From assembly GCA_031835245.2 (NCBI GenBank), contig JAVKOQ020000045.1, forward strand, positions 62,001 through 126,000: DNA of 64,000 nucleotides. The letters run 5' to 3'. Positions 1 to 64,000 of the stretch are shown here, piece after piece. The position numbers and the translations under genes are program-made. Position 1 is the stretch's first letter. Each line of letters starts with the position of its first letter. This DNA is from Balamuthia mandrillaris (Eukaryota). The notes under the pieces are model-generated. The model worked only from the letters and a program-made list of their open reading frames with translations. It did not search any database and had not been told where the DNA came from.

Positions 1-1039
1 ATGCTAAAAGAAAAATAACTAAAGGAGAAATTGTGTTTAGTGAAGAAGCTTTAGTTGCAGGTCCTTTAAAACATTCTCTTATTTTATATTGTGAGAGATG
101 CTTTAATGAAATACATTCTTCTAATGGTACATATTCTTAAACAAATTATTTGCAATTTTAATTTTATTTTTTTAAATAGGAGTTTCTTGTGATATTTGCC
201 AAACTGTTTATTGCTCTGAACAATGCAAACAAATGGCTTTAAATCAAGTATGTTTAATTGTTTTGTTTTTATTTATTTTTTTGTTAATTCATTTTAACTA
301 AACTTTTTAATAGTATCACAAGGTTTTATGTTTAAGATCATCAAAAAAGCATTCACTTACACAAATGTTTGAACTTGCAAAATGTCAAAAGGATCCTGTT
401 TCTCATATTTATCTTTTGACTTTAATTATCAAACTCATTACAACTCAAGTTCAATTATTAGCAAAAACAATAACTGTTCCTACTTCTTTTGATTTAAATG
501 CTGTCAAAACTGCTTTTTTAACAGCATTTGAAGAAAGAAATGGAAAACATATCAATTACTTTCCAGAATGTGACAAGTTTTATGCATTTACTTGTATTAA
601 TATGAAAACGATTTTAGAAGAACAAAGTGATATGCTTGAATTTTATAGTAATAAGTTAAAAGAGATGATTATGATTCAAGCAAGGCACTTTGAGGAATCA
701 CAACAATTTAGTGATGCTTTTACTCTATTACAAAGTGCAAAAAAATTGTATTACCTCTTTCAACAAGAAAGTTTAAAGCAAATGAGTATTCAAATTGCTT
801 TAAATGGATTACAATGCCTTCCTAATGTTGGTGGCCTTTATTTTATTCATTCTTTAGTTAATCACTCTGATGAACCTAATTGTGTGATTTCTCATCAATT
901 AGAACATCAACAAAACTTTTGTATTTATGTTAGAGCTACAAAAGATATTCAATTAGGAGAAGAAATAAGTTTAGATTATTTTTATAATTGTAATGATGAT
1001 AAACTTCGTCAACAAAATAAGAAAAAATATTTTATTTAA
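1..1039 (+). CDS. SMYD-type SET/MYND lysine methyltransferase, 5'-partial (exons ~1-126, 180-247, 314-1039)
   Basis: Spliced translation gives pre-SET AKRKITKGEIVFSEE, a MYND finger CERC...CDIC..YCSEQC...YHKVLC, and SET motifs LVNHSDEPN and GEEISLDY. GT-AG introns 127-179 and 248-313 keep the frame into ORF 365-1039. Confidence 0.85.
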
Positions 1040-1057
1040 TAAAAATTTCTTTTAAAT

Positions 1058-1433
1058 TATTGTGATAAGGCTGGTAGGGGAACAACTTAATGGACACTAA
1101 CTTGATGGGTGTAGGGAAAAGACCTTTAATAAAATGAAGGAAAGAGATATATATACAAGGAGAGATGGGGATAGGTATTATGAGAGAGTGTATTATTAAA
1201 AGATAGTTTGTAAAAATACTTTCATTTCTAATAATGAACATATTGTTTTCATTTTTAATGGTTCTTTGTTTTGTTTTTTTTTTAATTCTTTTCCTTTCTG
1301 AAGTATTGTGATAAGGCTGATAGAAAAGCAACTTAACAGATACTAACTTGATGGGTGTAGAAAAGACCTTTAATAGAATGAAAGAAAGAGAGATATATAC
1401 AAGGAGAGATAGGGATAGGTATTATGAGAGAGT
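1058..1433. repeat. Imperfect ~130-bp direct repeat (1058-1189 and 1304-1433)
   Basis: Both copies run TATTGTGATAAGGCTG...CTAACTTGATGGGTGTAG...GGATAGGTATTATGAGAGAGT. Confidence 0.9.
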
Positions 1434-2167
1434 AGTATAACAGTATTTTTTCTTTTTTTTGAACTTCAATCATTAGTAATTTGTTAAAAGTACTTTTTCT
1501 TTTTTTTGTATTACCTAGCACTTTAAAGTTTTTCCAAAATACTTTTTTTCTTACTTGTTTTATGTGAGAAAATACTGATAAACCCAAAAGTTGATTGTGC
1601 ACTGTAAAAAGTTGTATTAAATACTTTGATAGTTATTAGTATTGGTGTAGTTTTAAATGTAATAATTGAAGTTATAACATATTTTTACTGAGCTTTACCT
1701 TTGTAATTTATGAATGTGTTTCTTTTCAATTTAGCAACTAATAATTTGATAATAACATTGCAAAAGTGTATGAAAGAAACATTATTACTATTTAATTGCT
1801 TTTCTTTTTCTAATAATAATATACTGAAGTAATATTATAAAACACTATGAATAAATAGCAGGTTACTGTGTTACTAGAATAGGGCAGTTCTTAGAGTCTG
1901 AATGAATGAGGTTGCTGTCCTCTGGATTTCATAAGGATGTGCTGGTAATTGCTGATAGGGACCATTACTCAACTGAAGAAAGGATAGTGTGTTATTAATG
2001 TGCAAAATGAAAATATACAGCCTGATAAGTGACAACGTTGAGCCAGAGGTTGTTTGCACATATTAACATGCTTCTTCCGGGCTTAAAAATAACCAGGTGG
2101 CTGGAGGTACAGTTCCGAGGAAAAGTAGGACAGAGTTGCCAACATTCCCTGTTGCTCCAAAAAAATG

Positions 2168-2175
2168 TGTCGACA
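2168..2175. promoter_or_regulatory. TGTCGACA palindrome upstream of SDR gene (member of recurrent motif)
   Basis: Exact palindrome ~220 bp before ATG 2392; the same motif recurs before many other genes. Confidence 0.5.
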
Positions 2176-2391
2176 AAAACCAAAGCGAACTGATTTCGAA
2201 GAAGAAAGAAACCAACAAGGAAAGGTCCTTGCATCACAACATGCTGCAACGTAACACCAAACAAGACGGCAGCAGTTACTTAGCGAGTACGTTTTTGCTC
2301 CTATTTCGTAAAACCTTCATTATTCGATACAGCAGAGAAACAACACCAACCGAACATTTTCGTTTTTGCTCGGTTGCACGACAAAACAGAA

Positions 2392-2844
2392 ATGCCAAAG
2401 CAAGGAGCTCGCCCACCCGTCATTGTAATAACAGGCGGAAGCTCGGGAATAGGCAAAGCCATAGCCATCAAATACGCTTCCTCAAGAGAGTGCAAGTACG
2501 CGTTACCTCTCTTTCTCCCTCTCTGCTCTCTCTCTTTCTGTGGCTCTTTTTTTCTCTCCTTTTCAAGCCCTCGTTCTGTTTTTTAAACATGTGAACCAAA
2601 AGGTTGGTGTTGGCAGCGCGTTCCAAAGAGCCTCTGAAAGAGGTAGCTTTGGAGTGCAGAAAGTATATCCAAGACGTTGCTGTCATTCCAACCGATGTTT
2701 CCAAAGAGCAAGACTGCAAGTATGTAGCCTTGTTCTCCTCTCCTTCTCACGTCTTCCTGCTCTTTCTTAGTCGCTTCTATCGCTGTGCAGATTTCTCATA
2801 GAAGAAACTGTTCGCCTCTTCCAACATATTGATATTCTGGTTCG

Positions 2845-2923
<79 letters not shown>

Positions 2924-3648
2924 TCTTGTCTTATTCCTTCTTTCTCAAACTCTTTTCTTGAAGGTGTTAAATGCTGGAGTGTCGATGCACATGCCTTTCG
3001 AGGAGCTAAAAGACCTCTCCATCTTTCATCGGCTGATGCAGATTAACTACTTTGGCTACGTGCAGTGCACCTTTTATGCTCTCCCCTATCTCCGACGAAG
3101 CAATCTCTCTCCTCGCATCGTTGTCGTGTCTTCTCTTTCGGGTTCGTTGCTTCTCTTTTTCTTTCTTTCCTTCCTTCCTTCCTTCCTCATCTTCTTGTTC
3201 TTGTTCTTGTTCTTCTTGTTTTTCTTCTGCGTTATTCTTCTTCTTCTTCTTCTTCTTCTTCTTTGCTTCTTCTCCAACAAAAGGTGAAACGGGAGTACCA
3301 TTACGAAGCGGGTACTGTGCTTCCAAGTTTGCAGTAAACGGTTTCTTCTCCGCATTGCGCATGGAATTGGATAAACGAGTGGGAGTGACAGTGGTCTCTC
3401 CCGGTTATGTCGAAACCAACATCCGTCAAAACTCGTTCGGCCCAAAAGAGTTTGCGCCCGACTCGAAGATGATGTCGGCGGAGCGGTGTGCTGAGCTCAT
3501 AGTGGATGCGGCGGACCAAGGCAAGACCAAGGTCGTGCTGACCATCAGCGGGAAGCTGGCGGTTGCTCTGCGACCGTTCTTCCCGGAGTTGGTAGATAGT
3601 GTCGTCAAGAAGAAAGCCTATAGCAAACAGCACAAGAGTGCCCTTTGA
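2392..3648 (+). CDS. Short-chain dehydrogenase/reductase (DHRS7/11beta-HSD-like), multi-exon
   Basis: VITGGSSGIG cofactor motif, LNAG, VVSSLSG and catalytic YCASK lie across spliced exons. Confidence 0.9.
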
Positions 3649-3774
3649 TGGAGGCGGAAGAAGCAAGAAACGAGGAAAACAAGGGAGAAGCAAGAGCTAG
3701 AGACGAAAGAAGCAAGGAAAGAGGAAGACAAGGAAGAAGACTGAAACAAGAAAGAAGGGTGTAGTAATAGGGCA

Positions 3775-5202
3775 TTACTTGCCTTTCTTAACCCTACGTG
3801 TCTTCATGTCGCTCTTGGACACCGTTCGTATGGTGAATTTGTTTTCTTCGCCTTCCCGTTGTTCGCTCTCTTCGGTTCCTTTTGCTTCTGCTTCCTCCTC
3901 TCCATCGCTTCCTTGGGAAGCGCCCGTCAGAAACTCAACTTCTGCCTTCTCTTCCTCTTTCAGCAGTCTCATTTTCTTTTGCCGTTCCTTATCTTTCTCT
4001 TCTTTGTCTTTTTCTCTCTTTCTTTTAAATCTGTAGCAATCAGTTGAGTTTTTGTGGTTATAACAAGCAAGCAAGAAGCACATACAAGAGTGAAAGAAAG
4101 CGACAAGAAAGAAAGGAAGACGTACGCTTCTGACTTTGGATTAAGTGCAGGTAACATGCACTGTGCATACTTTTCATGCAAGCTCTGTACTTGCTCAGAA
4201 TCAACCGGTGCGCTTTGCTTGCCCATAAATGCTTGTATCTTCTTCACCGTTTCCAATAGGTCCTTAAATCCTGCGTTGTTGGAAAACCGCTCGTGGATAT
4301 ATCTAACGTTTTGAAGGTGAAGAGAAGAAGAGAAGATGAGATACGAGGTAAAGAGAGATGAGAAAAGAAAACTGAAGATCGGAGAAGGAAAATTAAGTAC
4401 TTAGCAAGAGAAACTTCTTTGTCAGCAGCTGCTTGATGCAGGCAGGCGAGGGCCACTTGGGATGGGGTGTAGAGAAAAGGAACGTCGGTGGTTAGGACTC
4501 GGTGGATAAGTTCCCGTGCATGTATCCATATATCATCAATGTTGGGTGGCGTATCATCCCTCTCCTGCCACATATTCCGGAGCAGCGTTAGAAGAAGAAG
4601 AAGACGAAGAAGAGCAACAAGGAGAAAGGTGTGGGGAAAGAGATACCTTCAAGTCTAGAACGAAGCCATGCAATGGCCTATGAGGGTGATACACCACAAA
4701 TTGAAACTCTAGACCTTCCAAGAGAGGTATCTCCTGAGCAAGTATTTGCTTGGCTTCCATTTTGAGGTGAGCGGCCAGGTCTGTAGCTGGTATCACGCAC
4801 TCCTCAATCTTTCCAGCCACATAGATGCATGTTGCCCTTTTTATGGTTTTAGTGAGAACTGCACAGGATCGCAACTTGAAGAAATGACGAGACGGGAAAC
4901 ACGTACATGATGTGTTTCAGGGAATGATGTGTTATGGGATGTTTCAAGAAGTATCGTTTAAAGTAGGTGATGGCAGAGGCCATGACTTTGTCAGGAACGC
5001 CCATTTTCGCGCAGGCCTCTTGGATGGTGGTTTGGTAGTGCCGCTTCAAGAGGTCCTCTTCCTCGAGAGTCATGGCCGCCGCAGCACTATTACTATCGCC
5101 CAAGTGAGCTATTCCTCTTTCATAGGTCTCTTGTTTTTCGGTTTGTAAGGCCTCTGGCGTGAAGAACCAGTGCTGAAAGTGGGTGGAATGGGCAAAAGCC
5201 AT
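3775..5202 (-). CDS. CCNH: Cyclin H (CAK/TFIIH cyclin), multi-exon
   Basis: N-terminus MAFAHSTHFQHWFFT; cyclin box ASAITYFKRYFL, ATCIYVAGKIEE, LEFQFVVYHPHRPLHG, FLYTPSQVALACL. Confidence 0.88.
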
Positions 5203-5363
5203 CTCTCTTCTCCTCGCTTTCTTTCTTCTTGTTGTTCTTTTGAATTTGTGTAGACAAGCATTCCAAACATTCTTCACATTACCAGGAATTTAATTTCTTA
5301 GAAAATTTTAAATATCGTACCTGGAAAAAATAAGTAGATATTGAGAAAGAATGGAAGGAATGT

Positions 5364-5619
5364 GGAAACTGGAAACCCAGTTTCCTAGTATTTTCCTCTA
5401 ATTGGGAAGGTCGACAGGAAAGAGAAGCTGACGCGGCGGGGTGTTACAGGGCAAATCTGCAGACACCGCCCTTTTTCGTCAACTCCGTTGAAAAGATTCA
5501 CAGAATAGTTTTGGCGGTAACTTTCCAACAACCAGAAAACCAGAAAATGGAACTCCACGTCCCCACTTTTTCCAAAACTTTTCTACTTGCCCACGTCTAC
5601 ACTTTTGGTTTCACCACGT
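5364..5619. promoter_or_regulatory. Divergent promoter region with a 9-bp inverted repeat, a GGTCGACA site and three CCACGT boxes
   Basis: GGAAACTGG-aaac-CCAGTTTCC at 5364-5385; GGTCGACA at 5409; CCACGT at 5555, 5591 and 5614. Confidence 0.35.
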
Positions 5620-5873
5620 AGCAACATCTTTCTTTTTAATACCTCTCTCCCCATTTGACCACGCGCACGGTTTCACGAAGAGGAGGTAAAACCCAATTCA
5701 AGACGTTGAGAGTACGCAAGCCAACACGCAAAAAACCGCACCCCGTTCGGCTTTACGTCCTCTCTCCTTCCGCCACCATCACCTCACCAACCATTAGCTT
5801 GAGTAGTAGCACCGCCAAACCAGTTCTCCCCCGTCAACACCTATGTCGGACGAAGAAGCTTATCCCTACCAAA

Positions 5874-6827
5874 ATGGATCCTCACGACTTAAACGAAGCC
5901 GTGAGAAAGACTGACGTCGACGCTCCCACCCCCATGAACTTCTCTCCTTCTCCCTCTTTCGACGACCTGCTTTTCCGTGATGAGTACAGTGGGGAGCGAC
6001 CTGCTTCTCCTGTGGTCTCTGTGTACAACAACATCGAAGTCTGCTCTCCCAATGGCCAAACCAAGTTCAACCAAACTGTTGTCTTGGAGGAAAAACTGGG
6101 CAGCGGCTGCTTCTCCGATGTCTACAAAGCCACCTGGAACGGTCAACTTGTGGCCGTCAAGGTTCTCAAACAATGCGCCAACCAACAAAAAACTTTTGAA
6201 CGTGAACTAGCCGCCCTTCGCCGAACCTTGGGCTGGTCCTCTACCATCCAACTTCTCGGTTTCCGTTCTGCTCCTTGCTTTTGGATCATTACCAACTTCA
6301 TGAACCAAGGCACTCTGGCCTCACGCATCGAGCAGCAACGTGCCACCGGAAAGCCCTTCACCACGGACCAACTGCTCTCGGTGGCAGTTCCGCTGGCCAC
6401 CACTCTTCATCGCCTTCACTCCCTCAGCCCTCCACTGCTTCATAGGGATTTAACTCCTGACAATATCCTCTTTCACGACGACCAACTCTGTTTGGGCGAC
6501 TTTGGCGTGGCTGTTAGCCTCTACCACAACCCTTCTGCACAACCTGAGGGCGCTTTGGAGGCTTGCCTCTCTCCCAACGGCCATCCCGACTACCGTGCTC
6601 CTGAGGTGCTCTCTGGAAGTTACGGCCTTCCTGCCGAGGTCTACAGCTTTGCCTCCGTGCTGCACGCCATGGTCTCTGCTGGTTCTGCCTCTACCGCGGA
6701 TGTGGAAGCCCTCGCTTGCCCTTCTTGGGTCAAACGCCTCATTGGCCTGTGTTGGGCGGAACCGAAAGCGCGCCCTACTTTTGCCGACATCCTCGCCTTT
6801 CTCGATCAAGTCAAACGCGCCTGTTGA
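5874..6827 (+). CDS. Intronless TKL-like Ser/Thr protein kinase
   Basis: LGSGCFSDVY, VAVKVL, HRDLTPDN, DFG, APE and CW..PKARPTF motifs; first ATG at 5874. Confidence 0.9.
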   Translation: MDPHDLNEAVRKTDVDAPTPMNFSPSPSFDDLLFRDEYSGERPASPVVSVYNNIEVCSPNGQTKFNQTVVLEEKLGSGCFSDVYKATWNGQLVAVKVLKQCANQQKTFERELAALRRTLGWSSTIQLLGFRSAPCFWIITNFMNQGTLASRIEQQRATGKPFTTDQLLSVAVPLATTLHRLHSLSPPLLHRDLTPDNILFHDDQLCLGDFGVAVSLYHNPSAQPEGALEACLSPNGHPDYRAPEVLSGSYGLPAEVYSFASVLHAMVSAGSASTADVEALACPSWVKRLIGLCWAEPKARPTFADILAFLDQVKRAC

Positions 6828-7255
6828 TTTCCCCCGCCAAATCCCCCATACAATGTATTTTTTATTTATTTCCAAGAAAATATTTTTCGCAAATGAAAAA
6901 ACCATGGCAACCATCGCCACCTATTTCCTTTTACTGTTAAATTGGTTGCTACGCACCACATGTGGCGCCCACCCCCCCATTTGGGAAGAAAAGAAAGACA
7001 AGAAGAAGAAAAGGAGTGGTGAGGGGCAGGAGCGGGTTGGGCGGGATTGTAGCGCACGCGGTTTCTTTTTTGGGGTGCTGCTTCTTCACGGTGTAACCTT
7101 CTTACTGAAGGTAACGTGGTTCAGTTTCTTGTTATAAGTTGTTTGTGTTGGCTAAAATTTTTTGTTTTCAAAAAAAGAAGCATTCACCGGTGCAATAGCA
7201 AATCGGCTTGCACACTTTTTTTTTGGAATAATCATCATACGAAGAGGAGTAGACC

Positions 7256-9118
7256 ATGCGAAAGATCAAGGGAACAACCAAGTCCAAGGGCTCTGGTCCT
7301 GGCTCAGTAGTCAGCGGTGTCAACGAGGACGCCTCCGCCGCCGAGCTGGCTCGGTTGCAGGCCAAGGACCCAAGAACCTGGACGGTTAGCGAGGTAGGCA
7401 AATGGTTGGACTTTATCGACATGAGTCAGTACAAGATCGTCTTCATTGAGAACAGCATTTCCGGCGCTGAGCTGTTCGAGCTGGAGACGGAGGACCTGAC
7501 CTCCATCAACGTCCGGAAATTGGGTCACAGGAAGAAGATCCTGAAAAAGATTGGCCAGCTGAAGAAGAGCTCCAAAGCAGCCTTCTCTCCTCTATCGGAC
7601 AATTCGGACTCGGATGATAGCAGCGGGAAGTTGAGTGGCGGCAGCGGAGGAACTCCTCTTGGAGGAGGCTCGACCTCCACTAGCAGCACTAGCAACAACC
7701 ACAAGAGTAAGAGCAGCAGCGGTGCCCCCAGTCAAGATGAGGAGATCACCGTCAAGTGTTTTCTGGGAGAGGATGCTACCATCCTGCGGGTCAGAGCGGA
7801 CATCTCCCACGCCAAGCTGCGTCGCAAGATCCGCTCCGAGTACAAGAAAGACATGGAGTTCAAGTACAAGGACGAGGACGATGATCTCATCTCCATCACC
7901 AAGCTGTCCCACCTTCGGACAGCCATTCGCCAGTGCCAAGGCAAACCGCTACGCCTCTACCTTACCCCTCACAAGCAGGACTATACGGTCGACTTTCCTC
8001 CCTGGGACACGGAGGTGTTGGATACACTCGTGGATGGGGTGGTGGTCATCGACAAGAAGGGCATCATCCAGTTCTTCAACCAATCCGCTTGTGAGATGTT
8101 TGGCTACTCTTCAAAGGCTATCGTGGGCAAGAATGTCAAAGCCTTGATGCCTTCTAGCAGTGCCCTCAGTCACGACAGCTACATCAAGGCCTACCTGGCC
8201 ACTGGAGAGGCTAAGATTATAGGCAAAGGCCGCAAGGTGATTGCCATGCGGAAGGACCAGTCCACTTTCCCCATTTACCTCTCCATCAGTGAAATGCGTT
8301 CCTCCAACAAGAAGGACGACGTCAAGTTCGTGGGCACCATCAAGGACCTAAGCAGCACCTTCTCTGCTGACACAGGCAGCAGTGAGGGCTCTTCCTCCTC
8401 TGCATTTGCAATCCTGGATAACATCCTGGACTGTGCCATCGTCATCAACAAGGATGGTCTCATCCAGTTCTTTAACAAGAAGGCGGAGGAACTGCTGGGC
8501 TTCACTCGAACGGAAGTGCTGGGCAGGAACGTGAAATGCCTTATGCCTAGCCCCTTCCACGAACAGCACGACTCCTACCTCAAGAATTACTTCGCAACGG
8601 GAGAGGCCAAGGTTTTGGGCGTTGGCAGGGAGGTCGTGGCCCAGCGCAAGGACGGTACCATCATCCCCGTCCACCTTAGCCTCACCGAGCAGGGAGAGGG
8701 CGATGCCGTTCTCTTCAGCGGCATCCTAAGACCCATCACCCAGGCCGACCTACCCGTCGGCAAGTCTGCTCTGCAGGAACTAAGGGAAGTGCTGGACAAC
8801 CTCATCGTGCCCGCCATCGTCATTGATGACAAGGCCACCATACACGCCTTCAACCAGCCTGCCTGCCAGCTCTTTGGCTACAACCTCATCGAGGTGGTAG
8901 GCAAGAACGTGAAGATACTGATGCCTAACCCGGACAGAGATAAGCACGATGGCTTCGTCCGTGCCTATATGAGGACGGGCAAGGGCAAGGTCATTGGCGT
9001 GGGCAGAGATGTTATTGCGCTGCACAAGGACGGCAGCATGATTCCTGTGCGCTTGTCTGTCACAGAGAAGAAGGATGATAACAGAGTTCTCTTTACGGGT
9101 ATTTTACAAAAGCTGTAA
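7256..9118 (+). CDS. SAM + PB1 + three FixL-type heme-PAS domain protein (620 aa, intronless)
   Basis: SAM (WTVSEVGKWL...ISGAELFEL...KLGHRKKILKKI); PB1 (VKCFLG...FKYKDEDDDLISI); three PAS repeats LMP...HDxY/F...TG...IIG/VLG/VIGxGR. Confidence 0.9.
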   Translation: MRKIKGTTKSKGSGPGSVVSGVNEDASAAELARLQAKDPRTWTVSEVGKWLDFIDMSQYKIVFIENSISGAELFELETEDLTSINVRKLGHRKKILKKIGQLKKSSKAAFSPLSDNSDSDDSSGKLSGGSGGTPLGGGSTSTSSTSNNHKSKSSSGAPSQDEEITVKCFLGEDATILRVRADISHAKLRRKIRSEYKKDMEFKYKDEDDDLISITKLSHLRTAIRQCQGKPLRLYLTPHKQDYTVDFPPWDTEVLDTLVDGVVVIDKKGIIQFFNQSACEMFGYSSKAIVGKNVKALMPSSSALSHDSYIKAYLATGEAKIIGKGRKVIAMRKDQSTFPIYLSISEMRSSNKKDDVKFVGTIKDLSSTFSADTGSSEGSSSSAFAILDNILDCAIVINKDGLIQFFNKKAEELLGFTRTEVLGRNVKCLMPSPFHEQHDSYLKNYFATGEAKVLGVGREVVAQRKDGTIIPVHLSLTEQGEGDAVLFSGILRPITQADLPVGKSALQELREVLDNLIVPAIVIDDKATIHAFNQPACQLFGYNLIEVVGKNVKILMPNPDRDKHDGFVRAYMRTGKGKVIGVGRDVIALHKDGSMIPVRLSVTEKKDDNRVLFTGILQKL

Positions 9119-9179
9119 GCACAACGAAAGAAAGAAAGACTGTCTTTCTTCGTGCGCTTGTATCATACTTTTCCTATTG

Positions 9180-9226
<47 letters not shown>

Positions 9227-9279
9227 TCTCTCTCTCTCTCTTCTCTTTCCTCTCTGTGAAATGTAAAAATCTCGCACTG

Positions 9280-9290
9280 GGAGTCGAACC
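9280..9290 (-). promoter_or_regulatory. Solo Pol III B-box (GGTTCGACTCC), no tRNA body
   Basis: Matches the B-box consensus GGTTCGANTCC on the minus strand, 30 bp from TGTCGACG at 9320. Confidence 0.45.
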
Positions 9291-9438
9291 GGAGGCTGTT
9301 CATTTGGCTAATTAATTTTTGTCGACGGAAGCGAAAAAAAGCCAAAAGAAAAAAATACAAAAAGAAGCGCAGATAAGCTTCGTTCCTTGTATTTCTTCTT
9401 CCACTCTGTGTGAGACCTTGTTGCGTGCCAACCGAGCA

Positions 9439-9919
9439 ATGGACGCTGCAGGAGGTGGGGCCGATGGAAGAGATGCTTCCTATGGCGGGGCAGCAGAATC
9501 CTTGTTCAAAGAGCACACAGAGTATTATGATCGTTTGGAGGTAACCAAAGATGTGACGGAAGAGGAGCTGAAAAGAAAGTACCATCGGTTAGCCATCAAG
9601 TACCACCCCGATCGCAACCCTGAAGGCACAGAAACGGTATCATTCTTCTCACTTTCTCTCTCTCTCTCTCTCTCTCTTTCCATTTCTAATTTCTGTTTGT
9701 GATTTAGTTTCAAAAAATAGCGCAAGCCTATGCTGTGCTTAAGAACGCTGACTTGAGAGAGGTCTACGATGCATATGGGGAGGAAGGCGTGAGGGAATAC
9801 GAAGCAGTTAAAGACAGGTCTTTCAACGTACGGGGCGTCTTTTGGGTGGTACTCGCTTGGCTAATCATTTATCTTTTGGACTACTACTTCAACACTGCCT
9901 TTGAATGGTTTCACTCTGT

Positions 9920-9956
<37 letters not shown>

Positions 9957-11302
9957 TCTCCCTCTTCTTTCTCGTTTCTACTTCCCTTGTTTCTCTATTT
10001 GTTCTCTTTCTCCAGGTAACAAAACTTCACATACAGGTTATTAGCAGTGGGATGTTGCTTGTTAATATTCGATCCCGTGTTCTTAATGTGGGGCACGACT
10101 TCCTCCGCTCTCCGCTTCCTACTAACGATAGCGTGCTATACGTTGGGCGACGTTCTGCTCTACTATCTCTTCTCAACGGAACGACTGGTCTTCTTTGCCA
10201 TCCTTTCCATCCACGCAGCCATGCTTTGTTGGCTGAATGCCCAACGCGCCAACTGGGATCTTAGTTTAGGGTTATACATTGGTTGGATTTTGATAGACAC
10301 GCAGCTGCGAACGGTTCCCTCTGGGTGGAGCTTTCTCGCTGCCCACACCATCTTGTACTGTGGATTGATCACGTTGATCTTCATCGTTGGTTTCATTTCC
10401 ACACCGGCTCTCTCTGTACGTCATTTATTTGACCTTCTCCTTTCGTCCACTATCCCCCTTTCCCTTTTCCTCAGTCCTTTCTTCTCGTCTGGTTATTTAT
10501 TTTTCAACAATTGAAACAGACTCGATCATACGTTGTGAAGCCAGCAATTAACATATTGCTGCAAAACCTGGTGTTCATGATATGGCTGCCAATATGGCTG
10601 TTGGACAAATGGATATGGTTCCCACTGGAGTGGTTGCTGCTGGATCTTAGCTTAGTGCTCTGGGGCTTGCCTCTGCTGGGTATCATCAGCCGGATGGGTC
10701 CTGCTGGCATATTGCTGTTACTGTCGGCGGTGCTGCTGCCTCCTTTGCTTTCCTACCTCTTCATTCCTGCGGCCTACTTGCCCTTGCTCACCACATTCTT
10801 CCTTCACGCGGCCATCGCCTATCTCCTTCTCTACCTTCCCACTCATTCGAAGTTATTGCGGAAACGTTATAGCAAGCAAAAGAAGCAGACGAATGAAAAC
10901 AACAACCAGAACGAGAAAAACGAGCACGAGCACGAGCACGAGCACGAAAACGAGAACGAGAAAGAAGAAGAAGAAGGAGCAGAGGAAGAAGAAGCTCCAG
11001 TTATCTTCACAAATCTGCATTGGAGTTATGCGACGGCAGTGCTCGTTGCAGGGTTGGACATGTTCTATCGGACGAGCCCGGCAGAGGACTGGCCCATCTT
11101 TTGCAACGTGACGTGGGTGGTGGTTGCCTTGCTCTGGTTGTCGTTGCTGCTGTACGACCGGTTGGAGATGCTTCGCAGCGACTCCATTGATGAGCATCGC
11201 TCTCGTGCTCTCTATGCCGCTGTTGCTCAACAAAGCACATCTTCGGCCTCTTCCTCTAGCCTTTCTTCGCCAGCTTCTGCATCAGACACAACAAGTTCTT
11301 GA
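9439..11302 (+). CDS. J-domain (DnaJ type C) polytopic membrane protein, multi-exon
   Basis: YYDRLEV...[11 protein letters not shown]...[11 protein letters not shown]...REVYDAYG J-domain followed by many hydrophobic segments. Confidence 0.8.
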
Positions 11303-11331
11303 AAACTCTTTCGCTGTCCTCACTGTCATTA

Positions 11332-11377
<46 letters not shown>

Positions 11378-11458
11378 AGAGAAGAGAGAGGACTGAGGGT
11401 GAGAGGTTATTATTTGAAGGAAACAAAAAACGAACAAGGAGAGGACTTTATAGCACAG

Positions 11459-13370
11459 ATGGCAGCTCGTGTGGAAGGGCTTATCCCGAGTGGCGCTACG
11501 CAAGCGAACCTTCAAAGTACGGACCCCATTGCTTCGAAGCCAATATACTCTCTTCTGCTTTTTTCTTAAAGATGGGAAAGGGATTTGGTTAGGAGCAGAA
11601 GGAGGAAGGGCAGTGGCAAAGGCCTTGTATGGCAACAAGAACCTCACTTCGTTGAACCTGTGGTGTACGTTTGCTTTCCTGCTGCTTCTCCAACTCTTTC
11701 AAACAAAAACCTGTTCTTGTTTATTGTAGTTTGCTGCTTGGGAACAGAAGGAGCAAAGGCTATTGCGGAAGCTTTGCGCCACAATACTACTCTTACCTCG
11801 TTAGACATCAGCTGTAAGTAAAACTTTTGAGAACAGCAGGGACTCACAGACAGAGCGCTGATGATTTATTTGCTTTTTTTTTTTAAAAAAAAATAACCAG
11901 GGAACGAGATAGGCTCAGAAGGAGCTAGAGCAATAGCGGAGGCCTTGTGCTACAATTCTACTCTTTCCACCTTAGACCTGCGAAGTACTAGTCTTCTCTT
12001 CGGTTCCCTTCATCCTTTTCTCTAAGTTGGCAACTTCAAGCAAACGATTTAGGGGCAGAGGGAGGTGAAGCATTACTAGAGGCCTTGGATAACAACACCA
12101 CTCTTTCTACGTTGCGCATTGCAGGTTTGTGTGTCGTTCCTGTTCCCTCTTGTTTCCTTCCTTCCTTCCTTCCTTCCTTCCTTCCTTCCTTCCTTCCTTC
12201 CTTCCTTCCTTCCTTCCTTCCTTCCTTCCTTCCTCCTTCCTTCCTTCCTTCCTTCCTTCCTTCCTTCCTTCCTTCCTTCTTCCTCTCCTTCCTCCCTCCC
12301 ACTCCCACTCTCTCCCACTCTCCTCTCCCACTCCCTCTGCCTCTGCCTCTGCCTCTGCTCTGCCTCTGCTCTCTCTGCCTCTGCCTCTGCCCTCTTCTTT
12401 CCCTGCCTCTGCCTCTGCCTCTGCCTCTACTCTGCCTCTGCTCTGCCTCTGCCCTCTGCTCTGCCTCTGCCTCTGCCTCTCTGCCTCTGCCTCTGCCTCT
12501 CTGCCTCTGCCTCTGCCTCTGCCTCTGCCTCTGCCTCTGCCTCTGCCTCTGCCTCTGCCTCTGCCTCTGCCTCTGCCTCTGCCTCTGCCTCTCTGGGCTC
12601 CGCACATAGTTTCAGACTTTCTAATCTTCATTCTGTTATGTTGTTATTTCATCTTCAGGAAACAACATCCCGGAACATCTGGTGAGGGAGCTCCAGGAGA
12701 AAGCAGCCCAAGGAAAGAAAAGAAAAAGACAAGCATGGAATTCCTATTTGGTGGGTCAGGTATTGTCTGATCTTCAAGCGTTGCGGCAGTCTCGCAACAA
12801 CGCCAATCCCCCTTTCCATCACAGCACAACGGTGCTGGAAGAAGTGCTCAACAAGGCTCCAGTGGTGGGAATCATGACAGGACATGGAGCCATCCCCCAG
12901 GCCTTGGCTGCAAAGGCGCAACTGGAGGCCGTACAAAGAGAGATAGCAGAAGGAAAGACATTCCCCAACAATAAGTTGTTGGCTAAGAGAGACCAGGCCA
13001 GAAGAAAGTTTGTGGACGTTGCTGAAGCAGCTGAAGAATGCTGGCGGCAACAAGATGTTGTTGCACTACAGCAGCAGTGTATGGGATTAGTGCAGTTGTT
13101 GCGGAACGCCTTGCCACAGAAGGAAGAAATGGCAGCAATAAGAGAACAAGATATGTCGTTCAAAAGGAGGAGAAAAGAAACGAAAGGAGAACAGAAAGTA
13201 AGCCCGCTTCAACATGGGAGAGATGCCTTGTGTACGTTTAAAGCGTGGCAAAGGAGCTATGTTAACCAAAACTTGCGGGTAGGAAAGGAGACAGAAGAAC
13301 AAGCCAAAAGAGTATCGCAAAGTCTTCAACAAGTAGCCTGTGCATTTTCGGGTTTTTCTTCTCTCTCCTC

Positions 13371-13428
<58 letters not shown>

Positions 13429-15608
13429 CACCTTGCAGCTACACCAACCGCTGACATATAGTCTCATTTCAAGACCCAGACATGCCTATAACAAAAGAAC
13501 TTTTGAAGGAAAGTCATATAGGATCTCTGATAAGCGCCATACAAGAGGAGCAACTCTTTCTGGCTGATAGGCCACCCCCTCCGTTAGATGCCTTGCACCA
13601 AGGCATGAAGAGGGTGATGGATCACCTACAAGAATTGTGTGACGAGAGTCAAGAGGCAGGCGTCGTGATGGCGAGATTGCGACAGGAAGTGGCGCAAGTA
13701 AGGGACGTGTTGACCAGTCCTCCTGGTGAGGCGAGAGTTATGGAACTGAGCAAAGTGAGCAAGAAAATGTTGCGTCAAATGCGAATAGCACAGGTCGAGT
13801 TAGACACAGCGGAAGATAACGAAGAAAGAGAGGATGCTCAGAGAAAGTTGGACAAAGCTAAAAAGCAATGGAAACAGCAAGTGGCATTGTTGGAGGTAAG
13901 TCTTGTTTGTCTTCATTTTTCTACTGTGTGCTGTTAAGCAGTTGTTTTCTTATGTGCAGAGAGAGGCGTTATGGTTGGTGACCATGAGCAACAGCCATTG
14001 CCCAGAACTGCGGTTCAAGCTTCAAGAACTGGGACTGGAGGCAGTAGACATGATGACCGTGGATAGTCCTTACCGCTGCCTTGACCACTACGACAACCTG
14101 CAGCTGCTTGCCTCTGGCGGCAGGCACTGCGTGATGCATGGCCAGTTCCAAGGCAAGCCCTGTGTTTTGAAAGAGTTTGATCTCAGCTTCTCCACCGACC
14201 GCCAACACTTTTTGAGGGAGCTGAAGAGGCTGAGAGGACTGCAGCATGAGCACATAGTACAAGTGGAAGCAGCGTTTGTTCAGGAGGAAAAGGGCAGAAG
14301 CAAGGGATGGATTCACATGCCCTTCTACAGTGGTGGTAATCTATGCGAGTGGTTGAGGGATGGCACCCGCAGGATGTGAAGCCCCACAACATCTTCGTTG
14401 AGGGACAACGGGCCATCCTTGGGGACTTTGATATCAGCACAAACGCAGCAACAATGGCTACTGCCGCCATGACCGTTATCGCTAGGGGTGATGGCAGCAA
14501 TGGAGGAGGAACGTGGCAGTACATGGCACCAGAGCTGTGCAGCGGAAATGCAGAGGCAGCCTCGGATGTGTTTTCATGGGGCCTGGTCTTGTTCGACCTC
14601 CACTTTGCTGCTGATGCGCTCAAAGCCCAAGTTCAGGAATCATGTGGTGGAGGAAGAGAGGAGAAACCGTCTCGCCCAACGTTGATGGAAATGGTGAGGG
14701 GCAAAGAGGTACACATTCCCTCTCACCCCAACGAGCACTTGAGGGATCTTTTACGCCAAGTGTTGCAGCTGGATCCAAAGCAACGACCCACCGCTAGCCA
14801 GTGTCTAAGTCACAACTACCTATGGAGTCACCTCTCAGAGGACAGAGTGGCGGAGAGGGACCGAAGGCACTGCCTGGTGTGTATGGAGGAAAAATGGCTA
14901 GATGAGGGCCTGGAGTGTTCACCCCCTCTTCCCAATGCACAAGACAGACAGCAACAACAAGCATTATCCAGCAACCACTTCGCCTGTGGACAATGTCTCA
15001 ACGGGTTCGTGGTGTCGTTGCTGGACGCACCACCAGCCACATTAGCGCAGAGAGGAAGGCATGTGCCGTGCTTGGTGACCGGTTGTGCAGCCCAACCCTT
15101 CCCCATGGAACAACTGATGGCGCACTTGGATGACGATGGGCGGAAGGCGTTAATGGAGGTGCGCAGCAAAGCGGAGGAGTACATGTCCCAACAGGCCTTC
15201 CAACAGCGGCTGCAAGAGGAACGAACCCAGTGGGAGAAGGAGAGCACCACGCAGCGACACCGACGTTGCATCATAGAGGAAATCTTGACGCTGCAGTGCC
15301 CTCGTTGTCACCAGGCCTTTGTTGACTTTGATGGTTGCTTCGCGTTGAAGTGCAGTCGCTGCAATGCGGGCTTTTGTGGTTGGTGTCTTCAGGATTGTGG
15401 ATCCGATGCGCATGCACATGTTAGGGTATGCGGAGCCAATCAAGCTGGCGGCGGATTGTTTGGAACATTTGAGGCGTTCTTGAAGGCGCAGCGAAAGAGA
15501 CAAGAAAGGAGGTTGAGAGGGTACTTGGCTGGCTTGTCGAGGGAGGAGAGTAGGCACGTGCGGGCAGCATTACAGAAAGAACTGGCTGATCTGAACATTC
15601 GTTTGTAA
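11459..15608 (+). CDS. RI-type LRR - coiled coil - protein kinase - RING - Rcat/IBR-like zinc finger protein; frameshift/deletion at ~14372 (possibly a pseudogene)
   Basis: LRR exons at 11572-11664, 11730-11813, 11901-11984, 12041-12124. Kinase motifs CVLKEF, DVKPHN, DFD, YMAPE, SDVFSWG. RING CLVC...HFACGQC...CLVTGC. Rcat-like CPRC...DGC..LKCSRCNAGFCGWC. Confidence 0.78.
12156..12593 (+). repeat. Intronic compound microsatellite (TTCC)n followed by (CTCTGC)n
   Basis: Read directly from the sequence; lies in intron 12125-12658. Confidence 0.95.
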
Positions 15609-15813
15609 TAGTAAAATATTTGTATTTCTTTTATTTTGGAAGGGTGATATTGTTGAACCTTGTTCTCATCCGTCATCTCCAGCGTGCACTTTGGTTGTGA
15701 GAGATAACGACCAAAACAAAGAGAGACAGGGTGGGACGGTGGACGGCGAGAGAGAGAGAGAGCGAGAAGAGAGAGCAGCTCACCACATTTCAAAAGATAT
15801 GCGTTCAATTGTT

Positions 15814-16842
15814 TCATTCAGCCTGTGACACACGATGCAAGTCCTGATAGATATCCCACTCATGCTCCGCAAATTCTTGCAACGTGGTTTCGCACAGTAT
15901 GAATGACATAAAGCGAGCGACGCGTTCAGGAGGCAATAGATGACCGCTTTCCTTCTGCTCCTTGAAGTAGGAGACCATCGGAAAGACTTGCTGTGAGCTT
16001 CCTCTTATCTCTTCCTGCATGGCCGTGTCCACTTTTCCTGGCCGTATCCAACCCACACGTACTGAATCTCTTTCTTCTTTTCCTTCCTCTTCTTTCTGTG
16101 TTTGTGCCGGTGAAGCTAACTCAACGTCGAGACATTTGGTTAACATGTGCAAAGCAGCTTTGCTTACGCAGTAGGCCGTCCAGCCTTGGTAGGCCTTGGA
16201 GGCGGCTCCTGAGCCCACCATCAACACTCTTGCTCCTTCTCCTTCCCCTCCTTTGTTCTTATTATGGCGTTGAAGGTGAGGCAATAGTGCCTGCGTTAGG
16301 AACAAAGGCGCCTCCACATTGATCGCCATTGCTGCTCGCCTGCCAAAGTAGCAGCGTATGAGAGAAAAGTAGAGTAGAGAAAGATAGGGAAATGAAAGGG
16401 AGCAACTTACCACTCGTTCAAGCGAAGGTTGTGAACACTTTCCACCGGTGATACCACCCCAGCGTTGTGAACCAAAAAACTAAGAGAGGCGCAGGGAGGA
16501 AGGTCACCGTAAGGATCGATCCATAGCAAATGAGGGCAGCACGACGTACCGCAATGAGGCGGTGGGAGGGAGAGCATCCGCAACGAGCGCACGCCCTTCT
16601 TCTGTGGCGATGTCGGCAGCAACGGTCACAAGGCGTTCAGCAGAGGCTTCCCCATGAAGCAACAGGCACTGCCTTTTGGTCTCGCGCAGAGCCTCCTCCC
16701 GACGTCCGACGATGAGGACCTTGCCCTGGTACTTGCTTTCCCTCCGCACGAGCTCCCATGCCAGAGCACGCCCGATCCCACTCCCACCCCCCGTCACAAC
16801 CGCACACTCTTCCGCTTCCTCCATCGCTACACTTTTTTCCAT
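15814..16842 (-). CDS. SDR, sepiapterin/benzil-reductase-like, multi-exon
   Basis: VVTGGGSGIG, LVHNAG, VGSGAA, YCVSK, RPGKVDTAMQ. Confidence 0.88.
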
Positions 16843-16873
16843 GTCGTCATGAAATACTCCGGCATGAAGCTTG

Positions 16874-16881
16874 TGTCGACA
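16874..16881. promoter_or_regulatory. TGTCGACA palindrome in 125-bp divergent promoter
   Basis: Lies between ATG 16842(-) and ATG 16968(+). Confidence 0.55.
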
Positions 16882-16967
16882 GAATTTCTTTCCCGCCCAA
16901 TTGATAGGTCTTGCTTGTCCGCTTGTGTGGGGGAAAAACAAGGCTTGTAGCAACATCCGCCATTGTA

Positions 16968-18021
16968 ATGGCGCAGTGGTCTTTGTTGCCGCCGGAAGTT
17001 TTGGCTCTACCACTGCTTCGCGGTCAACAAACAATGGCACGCGGCCGCCCGGGATGACTGCTTGTGGAAGGACCGCGCGCTTCTCCTGTTTTCTTGCGCT
17101 GGTGAAACAGAAAAAGCAGAAGCAGAGAAGGAGCCCTCAGCACCCAGTTGGTACGAGCGCTTCAAAGAAGCAGCACAGCTCAAGTTCTGCTTTCACCCTT
17201 TGTTGGCCGACTCGGCCTTCACCTTGAGGCAAGCTTTCAGTCAAGCACATCGAGAAGGCCGCAAAGGAAGCTGCCCAAAGCTGATCCTTTCCACTCAAGA
17301 GCAGTGCAAGAGGACTGGCTTCTCCAGGGCCTTCTCCACCAACCCTTTTGCTGCCTCTTCCGTTGTGCATGGCAAATTCACTCCGCCCTCAGACATACCT
17401 GAAATAGAGACAAGCACTAAAGAAAGGCGAGTGCAAGCAGAGCTCCAGGAGAACAGCGTCATGTTCACTCAGTGGCAGAACAAACGGGTTCGTTTGGAGT
17501 TTGAGGTGCACGAAAACTGGGAAGTGGGGCTGTTTCACGACCCCAAGTCCTTTCAACGCTTCTTCTCCACCGAATACTTTTCCTACGGCCTCAGCCCCAT
17601 TGCTTCCACGTACATGTGCACCACGTTCAGCATGGGTGACAACCAGCTCACCCACAGCAGCATACCTCCCACCTTGATCAGGAACTTCACCTCTCCTCCC
17701 TCCTCCGCTGATGCCCTCAGGAAATACTTTGTTAGCAATCCCTGTGACTCCAAGAGCTTGGCAAGGGAGAGGAGGGAGTTTGGATGTTTGTTGGAGGTGA
17801 AGCAAACAGCCCTTGAGTGGAGCCGACCACAGCGATGGGCAGATGCGGTCACGCTTGTTGTGGAGGTGGATGGAAGGGCCAAGCATGTTAAGTTTACCGT
17901 CAACGGCGCGGAGAGCGAGCCGCTGCCAACCCCGTTTGAGCCATTCGTGCTTGCCCTCACCACCGGCAACAGTGACGCCAAGATCGCGCTCGTCCAACAG
18001 TCGGTAACGTTGTGTTTGTAG
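16968..18021 (+). CDS. F-box + SPRY-like protein with a frameshift in the F-box at ~17000
   Basis: MAQWSLLPPEV (frame of ATG 16968) switches to WLYHCFAVNKQWHAAARDDCLWK (frame of ORF 17062). The C-terminus VTLVVEVDG...VKFTVNG...FVLALT is SPRY-like. Confidence 0.6.
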
Positions 18022-18255
18022 AGATGTTCCGTTTTGTTTGTTATGTTGCTTCGTTCCAAGGTTCAGTTGTGCAAGTGATGTCAGCAATTACCGCAAGCCA
18101 AGAAGGCTATCCCCGCTCTTGTTGCGACTTGGACGAGGGCCGACCCGGCGGTTTTGTGCCATGTCTTTGTTTTGACCTTTTTGAGCTCTCTGGCGCCGTA
18201 AAAGGAGAATTCAACATTCTTTTTTTTTTTAATTATTGGAAGGTTTTATTTGGTT

Positions 18256-20099
18256 TTAGTAGTAAGTGAACCCGTGCATAGCGTCAAGGTTCTTCTTTAT
18301 CTTGCGGCTGAGCGGTTTGTCAAAGGAATAGCTGCTTGGAAAGTCTTTTGCCTTTTTCAACACTTCCTTGGCTTTTGCAAGCCATTCTTTTTCTTCTTCT
18401 TTGTCTTTCTGCCTTTCAGCTGCTCGTTCAAGGTATAACTCTCCAAGATCGTTGTAAGCGTGTGGCACAACATAGTTCTCCTCTTTACTTATCTTTTTCT
18501 TTACAGCTATTACTTCCTGTTCATTCGTTCATCAGAGAATAGACAGAAAACAAAGATGTAGAGAAAGCAAGAGAAATAAAAGTACCAAGAACGCCTTTTC
18601 AGCCTCATCAAGATGACCAAGGCCTTTGAGACTTCTACCTTTGAGATAAAGGTATTGGCCAAGGCTATCCCAATCGTGTTCATGCTGCTGCATTAGGGCT
18701 TTACAGTCTTCCAACGTCTGAAGACAAGCCCCCCACAGTCGTCCTTGTTTTTGTAGCCTTGCTGTTGTTAGGGCCTGATATTGTTTTTTCTAAGTAAGTT
18801 GTGTAACAATTTTAGACTTCATGAAAGGAAGAGGTGTTGTATTGAGACCTTTTCTAAATCGCTCATAAGAAACGGTGTCTTGTTGGAAGCAGATTTGTGT
18901 AAATAATCTTTGGCCTTCCGTCCAGCAAATATGTCAAATGAGTAATGTTTACGAACATAACCACTTGCCCTAAAGACTATGTGTCAATACAAAGAGAGAG
19001 CGAGAGGAGCGAGAAGACACGCAACAATAAAAATGAAGCTCTTGCTTCTTTGTTCTCTCCTAACATACAATGGGCAACTCCTTTGTGAAAGGCGCACCAA
19101 CATCTATAAGCCGTCGTCTTATTCTCTTTGTAAACAGAAACGGTTCAATGATTGAGCAATAGGCACAAGCAGTGAAAACATAAGAGAAGAGAGAAAACCT
19201 TTGAGAAACGCGTCGTAATGTTGACACGCTTTCTCCCATTCAGATAAGATGGCATAACACTCCCCTATTTCAAACTCAAATATGAGCTGCATCTGCCTAA
19301 GCTGTTGTGAGTTGGCATAGGCCTCCTCGTACAATGCAATGGCCTGTTCCACTTGCCCCTCTTTTGTAAGCATTTGGGCTCCTAAATACTGAAATAGAAC
19401 CCCTTTTCTTATTTTTCAAAAGAAGGAAGAAGTTAGAGGAAAAGATATAAACAAAATGATATACCTACGGGAATCTATGTATAGCTTCTTCATAAATTAC
19501 ACGTGCTTGCTTCAAGTTTTCCTATTTAAATAGATACAAACAGTTGGGTTGGATGCACTGGTATTAGTCATCAGCATTACAAAGAAAAGCACGAGCGAAG
19601 TACGATTATTACCCCCAAAAATATCTGTATCCACAACAAGAAAAACGTTGCAAGAGGAGCTGTGACGTAATCGTGTGGTTCTCGTTCAGTCAACAAAGGA
19701 AGAGCGAAAGAAGAAGAAAGAGCAGGAGATGAAGCAAGTACAAATAATAGAGTCGCTATCATGACAACTATGTAATCCTTTGATTCCTTGGGTCCTGTTA
19801 GCTTCAAATCCAATAGCTTCCACCACCCATTTTAGGCTCGGTGGCAGTAATGATATAGTAAAATGAAATGCTGCAACTCCAAACTGAACCAAACTGCTCA
19901 GTTTTACAAACAAAGTTAACTATAACCGCGCTGGGAGCACGGAGGAACGATAGGAAAGAGGAGAGCTAACCTAATATAACCAGGATCAAGTAGATGAACA
20001 TTGCCTTGAGCAAGATCCTCCTCAATAATGCTGTGACATTCCGCAAATATTTTCCAACTCTTCCGTAGATTAATTCCTCCTGCATAAAAGTATGTAACT

Positions 20100-20147
<48 letters not shown>

Positions 20148-21607
20148 AAGAAAATGTAAAGGTACCTTGGATATAAGCTCCTGTTTTGAAAAACAGCAAT
20201 GCTCTAAGAATTTTACAATAAGCAGTTACCTACATGCGCCATCACAAAGTTAGTGTTATGAACAATAATACTCATGGATAGAAACGTACAACGCAGCCAC
20301 CCATTTCTTGCATTTCTGTTGCAGATGGTTTCCTGTGTTTGGCCTTTGACCAGAAGCCTCTAACAAATTCCACCTTTTGTACCGAAAGTTAAGCAAGTAA
20401 AAAGAAAGAGACTGGTTTGCGGGGGAAAAAAAAAGGCGAAAGAGCAAAGCACGAACGGTGGTAGTTTCAGCGCAATAATGGCAAAAAGGAGTGGACATGC
20501 TCTCCACTTCATCTAACCGAGAGCATGCCTCGTTTATGCTTTCCTTCTCTTCTGTTATTACAGCTCTCAACCATGGCACCTTTGTTTCGTTCATTTGTAA
20601 GCCTCATGAGAGGGAGATGCAGAGGAAGAGGGAGAGCAAAATAACGCCAAACAACAAGATAACAAATACCATGGCGTAATGCAAGGCGAAATGGAAGTCC
20701 TCCTCTTTTCTCTCGGAGAACAGTTGCTCAGCTTCAGCAAGCAGTCCGTTCCACAACAAGTTAACGCCCTCTCGTAATGATGCTCCCTAGCCTCTTCGAA
20801 ATCAGCACAAAACAGAGTGACAGAGAGAAAGAAGAACAACCTACCTTGATCTGGCGTGGAGAGCTAGCAGCAGAACCTCCAGATGTCTCAGACTCTTCAC
20901 TATTTTCATCTTCATCGCTGACAATAGAATCAGCTTTGGAAATATTGCATAGTTCTTGCAGCACATCTAACCACCGTTCTCTTTCTTGGACCGTCTCCGT
21001 ATAAAAGTGATGTAGCTTCCCGTGTCTGCGACAAAACGAGAATAAAAACGAAGAACTAAGAAAGAACAAGAACAAGAACAGGAACAGGAACAAGAAGGAG
21101 AAGGAGAAAGAGAAACAAGCGAAGCAAGGTGATACCGAGTAACAAGCTGGAAACAGGTATGACCTTGCATTTCCTTCAAGAGGGCTTGGTCAGTGTCGGC
21201 TGCTTTGCTTTTAATGGCAACCACAGCGTCCAGCGGAATGATGGACCCAGTTGGACTGCTCCCAGCACTTTGCTCTACGGAGAGGGCAGCAGCAGCTTCT
21301 TCCTCTCGCTCGAAGCAGCATAACTTTCGGTCGGTTATGCAACAAAAGAAGCGTTGAAAAGCGGCTGTTCAGAGTATTAGCAATACGTTCAAGCAAACAG
21401 TTCAGAGGAAGTGGAAGAAAGAGTGGGTGCGAATTGAATACCTTCCTTTGGAAACCTGGTTTTACGTTGCTTGTAGAGGTAGCCTTGCAGCTGTGGGTGG
21501 GTTTGCATATTACATCTTGGTGCTGAAATGGATCGACAGCACACACGAAAGTAGCTTACCATGGGCGGCGGCTGTTCCTGTTCAGCTTGCCGTGCTCCTT
21601 CCTCCAT
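18256..21607 (-). CDS. PH-domain + TTC39/IML2-family TPR protein, multi-exon
   Basis: PH motifs LQGYLYKQ and FYTETVQERERWLDVL; TTC39-like GGINLRKSWKIF and FGVAAFHFTISLLPPSLKWVVEAIGF; TPR-like helices. Confidence 0.75.
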
Positions 21608-21781
21608 GGCCCCCTTCCTTCTTTTCTTCGCACGCCACGCGATGCGGTTTTTGGTCGCTTCTCTCGCTGTGATTGTACTCGCGTGGATGACCAGAGATGA
21701 GCCAAGAGTCGACACAAAGCAGAGAATTTGCCGACATCCATTAAGTTTCAGGTCGTCCTGAATCAATACCGTCAGAGTTTC

Positions 21782-21817
<36 letters not shown>

Positions 21818-21881
21818 TCTCTCCCTTCCTTCTCTATCTCTCTCTCTCTCTTCCCTCTCTCCGCCCTCCCACTCTTTCCTA

Positions 21882-21971
21882 CTCTCTGCTCTTGTCTTAT
21901 TCCTTCTTTCTCAAACTCTTTACTTGAAGGTGTGAAATGCTGGAGTGTCGATGCACACGCCTTTCGAGGAG
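21882..21971 (+). pseudogene. ~90-bp duplicated fragment of the SDR gene intron/exon junction (source ~2915-3005)
   Basis: TGCTCTTGTCTTATTCCTTCTTTCTCAAACTCTTT...GCTGGAGTGTCGATGCAC.GCCTTTCGAGGAG is near-identical at both sites. Confidence 0.85.
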
Positions 21972-22118
21972 GAACACCTTAATTCGCAGCGTTTGTTGAC
22001 GGAATCGTGTTCTTTGCTTATTGCTCTTCAATGCCCTCCTCTTCTCTTCGTCGTTCTCTTCTATTCTCTTCTATCATCAACAAACGGGTGCAACTATTGG
22101 CCGGCATGCAACGGCCTG

Positions 22119-23707
22119 TCATTTCAGAAGCTTGAAGTATAATACCTGTACCAACAGATTAAAATAATCAGAGCAAGGCACAATAACAAGAATGAGAGTA
22201 GAGCAGCACAGAACGTAGAAAGAATAAGAGACGAGTGAACAATAGAGAGCAGAGAAAGCATATAGACGTACAGCGCCAATGGGAACCCAAATGGGTGCTG
22301 TGGCGAGAGCGGCTGGCGTAGCTGCAACGATACCAGCGCCTAAGAGGATTTTCTTTTTGTTTACTGGTTGCGCTTTGACCACTCTGCGTTGGGCATGCCA
22401 GTTACGACGAAACCCAGCCGGTGCGTATATCTCCTGCTTGGACAACGTGTTCAGGCGCATGCTCGGTGGCGGCTTTGTCGTTGAGGCAGAAGAAGACGCA
22501 GAAAATGGCTCCTTATAGGTTCCTTGTTTGATACCTTGGAGAACAGCCTGATCGACGCAATGCTTGAGTAATCGATAGGAGACTTGAGCCGAAAAGGAGA
22601 TAAAAACACTTCCAGGTTCGTACGTTTGCTTTTTCTTTTGCTAGAGTATGTGTGTGAAAGAGAGAGAGGAGAGTAAGTGAAAGCGCACAAAAACTGCCAC
22701 AGAAACAAAGCAAAACTTTTCATATTCACAAACCTTTGAAGTGGCAATATCGTTATTGATCCAGAAGGACAAGTGATGAGGCAAAGAAACGTTATATCCC
22801 AAATGAGAGAAGATGAGGCGCAACATCCATCCTCCCAACACTGCCACTTCGTTCCTAGAGGATCCTTCTGCCAAAGGCTATTAAATAACAAAGGGTGTTG
22901 AGCTTACGAAAATCAAAAGAGAGAGAGAAAGAAACGTACAATATGATAGTTTGAGGATTCCGCTCTTCCAAAGCTGGCCCTGCTTGTTGCCATAACTTCC
23001 GCACCAACCGTTCTATTCTCCTTGCTTCGATTCCATACTGTAACTATCTGAAACAGGCCACCCTCCAAGAACAACGCATCCGTCAGCCAATGTTTTGCCT
23101 TTAGTGGTCGCGTACATGCACCGCTCTTGCTGAATGCCAACAGATGAGCGTCTTCATGGTTGCTTCGTCTGTAGTTGCCAGATGGGAGAGCTTCCTTCGC
23201 AATGCCTCCAGTTCCTTCTTCTCCTTCTGCTTTCTGCAAGGTTAGGACCAATGGAAGCATGCTTTCGAAGGAAAGGCCTGTCTCCTTGCAGATGTGCTTC
23301 AACAAAGCACTTACGATGTCAACCATTAGTGCCCAATAACGCACTGCAAGTCGCTGTTCCTTGGCTGTGGCTGATGGCCAAGGGAAGTTTGGTGAAGGAG
23401 TGAAGGAAGAAGACAATGACGAAGGAGAAGAATTCTCTTTCTTCTTGGTAATTTGTCGTCGTGGTTGAGGAGTTGTTGGGGATGGTGAAGATGGTGCTAA
23501 TGGCCTTGAACGGAGAGCTTCTATCCCAGTAGTTTGGACGTGTCCTGATTTAGTTTGACTGCTGTACTGGTTCTTTCGTTTTTGTTCTTCGCTCGTCTTG
23601 GTAAACATCCGAAAGTAACTGCTCATTGTCATTGTTGACATAAGTTGAATTAAAAGGCAAGAAGAGAGAGAGAGAGAGAGAGAGAGTAGTGACCTGGGAG
23701 GGAGAGA

Positions 23708-23743
<36 letters not shown>

Positions 23744-24620
23744 TGGCTCGCATAGCTTCTACCAGTTTCGTCTGTTGATCCGAAAGGGACACAAAGCAGT
23801 AACGATTGTTTACAAAGGTATCTACCACCCCCAACCCTAGTGTAGAAACGAGAGGAAAGAAGCGGTTTAACAAACAGAAACGAAACAATAACCGCGGAAG
23901 AACTAGACAAAAATACACAGACAAGAGGCACAGCAGAGTGACGAGGGAGAATACGCAACGAAAAGGAGCACTCTCACTATTCTCCTCCTCTCTTTGCAAC
24001 TCCGCCAAAGAGAACCTCCGTGCGACAAACTGAAAGTGTCTGTGCGGTTGGCTGGTCTTCAACCAGAGAGACCGGGTGCAGGCCAACCTTCGAAACAGCT
24101 GGCAGGTGCAGCCCAACCGGGCCAAGCTCTTGCTGTCCAGGAAGCCCATTATGTAGCACAACGCCTCGTCCGGCAGCAGCAATACCAAACATTGGTTGGC
24201 CAACAAAGCTTCGGCCAGGCCTGACTCGGAGGTGATTACCTTCTGGGTTGAAGAGGAGGAGGCAGAAGCGGAACCACTGTTGTGGAATTGGGAGAGCCGA
24301 AGCTGGATGGCAGAGGGGGAGAGGTTTGGGTTATCCAGTTTGAATAGAATGCTGTCCTTTTCCGTTTCTTCTTCCTCACCCTCATCTTCGTATGCTTCCT
24401 CTTCGTCGTAGCAGTATTCCAGCTCTTCCTCTGCTTTTTCCTTCTCCTTCTCCTTCTCCTTTTCCTTCCCTTTATCTGCCCGCTCCTCTCCTTTCTCTTC
24501 CTCCACTGTCTCCTCCTCCTCCTCTTCTTCTTCTGTCTCCTCCTCTGTCTCCTCCTCCCCCTCCTCCTCTTCTTCTTCTTCTTCGCCACTGATGTCCCAG
24601 CCCTCTCGGTCTTCGGCCAT
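22119..24620 (-). CDS. F-box protein with acidic N-terminus, multi-exon (3' end uncertain)
   Basis: LLLPDEALCYIMGFLDSKSLARLGCTCQLFRRLACTRSLW; downstream exons lie in ORFs 22913-23641 and 22119-22460. Confidence 0.65.
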
Positions 24621-24704
24621 CTTCTCCACCCCGCTTTTCTTTCCCTGTATTGCGTGGGGATGCATGACGACATGAAGTATTCGCCACAACGTTTCCTTTT
24701 GTCG

Positions 24705-24712
24705 TGTCGACA
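24705..24712. promoter_or_regulatory. TGTCGACA palindrome in divergent promoter
   Basis: Lies between ATG 24620(-) and putative ATG 24787(+); a second copy is at 24931. Confidence 0.5.
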
Positions 24713-24786
24713 TTATACCGTTTCCTGGAAAATTTAACCACCAAAAAAAACAAAAGAGTAGCCGGAGAAGAGAGGAGGAGAAGGGG

Positions 24787-25255
24787 ATGGCGTTAGCTTT
24801 GTGGGTGGCGTTCAAGCTCACCCTGAAAGTGGGTGGGGCGCTGGTCGGTAAGGTGGCCGCCAAAGGCCTGCTTGGTTTTGTCGGAAAAGGACTCAGCTCC
24901 AACGTATGTGCGTAGCAAATTTTGTGGCCTTGTCGACATGTGGTCGCTTCTTGCGAGGCTGAACTAACGAGAACCCTTGCTACCTCCTTCAGTACTTATT
25001 CTTTGCCACTAGACTCGTTGGTCGCGTGGGCTTGGAGAAGTTCATCACAAAGGTAGGTTACCAAAGCTCCGTACCACACCTGGACGACAAACTCAAGAAA
25101 ATAAAACACGTGTAGCTTGGTGGAAACAGCAAGCTGTTCTTTGGTGCTGGTCCTTTTGCTAACTCGGAGTTCAGCACAGAAGAAATCATTCGTGCTACTT
25201 TGGATGTAGAGGTGCTCGTTTTGTTCTTTCTTCAGTTTCCTTTCGTTTCCATCTT

Positions 25256-25305
<50 letters not shown>

Positions 25306-25328
25306 GCTCTCTCTCTCTCGCTCTCTCC

Positions 25329-25359
<31 letters not shown>

Positions 25360-25908
25360 GTCACGCTTACGTTTTGCTCCTACGTTGACAGTTGGCAGAG
25401 AGCGAGGGCCCAGGAGGGCGACGGCGGTTCGCACGGTTACGTGCTCTCTCTCCCTACATCCGCTACAGAACGAAGCAAAATATGGAAGAGCAGCTCCAGG
25501 AGGAGTGGAAAGAAACAACCATCACCACCGTGCTGGCCAAAAAGAAGAAGAAGCTTGACCTACGAACCAAGTTCTGGCGGCTATTCCAGCCCATGCCGGT
25601 ATTTCCTCACCTGCTATCTTGCTTTCCTGGTGCCAACGAGGCCCTCCTCTTTGACTATGTCTTCACTTCGGATCCTACCCTTGTTTTGGCTCAGAGCTAT
25701 GCGAGTGGAAAGCAAACCCTTTGGCGTAGTTTCGTTGTGCAGCCGCTCATGCGAGCTCAACACAATACACTTCGTCGGATCAAGTACTATCGTTGGAAGA
25801 AGGCACTTACCAAGCTGGAAGCCATGGAGAATTGGGAGTATCTCTGGTTTCTTGAGGAGGTATTTGCATTTGCCTCACTTCTTATTCTTCTCTACTCGAC
25901 CCTCTCTT

Positions 25909-25941
<33 letters not shown>

Positions 25942-26186
25942 GCTCTCTGCTCTCTCTCTCTCTCTCTCTCTCTTTCATCTCTGCTTTCCTTTGTATCCCT
26001 CTTCTTTTCTTTTTTCTCTTCATGCTTTGAGAGCATTCCCTCACCCACCTTTTGTGCTCTTATCAAACGCAGCTGGGCAACTTACAAACTTTCCACGAAA
26101 TGGTGTTGCGGCGGCGGCAAGCCGCCGCGCGCAAAGCCACAGCACCAGAGAGTGCAGCGGCATCAACGAAAGAACGTAGCACGTAG
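24787..26186 (+). CDS. Hypothetical protein, multi-exon (5' exon structure unresolved)
   Basis: Coding-like exon ~25392-25860 is flanked by (CT)n introns; the last exon reads LGNLQTFHEM...ERST*. No family recognised. Confidence 0.45.
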
Positions 26187-26346
26187 CCGACACTTTTTGC
26201 TCGCAACCGGTTTTCTGTGCCAAAGCCGCTCCTGCCAAAAAGGCATTAGAAAATGACGTCATCATGAAAAATTGTACTATGGAAAGGGATAAAATAAAAT
26301 TTGTAGTGTCTATCAGTGGTAAAAAGGCGAAACGAAAACAGAAAGC

Positions 26347-27988
26347 ATGCGCAGCAGCAAATCGCTGTTTGGGGCGAGAAGATGTTTGCGGTTGGCCAGG
26401 GTCCCCTCGCTTGCTGTGAGCAAGGTTCGTTGCTTTCACTGCAGCATGATGGCTTGGGACGGAATAGACCAACCGCCACCCGCCTTCGACGGCGATGTGT
26501 TTTCCGGGGCTGTCGACGAGGAAGAACTCAACTTTGTCGATGAAGATGCCATGAAGCTGGCGCGCAAAGAAGAGTCCATTCGACGAGCAGCCCAACTGAT
26601 GGAGGAAGTGCAGATGAAAGGTCTGAATCCACCCCCTCGACAACCTCGCATCCTATCCATCGACGACTGCATCCACCGGTGGCAACAAATCGCGCCGAAC
26701 AACACACCCGCTCAGCTCCAACTCTTGGAGGACCTCATAATCGACCTATTGGGCCACTCGAAGGATCGCTTCATGTGGAACTATGTGCTCTTTGCCTTCA
26801 CGCTGCGCGGTCAGCTCTCTTTGGCGGTGGCCTTGTTTGAGCTGATGACCTCGCCCCGTTGCCACATCAACCCTTTGCCCACAATCCTCAACACGCTATT
26901 GGGGGAGTTGCAGAAGCAAGGCCGCATCGAGGAGAGTTTTCGAGCGGCGGCTCAGCTCTATGCGTCCCTGCAAGAACAAAGCTACTTCGCCAACAAACGC
27001 GTCCCAACAAAGCAACAGCAGCACAGCATTGCGAAACGAGAGGACAACGAAGAATTGCCAGGGGACAAGTACACTTTGGTGGAGCTAGCCAAGATGCTGC
27101 GGCTGAAGAGAGAACAACAACTCTCAGGGGTAGCGAAGCTGGATTGGCAGGGGGCTGTGCGTCTGGCTGCAGACCTGCTGGAAGCCATTTACACTCGTTC
27201 ACTCGCTGCTTCCTGTCGAACAGATCGCCCATCCTTCGTTCCTGTATCCGGGTCCAAAGGCAACTTGCGCACTCATTTACCTACCAGCTTTGTTTGTTCC
27301 ACCATCCTTTCCAGCTGTGCCAAAGATAGGCCCGAGGATGCCTTTCGTGTGTTCGCTATCATGCAAGTTGGCGGCCCGACTGCCGACCATATTGGCAACT
27401 ACAACAACTTGATGCTGGCCACGATAAGGATGGCTAACAAGGAGGAGCGGCGGAGCAAGGCCTGGTGGGTGTATCAAGAGCTATTGCGAGAGAAGAGGGT
27501 AGATGAGGTTACTGGATGGTTAGTTCCTCTTAATCCCAACGAGCTTACTTTCCAGTGGTTGCGTGAAGCTTGTCTTCCAGGTTTGTATATCGGGTTTTTT
27601 TTCAAGAACAAGCTTACTCACTTCTCTCTCACTCTTCTTCTGACTTTTCCTAGATGATGTAACATCAGAGGAGGACGTGAAGGACTTTGAAAAAGCGTGG
27701 GAGCTAACACGGAGTTTTGGATTCTGGCCAAAACCTAAGGAATATGTTGTGAAGATGCGGATAGAAAATGCAGCAGGGCGATGGGACCATACCAGTCGCC
27801 TCTTCTCCGAAGTAAAAGAGCACCATCCATCACGCATATTGCAGACGCAACCTGAACTCTTTGTCCTCGCCCTCACTGCCTTCACGCGGCAGCAAGACTC
27901 CGAGGGTGCAGCTCGGGTTCGCAAGCTGGCAACCGGTTTAGGCCTCACCCTTGATGACCTAACCAACGATAACGCCACTACAACATAA
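26347..27988 (+). CDS. Pentatricopeptide-repeat-like protein, probably mitochondrial
   Basis: Arg/Ser-rich N-terminus; PPR-like units FMWNYVLFAFTLRGQLSLAVALFELM, ILNTLLGELQKQGRIEES and FVCSTILSSCAKDRPEDAFRVFAIM. Confidence 0.7.
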
Positions 27989-28204
27989 ACAATAAAGAAA
28001 CGACAAGAAAGATACAGAAAGAAAGAACGAAAGAACGACAATAAAGAAGCAAAGACAAGAATGAAAGCAAGAAAAGACGAGAAAGAAAGAAACGAAGCGG
28101 CTGGTTGTACGGTCGCTCTGAAATTTCATAGCTATTACCACTCCGTAAAGAAAGAGACTATGGGAAGAAGCAGAACGTACGCTTCTGCTTCCCTGCCAAG
28201 CATA

Positions 28205-28257
<53 letters not shown>

Positions 28258-28518
28258 TCCCAACCATAAAAAATGGCAATAATGATAAGCATACAAAGAA
28301 CGCAAAGAATTTATGCTTCAAATTAAATTAATTAATTAATTAAAATAGAGATCTGGGATTGGTTGTTCTTTTAGTGGAACAAAAAACACAATCCAACAAC
28401 AACAAAAAAGTTTGACAAGAGCACACACACAACACCCAGCGAGAAGGCCAATAAAAGAGCTTAGTTTATTTTGTCAAACAAGAACAAAGACGTATAGCTC
28501 ACGCTTTGTCTCTTTGTG

Positions 28519-31500
28519 ATGGAGGCCTCTTCTTCTCCCGAGGAAGCCACCAAACAGAAGAAGAAGAAGAAGGACGCGGACGCCAAGAAGAAAGACAAGG
28601 CGGCCAAGAGCAGCAAAAGCAGCGAAAAGAGACAACGCTCATTGTCCTCCTCCTCCTCCTCCTCGACCACAAAGTCTCAACGCCATGAACGTGAGGAAGT
28701 GGAAAGTGGGAAGAGCAGCGACTCCAGGCCCACCAGCCCCTCCCTGCCTGAAAAGAAACAGAAGAAGAGCAGCCCTTTGAGCAGCCCCAAAAACACCGTC
28801 AAAGGCAGCCCTCTTCTCCTCAAGCGAACTCTCAGCAACACCAAGAAGCGGCTCTCCCTTTCTCTGCTCGACCTGAAACGATCCACCTCTGGCGACAGGT
28901 CACGGCCAGAGACGGACTCAGAGTCGGAAGAGAGCGGTGGAGGTGGAGCAGGAACAACCAGCGGGTCGACCAAAGTCAGAAGGGCTGTGCGCAGTCTAAG
29001 TTGGAGAAAGAGGAGCAGCCAGAGGGGAAGAGGCAAGAGAGAGGGAGAAACCAGCGATGATGGTGGTGGCTATACCTCTTCCGAGCCTCGCGAAGTGAGC
29101 GAAGGAGAAGAGGAAGAACGTGAAAGAGGAGGAGAAGAGGAGGAGGAAGAAGAGGAATATGAGAGAAGATCAGGTCGATTGAAATCCTCAGAGAGAAAAC
29201 TTTCGATGGACGTGACCCTGCTCTTGTTGCAGGAGCAGGAACGAAGAAGACAACTTGAAGAAGAGTTGAAAAAAGAGAGGAAAAAGAAGAAAAAGAAAAA
29301 ATCGGGCGATGAGACAACGAGTTCAACGAGAAAGCAAAGAGGAGGCTCCATGCGCGAACTCAAATCAGGGCCCGTTCGGAGCAGCAGTCACATGCACGCT
29401 TCTTCTTCTGGCGACGAAGACGACATCACTCTCTCGTCATCCCCAGAGGCGCTGAGCGCTTCTGCCTCTCCGAGATCTCCCTCGCCTCTGCGAGAACTTC
29501 GGTTGAACCGATCCTCTGCCACTTCTTCGTCGGCTTCTTTCAGCAGCGGAACAAGCCCAAGCAAAAGTGGAGGCAGCTTATCCAAGATCTTTGCAAAGAG
29601 GAAGAAAGCAGTGGAAGAAGAGAACAAGAGAAGGGAGGAGGAAGCGAATAGCAGAATGAATGGATTGATGGAAGAGTTGAACAAGCTGAAAGAGCTGGAT
29701 GTTGAAAAAGAGAGGGAGAAGGAAGAATTGAGAAAGCTGTTGGATGAAGCGAGGAATGAGCTGGAGAAGAAAGCCAAAGAGGTGGATGGGCTCAACGAGG
29801 CCATCCGTGACGGAGAAGTTACCTCTCAGAGAGACAAAGGAGAGATCGCTTCAGCTCTTACTGCTGAACTTAACACCAAAGGTCATCTCTCTTCCTTCTT
29901 GTCCCTGTCGTTATCCTCTTTCAATCCTCACTCCTTGTTTTGTAGGAGAGGAGCTTGCCAAAGCGATGTTGTTGCTAAAAGAACAAGAACAGAAAACAAA
30001 CGAACTATTAGATGCAAAGGAACGACAGATAATCGAACTCCAGAAGGAGGTCGATCGCTCTCGACAGGAAACTCTTCAACAAGAAGAAAGAACAGAAGAG
30101 GCGAAACGCCAAAACGAGTTCTTGAGAGAAGAGGTGCAAAGAGTCGAAACCCACATGTATAACTTAAAGGAGGAGTTCGACAGGGTGGCAGCAGAGAGGC
30201 AAAAGGAGAAGGAGATGGCAAGCGAGAAGGAAGAGAAGTTGACAAGATTGTTGGAGGAAACAAGGAACGAAATACAGAAGAAGGAGAAAGAGATGGGTGA
30301 GCTGAACAAAGCTCTTAGTGAAAAGGCATCTGCGTTTGCGAAAGAGAAAGAAGAGATCACTTCCATTCTTACGGCTGAGCTTAACGCGAAAGGTGAGTCA
30401 GCTTTGGCGTTCTATTGTTATCTTTTATTTTCCCTTTGTTTATTCAACTGCTATGATACTGCAGGAAACGAACTGTCTCGAACAACTTTGTTGCTCACAG
30501 AACAAGAACAGAAAATGGAAGAGCTAAGAAGCGAAAGCGATTTGTTGAAAGGAAAGTTGGAAGCAGCACAAGCGCAGATGAAGCAAGTTACGGAAGAGAG
30601 GGAAAGGGAGCAGGAGAAAGAGAAAGAGAAGGAAGAGGAGCTGAGAGGATTGTTGGAAAGCACGAAGAATGCATTGCAGAAGAAAGAGAAAGAGATGGAT
30701 GAGCTCAGCCAAGCCTTTCATGAAAAGGAAACCGCATTGCAGAGAGAAAAAGAAGAGATCAGTTCGCATCTACATCGCAAAGGTTGATCCTCATCTTTCT
30801 TATTCTTCTCCCCTTCTTTTATTGATGTTTCTTCTTAAAATACTCCAGAGGAAGAATTGTCCCGAGCGACTCTCTTGCAACAAGAACAAGAGCAGCAAAT
30901 GAAAGAACGATTAGAGGCTTCAGAGCGACAGGTGGGGAATCTTCGGGAAGAGTTCGCTAGCTCTCGTCAAGAAACGCAGCGAAATGAAGAACAGCTGGAG
31001 GAGATACAGCAAGCAAAAACGCTGCTGAAAGGAGAGTTGGAAGCAACGGAAACACAGATGAACAAGTTGAAAGAAGAGCTTAACATCAGTAGATCACACG
31101 AAGAAGAACTGGAAAGAAAGGTGGAAGAGATGAAAGAAGAATGGAAGAACAAAGAGGCAGAGATGGAGAGAACCATTCAGCAAGAAAAGGAGAACGTAAA
31201 ACGGTTGATGGAAGAGAAGGAAGAAGAGTTGGCCAACCTTAAACAGGACTACGAACAGAGGGAACGAGAAGTTAACAACAACAAACAAAAAGAAATGGAG
31301 GAGAAAGATAAGGAGATAAAAGAGCTTACTGCTAGAGCCAAAGCAGAGTTGGAACAAAAAGAAGAGGCCATTAGAGCAAAGGACGATCTCATACGGAAGA
31401 ATGAAGGAGAATACGAGCGACGTTTGTGCGAGCTGGAAAAACGAGAACAAGAAGCACTCTCCTCGAAAGCGCAACTGAGCTTGCAACTGGAGGAGCAAAA

Positions 31501-34500
31501 CGACAACGTTCGAGTGATGGAGCAACAATTGAGCAGCCTTACGCAACGGCTTGACAACGAGAAAGCGGACAACGCAGAGTTGAAAGAGAAAGTGAACCAG
31601 TACGAAAGCGCGCTGCAACTGAAGGACTCAGAGTTGAACGGGCTTCGTCAAGGACACTCGCTTCAGATTCAATCTTTGAAAGAGGCGTTACAGCAAGCCG
31701 CAGAAGCATTACAGAGCCAAAAGGAGGAGATGGAAGAGGAGGTAACGCAGCTCCGAACGAAAATGGAAGAAGAGATAACACAACGAGAGGAGCGGTTGCT
31801 GCTAAGAGAACAGGAGCTGGAAGCGACAAGCAACAAAACCGCTCGACTCGAAGCGGAACTAGAACGCATGTCGGAAGAGAAACGACGACTGGAGAATGGG
31901 CTGAGAGAAGCGGAGAACCAGATGGAAGTTCAACGAAAGAGCTGGTCGGAGGAAAGGGAGCTCCTGCTGCTGGAGCACCAACGCACGGCCCAGTCCAGAG
32001 GGGAGGAAGCCGACCAGCTCCTCGCCGCGAAGCAGGACAAGTGGCGGCGGCGGGACGCGCAGCAGCGCCAAAGGGTGGAGGAGCTGGAGCAGCAACTGAG
32101 GGAAAGCGAGGCGCAAAGCCGCAGGAAGGAAGAGGAATGGGGGGAGGCCAAGGAGAGCCTCCAACGAAAACTCATCGAAGAGAGGACGAAAGCTCAGCAG
32201 CGGCTGGAGGCGGAGAGGGGGCGGTTGGAGAGGGAGAAGGAGGAGCTTTTGCAGCGAAAAGAGGAGGAGATGTCAGAGGTGCTGGGGAGGCAACAAGCCA
32301 CGAAGAAACAGAGGGAGGAAGAGGAGGCCTCAGCCGCAGCAAAATTGGCACAGGAGGCGCAAAAGCAGGTGCAGGCTGTGAAGATGAAGAAGAAGGAAAA
32401 GGTGGAGAGGCTGAAGGAGCAAGTGGGCCAGCTGAAGCAGAAGATGGAGGAGCTGAGCGTGGAGAAGGAGCGAAAAGAAAAAGAGTGGGAGGAGGAGAGG
32501 CAAACCGCGCTGAAAGAGGAAGCCCGGTGGCAGCAACAGCTGCAACGAGCCACGGAGGAGGCCAATGAGCTGAAGACGGCGTTGATGGAGGCCACTCGCT
32601 CTGTCGAAGCAAAGGAGGAGGAGCTCGCTTCTTTGCAGGAGCAGCATCGAAAGCAAGCCGCGGAGATGCAAAGCATGATCCTGGACGTGACCTCCCAGCT
32701 GAAGGACAGAATGCATTCCACGGCTCAGGAACTCACGGTGATGAAGAGCAAGCGAGAGCAGCTGACCATGGAGCTGTCTTATGTAAAGGAGAAGTTGGAA
32801 GCTTCGGAGACGCACTCGCGGGAGCTGCAACAGCAGCTGCAGATGACCAAAGCCGACAAAAAGCAGCTGAAACGAGAGCTGGAGCTAAAGTTGGAGGAGA
32901 AGAACAGAGAGATGGAACAAATGGTCCAAAGCGAGCAGCGAAAGATGGAGGAGAACGTGGCCAAGCAACTCGATCGGTTGGGCAAAGAGCTGGAAGAGAG
33001 CAGAGAGTTTGCAGCTGACATAGAGAAGAAATGGAAAGACGTGGAGCAGCAGTACGCCTTGCTCCAAGAGGAGAGCAGGAGACAAGTAGAAGAAGCAAGA
33101 AGCAAGGAGGAAAACGTGAGCAAAGAACGAGATAGACTCAGCGAAGAGGCGAAACAACACAAAGCCTTGCTAGAGAAAATAGAGAAGCAGAGAGAAGAAA
33201 CAGAGAAACAACTCGAACAGATGAAGAATGAGTTTGAGCGCGAGAGAGACGAACGCATGAAGGAAAAACAGCTCTCCTCGAAAGAGATGGAACAGATAAT
33301 TCACCAACTAGAAGAGAAGGAACGACACTTTGTTGATGCTCGGACTAGAAGCGCGGATGAAGAGAAAACAAAGTTACTGGAAGAAATGAAACAAGTTCGG
33401 TTAGAGCTAGAGTCCAGCAAAACGAAAGCGGAAGAGCTTCAAAGAGAAGTCGAGGCAAGACAACAGCAACTGAACAAAGTACAAATAGAGAATGAAAGCA
33501 AAATGGAAAGAGCAGAACAGGAGAAGAGAAAGATGGAAGAACAGTTGGATCGACTGAAGTCTGAAATGCAAGAGAAAGAACGACAGTATAAACGATTGGA
33601 AGATGAAGCAAAAGCAAAGAACTTGAAGCTGGAAGAAACAGTTGTTAAAGAACGAGAACTGTTTGAGGCTTTGAGAGAAAAACTCAAGACTACAGAAGAA
33701 GAATTGAAGATTGTTCGTTCTAACGAAGAAGAACGAAAACGGAGAGAAGAGGAAGTAATTGCAAATTTGCAACAAGCGCTTTTCTCCACAAACGAAAAGC
33801 TACAGCACCACGTTAAAGAAACAACGAAACTTACGGAAGAACTCGAACAAATGCGAATTGATGCGAGCAAACAACAATCTCGGATCGCTATCATCGAAGA
33901 TGAGCTACGTGCTGAAAAGGAGCGCTCTAATCGCCTCATCGCTTCCATCGAAGAGGAGAAAGAAAGGGCAACGAACGAGATGAAAGCTCTTTGGCAAGCA
34001 AAAGAGAAGCAGTTCGAACAAACGATGCACGAGTTCACAACAAAGACAACACAATTGGAGAAAGAAATGTCCGCTTTACAACAAATCATTCGAAGCAACG
34101 AAGCAGAAATGGAGAAGCTCAAGCATCAAGTTCGTCAGAGAGAAGAGCAGCTGACTATCGTTCAAGGTGAGTTGATGGCTGTTATCCAACAACAAAAACA
34201 ACCACAACCACAACCACAACCACCACACAGTCCCACTACCATCCAAACACATCTTGGCTCTCGTTTGGTGCCACTTTCACCCTTATCTTCTCGTGCACGA
34301 GAGGAAAGAAAACGAGGACGGCTGATGGAAAAATCTAAAGAAGCTGAAGACAGACAGAAGGCTCATGAAAAGAAGAGAGCTGCAAGAAGAGAGGAAAGTT
34401 TACACCAGGGTTTTGATCAAGCGACGGATTCTCGAGAAGACGTAGAAGAAGAGGAAGAAGACTCCGTCGCTTCGCCCCTGTTAGTTTCCTCCATCACCAC

Positions 34501-34984
34501 TTCTACCGCTCGAAAAGAACGCAGAAAACATCGAAGGCGATGGAGAAGTTTGGGCAGTTGGAACGAAATGAAGCGACTCCTTTTCGCTGCTGAAGGTGAA
34601 GAAGCAGAAGAAGAGACCGGAGAAGTGCAACGTCCTCAAGAAGAAGCTTCCACCGTTCGTTACATGCCATTCATTCCGGCAGTACCAACTTCTATTTCGC
34701 TCATTAACGCTTCTTCTCCATCTGCTTCCTCGTCTTTAGTTCTCTTCTCTTCTTCCGATGTAACAACAACGGGAAGTCAACAGCAACAACAATTAGTACC
34801 ATCCTCACCACCACCATCTCCTTCTGCTTCATCCGCGTTGAAAGGATTGTTGTGGTGGCCCATTTCGGCAACACAACGATGCATCTTCCTCTTGTTCCGT
34901 TTGTGGACATGGCTCCCTTTGTTGTTCCTTCGCATTGTCTTCTCCTTCTTCACCCGCTCTCCTCGTGTACCTGATAGCGATTGA
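28519..34984 (+). CDS. Giant coiled-coil protein with Ser/Lys-rich N-terminus and C-terminal hydrophobic anchor (golgin-like), 4 exons
   Basis: Long E/K/Q heptad region; introns 29882-29945, 30393-30464, 30783-30848; C-terminal CIFLLFRLWTWLPLLFLRIVFSFF. Confidence 0.75.
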
Positions 34985-35149
34985 TAAAAAACAACACACC
35001 AAACAATCAACATCCACTCTTACACCAACAAACAAAATTTTCACTCTTATTTTTCTTTTATTACACAGTTCTTTCGTTCTTGTATCTGATCTTTTTCTTC
35101 TGTGCCCTTTTTCTTTTCAAACACGAAAATATACAGGAAAAGAACCTAA

Positions 35150-35192
35150 AGAAGAAGAAGAAGAAGAAGAAGAAGAAGAAGAAGAAGAAGAA
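35150..35192 (+). repeat. (GAA)n microsatellite
   Basis: Read directly from the sequence. Confidence 0.9.
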
Positions 35193-35594
35193 GACTGGCG
35201 ATACCACGTTCAACGCTGTAAGACGCTGCTGAGCCGTCTTCAGCAGTTGCTGATTGTCGTCGAAGAATGAACGATGCCATTATACGATGCAGATTTGAGC
35301 TGCGCCCTTCAACCATGTATTTTGTCGACATTCCTATTAGGTTGATCTGTAACTATTTGATCTACCACGGAGTTACCGGAGTTTTAAATTCGTTATTTGA
35401 ATTTTCAAATTCCACGAATATTTTCAGATAATTTCAGGAAACGGCGCTGAAAGTCAATATACCGGCGTTACGAAAAGATTGGCTAGACCACAGAGGGAGC
35501 GACGACTTTTAGAAAAAAGTCGTGAGGCCGCAAGTCTGTGCTAGAGCAAGAAAAAATAAAAACCTAACCAGTCGGGCAACAAGAGAGAGAAAAT

Positions 35595-36011
35595 ATGAGC
35601 TCCTCTGCAGCAACAGCCGTCGCCGCCACCACCAACCATGCAGCTGGTGGTGGAGGAGGAAGTGCGAACAGAAGGACCACCCGACAGCATCATAGAAAGC
35701 AGCCACAACAACAGCAGTTCAACGTGCCGGCCAACAACAAGAAAGCAGCTGAGCTGAAGTCCCACCTTCAGAGCTTTGCCGGCCTCATGTCCGACGTGGA
35801 GGCCAACCGAGGCAAGCACAAAAACTTTGACTATGACTTGCTGAAGATCCCGCCCTTTCATTACCTCCACATTCTTGACAACAACACCAACGTCATCCGT
35901 GTGGTGGAGGGTCCCTGCCGTCACACTCGACTTCAACACGAAGTCGTTGTCTATGGGCCTGAGCCTATGTATGTGTTCTTCTCTTTCTCTCTTTTGCTCT
36001 TTCTCTCGCTT

Positions 36012-36051
<40 letters not shown>

Positions 36052-37649
36052 CTTGACAAATGCTTTTCCCAAGGATCGTGATACCACCACAACATTATTG
36101 CGTTATCAACAATCCAGTCCTTAGAGATGGTGTTTAATGTTCTCCTCTTTATCATGTTAGGTCTTTGTTTTTCGTTATTGACTTGTTGTGATGTAACTCA
36201 TTTCAGAGAGCGGGAACGTGGTGCTGAACAAACATCAACAAGTAAAGCTGAGGCATGGCGAGCAGGAAGTTCGATTGGAGCAGGAGCCCTTCCCGCTTTA
36301 TCCTGGAGAGGAGATGGAAGGCGAAGTTATGCCCTTACTCGTTGTTCCTCAGAATACTGCTCTTCGTCTTTGTGCCAGTATGTTTACTCTTCTCTCGCCT
36401 TTGTTTCTGTCTTTTCATTCTTCTTTTGTGATGGTTTCCTAACGTATGGCTCTTTACAAAAAAGAGAGAGACTTTCTTCAAAGAGTTTGCTCATCTCCCA
36501 AAGACGCGAAGAAGAACAAGGAGAAACAGCATGAAGAAGAAGAACAATTCATCCAACGAAAAGCTGGTGACGAATGGCTCTTCAAAGGACCAGGAACGTA
36601 CGTCCCTCAGGTGGAAGCCGAAGTGATAGAAATGGTCGAAGCTGAGGTTTTGAAGCCAGACGAAGCTCTTAAACTAAGAGCGAGACGGGACTGCACCGAC
36701 TATAAAGGACAACCGAGAAAAGCGGGAGAAGAATGGCTTGTGAGAGAGCCTGGAGCTTATCTTCCTTCTGCTGAAGAGGACGTGTTGGAAGTGGTGGAAG
36801 GCTTCATTCTCACTGAAGGCAAAGCTCTGCACCTTCGCGCAAAGACTTCCTTTGTGGATAAGTTTGTTTTTCTCTGTTTTCTCATTTCTCGCTTCTTTTA
36901 TTCTAACTGTTGGGACTTTAGTTTTGGGATTCAACGTAAAGCAGGAGAGGAATGGTTGATAACTCACAAAGATGGAGAAGTGCACATTCCGCATGTACAT
37001 GAGGAGGTCGTACAAATGGAGAACATCATCTCTCTGAGCAAGAGAAATTATTGGTATCTTCTCTTCTCCATCTCTCCCTATCTCTCTCACTCTCTCCGTT
37101 TGACTGACGTTCAGCGATTTGCTTTTTATTTGAAGCGTTATTCAGAATCCTGTAGATGAAAATGGAGTGCCACAGCTCGGCGAACGAAAGCTAGTTGTTG
37201 GCCCTACTAACTTCTTCTTGCTACCAGGAGAATCTCTGGAAGGTCAAGCCATTCAAGAAAGTACGTATTCTTCCGTCTTTCTACGTCTGTCCTCTCGCCA
37301 ATCTTACATGAAACTTTCAAAACAAATAGTCAAAGTATTAAACGCAGAACAAGCGCTGATGGTAGAAGCTCGCGAAAACTTTATGGAAGAAATAACAAAC
37401 GCTAACAACAAAACGGTTGGACAAAAGAGAAGGAGAGCAGGAGATAGATGGCTAGTATGTGGTCCTCGAGACTACATCCCTCCTCTGGAAGTGAAGATCA
37501 TCCCTCCTGTTCGTAATTCTGTTGTTAGCATTGAAGCTCTCGACTTGCACTTCTTTTACACGTTGCCACTTGTGCTTTACGCCTTTTTAGCCCTCTTCCT
37601 TACTTACTTCTTTTTGGTTTACCTTCCTCGTCTTCTCTCCTCTGAATAA
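35595..37649 (+). CDS. Major vault protein paralogue: repeats R1-R7 only, followed by a hydrophobic C-terminal tail (7 exons)
   Basis: R1 [14 protein letters not shown]2 [13 protein letters not shown]...PFPLYPGE; R3 [14 protein letters not shown]4 [15 protein letters not shown]5 [11 protein letters not shown]6 NYCVIQNPV...FFLLPGE; R7 [16 protein letters not shown]. The stop overlaps AATAAA. Confidence 0.88.
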
Positions 37650-37695
37650 AAGCTTTTTTTGTAGAGAACTGTCCTTTTATTCGTCTTACAAGCAG

Positions 37696-38436
37696 TTACT
37701 GCTGAGTGGAAGGAGTCTCTTCAGGAGTAAGACATTTGCAGAGAAGAAACTTGATGTTTGTTTCGTCCAGCTTTTCAGTGGGTTTCTTGACAACAACGGG
37801 GCAATGACGAACGACCATCACTTCTTGCCCGTTGCGATCCTTGCCAACATGGTGATAAGATCCTTTCTTCACATAGGCTCCTTCATGTGCAAAAAAAACA
37901 AAAAGAGTGAGAGGAGAGGGAGAGAGGGAGAGAGGGAGAGAGGGAGAGAGGGAGAGAGGAGGGAGAGGAGAGAAGAGAGTGGGAGGGAGAGAGAGTGGAG
38001 AGAGAGAGAGGGAGAGAGGGAGAGAGGGAGAGAGAGGGAGAGAGAGAGGGAGAGAGCTAGGGAAGACGAACCCCATTTATACCAATCAGGACAGTCATTC
38101 CAGTCGATTTGCTTTTCCTTCTCAAGCTTTTCCAGCATCTGGGTGGTGTTCAAGCCTTGTAGCTCTTTGTGAGAGAAGTAATGCTGGGCCAGTCCTGCTA
38201 TGCTGTTCCTCTTAAAGTCATAACTCGCCCTCCAATATACGTTATTCTGATAGGATGATTATGGTAAGTTTACTGAACAACAGAGAGAAGAGACGAGTCA
38301 ATGTACATAAGCCTCAGCGTTGTTAGGGACGTTGTGCACTCGAGAGTCAAAGTGAGGTCTTGAATTCTGAACGTGGTTCAGCAGCTTTAAATAAAAAAAA
38401 CAATCATTTAAGAGATTATTGACGTCATAAACAAGA

Positions 38437-38478
<42 letters not shown>

Positions 38479-39280
38479 AAAAAAGAAAAAGTGAGTTACA
38501 TCAGCTTCGGTAACAGGATCATAAGATAACGAACGGAGATGATAAGCAAAGCAAGAACTAGCGAAGGCTGCTGTCAGCGAAACAATCTGTTTATATTCCA
38601 AATCAGCAACGTATTTTGATACGAAGAAGGAAAAGAAGAAAGCAGAAAAGAAGAAAGAAGCTGAGAGAATAAAAAGAAAAAAAGACCTTTTGAATCTTTC
38701 CGCTGTGGAGAAGAAAGTTAAAAGGTCTTTCTTTTCGTTGCTCGAGCTTCCTCGGGTCCTGGTCGTCTCCTTCTATCTCCTCTCCTTCTTTGGGGTTGAC
38801 TGCCGTGAAGACCATTGTTATCTCATCGCTGCAAGTGTAGACCACTCTTGGGTTAAACGTGGTCAATAGCTCTTTCGCTGTTTCTATCATCGCAATATGA
38901 ACTTTTGCAAAACAAAAAGACGATAAGAGCAAGAAACAAGAGAAAAGCACAGCGAGGAAGTGAGCAAGTACTTCTTTCGTCATAGGGACGTTTGAAGGCT
39001 TTGGTAAACTTGGAAAACTTATGGCCGTCCAACCGGATAACATAGGGCGTGGAGGGGTCTATTCTTCCAGTGCTAGAAACCATCTTCTCATGCTCTTTCA
39101 TGCGGTCGCCCAAATTTTTGATCTTGCCGCCTTCGGCACTCTTTGCGGGAGCGTGCACAAAAAACATATATGTCAGGAACAAATTTTTTCAACGCATGGC
39201 CAAAAGTGCAAAGCTTCGGGAAAACGACATACCTCCACCTCCCCCACGCTTTCGCTTCTCGCCGGGCGCTGCTCCTCCAT
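37696..39280 (-). CDS. Thg1-like protein (TLP), 3'-5' RNA polymerase/tRNA 5'-repair family, multi-exon
   Basis: LGDRMK, VIRLDGHKFSKFT, YTCSDEIT, HFDSR, WRASYDFKRNSIAGLAQHYFSHKELQG, PDWYKWG. Confidence 0.88.
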
Positions 39281-39356
39281 CTTGGTTGGTGTTGTTGCTT
39301 GGCAAAGTTTCTTTTCGGTCAGAGCAAATGTCTAGCAATTAGCTGAACGGTTGCTG

Positions 39357-39448
39357 TGTCGACAGATAAACAATCTGCAGCATCGACGGGATTCGAACCG
39401 TCGCCACCTTTCAACCCATCCAAAGTGTACATGACCGGGATTCGAACC
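39357..39448 (-). promoter_or_regulatory. TGTCGACA plus two tandem B-boxes (GGTTCGAATCC at 39389-39399 and 39438-39448) in divergent promoter
   Basis: Two perfect B-box/T-loop matches 49 bp apart, with no A-box, D-arm or anticodon arm. Confidence 0.55.
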
Positions 39449-39542
39449 GACGCACCTCACAAATTAATTCATTTATTTTTTTATTTGAAAAACAAAAAAA
39501 AAAAGAAAAAAACGGAACGCAAAAAAATTGATTGGAAGGACG

Positions 39543-40774
39543 ATGAATCCACATCTGAGATTGGAGCGGTCCAGCACCGTTTCTTTGGGAGGAGGAGATG
39601 CCAGGGCGGACCGCAAGGACAGAGAGAGCAAGACCAGAAAGAGCTTCATCAGCAAAAGCCTGAGCAAAGGCAAGCCCAAGCGTGGCAGCCGGTCCCGGAC
39701 GGTCGGCCCCAACGACTCCCCCAGGAGAGATTCTTGTGGCTCTGCGTTGTCTCTGTCTGGCCTCGTGGCCACCGTGGCCAGGCGAGAAAAGGACAAGTTC
39801 TACTGTTGTCAGAACATCCATGAAATGTTTTCTGACGATGATTGTATCGAGTACGTTCTTTTTTTCTCTACTTTTTACCTTTCTTTTTATTCTTTGGGTT
39901 ATTCTATTTTTCTTTTTGTTATTCTTTTTTTTAAATATTCTTTTTTGTTTATTTTATTTTCTTATTTCTGTTTTTCTTTTTCTTTCTTTTTAAATAATTT
40001 GTTGTTTTCTTTTCTTCTATCTCTGACGATTCAAAAAAAAAAGTGCTTTCAAGTTTTTTCTGGTGACAGAGCAGAGCGGATTGGAGGAGCTCGAGTTTTA
40101 TCTGCGAGTGGAGCAATGGAAGCAAGCGCCAACTTTGGAAGGCGCCAAGCAGATCTTCCAGCAATTCTTGGCCTGTCCCTCCAATCCCTCTCCCGCCTTT
40201 CCGCTGTCTCTTGCTTCTCTTCCTTCCTCTTCTTCTACGGAACAATCCATCGACACCATTGGGAAGGCTCTTTCCAAGGTTGACAACGGCAAAGCAAAAG
40301 GAAAAGGCGGAGAAGCAGAAGAAAAGCTGCCCATAACTCTCTTTCAAACAATTCAAGAAGACGTCTTCTCTTTTCTGGAGCGCAAACGATTCCCGAGCTT
40401 CAAGAAGAGTGCCTACTACGAGTGTTACGTGGAGGAATGTCAGGAGCACCACGAGAAGCTCGTTCGTTGGCTGCAACGTGAGGAGATGGATCAGCTCGTC
40501 TTAGCAATGAGAGACCCCACGGGTGGAGTGGAAGTGCGGAGCATTCGTTCCTCTCTCTCCTCCTCCTCGAGACAGCACTGGAAGAAAGTCTTTCGAGGCA
40601 AGGAGGGAGTGGACTGGGTCATGCACTTCAAGCAGACTAGCAGAGAAATTGCTCACAACATTTGTCAAAACTTGTTGGATGATGAGTATATTCACGCCAT
40701 TGAGATTGATGAGAACTCGCAGGATAAGTGGGTTTATTATGATGACGATAGTTGTCTTTATCGTTTTCAGGTTT

Positions 40775-40818
<44 letters not shown>

Positions 40819-42373
40819 ACACTGAATGCAAATGTACTTTGGTTTTCGGATGCAGTTGGACGAAGAAAGCTCAGTGTTGAACGCCAAAAAGATCTGGACA
40901 GAATCCAGAAAACCAAGTGTGGTCATTCAAGATCTCCTGTCCACGTTATTAAATCTCTATAGAAGAGCAGCCGGCGAAGAGGCATGCATCTCCTCTCGCA
41001 AGACAGCCGCTGCAATAAGCCACTCGGAAGAATTCAAGAAGTTTTCTGTCGATACCGGAGAGCTCCAGAAGGTGAATTTGGAGGAATTGATGACCTCGGA
41101 GGAGCAACGAATGGCGTTCTTCATCAACGCTCACAACTTGTTGGCCCTTCATGCTCACACCGAGTTGTTGATGCCGAAGGGAAAATTGGCCATGCTCTCT
41201 ACCATCAATCAGGTCGCCTACAATATAGGTGGATTAGAGTTCACTCTTCCTGAAATCGAGCATGCCATTCTTCGTGCTGCTCATTCTCCTCGTTCTCATC
41301 TTTTCGGTGCTCTTCCCTTTTCCTTCTTTCTGCTTCACTCTTCTTTCCTCTTGTTCTTTTTTTTCCTTCTTTCCTTCTGTCTTTATAGGCATTTAATGCA
41401 TTCTAATCATGTTCTTCTTCCCGCCATTGGAATACTTTAAACAGGTTGTAAAGTAATATCAGTTCCTCGTTTTACACCGGAGGACAAAAGGTATAGCCTT
41501 CGTATTCGACGAGAAGAGCCCTTGTTGCCGTTCTCTCTGTCCTTGGGTTTGGGAGATGGAGTCCCTTTGAGAGTCTACACCGCCAACAATCTTCGAAAGA
41601 ACTTGTTGCTCTCCGCCCAGGAGTATCTTCTAATCAACCTCCAATTCGGTGATGAACTTCCCTCCAAGAAAGATAAAAAGGAAAAGCGAAACAAAAAGGT
41701 TCATCACTTTTTTTTTCTTTCACTCGCTTCTTCTTGTTCTTCTTGTTCTTTCTTTGTTTTGTGTCTTGCATCTGCTTCTGCTTCTGCTAATTCTTCTGTC
41801 TTGCTGACTTGCTTTTTGTGACAAACAAAAGGTCTATTTGCCGCAGTTGATACATTATAATTACACAACATTCGGCAAAGACGACACCAGCGTGCTCCTC
41901 TTCCTCTTCAGCACGTTGAACTCCACCACCTCCTCTTTGACGGAGGAGGAGAGCGCAAAGCTGGACCGCATCCGGCATCTCCTCCAGTTGCCCTCCCCTT
42001 CCGGGGGCAGCACCTCTCAGGAGCCCTCTCTCAGCCAACTATCCATCAAGTGGAAGGACCAAGACTGGCAGTTCTTCTATCGCATGTCGTCCACCACTGG
42101 TACCTCTTCTTCCTGCTTTCTTCTTTCTGCTTGCTTCGTCTTTTCTTCTCCCATTACTAAATACGAAAACAAAAAGCGGCAACAAAAGCACTGACAAGAG
42201 CGGATGGAGTGAGAAAGCTGAACAAGATAGAAGTGACGCGCACCACCAGCTCTGGCAACATCAAGAAGGACCTGGGTGCGGTCATCACCACCACCACCAC
42301 CACCACTTCTTTCCGCTCCCAACGAGCGACCACCACGACCGACAAAACGAACAGCAACAAGTTGAGAGAGTGA
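39543..42373 (+). CDS. RGS + DEP + DUF547 domain protein, multi-exon
   Basis: RGS ELEFYLRVEQWK...RFPSFKKS; DEP VFRGKEGVDWV...CQNLLDDEYIH...LYRFQ; DUF547 MAFFINAHNLLALHA...YNIGG...IEHAILR. Confidence 0.78.
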
Positions 42374-42472
42374 GTGGGTGTAAAAGTAAGAGAGAGAGCC
42401 AATCCTCGTTTGTGTGAATAATATGTATGTTTCTAAAATAATAACAAAAGCTTGTGTTTTTTTTTCGTTGTT

Positions 42473-42877
42473 TCAGTCTAGTCGAGGGAGGGGAGAAGAA
42501 GAGGAAGAGAGGGAGGGGCGAGAGGCAACGAGACCTGAGCGGGCGGTCCAGATCATTCTGTTGTTGTGCCTCTGCCAGGAGGACGCCATCTGGGCCTCGC
42601 TCTCGCCTGTGGTGGGTTCCAAGCAACGAATCATGGTGCCAATAGCGAGGAAAAAGCCGAAGGCAGCACCCGCAGTGACAGCCGCTCTTCCAGAATCGTT
42701 GATGATGGTCCTCATCGGGACAGTTTGTCCCTGCTTCTTGGCTCGTCGTGCGTAGAGGATGTTGGACAACAGGCCCAACACTCCGCCAAACGTGCAACCA
42801 AGGCCTGCACCAACGACAGCGCCGTTCAACATCTTGCTGCCACAGCTGGGCTCATTGTCTGTGTACCTGGCCGGCAT
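42473..42877 (-). CDS. ROMO1: Romo1/Mgr2-like mitochondrial inner-membrane protein
   Basis: SCGSKMLNGAVVGAGLG...GAAFGFFLAIGTMIRC, with a C-terminal extension. Confidence 0.75.
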   Translation of the reverse strand: MPARYTDNEPSCGSKMLNGAVVGAGLGCTFGGVLGLLSNILYARRAKKQGQTVPMRTIINDSGRAAVTAGAAFGFFLAIGTMIRCLEPTTGESEAQMASSWQRHNNRMIWTARSGLVASRPSLSSSSSPLPRLD

Positions 42878-43001
42878 CTTTTTTTCTGATAAAAGTTCAC
42901 TCGAACTAGCGATAAATCAAGCCGTCCTCCTCTCCTCTCCTCTTTTTTTTGTGCTGTTTTTTTTCTTCTTTTCTTTTTTCAACGAATTTTTGAGGACATA
43001 C

Positions 43002-43058
43002 TGTCGACATTACGGCGTAGATCAGATTATATTTTTGCCGACATCTAATTTGTCGACA
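43002..43058. promoter_or_regulatory. Two TGTCGACA palindromes (43002, 43051) upstream of Romo1-like gene
   Basis: Exact matches 125-180 bp upstream of ATG 42877(-); a TGCCGACA variant lies between them. Confidence 0.55.
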
Positions 43059-43085
43059 CATTTTGTACCACCCTATTAGGTTTCA

Positions 43086-44422
43086 TTAGCCAAGGTATTC
43101 ATCGCTTTCGTCGTCGTCGATGGACTCCTCTTCGTCGGGTCCTTTCTCATCTGCGGAGCCAACGTCTTCGCCAGAGTCATCATCGCCTTCTTCCCAGTCT
43201 TCATCTCCAGGGTGAGAGTACTCGGCGCGGTGGTTTGGATTCGTGCGATAACATTCACCGCCATACATACATCTCTGTCGGAATGACGTTGGTTGAAACT
43301 CGTTTTCTGGCTCTTCCTCTTCATCTATGGCGCTTTCTTCTTCTTCTTCTTCACTGCTAGTTCCAGCCGTTACTTGGTCGTACCAATGAATGCGTGAAAC
43401 AAGCTTCATAGCTTTCCTTGCTGCATATCTTCTGCCTAATCCTCTTCCAGTACTTCTGGCGGTGGACGTGATGTTTGTGGTTATCTTCTTTTTCTTCTTT
43501 TTCGTTGGCTCTTCTTCTTCGTCATCCAGTTCTTTTCGTTCTCGTTTTCTAGAGGAGAGAGGCTTCCACGGATCTCTTTCGTTTTCTTCTTCTGCTTCAA
43601 TTGAGTCTTCGTTATGTCGTTGCGCTAAAGCTTTGGCAAGAGCAGCATCTTCTCTTTCTTGTCGTTCTCTTCGTTCTTGTTCTTCTTTCTCGCATTGACG
43701 TTGTAATTGTAGAGCTAGCTCTTCATCTTTCTTTGCCAATCGGTCTGCTTCCTCATATATATCGCGCTTCCGGCTGGTTACCGCTTCGGCTTCTTTTTCT
43801 TTTTCTTTCTCTTTCTCTTTTTCCTTCTCTCCTTCTTTGTCTTTTTGTTGCTCTTTCGCTTCTGTCTTTGGCTCCTTAGCTTTCTCTTCTTCTTCTTCTT
43901 CTTCCTCAATAACCTGTTCCAAACGCAAAGTGTAATGCTCGTCCCCTACAAGCAAGCCCAACACATCGCCCTCCCTCAACACAGTCCCATCATCGCAGCT
44001 CGCAGAAGCACCGGCGTTGGTTTGCTTCGTCAACGGCAAAAGGATTCTGGCGTCGTTTTCTCCTTCACGCTTCAACGAGGAAGGGTTACGGCCTTTCTAT
44101 ACTTTTTTTTGTTGGTGTTGAAAGAAGAAAGGCTAGGGTTACTCGACAAAGAGGTTCTCGTTTCTTTTTGAGGATGGAAAGAAATAAACAATAGTCCATA
44201 GAAGCAACAAAAACATACCACCAGGCAGCGGACTCGTTCTTCTTCTTGGGGTATTGCCGTTGTCCAAACGACTTCCACTTGCTGCCGGCTGCAGCGCTTG
44301 TCCACCGGTGCTTTGCTTGTTTTTGAAACCCGTTCCATATCGCGGCGGCCAAGGACCACAGGCGTGTCCCGTCGCAGCGGCACAACATCACCGGTGGCCA
44401 ACCAACGTAACAGCCACCCCAT
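43086..44422 (-). CDS. APLF-like protein: PNK/aprataxin-type FHA domain + PBZ zinc finger + acidic tail
   Basis: FHA VVLGR...DKRCSRQQV; PBZ CMYGGECYRTNPNHRAEYSHP; Asp/Glu-rich C-terminus. Confidence 0.75.
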
Positions 44423-45454
44423 GCGGTCTTGCTTCTCTTCTTGGGCGCCTTTGTGTCGACACTTATAGCAAAGAGTCCTGTCCAGGCATTGGAACTTTAT
44501 TAGATACAACGCAACGCAAATAGGCTTCATTGGATGTTTACAAAGTGACTGTGGTTCTCACTGGTCTTTCTTTCTTCTGGCCTTGTTGGTTTCATCTTCA
44601 TCCTCCTTCTCACACCATTTGACTCTGACTCTGCGGGTTCAATCACAACCAGTGCACCCCGCAGGAACATGAACCTAAGCTTCCGCTCCGCTCGCAATTG
44701 TTTGCCCTGGTGGGGTTTCACAGCAACCACCTGGCTGGTCACTCTGACTCCCTTATCGTCATACCCACGAGGATCGAATTGAAAGCACACCCTTTTCGCT
44801 ACCATCAAGGTATCTTCTTGGTCAGGCCACGTATCCGTTTTGAGCAAGCAGTAACTGGTCTTGCTCCTCCTTGACTCAAATGTTCGGTTTCATCATCCTT
44901 CAACTTCGCTGATCGCGTTGGTTCCTCCTCAGCGAAGCGTACATGTCCTCTGCCTCCATCCTATTGGTGCCCAGCTGCATGCACCTTCGCCTTTCTTCTG
45001 CAGAACCACGTCGTTTACTTCGTTCCTTTCGGAATCCACAAGGCCTACGTCATTGGAACCATCACAAGGATACCAGTCCACAACAACGCTTAGAGTTCAT
45101 GTTGGATTGTTCCCCCACCAACCACGTGAACTACAAACGTTTCTTTTGGTTGAAGCTGCCCGGCCGAAGCGCTGGCACGTAGAACGATGTACCGTGAGAA
45201 CCAATTGTCCCGAGGCTTTGATGAGATGGTGGTGGGAAAGATGCCACGACCTCCTTCCTGTTGGAGCGTGTCAAACATCGAGTCCCCCGCTTCCAGGAGG
45301 TTCCTCAAAACTACTACTCTTGCCTCCATACCGACACTCTTGCCAACTCTTTAAAACATGACACAAGAAGGAGGAAGAAAGAAAAAGAAAAAATTAATTG
45401 GGGTCGCCGCTGCCCCAAAATTTAAGGAAGAGAGAGAAGGAAGAAAGAAGAGAG

Positions 45455-46668
45455 ATGCCCAGAAAGAGGTTGTCGTTGGTGGGCGGGGGGCTGGCGGTGG
45501 TGGCGGTGCTGGCCGCCGCCTTCCTGCAGTTCTACGTGGGCCAGCAAAGGGGTCCCCAGCACGCGCTGGCTGTGGAGGAGGTGCAGGAGGTGGTGGTGGC
45601 GGGCTCGCGCCTCAGGTTTCAGCGTCACGCCCCTAACGCCGGCGTCATGGAGATTTGGGGCAAAGATGACCTCGCATATGCTCGTGCTCTTGGTGCCTAC
45701 TACCACTACTCAGTCATCTTCATCCATCTTTCTTTTTTTGGTGTTGCCACAAAAATCTAACAATAATTCATAAAACCTAAAAGGCTGGGCACATGCGCAA
45801 GATCGTTTGGTGCAGATGGTGTTGCAACGCTTGTTGACCACCGGGCGACTGAGCGAGTGTTTGGCCAGCGACGAGACCACGCGCCGCATCGACACGTTCT
45901 TCAGGGAGCTGGGCTTTGGCCGAGATGGAAAGGAAGGAGAGCAGCGCATCCGCGAGGCCGCCAAGAGCTCTCCCGAGGTGGCGCGTATGCTCGAGTTTTT
46001 GGAGGCCTACGTGGCTGGCATCAACGCCTACATTGAGAAGGAGGCCGCTGCTGGCTTCTTTGAGAAACGCTTCGAGTTCTTGCTCACAGGTTACACGCCT
46101 GAACCTTGGTTTGTTCTTGTCATCATTTCTTCTCTCCTTCTCTTCTTCTTCCTTCTTCCTCCATGTTGCCTTGTGACTCCCCTCTTCTTTCTTCCTTCTT
46201 CTGCTTGTTGTTTCTGACTACAAGAACACCAAATAAAACAGGAGGATAGAACACTCACTGGGCATGCTCAAGCTAATGGCCTATATGGGGCTTGCTGAGT
46301 CACAAGGCAACATGGAGGCCTTTGTGATCCAGGCTCTCCAGGGCGGAGTGCCTCTCGAACGCCTTCAACAGCTCTTCCCTCAAAACCTGGACAACATTGA
46401 CGACACTCTCTTGGAGGCCATCAAGAGAGTGCGCGTTCTTCAACCATTCGTGCCGCCAGAGGTTCGCTTCTCCCCTGCCATTCCCTCCATCAAAGCCAGC
46501 AACAATTGGGTAGTGGGAGGCCAGCTCAGTGCTAGCGGTAAGCCGATGCAGTGCAATGATCCTCATTTGGAGATTAGCCGCTTGCCCGCCGTTTGGTATG
46601 AGATCCTTTTCCACTATCTGGATGAGCCTGAGCAGTATTGGACTGGCATTACCGTGCCTGGAATTCCT

Positions 46669-46712
<44 letters not shown>

Positions 46713-48559
46713 TCTCCCTTTCATTTTGGATGACTGATGACTGACTGAATCATTTTCCTTTGTTTTTATTTAATTTTATTTTAACGTAACAGCTGTAATA
46801 ATGGGTAGAAATAAGGACGTGTCATATGGACTTACGTATGGCTTCATGGACCAGATTGACTTCTTCTTGGAGGAAATCAAGGACGGCAAGTACAAGCGGG
46901 TGAGCAAGGATGGTAAGGTGGAGTGGCTTGACTTTGTGCCTAGAGTGGAAGTACTCAAACAAAAAGATGGAAAGCACGAAGACATTACGCTTGTATTCTA
47001 TGAAAACGATAACGGAGTGTTGGAATTGGACAAGCATGAACTTGGCCCTAACAACAGCACTGCTTTGGCGGTGGAAGACGGCATATACTTAATGCGCAAG
47101 TGGTCTTGGGCAGAAATGGGTACGCTTACGCTTATACTTCTTTTCTTTCTCGTTGGTTGTTTTATTTTTTTTTTTTTGAAGATGACTGAACATAACATCT
47201 ATTTTAATTAGCACCATCCGACATTCAAGCCTTTGTACCCCCACCAAAAGTGTCCACCGCAAAAGAGGCACAAGAAGCACTCAAGCACACTGCCCTCTCT
47301 GCCAACTTTTTGATTGCTGATAGCCAAGGCAACATCGCTTATCAACAGTCTGGCTTTCTTCCTAACCGTGCTCCTTCTCACTCCGGTACCCTTTCCTCTT
47401 TCTGCTCTCTCCCTTCCTTCCATCTTTTTTTTTCCCTTTGTATTTATTTCTACTTCAACGAACAGGCTTCCATCCAGTAATAGCATGGACACCAGGGTTC
47501 GAACACAGTTGGAAAGGTCGAGTGCACCCCGATGAGCTTCACTCCATCTACAACCCCGACACCCACTTCATCGCCACCGCCAACAACAACATGCAAAGAC
47601 CACGTCACAACAACGCCTCCATTCCTCTCTCTATTAACCTCCACATGGGTCCCTATCGTGCCGCTCGCATCACTGACCTCCTCAGCGACAAAACAAAGCA
47701 GCAAACCAAGTTCACTATCGAAGACATGAAAGCCTATCAAGTGGATCGCTTCTCCAAAGAAGCCCAACAGTTTATGAAGCTCCTTCGACCAGTCCTACCG
47801 GAGCAAAGTGTCTCTGCTGCTGCCGATCTTCTTCGTGAGTGGGACCTGACCTATTCCGCGGAGAGCAAAGGCCCTATAGTCTATTCGCTCGTGTGGCAGG
47901 CCTTGATGGAGGATGTCTTTGGAAGAAGCTTCGGAGCAGATGTTTGGCGGTTCCTCTCCGACCATACTTTCTCCCTACTGGAGTTTCATTGGTATTTTGA
48001 TCGGATTTTGCTCGGCGCAGAAGATGCTTTTCTGAAGGAAGATGCAGGAGAAGGGATAAATTCCAAGTTGTTTGAGGAGGAATGGTTTGGAAAGGAAGGA
48101 AGGAAGGAGACGTTTAGACGAGTGGCGACACGAGTGCTGAGCGAAATTGATGCTATCGGATTGGAGAACGTGGAGACCTATGCCACCAACCACTCTATGC
48201 TGATGGTCAACATTTTGTTCAACGGAAAGTTGCCGGTTGCATCCTTGTTGGGCATCGATGTGAAGGACGTTCCTGTGGAAGGATGTCATGCCACTCTCTT
48301 ACAGGTTTTATTTTCTTCCTCTTTTAAGTTTTTGCTTCCTTTAACAAGAACAACCAAAACTCAAAAATAGGGAGCAATGTTTAAGGATAAAGGAAGATCT
48401 ATAACGTTTGGTCCTTCGTGGCGTTACGTGGCTGATCTTGCAACCTCAACTGTGTGGAGCGCTCTTCCCAGCGGCCCCTCGGACAGACCCTATTCCGGCC
48501 TTTACACCAACCCCTCTTTCTTTGAGCATCACTACAAGCCCACCATCTGCCAACCGTAG
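45455..48559 (+). CDS. Penicillin acylase / AHL-acylase family Ntn-hydrolase (peptidase S45), multi-exon
   Basis: N-terminal signal anchor; GWAHAQDRLVQM; catalytic SNNWVV (Ser codon 46498); NDPHL; MGRN; NFLIADSQGNIAY; FIATANN; GPSWRYVADL. Confidence 0.9.
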
Positions 48560-48820
48560 TGGTTTTTACTTCTGCTTCTTCGCTTTTTTGTGATTTTTTT
48601 TAACATTAATTTATTTGAAGCGACATTTCCACCACCTGCACCTCCTCCTCCGCCAGCGAGCGTTAGGTTTTTGCGGGCTCACGTGGAGCTGCATAGGAAA
48701 GGAAGTCCACCGCACACCTGCATAGCATTGAAAGGGCGTTAATTAATTGGACCAATCGCATAATTCTTATTTTATAAGGCACGATTAGCAAAAAAAAAAA
48801 AGGTTTGCAACAGAAGAAAC

Positions 48821-50087
48821 ATGGAAAGGTTACCGAACGAGCTGCTTCTGACAGTCTTGGGCTGGGCAGGAGTGGAGGACTTGGTGTCAGCTCAACGGGT
48901 ATGTTCGTGGTGGCGGGACTGCTTGGGATGTGCGGATCTGTGGCGGGTCTGTTACTTCAATAGCTTTGCGCCACCGTTGGCTGGTAGTGCTGTGCCATTG
49001 GAAACAAAAGAAGCGAGCGATCCAGTTCACTGGAAGAAAGTAGCTCTTGAGCGACTTTCACTCATTTACTCTGGTAACAATTTGCCTCTAGGGTTCCGAT
49101 TACCAATATTAACGTTTCTCCAACAGCAGACCCTGAAGTTAACCTGAAGAAAGTGGCAACCACGCTTCGTTCGGCAGCGCAACGTGCGGACCCACAGGAT
49201 GAACCCACAAACAGAGACAAGAAGCGTAAAACAAAGCCACCAGAAGAGGTCATACAGGAGTACACTGGCCCAAAGAGGCCACTTTTGTTTGCGCGTACCA
49301 AATGTGCTGATCGTGATCAAGTGGCGGAAGTGAACGAGCTGATTGGGGAGGCATCTTCCATGTTGGTGTTTATCGACCGCGTTTTGCTGTTGAGGCGAAG
49401 TCTAAAGAGGCTCTCTGCCAATTCATGGAGAAGGCATTCTCTTGCTCGAAAGGCTGCCACCTCAAAGCAAGCCAAGCTTCTTAATATGCTCTCTGATAAC
49501 TTCCACTATGAAAAGTTATACTCAGAGTAGGCACTCTCCTTCTCTCTTCTATCTTTTCTTCTTGCTGAAGGCCACCACTTTGCAGCACGGAAGACATAGG
49601 AGACTACACCATGAAAGTGACGAGGAAAGGAACCATCGTAATGTACAGCCTTGTGACGGGACTGCCACTGCGTCTCTACTTTCGCAACTGGGCTATTCAC
49701 AGGCACCAACAGCAGAGCACACTCTACTGGCAATGTACTAAACTGTTTCTGCCTTGTTCATTCGTTGTGCGTTAGCTTGTTGCGTTTTGTTAACACTTTG
49801 TGTTGTTTCCAGCTTTGGCAGGACCCAAGGTGGAAGGAAGAGTGTGTTGGGTGCATCGTGAGAAAGAAAGAGAGCAACGAGAGTTCAAAAAGCTGCAGGG
49901 CTTTCTGTTCGGGGAGGACAATGCCGACGTGCTCAACCCCTCCCTCATGCAGCTCTTTCTGGAGACGGCTCTCATCTTTGAAGGTGGAGAAACGCATTTG
50001 TATTGGGAAGCCTGCCCAAAGCGACGCAACGAGTTTCTGAGTTATGTGTGTTTGTGTCAAAAGCTCTCTCGCCGTAAAGATAAATAA
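48821..50087 (+). CDS. F-box protein, multi-exon
   Basis: MERLPNELLLTVLGWAGVEDLVSAQRVCSWWR...LWR; downstream exons approximate. Confidence 0.65.
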
Positions 50088-50096
50088 ACTTTTAAG

Positions 50097-53052
50097 TTAA
50101 GAAGAAGTGGAGAAAGAAGAGAGAGTGCCGAGGACGAGGTAGACGGAGGTGCTGAGGTTCGTGTCTGCAATAGCAGCTTGGGTTAGCTCCGCTTTAACTT
50201 CTTGGCGCTGTTGCAGCAAAGCTTTGCCTTCGTTGTGTTGGATGAGAGCTTGTATCACTTCCACCGTTCCTATAAGTTTTTTTGTTGTTTGTTTGTTAAT
50301 GTTCTGCGGATTGTAAACGTGCAGAAAAGGTACCTTTGCGTACGGACGAAAACTTAGCATCACGTAACGACACTCGCATTGCTTCAACAATCTCCGTCGC
50401 CTAAAATAAAAGGTATAAGAACAACTCAACTAAGAGGATGATGAAGAAAAAGAAGAAGAAAAAACGAAAGTAGAACGTACAAGGTGAACATTCACATAAG
50501 GAGATGATGTAGGCAAGCCCTCGAGCAACCGTTTTAACGCTTGCAATATCGCCAATTGTACATTCCAAGTGTTGAGAGGGAGCTGCTGTAACAGCAAAGC
50601 AGAGTACTCCCCAACGAAAGCTTCGTGCACTCTTCTTCCTGAAACATCGTCATCAATATCATCACTGTGTTGAGGCCAAGCAAAGCCCAGCACCTCAAAG
50701 GCTTTTTCCTTAATGACGAGGTCGAGCGGATTCTCCTTCTTTGGCTTATCCCGATTTTCGGGCTCAGTGTTCTCTTCGTTTTCTTCATCCATGAGACTTG
50801 TTCCAATGGCATCTTCAGAAAGAGAGGGATAAGACTCTATAAAGATAATGGGTCGCAGTGGTAGATATAACTTGGCAAAAGCCGACAAACAGTTCAGAGC
50901 ATGACGTTTGTACGGCTTGTTTGAAAGAAATAAAGAATGATTCAGAAATATAGTAAACGAAAGAAGGCAGAAAACGTTTACCTTATCACGCTTCTTGCTT
51001 TCATGAAGCACCATACGGAACAATTGCAGAGCTGTTGGTAGGGTTCCTCCAGCTATCTTCAGTTCATCCTTATCTTTACCTTTATCTTCTTTCTGTCTGG
51101 CTGCCAGCACGCGCACAACTAGCTCATCCAACTTTTCTTCTGGAGCGCAAACCGGAATGTCGTCCTTGCACGCCGTTACAACAGCAGACAGAGCAATGAG
51201 CAACGCTTCTTTGCCCTTCCACGTGCGTCCAGGAAATGCCTCCACTAACAGATTTAAAACGTGGTCGAGATGTCTTTTGAAATCTTGACCGATGCTCTCA
51301 GAAACGTCTTTCAATGTTAGTGCACCTTGTCTGTAAAAATAAATATAGGAAATGAGGAACGACATCAAAATTTAGAAAAAAAAGGTGTTCTACAAACCGT
51401 TTCATAGACCAACTGGAGGAATGCATTGCTTCCTCAACTGCTTGCATGATTTCTTTCAGGTACAACTGAACTGAACCTACCATTCCATACTCTAAACCAC
51501 AAACCTGTTAAGTATAAAAGACAAAAAAACAAAGGAAATAGGCGAAGGGAGAATAAGTACGAACCAGACCAAACCTCTACAAAGACTTTTCTATTTTCGT
51601 CATCTTCGTCGTTCTTTCCAAGAAGGATGAGAGGGATGACATGCTTGTTGAACTCTCTTAGAGTGTCAGGAGCCACTTTGATCATTTGCAGCAGCATCAC
51701 TCCACAAACGTTGCGAGACGCACTGTCTCCTTTCTCTTTGTACAGCTTTAACAGAGCAGATATCAAATGACGCAGAGATCTCTCCGTTGCGAGCTTTGAT
51801 AGATTAGCCACTGCTACTGCATAGTTCTGATTTGAAATCGAACTGTTACAAACAAGTAAGAAGCGAAGCAAGAACAGGAGAAACTAACCATGCGAATAAC
51901 AGGCGAACGATCTTTCAGAGACGAGCGCAACGCCTTCAACAAAACAGTAACATGAGGTTTCAGCTCGAAAGGACATTGCAAGACTATAGTAAACATGTTT
52001 AGTTCCGCTTCAAAAACCAAGTAGTATAATAAGAAGAATGAGAAAGAGCATTACCCAAAGAAACCACGATCCTTGCTGCTCCAGCTTTAGTGGGCAGACC
52101 CACTCCATGTGATATGATGTGAGCCAGTTGAGAGCATACTTCCTGCACGTTGTCTGCGTTCACATGTCGCACACAGAGATCAAGCGTGTCATTTAGAGGA
52201 GAGAGCTTCGAAACTGCCACACGTGCGTTTTCCAGATCTTGTTGAGTGACGTTGTACTTGTCCGTGTGAAATGATAAATAGTTGAATGCTGAATAGAGAA
52301 AGATAAGTTAATAAGAAATAAGAAAACTAAAAGAGAGAGAGAGAGAGAGAGAGAAGAGACACAAAAAAAAGCAAACCTTGAGGTTCTAATACAGAGAGAG
52401 ATTGTAGCAAAACTGATATAATTTTGGGGACATGAGGGTTAAGAAGAGCTCCCCCTACTTTGCTTATTTTAAGGATTTGGGTGACGGCGAAGCTCTGCAC
52501 CTCTTTAGCATCGTTGACTATACCCTTGTCCAGCAAGAATGGCAGAACAACGGCGATGGCTTTCGCACCAGCTTCCATGTTTGTATAAATTGGGTCGCAT
52601 AGACGTATCTGTTGATCGAATTAATAAGCGTTTTACCGCATCTTAAAGAGTATTATACATACCGAAAGACTTGCCAGGGTTCGAGATAAAGATTTAGCAG
52701 CATTGCGAACGCTCTCCTTGATGTCATCCATTGCTCTTCACCGAAAGGAATAGTAAGAAGCAAATTAGCGAGTAGAATGAAATTTAACACAAACCTAAAA
52801 CAACGAATCCAGAGATCCTCTAAATATGGACCAACTTGATCCCACTTGCGCGCTTGAAGGATGTCTGTTAAGGCATGACAGGCTGCTTCTCTGGTACGCC
52901 ATATGTTAGATACAATGCTCTCCAACAGTTCCTTCATTATCGCATCAAAATAGGTTTCGACTGCTTTCCTGGAGTCAGCGAGACTATCCAATATTGCTCT
53001 CATCGATTGAGCCAATCTTGGGTTCGGATCATAAGAATACCGCTAAATAACA

Positions 53053-53103
<51 letters not shown>

Positions 53104-56100
53104 AAGAACGCAGAAGAACGCAGAAGAACGCAGAAGAAGAGAGACGAACGTAAAGCTTGGGAACGAGAGTTGGAAGAAAGTGTTTTATCGATTCAGCATC
53201 AGCTTGACCTAGAGTTTTCATTGCAAAGGCAGCGCCCTTGCGAGAATTCCAGAGGCTTTGGTGACTAGCCAGATTCAAAAAGCGATATATGAGGTCCGGT
53301 TGTCCTTTGGCAGAAATACGGGCAGAGGTAAGTTGACAAAAGCAGAAGACAGAAGTTAAAAGGACGAATAAATACCAAGTTCATTAGCAACACTGCAGAG
53401 TTCTTTGTATGTGGAGAGGCTACCACCTCCCATAGATTTAGGAGTGCTTCCAAGTGCTCCAGAGGGTAGTACTTCGGTATCGCTGGACACTGAAACCTCT
53501 GCTCGTTTGCGTGCTTTGCCTGTGGATAAAGTACCCACTAAATTCTCGATAAGTTCCTTTTTCATATCGGCATTTCCGTGTTCGTACACCAATGTAAGAC
53601 CTCTGTGATAGAGGAAGGTAGAAATGAGATCAAAAAGGAACACAAAGAGATTCGATAAGGAGTAATATAGATACCTTGAAGCTACTTCCTGAACGATTTC
53701 ATTATTATCAGCCAAGAGACGAGAGTAGGCCATCTGTATTCTCTGTAGATTTGATTGCAGCACATTGGAACGGCTTCCGCAGTGCTTAAGCAGAGACAGC
53801 ATCCATATGCCTGCAGCAGCACGAACATTGCTTTGACTGGAGACCAACTTCTCCAATATTGTCGACATTACGTGTTTCATCGTTTCCGCGTCTTCTTCGC
53901 TCTCCTGTATTCTACTTGTTTCCTTTTCCTTTCCTTTCTCATCGCTACTGGTTTCATGTGCTGCTCCTACTTCTGCGTTAATGGAGGCAGCAAGTTCTTG
54001 TGTTTCTTCTGGGGCTAGTGGATCAAAAGTTGGCAAAGAGGCAAAGTAGGAACTTGCAGCAATGCATGCAAAAGATTCTCCCACTGTAAAATGGATTTCC
54101 TCCGTCTTTAGCTGATCCAACTTAAATAGAGCATCTAGTATCTCTTGCTTGAAACTAGCGCTGTGGTCTCCTAAACACATATATCCTAAAGCAATTGATA
54201 GCCGCTCTGTCAACCGCTTCTCAGTTGTTGTGGATCGAAGCAGCGATGCCAGTTTCTCGATTATAATGAGCTTACTGATTTCATCCCCTAAAAGCATCAC
54301 CACAGAGTTAATGATTACGTCTTCCAAAAAAGCAAGCAAAGAGAGAGAGACCTTTGCTTTCAACATCCATCACATCTTTATCCTTAGCGGTGGAACTACT
54401 AGCAGCTCTTAAAAGCGAATCTGGCAATGGTAAGGGGCTATATCTGCCAATAGCACCAATGGCTTTCACCGCTGCCACACGAACATCTATGTGATGATGC
54501 GTCAATAGTGCGCACAGCTTCACAAGCGTTTGTTGGATGTATTCATCTGTAAAGCATTTTGTTCAAATGAGAAGGATGTAGCTTATGTTTGTATTTGTTT
54601 GTTTCGTACCCAGTGAGGCAACGTCCCACGCGTTTACATGAAAGGATCGCAGCTGAAGAATTCGACAGTAGAGGTATCCCAATGCAGCGGTAGCACCCTC
54701 TATTTTGTCGGTGTTAGGTTGCTTTGGATCCAGCTCAGCCAGCCATTGCTCCAAATAATTGGATAGAATCTCTTTTGCTACAATATGCTCCATAGACGCA
54801 GTGGCAAAGCCCAGTAGCTAAACAGAAAGAATGAAAGGAGGTTACAACATCTTTGTCAACGATGACAGAAAGAAAGGAACTAAGAGCAGAATAAGGCCTA
54901 CCTTGGCAACAGTATCTCGTGATTCGTGAAAGCCAACATAGAGAAATGATTGGAGCCAATCCAAGCGAGTAGAGTAATACTTTCCAAGCGTGGTCGGCAA
55001 TGTGTAGTTCAATGCCAACATGGAAGTGGCAGCCACGTGATGAAGGCCATAAGAACCTTCTCCTCTCACTCCCATTCCTTTTTCCACCAATGATCGATAC
55101 AAACTCAACGTATCTTCTTCCTCTTCTTCTTGTTCTTCTGCGACAGTGGCCATTTTTTGTCCCATCAAGTTTTCCCAGTAGGCAATAAGTTCTTGTCGGG
55201 TTGGAGGAGCGGGCTGGTTTTCTTTTCTTGTTGTTGTAGAGGACGCTTTTGTGGAAGAGGTTGATTCGTGACTGGCACGTCTTGCTGCCGAATCCAACAA
55301 ACATCTTTGTAAAAAACGCAACACCTCTTCATAGGTCTTCATAGGCAGAGGCAAGTCATCCTTCTTCGCCGATGGAAGAGTTCTTTTTCTGCATTCATCG
55401 GCAATGTGTTCCACCATTTGATCAAACGGAGGAAATGGTTGCGATGGATCCGAGACCACATCACGATTTTCGACGATAGAGTAAGGCTTCAAGCCGTGAT
55501 GTCCTTCCTCTCGCACTTCCAGCTTTGAATCGGATACAGCCAACAGATCAATAAAGCGAGAGGTGATGTGATTGAATGGGAAAAGTCTGTTCGCATATTG
55601 AACGGCTGTGTAGCGAGAGTGGTCTCCTCCCTATATAATACAAGCATTACTATCGAATGGTTGCTTGAAGCGAAAGCTGTTTGGTAAATACCTTTTGAGC
55701 GATTTCCAACAACAAGTCAGACAACTGAGTGCGAAGTGATGACGGAGCAGTGTAGTAGGCATTGGAAAGCAAAGAAAGCGCATCCTGTACGCTGGATCGA
55801 ACAGACTCTGACCTCTCGTTGTCCACTTTGTCTAAGAGCATCTTCAGAAGATCCAAGTCTTTATGGAACAGAGCAGGTATTCGCTTTGCCAAAAGTCCAA
55901 TACAAACGAAGCCCGATCCTTTCAGTTGGTGTGTATCTGACAAACAGAACATGTTCGGTTTAGTAACTTTTGTTCGCCCAATAGTAAACCAAAACCAAAC
56001 AACAACTAATAACAAAAAAGAAATACCCCTATCATACTCTGCATCAGGAAATTGAGAAAGCATCTTGAGGAAAGATGAGAGGATGATGGGTCCCATCAAA

Positions 56101-57767
56101 GCCAATTGGTCGTCTCTAGCATTACGAAAAGTCCATTGTACAAAGGCCATACCTGCTTTCTTTAACTTATTGTTGGAAGACGAGCCTATGGTTATAAAAG
56201 ATAAAGACCGTTATTTCCTGCAAGTTCATAAACATGTTCAAACAATGGAAGTTGTACCAAAGATAGACTCAAATATGATTTGGAGCGAGTTGGGAAATTG
56301 GTTTGTGGCCAACACAGACTTCACCAAAAAATGAGAAAGCAATCGCTCCTGGTTAAGATGAGAGAGAGAGAGAGAGAGTAAGAGAAGATAAAAGCAAAAC
56401 TGAAAGGTTGTAAGGAAGAGAATGTGGTAAAACCTGGAGCGAGGGAGATGCTGGTCGTCTTCTGTCCTCAGGTGGGGTAGTTTTATCTGTGGCAAGAGTG
56501 CCTTGAAAGAGAGAATAGACTTTTTGTACAATCTTCGTTCGATGTAACATAGTGGTCAGTGTGTTGTTAGCCTCTACAGAAATAACAAGAGAAAAAACGG
56601 AAGAAACAACAAGACAAAGCACAGAAAGACAAGAACGTACAGTTGCGTTCTCTTTGTCGAGTTTGTCTAGCCGTTTTAGCGCTGTTTCTCCAGAATCTTT
56701 AACCGCGTGATCAGAATCCGCAGATGCTATCAAGTAATGCATCACCACTTCGTTATCCTCAAACAAACCGGATCGCAGAAACTCCAACACTGTCAACTTT
56801 GTTATTCTTTCGATTAGATAGCAAAAGAAAACCGAAAGAAAAACGGTTACAAACCTTGTATTCAACAAGAGTAGAAGCAGGAAGAGGCTTCTCGCCTGTC
56901 AAACTCTTAATGGCGTTTGAAGATAGAGCAGGCACTTGAGGCCCTTCTGGCTGTTGTTGATTAGTAGAGTCTGTTGTCGTTGTTTGTAGTTGTGGCCGTC
57001 CAGCAGCAACAGGCACCATCAAAAGCAAGTTTTGCAAAAACTCCAACAATACACGACGAGTGTTGGTGTCCCGCAAGAAAGAAAACCTCTCGTCTTCTCG
57101 TTCCTTTTCATTGGCAGGCAACTTGATGCCTTTTAACTGGGAGAGAAACAGTCGCAACAGAAGACTTTGTTGCTTGGCAGGTCTGTCGGCTATTCCAGAG
57201 AGAAGTATTGGTATTACTTGGTTCTTTTCCTGCAACGTTTCGACATTAGAGCTGCTCAGCTGAAGAGAAGAGAGAGAAAGAGAAAGAGAACGCGAAAGAG
57301 GACAGAAGCAGAGAAACCAAAGAGAAAGGATACCTCAGAAGAAGCCCGGTTGAACGCGTGTTCCAAGTAAATGATGGAAAAGTTCTTAACGGAGCTGGGA
57401 GTGTTCTCATCTTGGTACTGCTGAGCTAGGTCCACTAAAGGAAGCCGGATCTCTTCATGTGCTTTGATACGCTTGCTCACGTGACTAAGCACTTCCAACA
57501 CCTTCACCAAACACACACTGAGTGATAAGTCGGCATGTTTTTTTGGTGGCTCAAACATGAACGGATGAACCGTCGTTTTAAAAAAAGGGGAGGTTTTACC
57601 TTCTTGCGCGTAGCCTCATGGGGGCTGGCAAACTTGGAGAGCACTGGCACCAGGAAGGAAGAGAGCGCCTTCTCGAGGTCCTCCTGCTTTTCCGCCATGG
57701 CGAAGCGTAGCAACACCTTCTCCAGCAATTGCAGCTCCTTCTGCTGCACTACCGCTTCACTACTCAT
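50097..57767 (-). CDS. ECM29: Proteasome adapter ECM29 (HEAT repeats), many exons
   Basis: ELQLLEKVLLRFAMA...VLEVLSHVSKRIK...IRLP; LSTYKELCSVANELG; WNSRKGAAF; WRTREAACHAL; GVGLPTKAGAA; GRTWKGKE. Confidence 0.92.
53053..53135. repeat. Intronic (AAGT)n and (GAAGAACGCA)x3 tandem repeats
   Basis: Read directly from the sequence. Confidence 0.85.
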
Positions 57768-58080
57768 CTTCTTCTTCTGCTTGCTGCTCACCTCAGGCGT
57801 GCTGCTGTGAGTGTCCTTCGGTTCGGTTTTTGCAGCCAAAAGGACACGAATGTGCTTGCTGGTTGGCGTGCACCCCTGCTGCACATTAGTTGCAAAAACT
57901 GTGCAACAATTCAACTCAACTGGGGGATTTTTATTTTATTGTCTTTAGCTACAGAGAGGCTGCACAAGAAGTGCAGAACGAAGCATTGCGCAAGCAAGCA
58001 AGCAAGGAGGAGGAGGAAGCGGAGAGAGCCTCTTTGGAGGGAAAAAAAAAAAACCAGCCACCCAACCAGAAGACAGAGGG

Positions 58081-59400
58081 TTAGAACTTGAAGACGTTGT
58101 TCTTACGCCAGCCCAGCTCCTTCAACAGGCCGTCCAATTCGCCTTGGGAGTAGTCAGGCGCCTTGCTGCCGCTGACGTGCTTGTAGAAGCCTGGAGGGCC
58201 ACACACCATGATCAAGGCATCGTCCGAAGGGCCAGGCAGATGCTGCTGGATCATCTCCTTGGTGACGTAGCCAACGCTTCCCTCCCACTTGCCTCTCGGC
58301 GCTGAGTCGACGGTATAATGGATGTGGAAGTTGGGATGCTTCTTGGCGAGGTTGTCCAGCTCGTCCTTGAGGAGGATATCCTCGGTGGACTTGTTGGCAA
58401 ATATAAGGGAGACCTGGGTCTTATCCTCTGGATTCTTCAGGATTTCCTTGAGCACCTGGTACATGGGTGTAATGCCGGTGCCACCGGCGACCATGCCAAT
58501 TTCCTTCTTCATATTGGGCTTGTAGGGGATCTTGGAGATGGGGCCTTTGACCTCCAGCTCGTCGCCAGGCTTCAGGCTATGAAGGTAACGGGACATCACT
58601 CCATTAGGATAGACCTTCACCAACAGATCAAAGTATCCTGTATCATAGTTAACATCGCTCTGTCAGAGAAAGGAAGCAAAAAGGGAGAGAGGGAGAGAGA
58701 CCTAGATCGTCATCAGAGGAAATGGGAGTGTAAGGACGAATCACGGGCTTCTCCTCGCCTGGGGCTGGAGGAGCTTTTGTCAAAATACAAGAAGCCACCG
58801 GCAAACCCATCTTTCAAGCGTTGGGAAAAAAGAAACACATAAGAACACACAGGGCGAAAAAAAGCAGCACACAAAGCCCAGACAAAACAAATCAAAATAC
58901 GCTCTCACTCACAAGCTCTCATTAGAGCTACTGACCTTATGATAGGGAGTGGGCAAGGCAAAGCGAAGGATCTTGGTGTCATGAGAGATCGTCTGGACCT
59001 CCTGCAGCTTGAAGGGCTTGAAGTTCTTGGAGTCAAAGGAGGGCACGGCCGTCTTTGCCAGCTCCGCATTCTCCTTGTCAACCATGTCCTGGCTCAAGTA
59101 GTACGCGCCAGCAACCGCCAGAGCGACGCCAGCATAGAGGCCAAGCTTCCTCAGCGAGGTAGAGCCCTTGGTGTTGTCCTCCGTTGGGTTGAGATCGACG
59201 TCCTTGGGAGGGGCGTTGTGGTGGTGGCCATGGTCAGAGGCATAGGCTGCTCTGCTGCCAAAGCGTGTGGCAGTGACAGTAGCGGCGGTGGTGTGGTGAG
59301 AACCAGCGCAGCTGAGAACAGAGGAAGAGCGGAGAGTGGAGGAACGAAGAAGCGTGGCAGCAGAGGGCCTAATCAGATTGGTTACGCCAGTGCGAAGCAT
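58081..59400 (-). CDS. NADH-cytochrome b5 reductase, mitochondrial Mcr1-like, 3 exons
   Basis: Presequence plus TM segment; GLPVASC; VIRPYTP; GMVAGGTGITPM; VCGPPG. Confidence 0.92.
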
Positions 59401-59726
59401 TTTTTTTTTCTGCAAAGGGGAAGAAAAACAATAAGCAAGGTGAGAAGGCGCCTCACACAGATACACTCCCACAAGATATTTGCACGAGAGGTAAGATAAG
59501 CAACAGGGGGAGGAAGAAGAACAAGCCCAAGGAGGAAGGGTGACGACCTTTCTTGTCTTGGATTTCTTTGGCCCAAACCAACAAAACAAAAAAAAGCAAT
59601 CAATGTTTTTTTGATTACGGATTGGCTGCCTCGATTTAAACCCTTGTTTTCATCCTTTTCTCCACGAAATTTGCCTATTTGTGTCGACCAAAAAAAGGCG
59701 GGAAAGAAGAAGAAGAAGAAGAAAAA

Positions 59727-60750
59727 ATGGCGACTGGCTCAGGTGCGGCTCGCCAGGAGCTGTTCAAAGCTATCACCGAAGAGACGAATACTGGGCTGGA
59801 TGGAGGTACACAGACAGTACTAATAATACCTACTCAGAGAACGCTTGAAAATTTTTCTTTTTAATAGAGATCGAAAAAAAAAAGGATGTTTTGAGGCGGA
59901 GGCAAAGAGAGGGTTGGTGGAAGTCGGAGAGGACGCCGTTTGGAGTCTTTCCAGCGCTAAACCTGGATTCGGGGTGACGCAGCTCAGAGACAACAACGTA
60001 GAAACCTATTGGCAGTACGTTCTCGCGTTGTTTTGTTTTTTCCACTGCGGTTTGGTTCGTTCCGAAGCGTAATGCTCACCCTGTCTTCGCTGCTCTCTCT
60101 TCCCAGATCAGATGGAGGCCAACCTCATACCATAACGATGCAGTGGCAAAGACGGAGATGTGTTGAGGTAAAACGTGACTCTCCTTTTTTAAAAAAAACA
60201 GCAACGAACGCTTATTCATTTCTTATATGGTTTCATGCAGCAAATATCATTCTACGTGAACTATACGATGGACGAAAGCTATACTCCGCATACTCTTTCC
60301 ATTCGTGTTGGCACCACTTTCCATGACCTCAGGGTAAATGTGGACCTTTCTTTCTTTAGCGTTCCTCTTTGATGCATGCTTACATGGAAAGTTCATAAAA
60401 CCACAATGGCAGGAGATAAAGGTGATCGAGTTGGAGGGTGAGCCATCCGGCTGGATCAACGTGCCGCTTCTTGACGAAACCACTCATCGGTTCTTCTCTG
60501 CTTCTCTGCTTCTCTGCTCCTATCTTCTCGTTCTTCTTCGAATAACCAAATAAAACATAATGGCAGGTGTCCGCGAACGCATTTGCTGCAACTGGTGGTG
60601 GTGGCCAACTATCAAAACGGGAGGGACACGCACATCCGGCAGGTCAAAGTGTTTGGCCCACAGAGGGAGTACCGCACCTCCGAAGAGCAGGCCCTCTTCC
60701 ACAGCGAGTGGAACAGCACCGAGTTTCACATGTGGTCTGTCCTTAGATAA
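59727..60750 (+). CDS. ANAPC10: Anaphase-promoting complex subunit 10 (DOC1), multi-exon
   Basis: [55 protein letters not shown]. Confidence 0.93.
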
Positions 60751-60895
60751 GTCCTCCGCTTATTCTCTTTCTTTTAGTTGTAAATATAAACAAGCCCCTT
60801 ACAAAACAAAAAGAAAAAGTTACATCTCTCTTTTTTCTTTTCTACAAGAGAAGAGAAAGAGAAAGAGACAGTGAAGAAGCAAAAAAAAAAAAGAT

Positions 60896-62509
60896 TCACT
60901 TCAGGCTATAACCTTTACCAGGGAATCTTTCCTTCGTGGTGGTAGCAGCGGAACTAGACTTTGGTGCTCCCTCTTTCTCCTTTCCTTTATCATTGCTGGT
61001 TGGCGGGGCAGCTGGTCGTCCAAAGAGCATTCCTCCTTTGGAAGTACGTAATGGTTGTTGTTGTTGCTGTGGTTGTTGTGAAGAAGAAGCTGAAGATGAA
61101 GAGGTTCGTAAAGGGGGAGCAGCTGTTCTGGAAGACGAAGAAGAGGGGGAAGATGAAGGAGGCTCATCTACAGGTTTGCCGTTGAGCCGTTGGCCAGTGC
61201 CAGGAAAACGGGGTGCCTCTTTGACAGCTGCCTGCGCTTGATCGCTCGATGACGAGCCTTGTGGAGCACTTGCTGCAGCAACTTGTTTCAACGCTTGCCT
61301 CGCCTTCTCTTCCGCTTCTATATTGTATTTGAAATATTGAATTAGCGCAAACTGTTCACTCAAAAAGAAAGAAAAGGAAATAAGGTCGTGTTAGCACCTT
61401 TCTTTTCTCTGGCAATAGCCTCAGGAGACGCAGCGAAATCGACCACAACATCCGTTTCAATGATGGAAATTCCGTGGTTGGTGCTATCGGGTTTAACTTC
61501 CAGCACGGTTAAGTAATAGTTTTTGTTGTTGTACTTGATGCAAATAACATCATCCTTTGTCAATGCTGCCCAGTTTCGGAGTGCATTCTCCAGCCTGTTT
61601 ATAGCAGCCAACTGATATATCAATAAAAGAAGAGAGAGGCAAAGGAGAAAAGAAAGAGTAGAAAATAGGACATAGAGACAGAGAAGATAACGTCTTGGAG
61701 TTGTGAATAAAGAAGAGGGCGCGTACACAGCTCGAGGGTTAGATATTTCGAGGAAGCTATCGTCTGTTGGTTGCAATTTTACATAAGATCCTTTGGGCAA
61801 TGTTGTGCTTTTGACCGTTATCAGTTGTCCTTCGACCAACAGCAGTTGTTGCATCATCTGGGCTCAAGTTAGCTCCAGCAAGGAGACACAAAGAGAGGAA
61901 GAGAGAGGGGAGAGGGAAAAGAGGCTTGCAGAAAGATCAGGGAGGAAAAAAAAAACATAGGCAAAGACAAACCCAATAGGGAAGGTAACAAAAGCCTTCT
62001 TCAGCCACAAACTCCAGTACACCGCAGTGCGTGCGTTGCCCATGGGCACCCGTCAGCTGGAAAAGCATGGGATAGTCGATGCTTAGGCGAGCTTCACATA
62101 GTATGAAAAACAGTTAGAAAAAAAAAAACGTTAGTAGAACGCTGTTTTTTTTGTAGCACATACCAAGTGTGTCCAAAGCGGTCGGAGGCAGGATGACTAC
62201 AAAAAAAACAGCAGGGAACGAGGGCTGGTTAGGTTTTAACGTGGTGTAAAAGTGGGAGAAAGGAAGAAGTGGTTTTACTTTTGCCGCCGTTTTCAAGATG
62301 CTCTTTGCCCACATAAGCCACAGAATGGGCTCTGTACTGCCGTTCAAAGGTGCCTTGCGGGGGCCTCATCAAAAGATTGGTAAGGTCGATCAAGCTCTGT
62401 CAACCAACAAAAAAAGAAAAATTGTTAGTCACATGAGGAGTGGGTACTCTCCCTCCCACCGGATGCCGGCCTAACAAACAAACACGAACAGAGGAAAACA
62501 ACCCACCAT
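60896..62509 (-). CDS. UFD1: Ubiquitin fusion degradation protein UFD1, multi-exon (start uncertain)
   Basis: [55 protein letters not shown] boxes FPGTGQRL and FPGKGYSL. Confidence 0.92.
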
Positions 62510-62770
62510 TTTGATCCCAAGAAGTAGCAGAAGAAGAAGAAGAAGCAAGATTTGTTATCGAGGAGGACGCTTGCCAAAGCAGCACAGCAGCTGTTGGGGG
62601 GTTTCTTTTGTGTTGTGTTTTGGCGGTGACTTTTCTCGAGACGACCTGGGCGGAAAAATTCACCGTTGTGACATCAGACATCGACGTGGCAGCAAACCAT
62701 TGGGTCAGAGCACAACGCGGAAGTAGAGAGACGAGAGAGAGACGAGAGAGGAGAGAGACGAGGGAGGGAG

Positions 62771-62815
<45 letters not shown>

Positions 62816-62910
62816 AACAGGCATCAAAAGAAGCGTTTCCGCTCGTTCTTCAACACCGAAAATAAATAGTAATAAGGGAATAGATACATAGTTTGGAAGA
62901 AGGTTGCTGT

Positions 62911-63583
62911 TCAGTCGTCGCTGCTGGTATTGTACTGCACGTGTGTTGGAAAGGTGTTGTAGGTGGAAGTATAACCGGCATGATACGTGATGATCCTTGG
63001 GAAATGACCGGGAGGCACCTCGCCTCCTCCTCCTCCCACAAAAGGTGCAGCACTATACTGTTGTTGCTGTTGCGGCACCACTTGACTATTAACATTTCCC
63101 TTCTTTTGTTGTTGCTTGCGTGCCACGAAATCCGCGTCACTATCATCCGTCGCCGTTCCATCTCCAGATTCGCCTCCAACGCCGCCACCAATGCCTCCGA
63201 TCATACCACCAGCTCCTCCGATAGTGCCCTCGCGTCGATGCGTGAGGATCAAAGTCATAAGGATGAGCACCAACGGCACGATCTCCAGCACCACAAAGTA
63301 GAGCAGGGTGATCCACCATACCACTGCAAAGGTGCGAGGCATGATTACGGCGTTCAGCTCTACGACGGCGCGCAGGGTGAAGCCAATGGTACAAATGGCA
63401 GAGATGAGGGAGACCTTCTTGAGGAGGTTGCGTTTAACGCGGGACATTAGCCGCCAGGACTCTCCCTTTTGGATAAGGCGGGAGGAGAGCACAATGCCGG
63501 AGATCAGGAAGCCGATGCCCGTGCCGCCACCCACTGCTACTTGCACCAACCAAATGGACTTTTTGGGAAAATCATTTTTGATG

Positions 63584-63625
<42 letters not shown>

Positions 63626-64000
63626 CGAAATGAGCATGAATGACAGATAGGAGAAGAACTAAGATATGGAAGCATTTACCTTTTCAACCTTGGTTTGAAG
63701 AAGAGCCACGTCTGTGTGGATCATGCTGTAGACGGTCATGTCTACTATGTACAAGACAACCTGAAACCACACTGTTGGTATAAGTAACGGTAGCATAACT
63801 TCCTCCTCCTCCTCCTCTCTCTCTCTCTCTCTCTCACTCTTCTCTGCTTTTCTCATCTCGAGCCTCTTATTTAAGTGGTCATAGATCGAGCTTCTTTCCT
63901 TCGTTCTCGTTCGTCTCCATTTTCACGCTCTCCTCTTTCTCCTTTCTTTCGCTTCTCTTCGTTTGTACATACCGCAATCGTAAACAATACAGCAACAATG
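62911..64000 (-). CDS. THH1/TOM1/TOM3 (GPR137-like) multi-pass membrane protein, 5'-partial
   Basis: LLKKVSLISAICTIGFTLRA...LLYFVVLEIVPLVLILM, with additional TM exons upstream. Confidence 0.6.

What the first reader, a model, noticed from the sequence alone, without database searches (positions are those of the whole stretch)
7256..9118. Eukaryotic gas/O2 sensor candidate: SAM-PB1 scaffold fused to three FixL-type heme-PAS domains
Seen: each PAS repeat keeps the FixL heme-pocket pattern. The proximal His is in SHDSYI (codon 8171), QHDSYL (8567) and KHDGFV (8945), and the distal Arg is in IIGKGR, VLGVGR and VIGVGR. There is no kinase, cyclase or phosphodiesterase output; only the eukaryotic oligomerisation modules SAM and PB1 precede them. 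The gene has no introns in an intron-rich genome. Known: rhizobial FixL binds heme through this His and senses O2 through this Arg; SAM and PB1 couple adaptors to MAP3Ks (Ste50/Ste11, MEK5/MEKK2). Inference: a bacterial-derived heme sensor wired into eukaryotic kinase signalling, e.g. for aerotaxis or encystation.
Basis: partly seen in the sequence, partly recalled or inferred. Interest (0 to 1): 0.82.

Follow-up and report, generated by a model that had tools for sequence, protein, structure and literature searches.

The report
Amoeba triple-heme oxygen sensor scaffold
A transcribed amoeba gene, conserved across the discosean amoebae, joins three bacterial-type domains that likely bind heme and oxygen to two protein-docking modules and has no enzyme part, so it is an untested candidate for the unknown sensor that lets amoebae such as Acanthamoeba crawl toward oxygen, likely acting through Ras regulators.

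Summary
Observation confirmed: a transcribed 620-aa ORF (7256-9118) with SAM, PB1 and three PAS domains, each keeping FixL's heme His and distal Arg. The coding region has no intron, but the gene has a 67-nt 5'-UTR intron. The architecture recurs in Acanthamoeba, Dermamoeba, Paradermamoeba, Stenamoeba and Paramoeba. His and Arg are the only invariant residues in 116 amoebal-type PAS copies and hold in 79 and 78 of 84 held-out copies, so heme binding is likely. The MAP3K output is not supported: no kinase among the 150 best SAM-PB1 hits, whereas the same module is fused to RasGAP plus heme-PAS, RasGEF, LOV light sensors and PP2C. Best reading: an O2 sensor that signals by SAM/PB1 co-assembly, most likely with Ras regulators. 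Heme, ligand and partners are untested; FixL's Arg206 switch is absent. Acanthamoeba aerotaxis has no known sensor. Eukaryotic FixL-type PAS domains are not new (the scan noted others on other DNA); I found this architecture in no paper and no earlier scan note.

The parts
7111..7177 (+). 67-nt GT..AG intron in the 5' UTR
   Evidence: 9 raw RNA reads in 3 runs skip it; DNA contigs do not; ends checked
7256..9118 (+). Intron-free coding sequence, 620 aa: SAM-PB1-PAS-PAS-PAS
   Evidence: transcript contig 7216-9127 without gaps; strain variants 30 synonymous, 8 not, of 38 codons shown
7376..7564 (+). SAM domain (aa 41-103) with acidic mid-loop and basic end-helix surfaces
   Evidence: Pfam SAM_1 E 3e-18; closest solved SAMs Caskin, DGK-delta, liprin, Shank; charge pattern kept in the family
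7565..7744 (+). Ser/Gly-rich flexible linker (aa 104-163)
   Evidence: pLDDT under 50 for aa 113-160; length 29-73 aa in 35 relatives
7745..7969 (+). PB1 domain (aa 164-238) with both the basic Lys167 and the acidic OPCA-type motif (aa 206-210): dual type
   Evidence: Pfam PB1 E 2.5e-09; both surfaces kept in 40 of 47 non-redundant members
8009..8353 (+). PAS1 (aa 252-366): His306 (codon 8171), Arg326; Lys at the FixL Ile218 position, Ala at the Arg206 position
8405..8740 (+). PAS2 (aa 384-495): His438 (codon 8567), Arg458; best match to BjFixL
8741..8800 (+). PAS2-PAS3 linker with a conserved helix (aa 505-515), candidate signalling helix
   Evidence: helix in the model; length 21-29 aa in 35 of 35 relatives, 23-25 in 29
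8783..9115 (+). PAS3 (aa 510-620): His564 (codon 8945), Arg584; ends the protein
   Evidence: His564 and Arg584 invariant in a 35-sequence alignment

Best explanation
The gene encodes a soluble, enzyme-less protein whose three FixL-type PAS domains likely each hold a b-type heme and bind O2, and whose SAM and PB1 domains are predicted to dock head-to-tail with copies of itself and with other SAM-PB1 proteins, most likely Ras GEFs and GAPs, so that oxygen level would tune Ras signalling and movement in the amoeba. Shown: architecture, transcription, conservation of the heme His and distal Arg, dual docking surfaces, and natural fusions of the same module to RasGAP, RasGEF, LOV and PP2C in related unnamed eukaryotes. 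Inferred: heme binding (about 0.9), a sensing role rather than storage (about 0.75), signalling by changed assembly, Ras regulators as partners (about even odds), and a role in aerotaxis or hypoxic encystment.
For: His and Arg are the only invariant residues among 116 amoebal-type PAS domains of 39% mean identity, Leu236-equivalent 98%; 79 and 78 of 84 in domains not used to build the profile, against 60% His in the wider FixL cluster (PMC10468136). Fold matches BjFixLH, rmsd 0.8 A. PB1 keeps both surfaces in 40 of 47 members, SAM keeps acidic and basic faces. Of 77 SAM+PB1 proteins among 150 hits: 35 heme-type PAS only, 2 RasGAP+heme-PAS, 3 RasGEF, 3 LOV, 1 RasGAP+LOV, 33 with nothing else detected. 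The RasGAP-START-SAM-PB1-PAS-PAS fusion occurs in two independent records (P0334, P0342), and a SAM-PASx3-PP2C fusion in P0043 with a truncated second record P0045. A. castellanii Neff, which has two paralogs, shows aerotaxis near 1% O2 with no known sensor (10.64898/2026.10.08.757612).
Against: No bench data for heme or ligand. FixL's Arg206, tied to its switching mechanism (2cmn title; its chain shows Ala there), is Ala/Asn/Ala here and variable in the family; His214 is Lys. The Ras, LOV and PP2C fusions come from unnamed records, so their presence in the same cell as this protein is not shown; no genome was held. Their SAM-PB1 modules do not form a supported clade with this protein. The model gives no confident domain arrangement (pTM 0.34), and SAM hangs on a floppy linker. 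Arrays of 13-18 His-PAS domains without SAM/PB1 exist, which fits storage as well. Dictyostelium also shows aerotaxis (PMC10307954), yet none of 30 proteins looked up carried a dictyostelid name.
Confidence: 0.5

Rival explanations
1. Heme-based gas sensor that feeds a protein kinase (MAP3K-type) cascade through SAM/PB1.
For: MEKK2 PB1 is a joint-best solved match for the PB1 (E 5.2e-07); Acanthamoeba has six SAM-bearing tyrosine kinases (PMC4053784); PASK-type kinases of A. castellanii carry FixL-cluster PAS (PMC10468136). Only 150 of 11,404 hits were inspected.
Against: 0 of 150 best SAM-PB1 hits have a kinase domain (that screen missed one Pfam-confirmed RasGEF, so it is not exhaustive); the adjacent kinase has neither SAM nor PB1.
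Confidence: 0.13
2. O2 store, NO scavenger or heme buffer: a polymerising multi-heme protein with no signalling role, where SAM/PB1 only cluster or localise it.
For: No output domain; FixL Arg206 lost; related eukaryotic proteins stack 13-18 His-PAS domains (P0135, P0136).
Against: The same cassette is fused to RasGAP and PP2C; PAS1 and PAS3 keep position-specific identity across genera; RNA depth was only a few reads in the 3-5% of each run that was read, not what a bulk store would suggest, though no quantitative comparison was possible.
Confidence: 0.14
3. Heme sensor for NO, CO, redox state or heme itself rather than O2.
For: FixL domains also bind CO, NO and cyanide (structure titles); PAS1 has Lys at the distal Ile218 position in 10 of 20 members, the position of DosP's Met95 ligand (recalled), so it may be six-coordinate.
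Against: The distal Arg that stabilises bound O2 in FixL/DosP (established knowledge) is invariant or nearly so; Acanthamoeba has separate H-NOX proteins proposed for NO (PMC4053784).
Confidence: 0.16
4. The PAS domains bind a non-heme ligand, or none, and the His/Arg are structural.
For: Human PASK PAS, from the same neighbourhood, lost heme (PMC10468136); 5 of 84 held-out family domains lack the His.
Against: His and Arg outrank every structural Gly and Asn in conservation; where His is lost the pocket is degenerate.
Confidence: 0.07

Closest known systems
FixL heme-PAS domain (B. japonicum 1dp6/1drm/1xj4/8js5; S. meliloti 1d06)
   Same: PAS fold (rmsd 0.8 A, about 42% identity), proximal His200, distal Arg220, Ile215/Leu236/Ile238-type pocket
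   Different: Three heme-type repeats; no histidine kinase; Arg206 and His214 not kept; eukaryotic SAM and PB1 at the N-terminus instead of a C-terminal enzyme
E. coli DosP (EcDOS) heme-PAS phosphodiesterase
   Same: Same heme-PAS cluster (E 4.6e-19; PMC10468136)
   Different: No EAL/GGDEF output; no Met at the distal ligand position (Lys/Val/Val; DosP numbering recalled)
Eukaryotic FixL-type PAS proteins: Chlamydomonas FXL proteins (recalled, reported to bind heme and O2; paper not held), protist PASK PAS (PMC10468136), Diplonema and TmcB-like multi-PAS proteins
   Same: FixL-type His-PAS in a eukaryote; amoebal and other eukaryotic copies fall on one side of a 95/94 branch with 5 prokaryote-like rows
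   Different: Those are membrane or kinase proteins; none examined carries SAM plus PB1
SAM and PB1 polymer/adaptor modules (DGK-delta, Shank, Caskin SAMs; MEKK2, NBR1, TFG PB1s; yeast Ste50/Ste11 recalled)
   Same: Best solved matches of the N-terminal half; dual charged surfaces
   Different: None is joined to a heme sensor; Ste11/Ste50 pair SAM with a Ras-association fold, not PB1 (recalled)
A. castellanii 'PAS domain S-box' proteins XP_004338353 and XP_004334674
   Same: Same architecture, 56% and about 40% identity
   Different: Only automatic names; no function found in print. Two genes of that product name are listed as bacterial transfers in the genome paper's table, mapping not verified

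Membership tests
FixL/DosP-type heme-PAS domain | PAS fold superimposable on FixL heme domain | tested here: met
   Foldseek TM 0.95 by target, rmsd 0.8 A to 1xj4; phmmer E 1.6e-25 to 1dp6
FixL/DosP-type heme-PAS domain | Proximal His on the F-alpha helix | tested here: met
   His306/438/564; 116 of 116 and 79 of 84
FixL/DosP-type heme-PAS domain | Distal Arg220/Arg97 and hydrophobic distal triad | tested here: met
   Arg326/458/584; Ile/Val at 215; Leu236 98%
FixL/DosP-type heme-PAS domain | Propionate-contacting Arg206 and His214 of the FixL switch | tested here: not met
   Ala/Asn/Ala and Lys/Lys/Lys; also variable among prokaryote-like rows (Arg in 129 of 216)
FixL/DosP-type heme-PAS domain | Binds heme b and O2 reversibly | not testable with these tools
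   needs spectroscopy
FixL-FixJ two-component system | Histidine kinase output and cognate response regulator | tested here: not met
   no HisKA/HATPase among 14 Pfam families; protein ends with PAS3 and the transcript contig ends at 9127
Dual-type (I/II) PB1 polymer module | Basic Lys in strand 1 plus acidic OPCA motif | tested here: met
   Lys167 and D206-x-D208-x-D210; 40 of 47 members
Dual-type (I/II) PB1 polymer module | Front-to-back self-assembly | not testable with these tools
   needs biophysics or imaging
MAP3K adaptor (Ste50- or MEK5/MEKK2-type) | Cognate SAM or PB1 partner on a kinase | tested here: inconclusive
   0 of 150 best hits with a kinase, but 11,404 hits in all and no genome held

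The most novel reading that the evidence does not exclude
Discosean amoebae have a plug-in sensing platform: SAM-PB1 tags co-polymerise heme-PAS oxygen sensors and LOV blue-light sensors with Ras GEFs, Ras GAPs and PP2C, and this three-heme protein is the missing cytosolic receptor for Acanthamoeba aerotaxis, its unlike hemes giving the reported logarithmic O2 response.
Probability: 0.22. Interest if true: 0.9.

Novelty: new variant of a known kind. Interest (0 to 1): 0.7.

Why it matters
Direct O2 sensing for cell movement in eukaryotes has no known receptor: in Dictyostelium mitochondria, NO and oxidative stress were excluded (PMC10307954), and for A. castellanii a 2026 preprint states that the molecular mechanism is largely unknown. 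A. castellanii Neff has two paralogs of this protein, so the question becomes testable by spectroscopy and knock-down. It would also be a heme-PAS sensor whose output is assembly state rather than a fused enzyme, and the shared SAM-PB1 tag on LOV and Ras regulators points to an undescribed signalling layer in amoebae that live in low-oxygen soil, sediment and tissue.

Tried and rejected
No whole genome was held, so partners in the same organism could not be sought. Complex prediction of two copies of aa 164-619 with two hemes gave no verdict. Prokaryote genome scan: 129 pattern matches, none confirmed (one pattern, weak). Search of longer proteins found no SAM-PB1-PAS fusion over 1153 aa among 120 listed of 149. 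ESM Atlas returned only generic PAS clusters. Trees: 110 columns are too few to name a donor; amoebal PAS are not a clean clade (4 changes; FastTree); SAM-PB1 tree is mostly unresolved; no AU test was run. The adjacent kinase was considered as partner and rejected: no SAM or PB1. Contamination by bacterial DNA rejected: eukaryotic domains, spliced UTR, found in several runs and studies under one species label. No listed holder run was on record as RNA; expression rests on laid reads. Paper searches for this architecture found nothing. The Chlamydomonas FixL-homologue paper could not be retrieved; passages of PMC8694187, PMC4496561, PMC3634410, 10.1101/2024.03.22.586359, PMC13678082, PMC3820574 and PMC6324907 held nothing on it. 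Supplement of PMC10468136: only one PDF held, no accession hits; its data tables, which may list these PAS domains, were not seen. The signalling supplement of PMC4053784 was not held either.

Full report
Observation. The ORF at 7256-9118 is real and encodes 620 aa. Pfam finds SAM (41-103), PB1 (164-238) and three PAS domains and no enzyme family. The best solved relative is the B. japonicum FixL heme domain (E 1.6e-25); the R220A mutant chain has Ala where the query has the Arg of VLGVGR. The AlphaFold model (mean pLDDT 73.6, pTM 0.34) overlays CO-bound FixL at 0.8 A but leaves the domain arrangement open.

Gene structure and expression. A 1929-nt contig from run X13, in which the neighbouring DnaJ gene appears spliced, covers 7216-9127 without gaps; raw RNA reads from three runs of one study cover the gene at a depth of a few reads in the 3-5% of each run that was read, and 9 of them splice a 67-nt GT..AG intron at 7111-7177. 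DNA contigs hold that stretch unspliced. So the coding region is intron-free but the gene is not. Of 38 variant codons that the calls listed (more were not shown), 30 are synonymous and none of the 8 others touches the heme His or Arg.

Family. Of the 119 other proteins listed (410 hits in all), 29 carry SAM, PB1 and PAS together. All 10 looked up belong, directly or by a cluster member, to named Discosea: Acanthamoeba castellanii (two paralogs, the closer 56% identical), Paradermamoeba, Dermamoeba, Stenamoeba (two), Paramoeba (three, with an extra degenerate PAS) and Cochliopodium (SAM and three PAS; its PB1 is below Pfam's reach). These span Longamoebia, Himatismenida and Flabellinia. PAS1 and PAS3 each group by position across genera, so the triplet is old. 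The window's protein groups with the Acanthamoeba-like rows (100/99).

Heme pocket. Among 116 amoebal-type PAS domains with 39% mean identity, the only invariant residues are the His200 and Arg220 equivalents; Leu236 is 98% (about half of these rows built the profile, so this set is biased). In 84 domains from 33 proteins found by their SAM-PB1 half and not used for the profile, His holds in 79 and Arg in 78. The wider FixL/DosP cluster keeps the His in 60% (PMC10468136, passages). Against a simple FixL copy: Arg206 is Ala/Asn/Ala and His214 is Lys; a structure titled for the role of that proximal Arg in switching carries Ala there. Heme binding is therefore likely, O2 the most likely ligand, but coupling may differ from FixL's.

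Output. PB1 has both the basic Lys and the acidic motif in 40 of 47 non-redundant members, and SAM keeps an acidic mid-loop and basic end-helix; by established knowledge of PB1 and SAM domains these are the surfaces for head-to-tail docking. The best solved matches are Caskin, DGK-delta, liprin and Shank SAMs and MEKK2, NBR1 and TFG PB1s. A SAM-PB1 profile against 1.84 billion representatives gave 11,404 hits; I examined the best 150. 77 have both domains: 35 with heme-type PAS only, 2 with RasGAP plus two heme-PAS, 3 with RasGEF, 3 with LOV, 1 with RasGAP plus LOV, and 33, mostly short, with nothing else detected; 9 of 150 matched RasGEF and 0 a kinase. Pfam on 65 of the 150 confirmed these fusions, added one RasGEF the script had missed, and showed no kinase (best five families only). 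A SAM-PASx3-PP2C fusion also exists. By fusion logic the output is more likely Ras regulation or dephosphorylation than a MAP3K. Limits: these records are unnamed, so co-occurrence in one cell is not shown, and their SAM-PB1 modules are scattered in an unresolved tree.

Origin. In a 78-row tree of 110 columns, all 40 eukaryote-type domains (34 amoebal-type, 6 from Diplonema and other eukaryote-like proteins) fall on one side of a 95/94 branch with 5 of 38 prokaryote-like rows, one of them from Fulvivirga. The tree is unrooted and names no donor. The Acanthamoeba genome paper's transfer table lists two genes with the same product name as the two paralogs, with Microscilla marina as nearest neighbour; one reads 295 under hypoxia against 35 in mid-log (also 231 in stationary phase and 190 with mannose), the other is flat (PMC4053784, supplement S2 rows). 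I could not map those locus tags to the accessions, and the 34 introns listed for the first fit a 662-aa protein poorly, so this is a lead only.

Context in print. FixL and DosP are the bacterial models. Eukaryotic FixL-type PAS domains are not new: protist PASK domains sit in the heme cluster (PMC10468136), Chlamydomonas FXL proteins are recalled as heme/O2 binders (paper not retrieved), and this scan noted a fungal cyclase fusion and enzyme-less PAS arrays on other DNA, as I found in P0135 (18 His-PAS) and P0136 (13). The genome paper's main text discusses prolyl hydroxylases and H-NOX, not FixL (passages). Six searches found no description of SAM+PB1+heme-PAS, in a library that lacks most subscription papers; the scan's notes held none either. 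A. castellanii aerotaxis follows the 1% O2 line with logarithmic, mainly temporal sensing and an unknown mechanism (10.64898/2026.10.08.757612, passages); in Dictyostelium mitochondria were excluded as sensor (PMC10307954, passages and title).

Verdict. A real, conserved, apparently undescribed architecture: it works like a FixL-type heme sensor but is not a FixL. Best reading: O2 sensor acting through SAM/PB1 co-assembly, probably with Ras regulators (0.5); rivals are another gas or redox ligand (0.16), storage (0.14), kinase output (0.13), non-heme (0.07). New variant of a known kind; interest 0.7 because it makes an open question directly testable.

Noticed in passing
window 1-2000, ORF 314-1039 (+): AT-rich island (GC 0.26 against about 0.47) with an uninterrupted SET-domain ORF (Pfam E 8.2e-11, GC3 0.14); may be a foreign or viral-type insertion.
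   Followed up: partly
window 5874-6827 (+): Uninterrupted tyrosine-kinase-like kinase ORF just upstream on the same strand, transcribed, without SAM or PB1.
   Followed up: partly
P0135 (Logan, 3016 aa): Beta-propeller-like N-terminus followed by six triplets of His/Arg-complete PAS domains (18 of 18), no output domain found.
   Followed up: partly
P0348, P0392, P0394, P0400: LOV-type (NCRFLQ motif) proteins joined to SAM-PB1, one also with a degenerate RasGAP: candidate blue-light sensors on the same docking module.
   Followed up: partly
P0334, P0342: RasGAP-START-like-SAM-PB1-PAS-PAS fusions with heme His in all four PAS: candidate O2-regulated RasGAPs; both records lack the N-terminus of the GAP domain.
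   Followed up: partly
P0136 (Diplonema japonicum), P0139: Membrane proteins with 13 and 4 FixL-type PAS domains, the second with a TmcB TPR domain.
   Followed up: no
window 47366-48370 (+): Penicillin amidase family exon (Pfam E 3.6e-29), a mostly bacterial family, in this eukaryotic window.
   Followed up: no
window 30839-34984 (+): 1381-codon purine-rich open frame with no Pfam match, in a region of strong GC and AT skew; probably a repeat protein.
   Followed up: no

What the first reader, a model, noticed from the sequence alone, without database searches (positions are those of the whole stretch)
35595..37649. Vault-protein paralogue truncated precisely after repeat R7 and ending in a putative membrane anchor
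Seen: seven exons splice in frame into a ~65-aa low-complexity leader plus MVP repeats R1-R7. The protein then ends with ...[34 protein letters not shown], and the stop overlaps AATAAA. The convergent TLP gene ends only ~47 bp later, leaving no room for the rest of MVP. Known: canonical MVP continues with R8-R9, an SPFH-like shoulder and the long cap helix that drives vault assembly; R1 forms the half-vault interface and R3-R4 bind vPARP in animals. Inference: this cannot build a normal vault. It may be a tail-anchored MVP-repeat protein that docks vaults or vault cargo on a membrane, or forms membrane-bound rings. I know of no described example.
Basis: partly seen in the sequence, partly recalled or inferred. 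Interest (0 to 1): 0.88.

Follow-up and report, generated by a model that had tools for sequence, protein, structure and literature searches.

The report
Membrane-anchored short vault protein of amoebae
Amoebae carry a second, conserved vault-protein gene that keeps the barrel-wall repeats but replaces the cap with a predicted membrane anchor, and it likely forms the missing base of the vault particles recently seen standing on the endoplasmic reticulum, which would give a testable handle on what vaults do.

Summary
The gene is real. All six introns are spliced in RNA data and the last exon is not spliced further. The 524-aa product (NCBI: Balamuthia mandrillaris) is MVP repeats R1-R7, a short hairpin and a C-terminal hydrophobic helix. 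It is no local truncation: 78 non-redundant relatives share the architecture; all 15 short forms that carry a species name are Amoebozoa, including Dictyostelium DDB_G0282033/Q54T29. 21 of 30 with a tail of 10 or more residues end in EL/DL, an ER-retrieval-like signal. A 2026 cryo-ET study (PMC13100048) saw Dictyostelium vaults upright on ER and nuclear envelope, two-thirds tall, waist intact, nothing below the bilayer, anchor unknown. A ring of this protein joined waist-to-waist to a normal half-vault would fit. Q54T29 is enriched in that study's MVPA proximity data, but only as much as Sec61 or STT3; the height fit uses rounded and recalled numbers; no complex could be folded. Verdict: a membrane-anchored MVP subfamily not found described in the library searched; about even odds that it is the ER vault base.

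The parts
35595..35968 (+). Exon 1: about 80-aa leader (low-complexity, then a low-confidence predicted helix 48-73) and repeat R1 (82-124) with the waist residues
   Evidence: joint 35968>36074 in X14 and X5
36074..36129 (+). Exon 2: start of R2
36207..36377 (+). Exon 3: rest of R2, start of R3 (Pfam Vault_2 E 1e-15)
36465..36861 (+). Exon 4: R3 with a charged insertion, R4, start of R5 (Pfam Vault E 4.6e-35)
36922..37053 (+). Exon 5: R5 to start of R6
37136..37260 (+). Exon 6: R6 (Pfam Vault_2 E 8.9e-6)
37330..37649 (+). Exon 7: R7 (to about residue 477), hairpin (to about 493), predicted membrane helix (496-518), 6-7 residue tail, stop
   Evidence: unspliced in X5 and X17
37560..37628 (+). 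Codons for the predicted transmembrane helix, about residues 496-518
   Evidence: hydropathy 2.38; AF2 helix 496-523 at pLDDT above 90 to residue 520; conserved in 78 relatives
37645..37650 (+). AATAAA overlapping the stop codon; use as a poly(A) signal not tested
37696..39128 (-). Convergent Thg1-like (TLP) gene, approximate extent; its stop is 46 bases from the MVP-like stop, so no R8-cap exons fit

Best explanation
This expressed gene encodes a vault-wall protein (MVP repeats R1-R7) ending in a predicted membrane anchor, and it likely assembles into a ring on the cytosolic face of the ER and nuclear envelope onto which a normal half-vault would dock waist-to-waist. Shown: gene, splicing, architecture, conservation across Amoebozoa. 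Predicted: no signal peptide, so the helix inserts as a tail anchor with the repeats in the cytosol and the short tail in the lumen, where many relatives carry xxEL. Inferred: the rods stand R7-down, R1-up, pack side by side as in the vault wall (about 39 copies, templated by the half-vault), and bind full-length MVP R1 across the waist. The result would be a particle about two-thirds of a vault tall, closed below by the membrane instead of a second cap, enclosing a membrane patch and at times a ribosome on a translocon. Since half-vaults exchange in cells, the ring would act as a dock between ER and free vaults.
For: Architecture and expression (model pLDDT 87, rmsd 2.2-2.9 A over about 401 columns on assembled-vault MVP chains). 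Family of 78 non-redundant members; no R8-R9/shoulder Pfam in 43 of 44 scanned (one weak Vault_3 hit); one clade not rejected (p-AU 0.556). EL/DL end in 21 of 30 long tails, 0 of 48 short tails, 2 of 212 full-length MVPs. No signal-like stretch in 28 of 28 near-full-length members (best 12-residue hydropathy 1.53 or less). Waist residues kept in 33 members (18-21% gaps at the first positions): I7 site L/V/I 75%, R9 site K/R 76%, N22 site 79%, N40 site H 61%, I36 site T 61%; D39A barely affects vaults while I7K does (PMC8827651). The isolated R1-R7 fragment packs as a vault-like wall (PMC2752026). Dictyostelium has the gene and has vaults on ER/NE about 50 of 75 nm tall, waist present, no cage below the bilayer, anchor unknown, checked for truncation only with an MVPA blot (PMC13100048). 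Q54T29 is detected and enriched with MVPA-TurboID (log2 1.09, q 4.7e-7).
Against: The TurboID enrichment equals that of ordinary ER proteins (Sec61a 0.97, STT3 1.10, SptA 1.17) and is near that of a mitochondrial enzyme (0.80), against 7.49 for MVPB, so it is not specific. The authors read their map as keeping MVP and SPFH domains in the lower half and losing only the helix, and take labelled luminal proteins as a hint that MVP's C-terminus reaches the lumen. The height fit flips if the 67-nm crystal length is paired with 50 nm (16.5 nm left, about R1-R9); the map is 14 particles at 6 nm. Less than a third of lateral contacts lie below the cap helix (PMC3595041), so a cap-less ring may not hold. 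D39 and R42 sites are less conserved (D/E 60%, K/R 51% of 33, against 95% and 85% of 120 full-length) and this protein has Q114 and V117. Neither this protein nor Q54T29 ends in xxEL.
Confidence: 0.5

Rival explanations
1. The protein is a tail-anchored scaffold that works without full-length MVP: as rods or rings on one membrane that bind cytosolic partners through the repeats, or as two rings joined at R1 that hold two membranes about 25 nm apart. The ER-bound vaults are then intact MvpA/B cages with a rearranged cap, as their discoverers propose.
For: Long independent history apart from the main full-length clade; weaker D39/R42 conservation; non-specific TurboID signal; authors' fit; tails vary (xxEL, none, or no helix at all), which suggests more than one location.
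Against: All seven repeats are kept at 39-54% identity, with the vault-like curvature and most waist residues; the break point is fixed across the family and matches the height of the membrane-bound particles under the in-situ numbers.
Confidence: 0.27
2. A few copies join a vault wall sideways among full-length subunits, or bind it from outside, and tether an otherwise normal vault to the membrane without forming a ring of their own.
For: Vaults are hetero-oligomers in Dictyostelium and trypanosomes; lateral surfaces lie in R1-R6, all retained; spares the need for a cap-less ring.
Against: The neighbouring full-length subunits would still have to put R8-cap through or along a bilayer that is continuous with no density below; a referee called such threading costly if not impossible. 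External tethering would not give one fixed upright height.
Confidence: 0.2
3. The short form is a pseudogene, mis-assembly or retained pyrimidine-rich intron.
For: The tail codons are pyrimidine-rich like the introns; raw reads did not reach the last 20 codons.
Against: Spliced contig running through the stop with 0 differences, pN/pS about 0.09, the same tail in 78 relatives, two of them seen with their stop on environmental contigs (L001, L073).
Confidence: 0.01

Closest known systems
Major vault protein (rat, mouse, human MVP; Dictyostelium MvpA and MvpB)
   Same: Repeats R1-R7 at 44-46% identity in the structural alignment, same curvature, most waist residues.
   Different: No intact R8-R9, shoulder or cap helix; ends in a hairpin and a predicted transmembrane helix; cannot close a cage by itself.
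ER/nuclear-envelope-bound vaults of Dictyostelium (PMC13100048)
   Same: Upright, waist present, about two-thirds tall, ring-shaped contact, continuous bilayer below: the shape a half-vault plus a ring of this protein would have.
   Different: The authors propose an intact MvpA/B cage with a rearranged cap and name no anchor; Q54T29 appears only as a row in their source data.
SPFH cages (flotillin, erlin, stomatin, prohibitin, HflK/C)
   Same: Works like them if the model holds: a ring that fences a membrane patch under a dome; MVP repeats are described as homologous to SPFH1 domains (PMC12915596).
   Different: No SPFH shoulder or coiled coil in this chain; the anchor is C-terminal, not N-terminal; the dome would come from a second gene product.
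Tail-anchored ER proteins with a luminal retrieval signal (yeast Sec20p and Sed4p, recalled)
   Same: Cytosolic domain, one C-terminal helix, xxEL end in many family members.
   Different: Unrelated in sequence; this protein itself ends in SSE.
Short MVP forms of Heterolobosea and Jacobida (PMC12547018, PMC3595041)
   Same: MVP relatives shorter than 850 aa.
   Different: No membrane anchor is mentioned in the passages read; their domain content was not seen (Table S3 not reached), so kinship is open.

Membership tests
Vault-forming MVP | MVP repeat fold and sequence | tested here: met
   Pfam Vault E 1.3e-63, Vault_2 E 1e-38; Foldseek E 1e-41
Vault-forming MVP | Nine repeats R1-R9 | tested here: not met
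   Alignment ends at MVP residue 375; no Vault_3/Vault_4
Vault-forming MVP | SPFH shoulder and long cap helix | tested here: not met
   No PF11978; no R8-cap match in the window
Vault-forming MVP | R1 waist residues (6/7/36 hydrophobic cluster; R9, N22, D39, N40) | tested here: inconclusive
   L82, K84, N97, T111, H115 match the full-length pattern, Q114 replaces D39; family percentages
Vault-forming MVP | Assembly into 39-mer rings | not testable with these tools
Tail-anchored membrane proteins | Single hydrophobic helix within about 30 residues of the C-terminus | tested here: met
   (prediction only)
Tail-anchored membrane proteins | No N-terminal signal peptide | tested here: met
   Hydropathy scan of first 45 residues in 28 of 28 near-full-length members; no dedicated predictor run
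Tail-anchored membrane proteins | Post-translational insertion, cytosolic N-terminus | not testable with these tools
   Needs protease protection and localisation
KDEL-receptor clients | C-terminal xxEL-type motif | tested here: not met
   This protein ends SSE; 21 of 30 long-tailed relatives end EL/DL, one in HDEL
SPFH membrane cages | SPFH/Band 7 domain followed by coiled coil | tested here: not met

The most novel reading that the evidence does not exclude
Amoebae build a hybrid organelle: a ring of about 39 tail-anchored short MVPs on the ER, capped by an ordinary half-vault, that encloses a membrane patch and a translocon-bound ribosome. It is the loading dock of the vault cycle, it explains the unresolved two-thirds particles of 2026, and it makes those particles specific to lineages that keep this gene.
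Probability: 0.45. Interest if true: 0.95.

Novelty: new variant of a known kind. Interest (0 to 1): 0.88.

Why it matters
The function of vaults has been open since 1986. The first in-situ view of membrane-bound vaults left the anchor and the missing third unexplained. This gene offers one molecule that accounts for both and that can be deleted in Dictyostelium, a laboratory amoeba, to remove only the membrane-bound pool. It would also tie vaults to the SPFH membrane cages in working principle, and warn that the membrane-bound form may not carry over to animals, where no such paralogue turned up among the named hits.

Tried and rejected
Whole-genome check for a full-length MVP: no genome held. 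Complex prediction of two copies of residues 76-524: not available, no verdict. VIA-align second look: machine busy. First fold with 10 sequences was poor (pLDDT 55) and was replaced by a 110-sequence fold. Last-exon search of longer proteins found only the protein itself among 135 candidates. The 44-sequence profile search mostly returned full-length MVPs. Profile-profile comparison of the hairpin with R8 was not significant (probability 1.3%), so descent from R8 rests on spacing only. The Atlas gave only generic vault clusters. Earlier findings: none. No indexed holder was on record as RNA; X15 gave one 156-base piece; X3 and X11 did not cover the last exon. A source for per-repeat height was not found. 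P0372 and L022 were flagged as membrane-tailed by the scripts but are broken full-length MVPs and were dropped; five or six near-duplicates were dropped before counts, and four members missed by the pattern were added by hand. One FastTree run left short and full forms partly mixed among long branches.

Full report
Observation. The seven-exon model gives an open 524-aa frame identical to an NCBI protein annotated from Balamuthia mandrillaris. All six introns are joints in contigs X14 and X5 and five of six in raw RNA reads. X5 is labelled 'DNA?' but lacks all six introns, so it is a transcript contig; it runs through the stop with no joint and 0 differences. It continues into the convergent gene, so it does not define the 3' end. 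Raw reads cross 37509 unspliced and stop near 37583 at low depth. Of 34 coding differences that the two lays listed (each left 12 rows unshown), 26 are synonymous against 22% expected (pN/pS about 0.09). Residues 82-477 match MVP 7-375, which is R1-R7 (fragment limits from PMC2752026). No R8-cap sequence is in the window and a Thg1-like gene stops 46 bases downstream.

Anatomy. With 110 aligned sequences AlphaFold2 gives pLDDT 87: seven repeats, strands 473-493 forming a hairpin, and a helix 496-523. The model lies on assembled-vault MVP chains with rmsd 2.2-2.9 A over about 401 columns. In ungapped register from the last GP of R7, 77 family members keep the spacing of the start of R8 (A, G, hydrophobic, Y) but are more hydrophobic and end in a conserved F before the helix; profile comparison with R8 was not significant.

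Family. The best hits to the whole protein are short proteins, ahead of all full-length MVPs. A search of 1.84 billion representatives with the last exon gave 172 hits, 150 listed. Of 403 stored proteins a script classed 80 as membrane-tailed; after removing one false positive and near-duplicates and adding four missed members, 78 remain. Of 27 short forms looked up, 15 carry a species name and all are Amoebozoa by my knowledge of the taxonomy: Balamuthia, Acanthamoeba, Luapelamoeba, Gocevia, Paramoeba; Flabellula, Rhizamoeba, Arcella, Pyxidicula, Nolandella; Dictyostelium, Heterostelium, Cavostelium, Mastigella, Ceratiomyxa. Twelve are unnamed, so the range may be wider. On R1-R7 alone, 22 short forms against 21 full-length need two label changes in the free tree, and holding the short forms together scores 2.2 log units better (p-AU 0.556): one origin is allowed, not shown. 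A second group ends after the hairpin in aromatic and basic residues with no helix.

Topology. One hydrophobic helix at the C-terminus and no signal-like N-terminus in 28 of 28 near-full-length members predict a tail anchor. EL/DL ends 21 of 30 tails of 10 or more residues, 0 of 48 shorter tails and 2 of 212 full-length MVPs. From recalled knowledge of KDEL-receptor ligands this points to a luminal C-terminus and ER residence. This protein and the Dictyostelium one lack the motif, so their ER location is inferred from the family.

The link to membrane-bound vaults. PMC13100048 (read: abstract, Introduction, Results, Discussion and part of Methods; searches of supplementary files 1, 3 and 4, review file part 6 of 8, source data parts 1 and 9 of 68; file 2 unreadable) found 14 of 999 Dictyostelium vaults upright on ER or nuclear envelope, about 50 nm of a 75-nm particle, with the waist, a ring-shaped contact, a continuous bilayer, no cage density below, and 3 of 4 enclosed ribosomes posed as on a translocon. 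No anchor was known, and truncation was excluded with an MVPA blot. Dictyostelium encodes the short form (Q54T29, 420 aa, 39% identical to this protein over 441 columns). With the in-situ numbers the lower part is 50 - 37.5 = 12.5 nm. With recalled crystal figures (half 33.5 nm, cap about 15.5, shoulder about 2.5) a repeat rises about 1.7 nm, so R1-R7 is about 12 nm (68% of a vault) and R1-R9 plus shoulder about 18 nm (77%). [quoted passage not shown] Q54T29 is enriched with MVPA-TurboID (log2 1.09, q 4.7e-7, 6 peptides), which shows the protein is made, but Sec61a, STT3 and SptA are enriched as much.

Can it meet a half-vault? The human waist uses F6, I7, I36 and R9, N22, D39, N40 (PMC12280208, passages). 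In 33 members the I7, R9, N22, I36 and N40 sites mostly follow the full-length pattern; D39 is D/E in 60% and is Q here. D39A vaults are 98% whole, I7K raises half-vaults to 12%, half-vault exchange occurs in cells, and R7-R8 is a hinge (PMC8827651, passages). Isolated R1-R7 packs as a wall with vault-like contacts (PMC2752026, parts 1-2 of 5 and passages), but the cap helix supplies most lateral contacts (PMC3595041, passages), so the ring probably needs the membrane and the upper half as template. This was not modelled.

Novelty. Searches of the held library for MVP with transmembrane, tail-anchored, paralog, Amoebozoa, Acanthamoeba and Dictyostelium terms showed no description of a membrane-tailed MVP; Q54T29 and DDB_G0282033 occur in no main text. 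Subscription papers are mostly not held. PMC12547018 (section 13 and passages) notes short MVP forms in Heterolobosea and Jacobida; its Table S3 was not reached and may bear on range. PMC3762200 (passages and section 11) treats only alpha and beta forms in amoebae. PMC7916137, PMC6680493, PMC11855390 and PMC12915596 were seen as passages only.

Verdict. A real, conserved MVP subfamily with a new architecture; not a member of the cage-forming MVPs by three failed features, but built from their wall. Tail anchor about 0.9, ER about 0.75, base of the ER-bound vault about 0.5. Interest 0.88.

Noticed in passing
Proteins P0131, P0159, P0164, P0173, P0191, P0221, P0253, P0276 and others: A sister group of R1-R7 proteins ends right after the hairpin in aromatic then basic residues with no transmembrane helix; possibly peripheral membrane binders. 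One is from Ceratiomyxa.
   Followed up: partly
window 37054-37135 (intron 5): Two raw reads of X17 use an upstream acceptor near 37114, which by the window sequence would bring in an in-frame stop.
   Followed up: no
window 36130-36206 (intron 2): Four reads of X18 lie unspliced across intron 2; retained intron, pre-mRNA or DNA.
   Followed up: no
window 35736-35813 (residues 48-73): Low-confidence predicted helix before R1 with a short 'L.SF' look-alike in the Acanthamoeba-group relatives; it would lie inside the waist.
   Followed up: no
window 37650-37881: Contig X5 joins the spliced MVP-like transcript to the spliced convergent Thg1-like transcript, which suggests overlapping 3' ends.
   Followed up: partly
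window 30839-34984 (+): Upstream 1381-codon open frame of a long coiled-coil protein that ends in a hydrophobic stretch with a short tail, another possible tail-anchored (golgin-like) protein.
   Followed up: no
ESM Atlas clusters: Several clusters with vault repeats are listed with viral (Uroviricota) and myxobacterial members, including a 463-aa one without a common Pfam family; leads only.
   Followed up: no
P0007 (Clastostelium): Full-length MVP assembly with one repeat duplicated; may be an assembly isoform.
   Followed up: no
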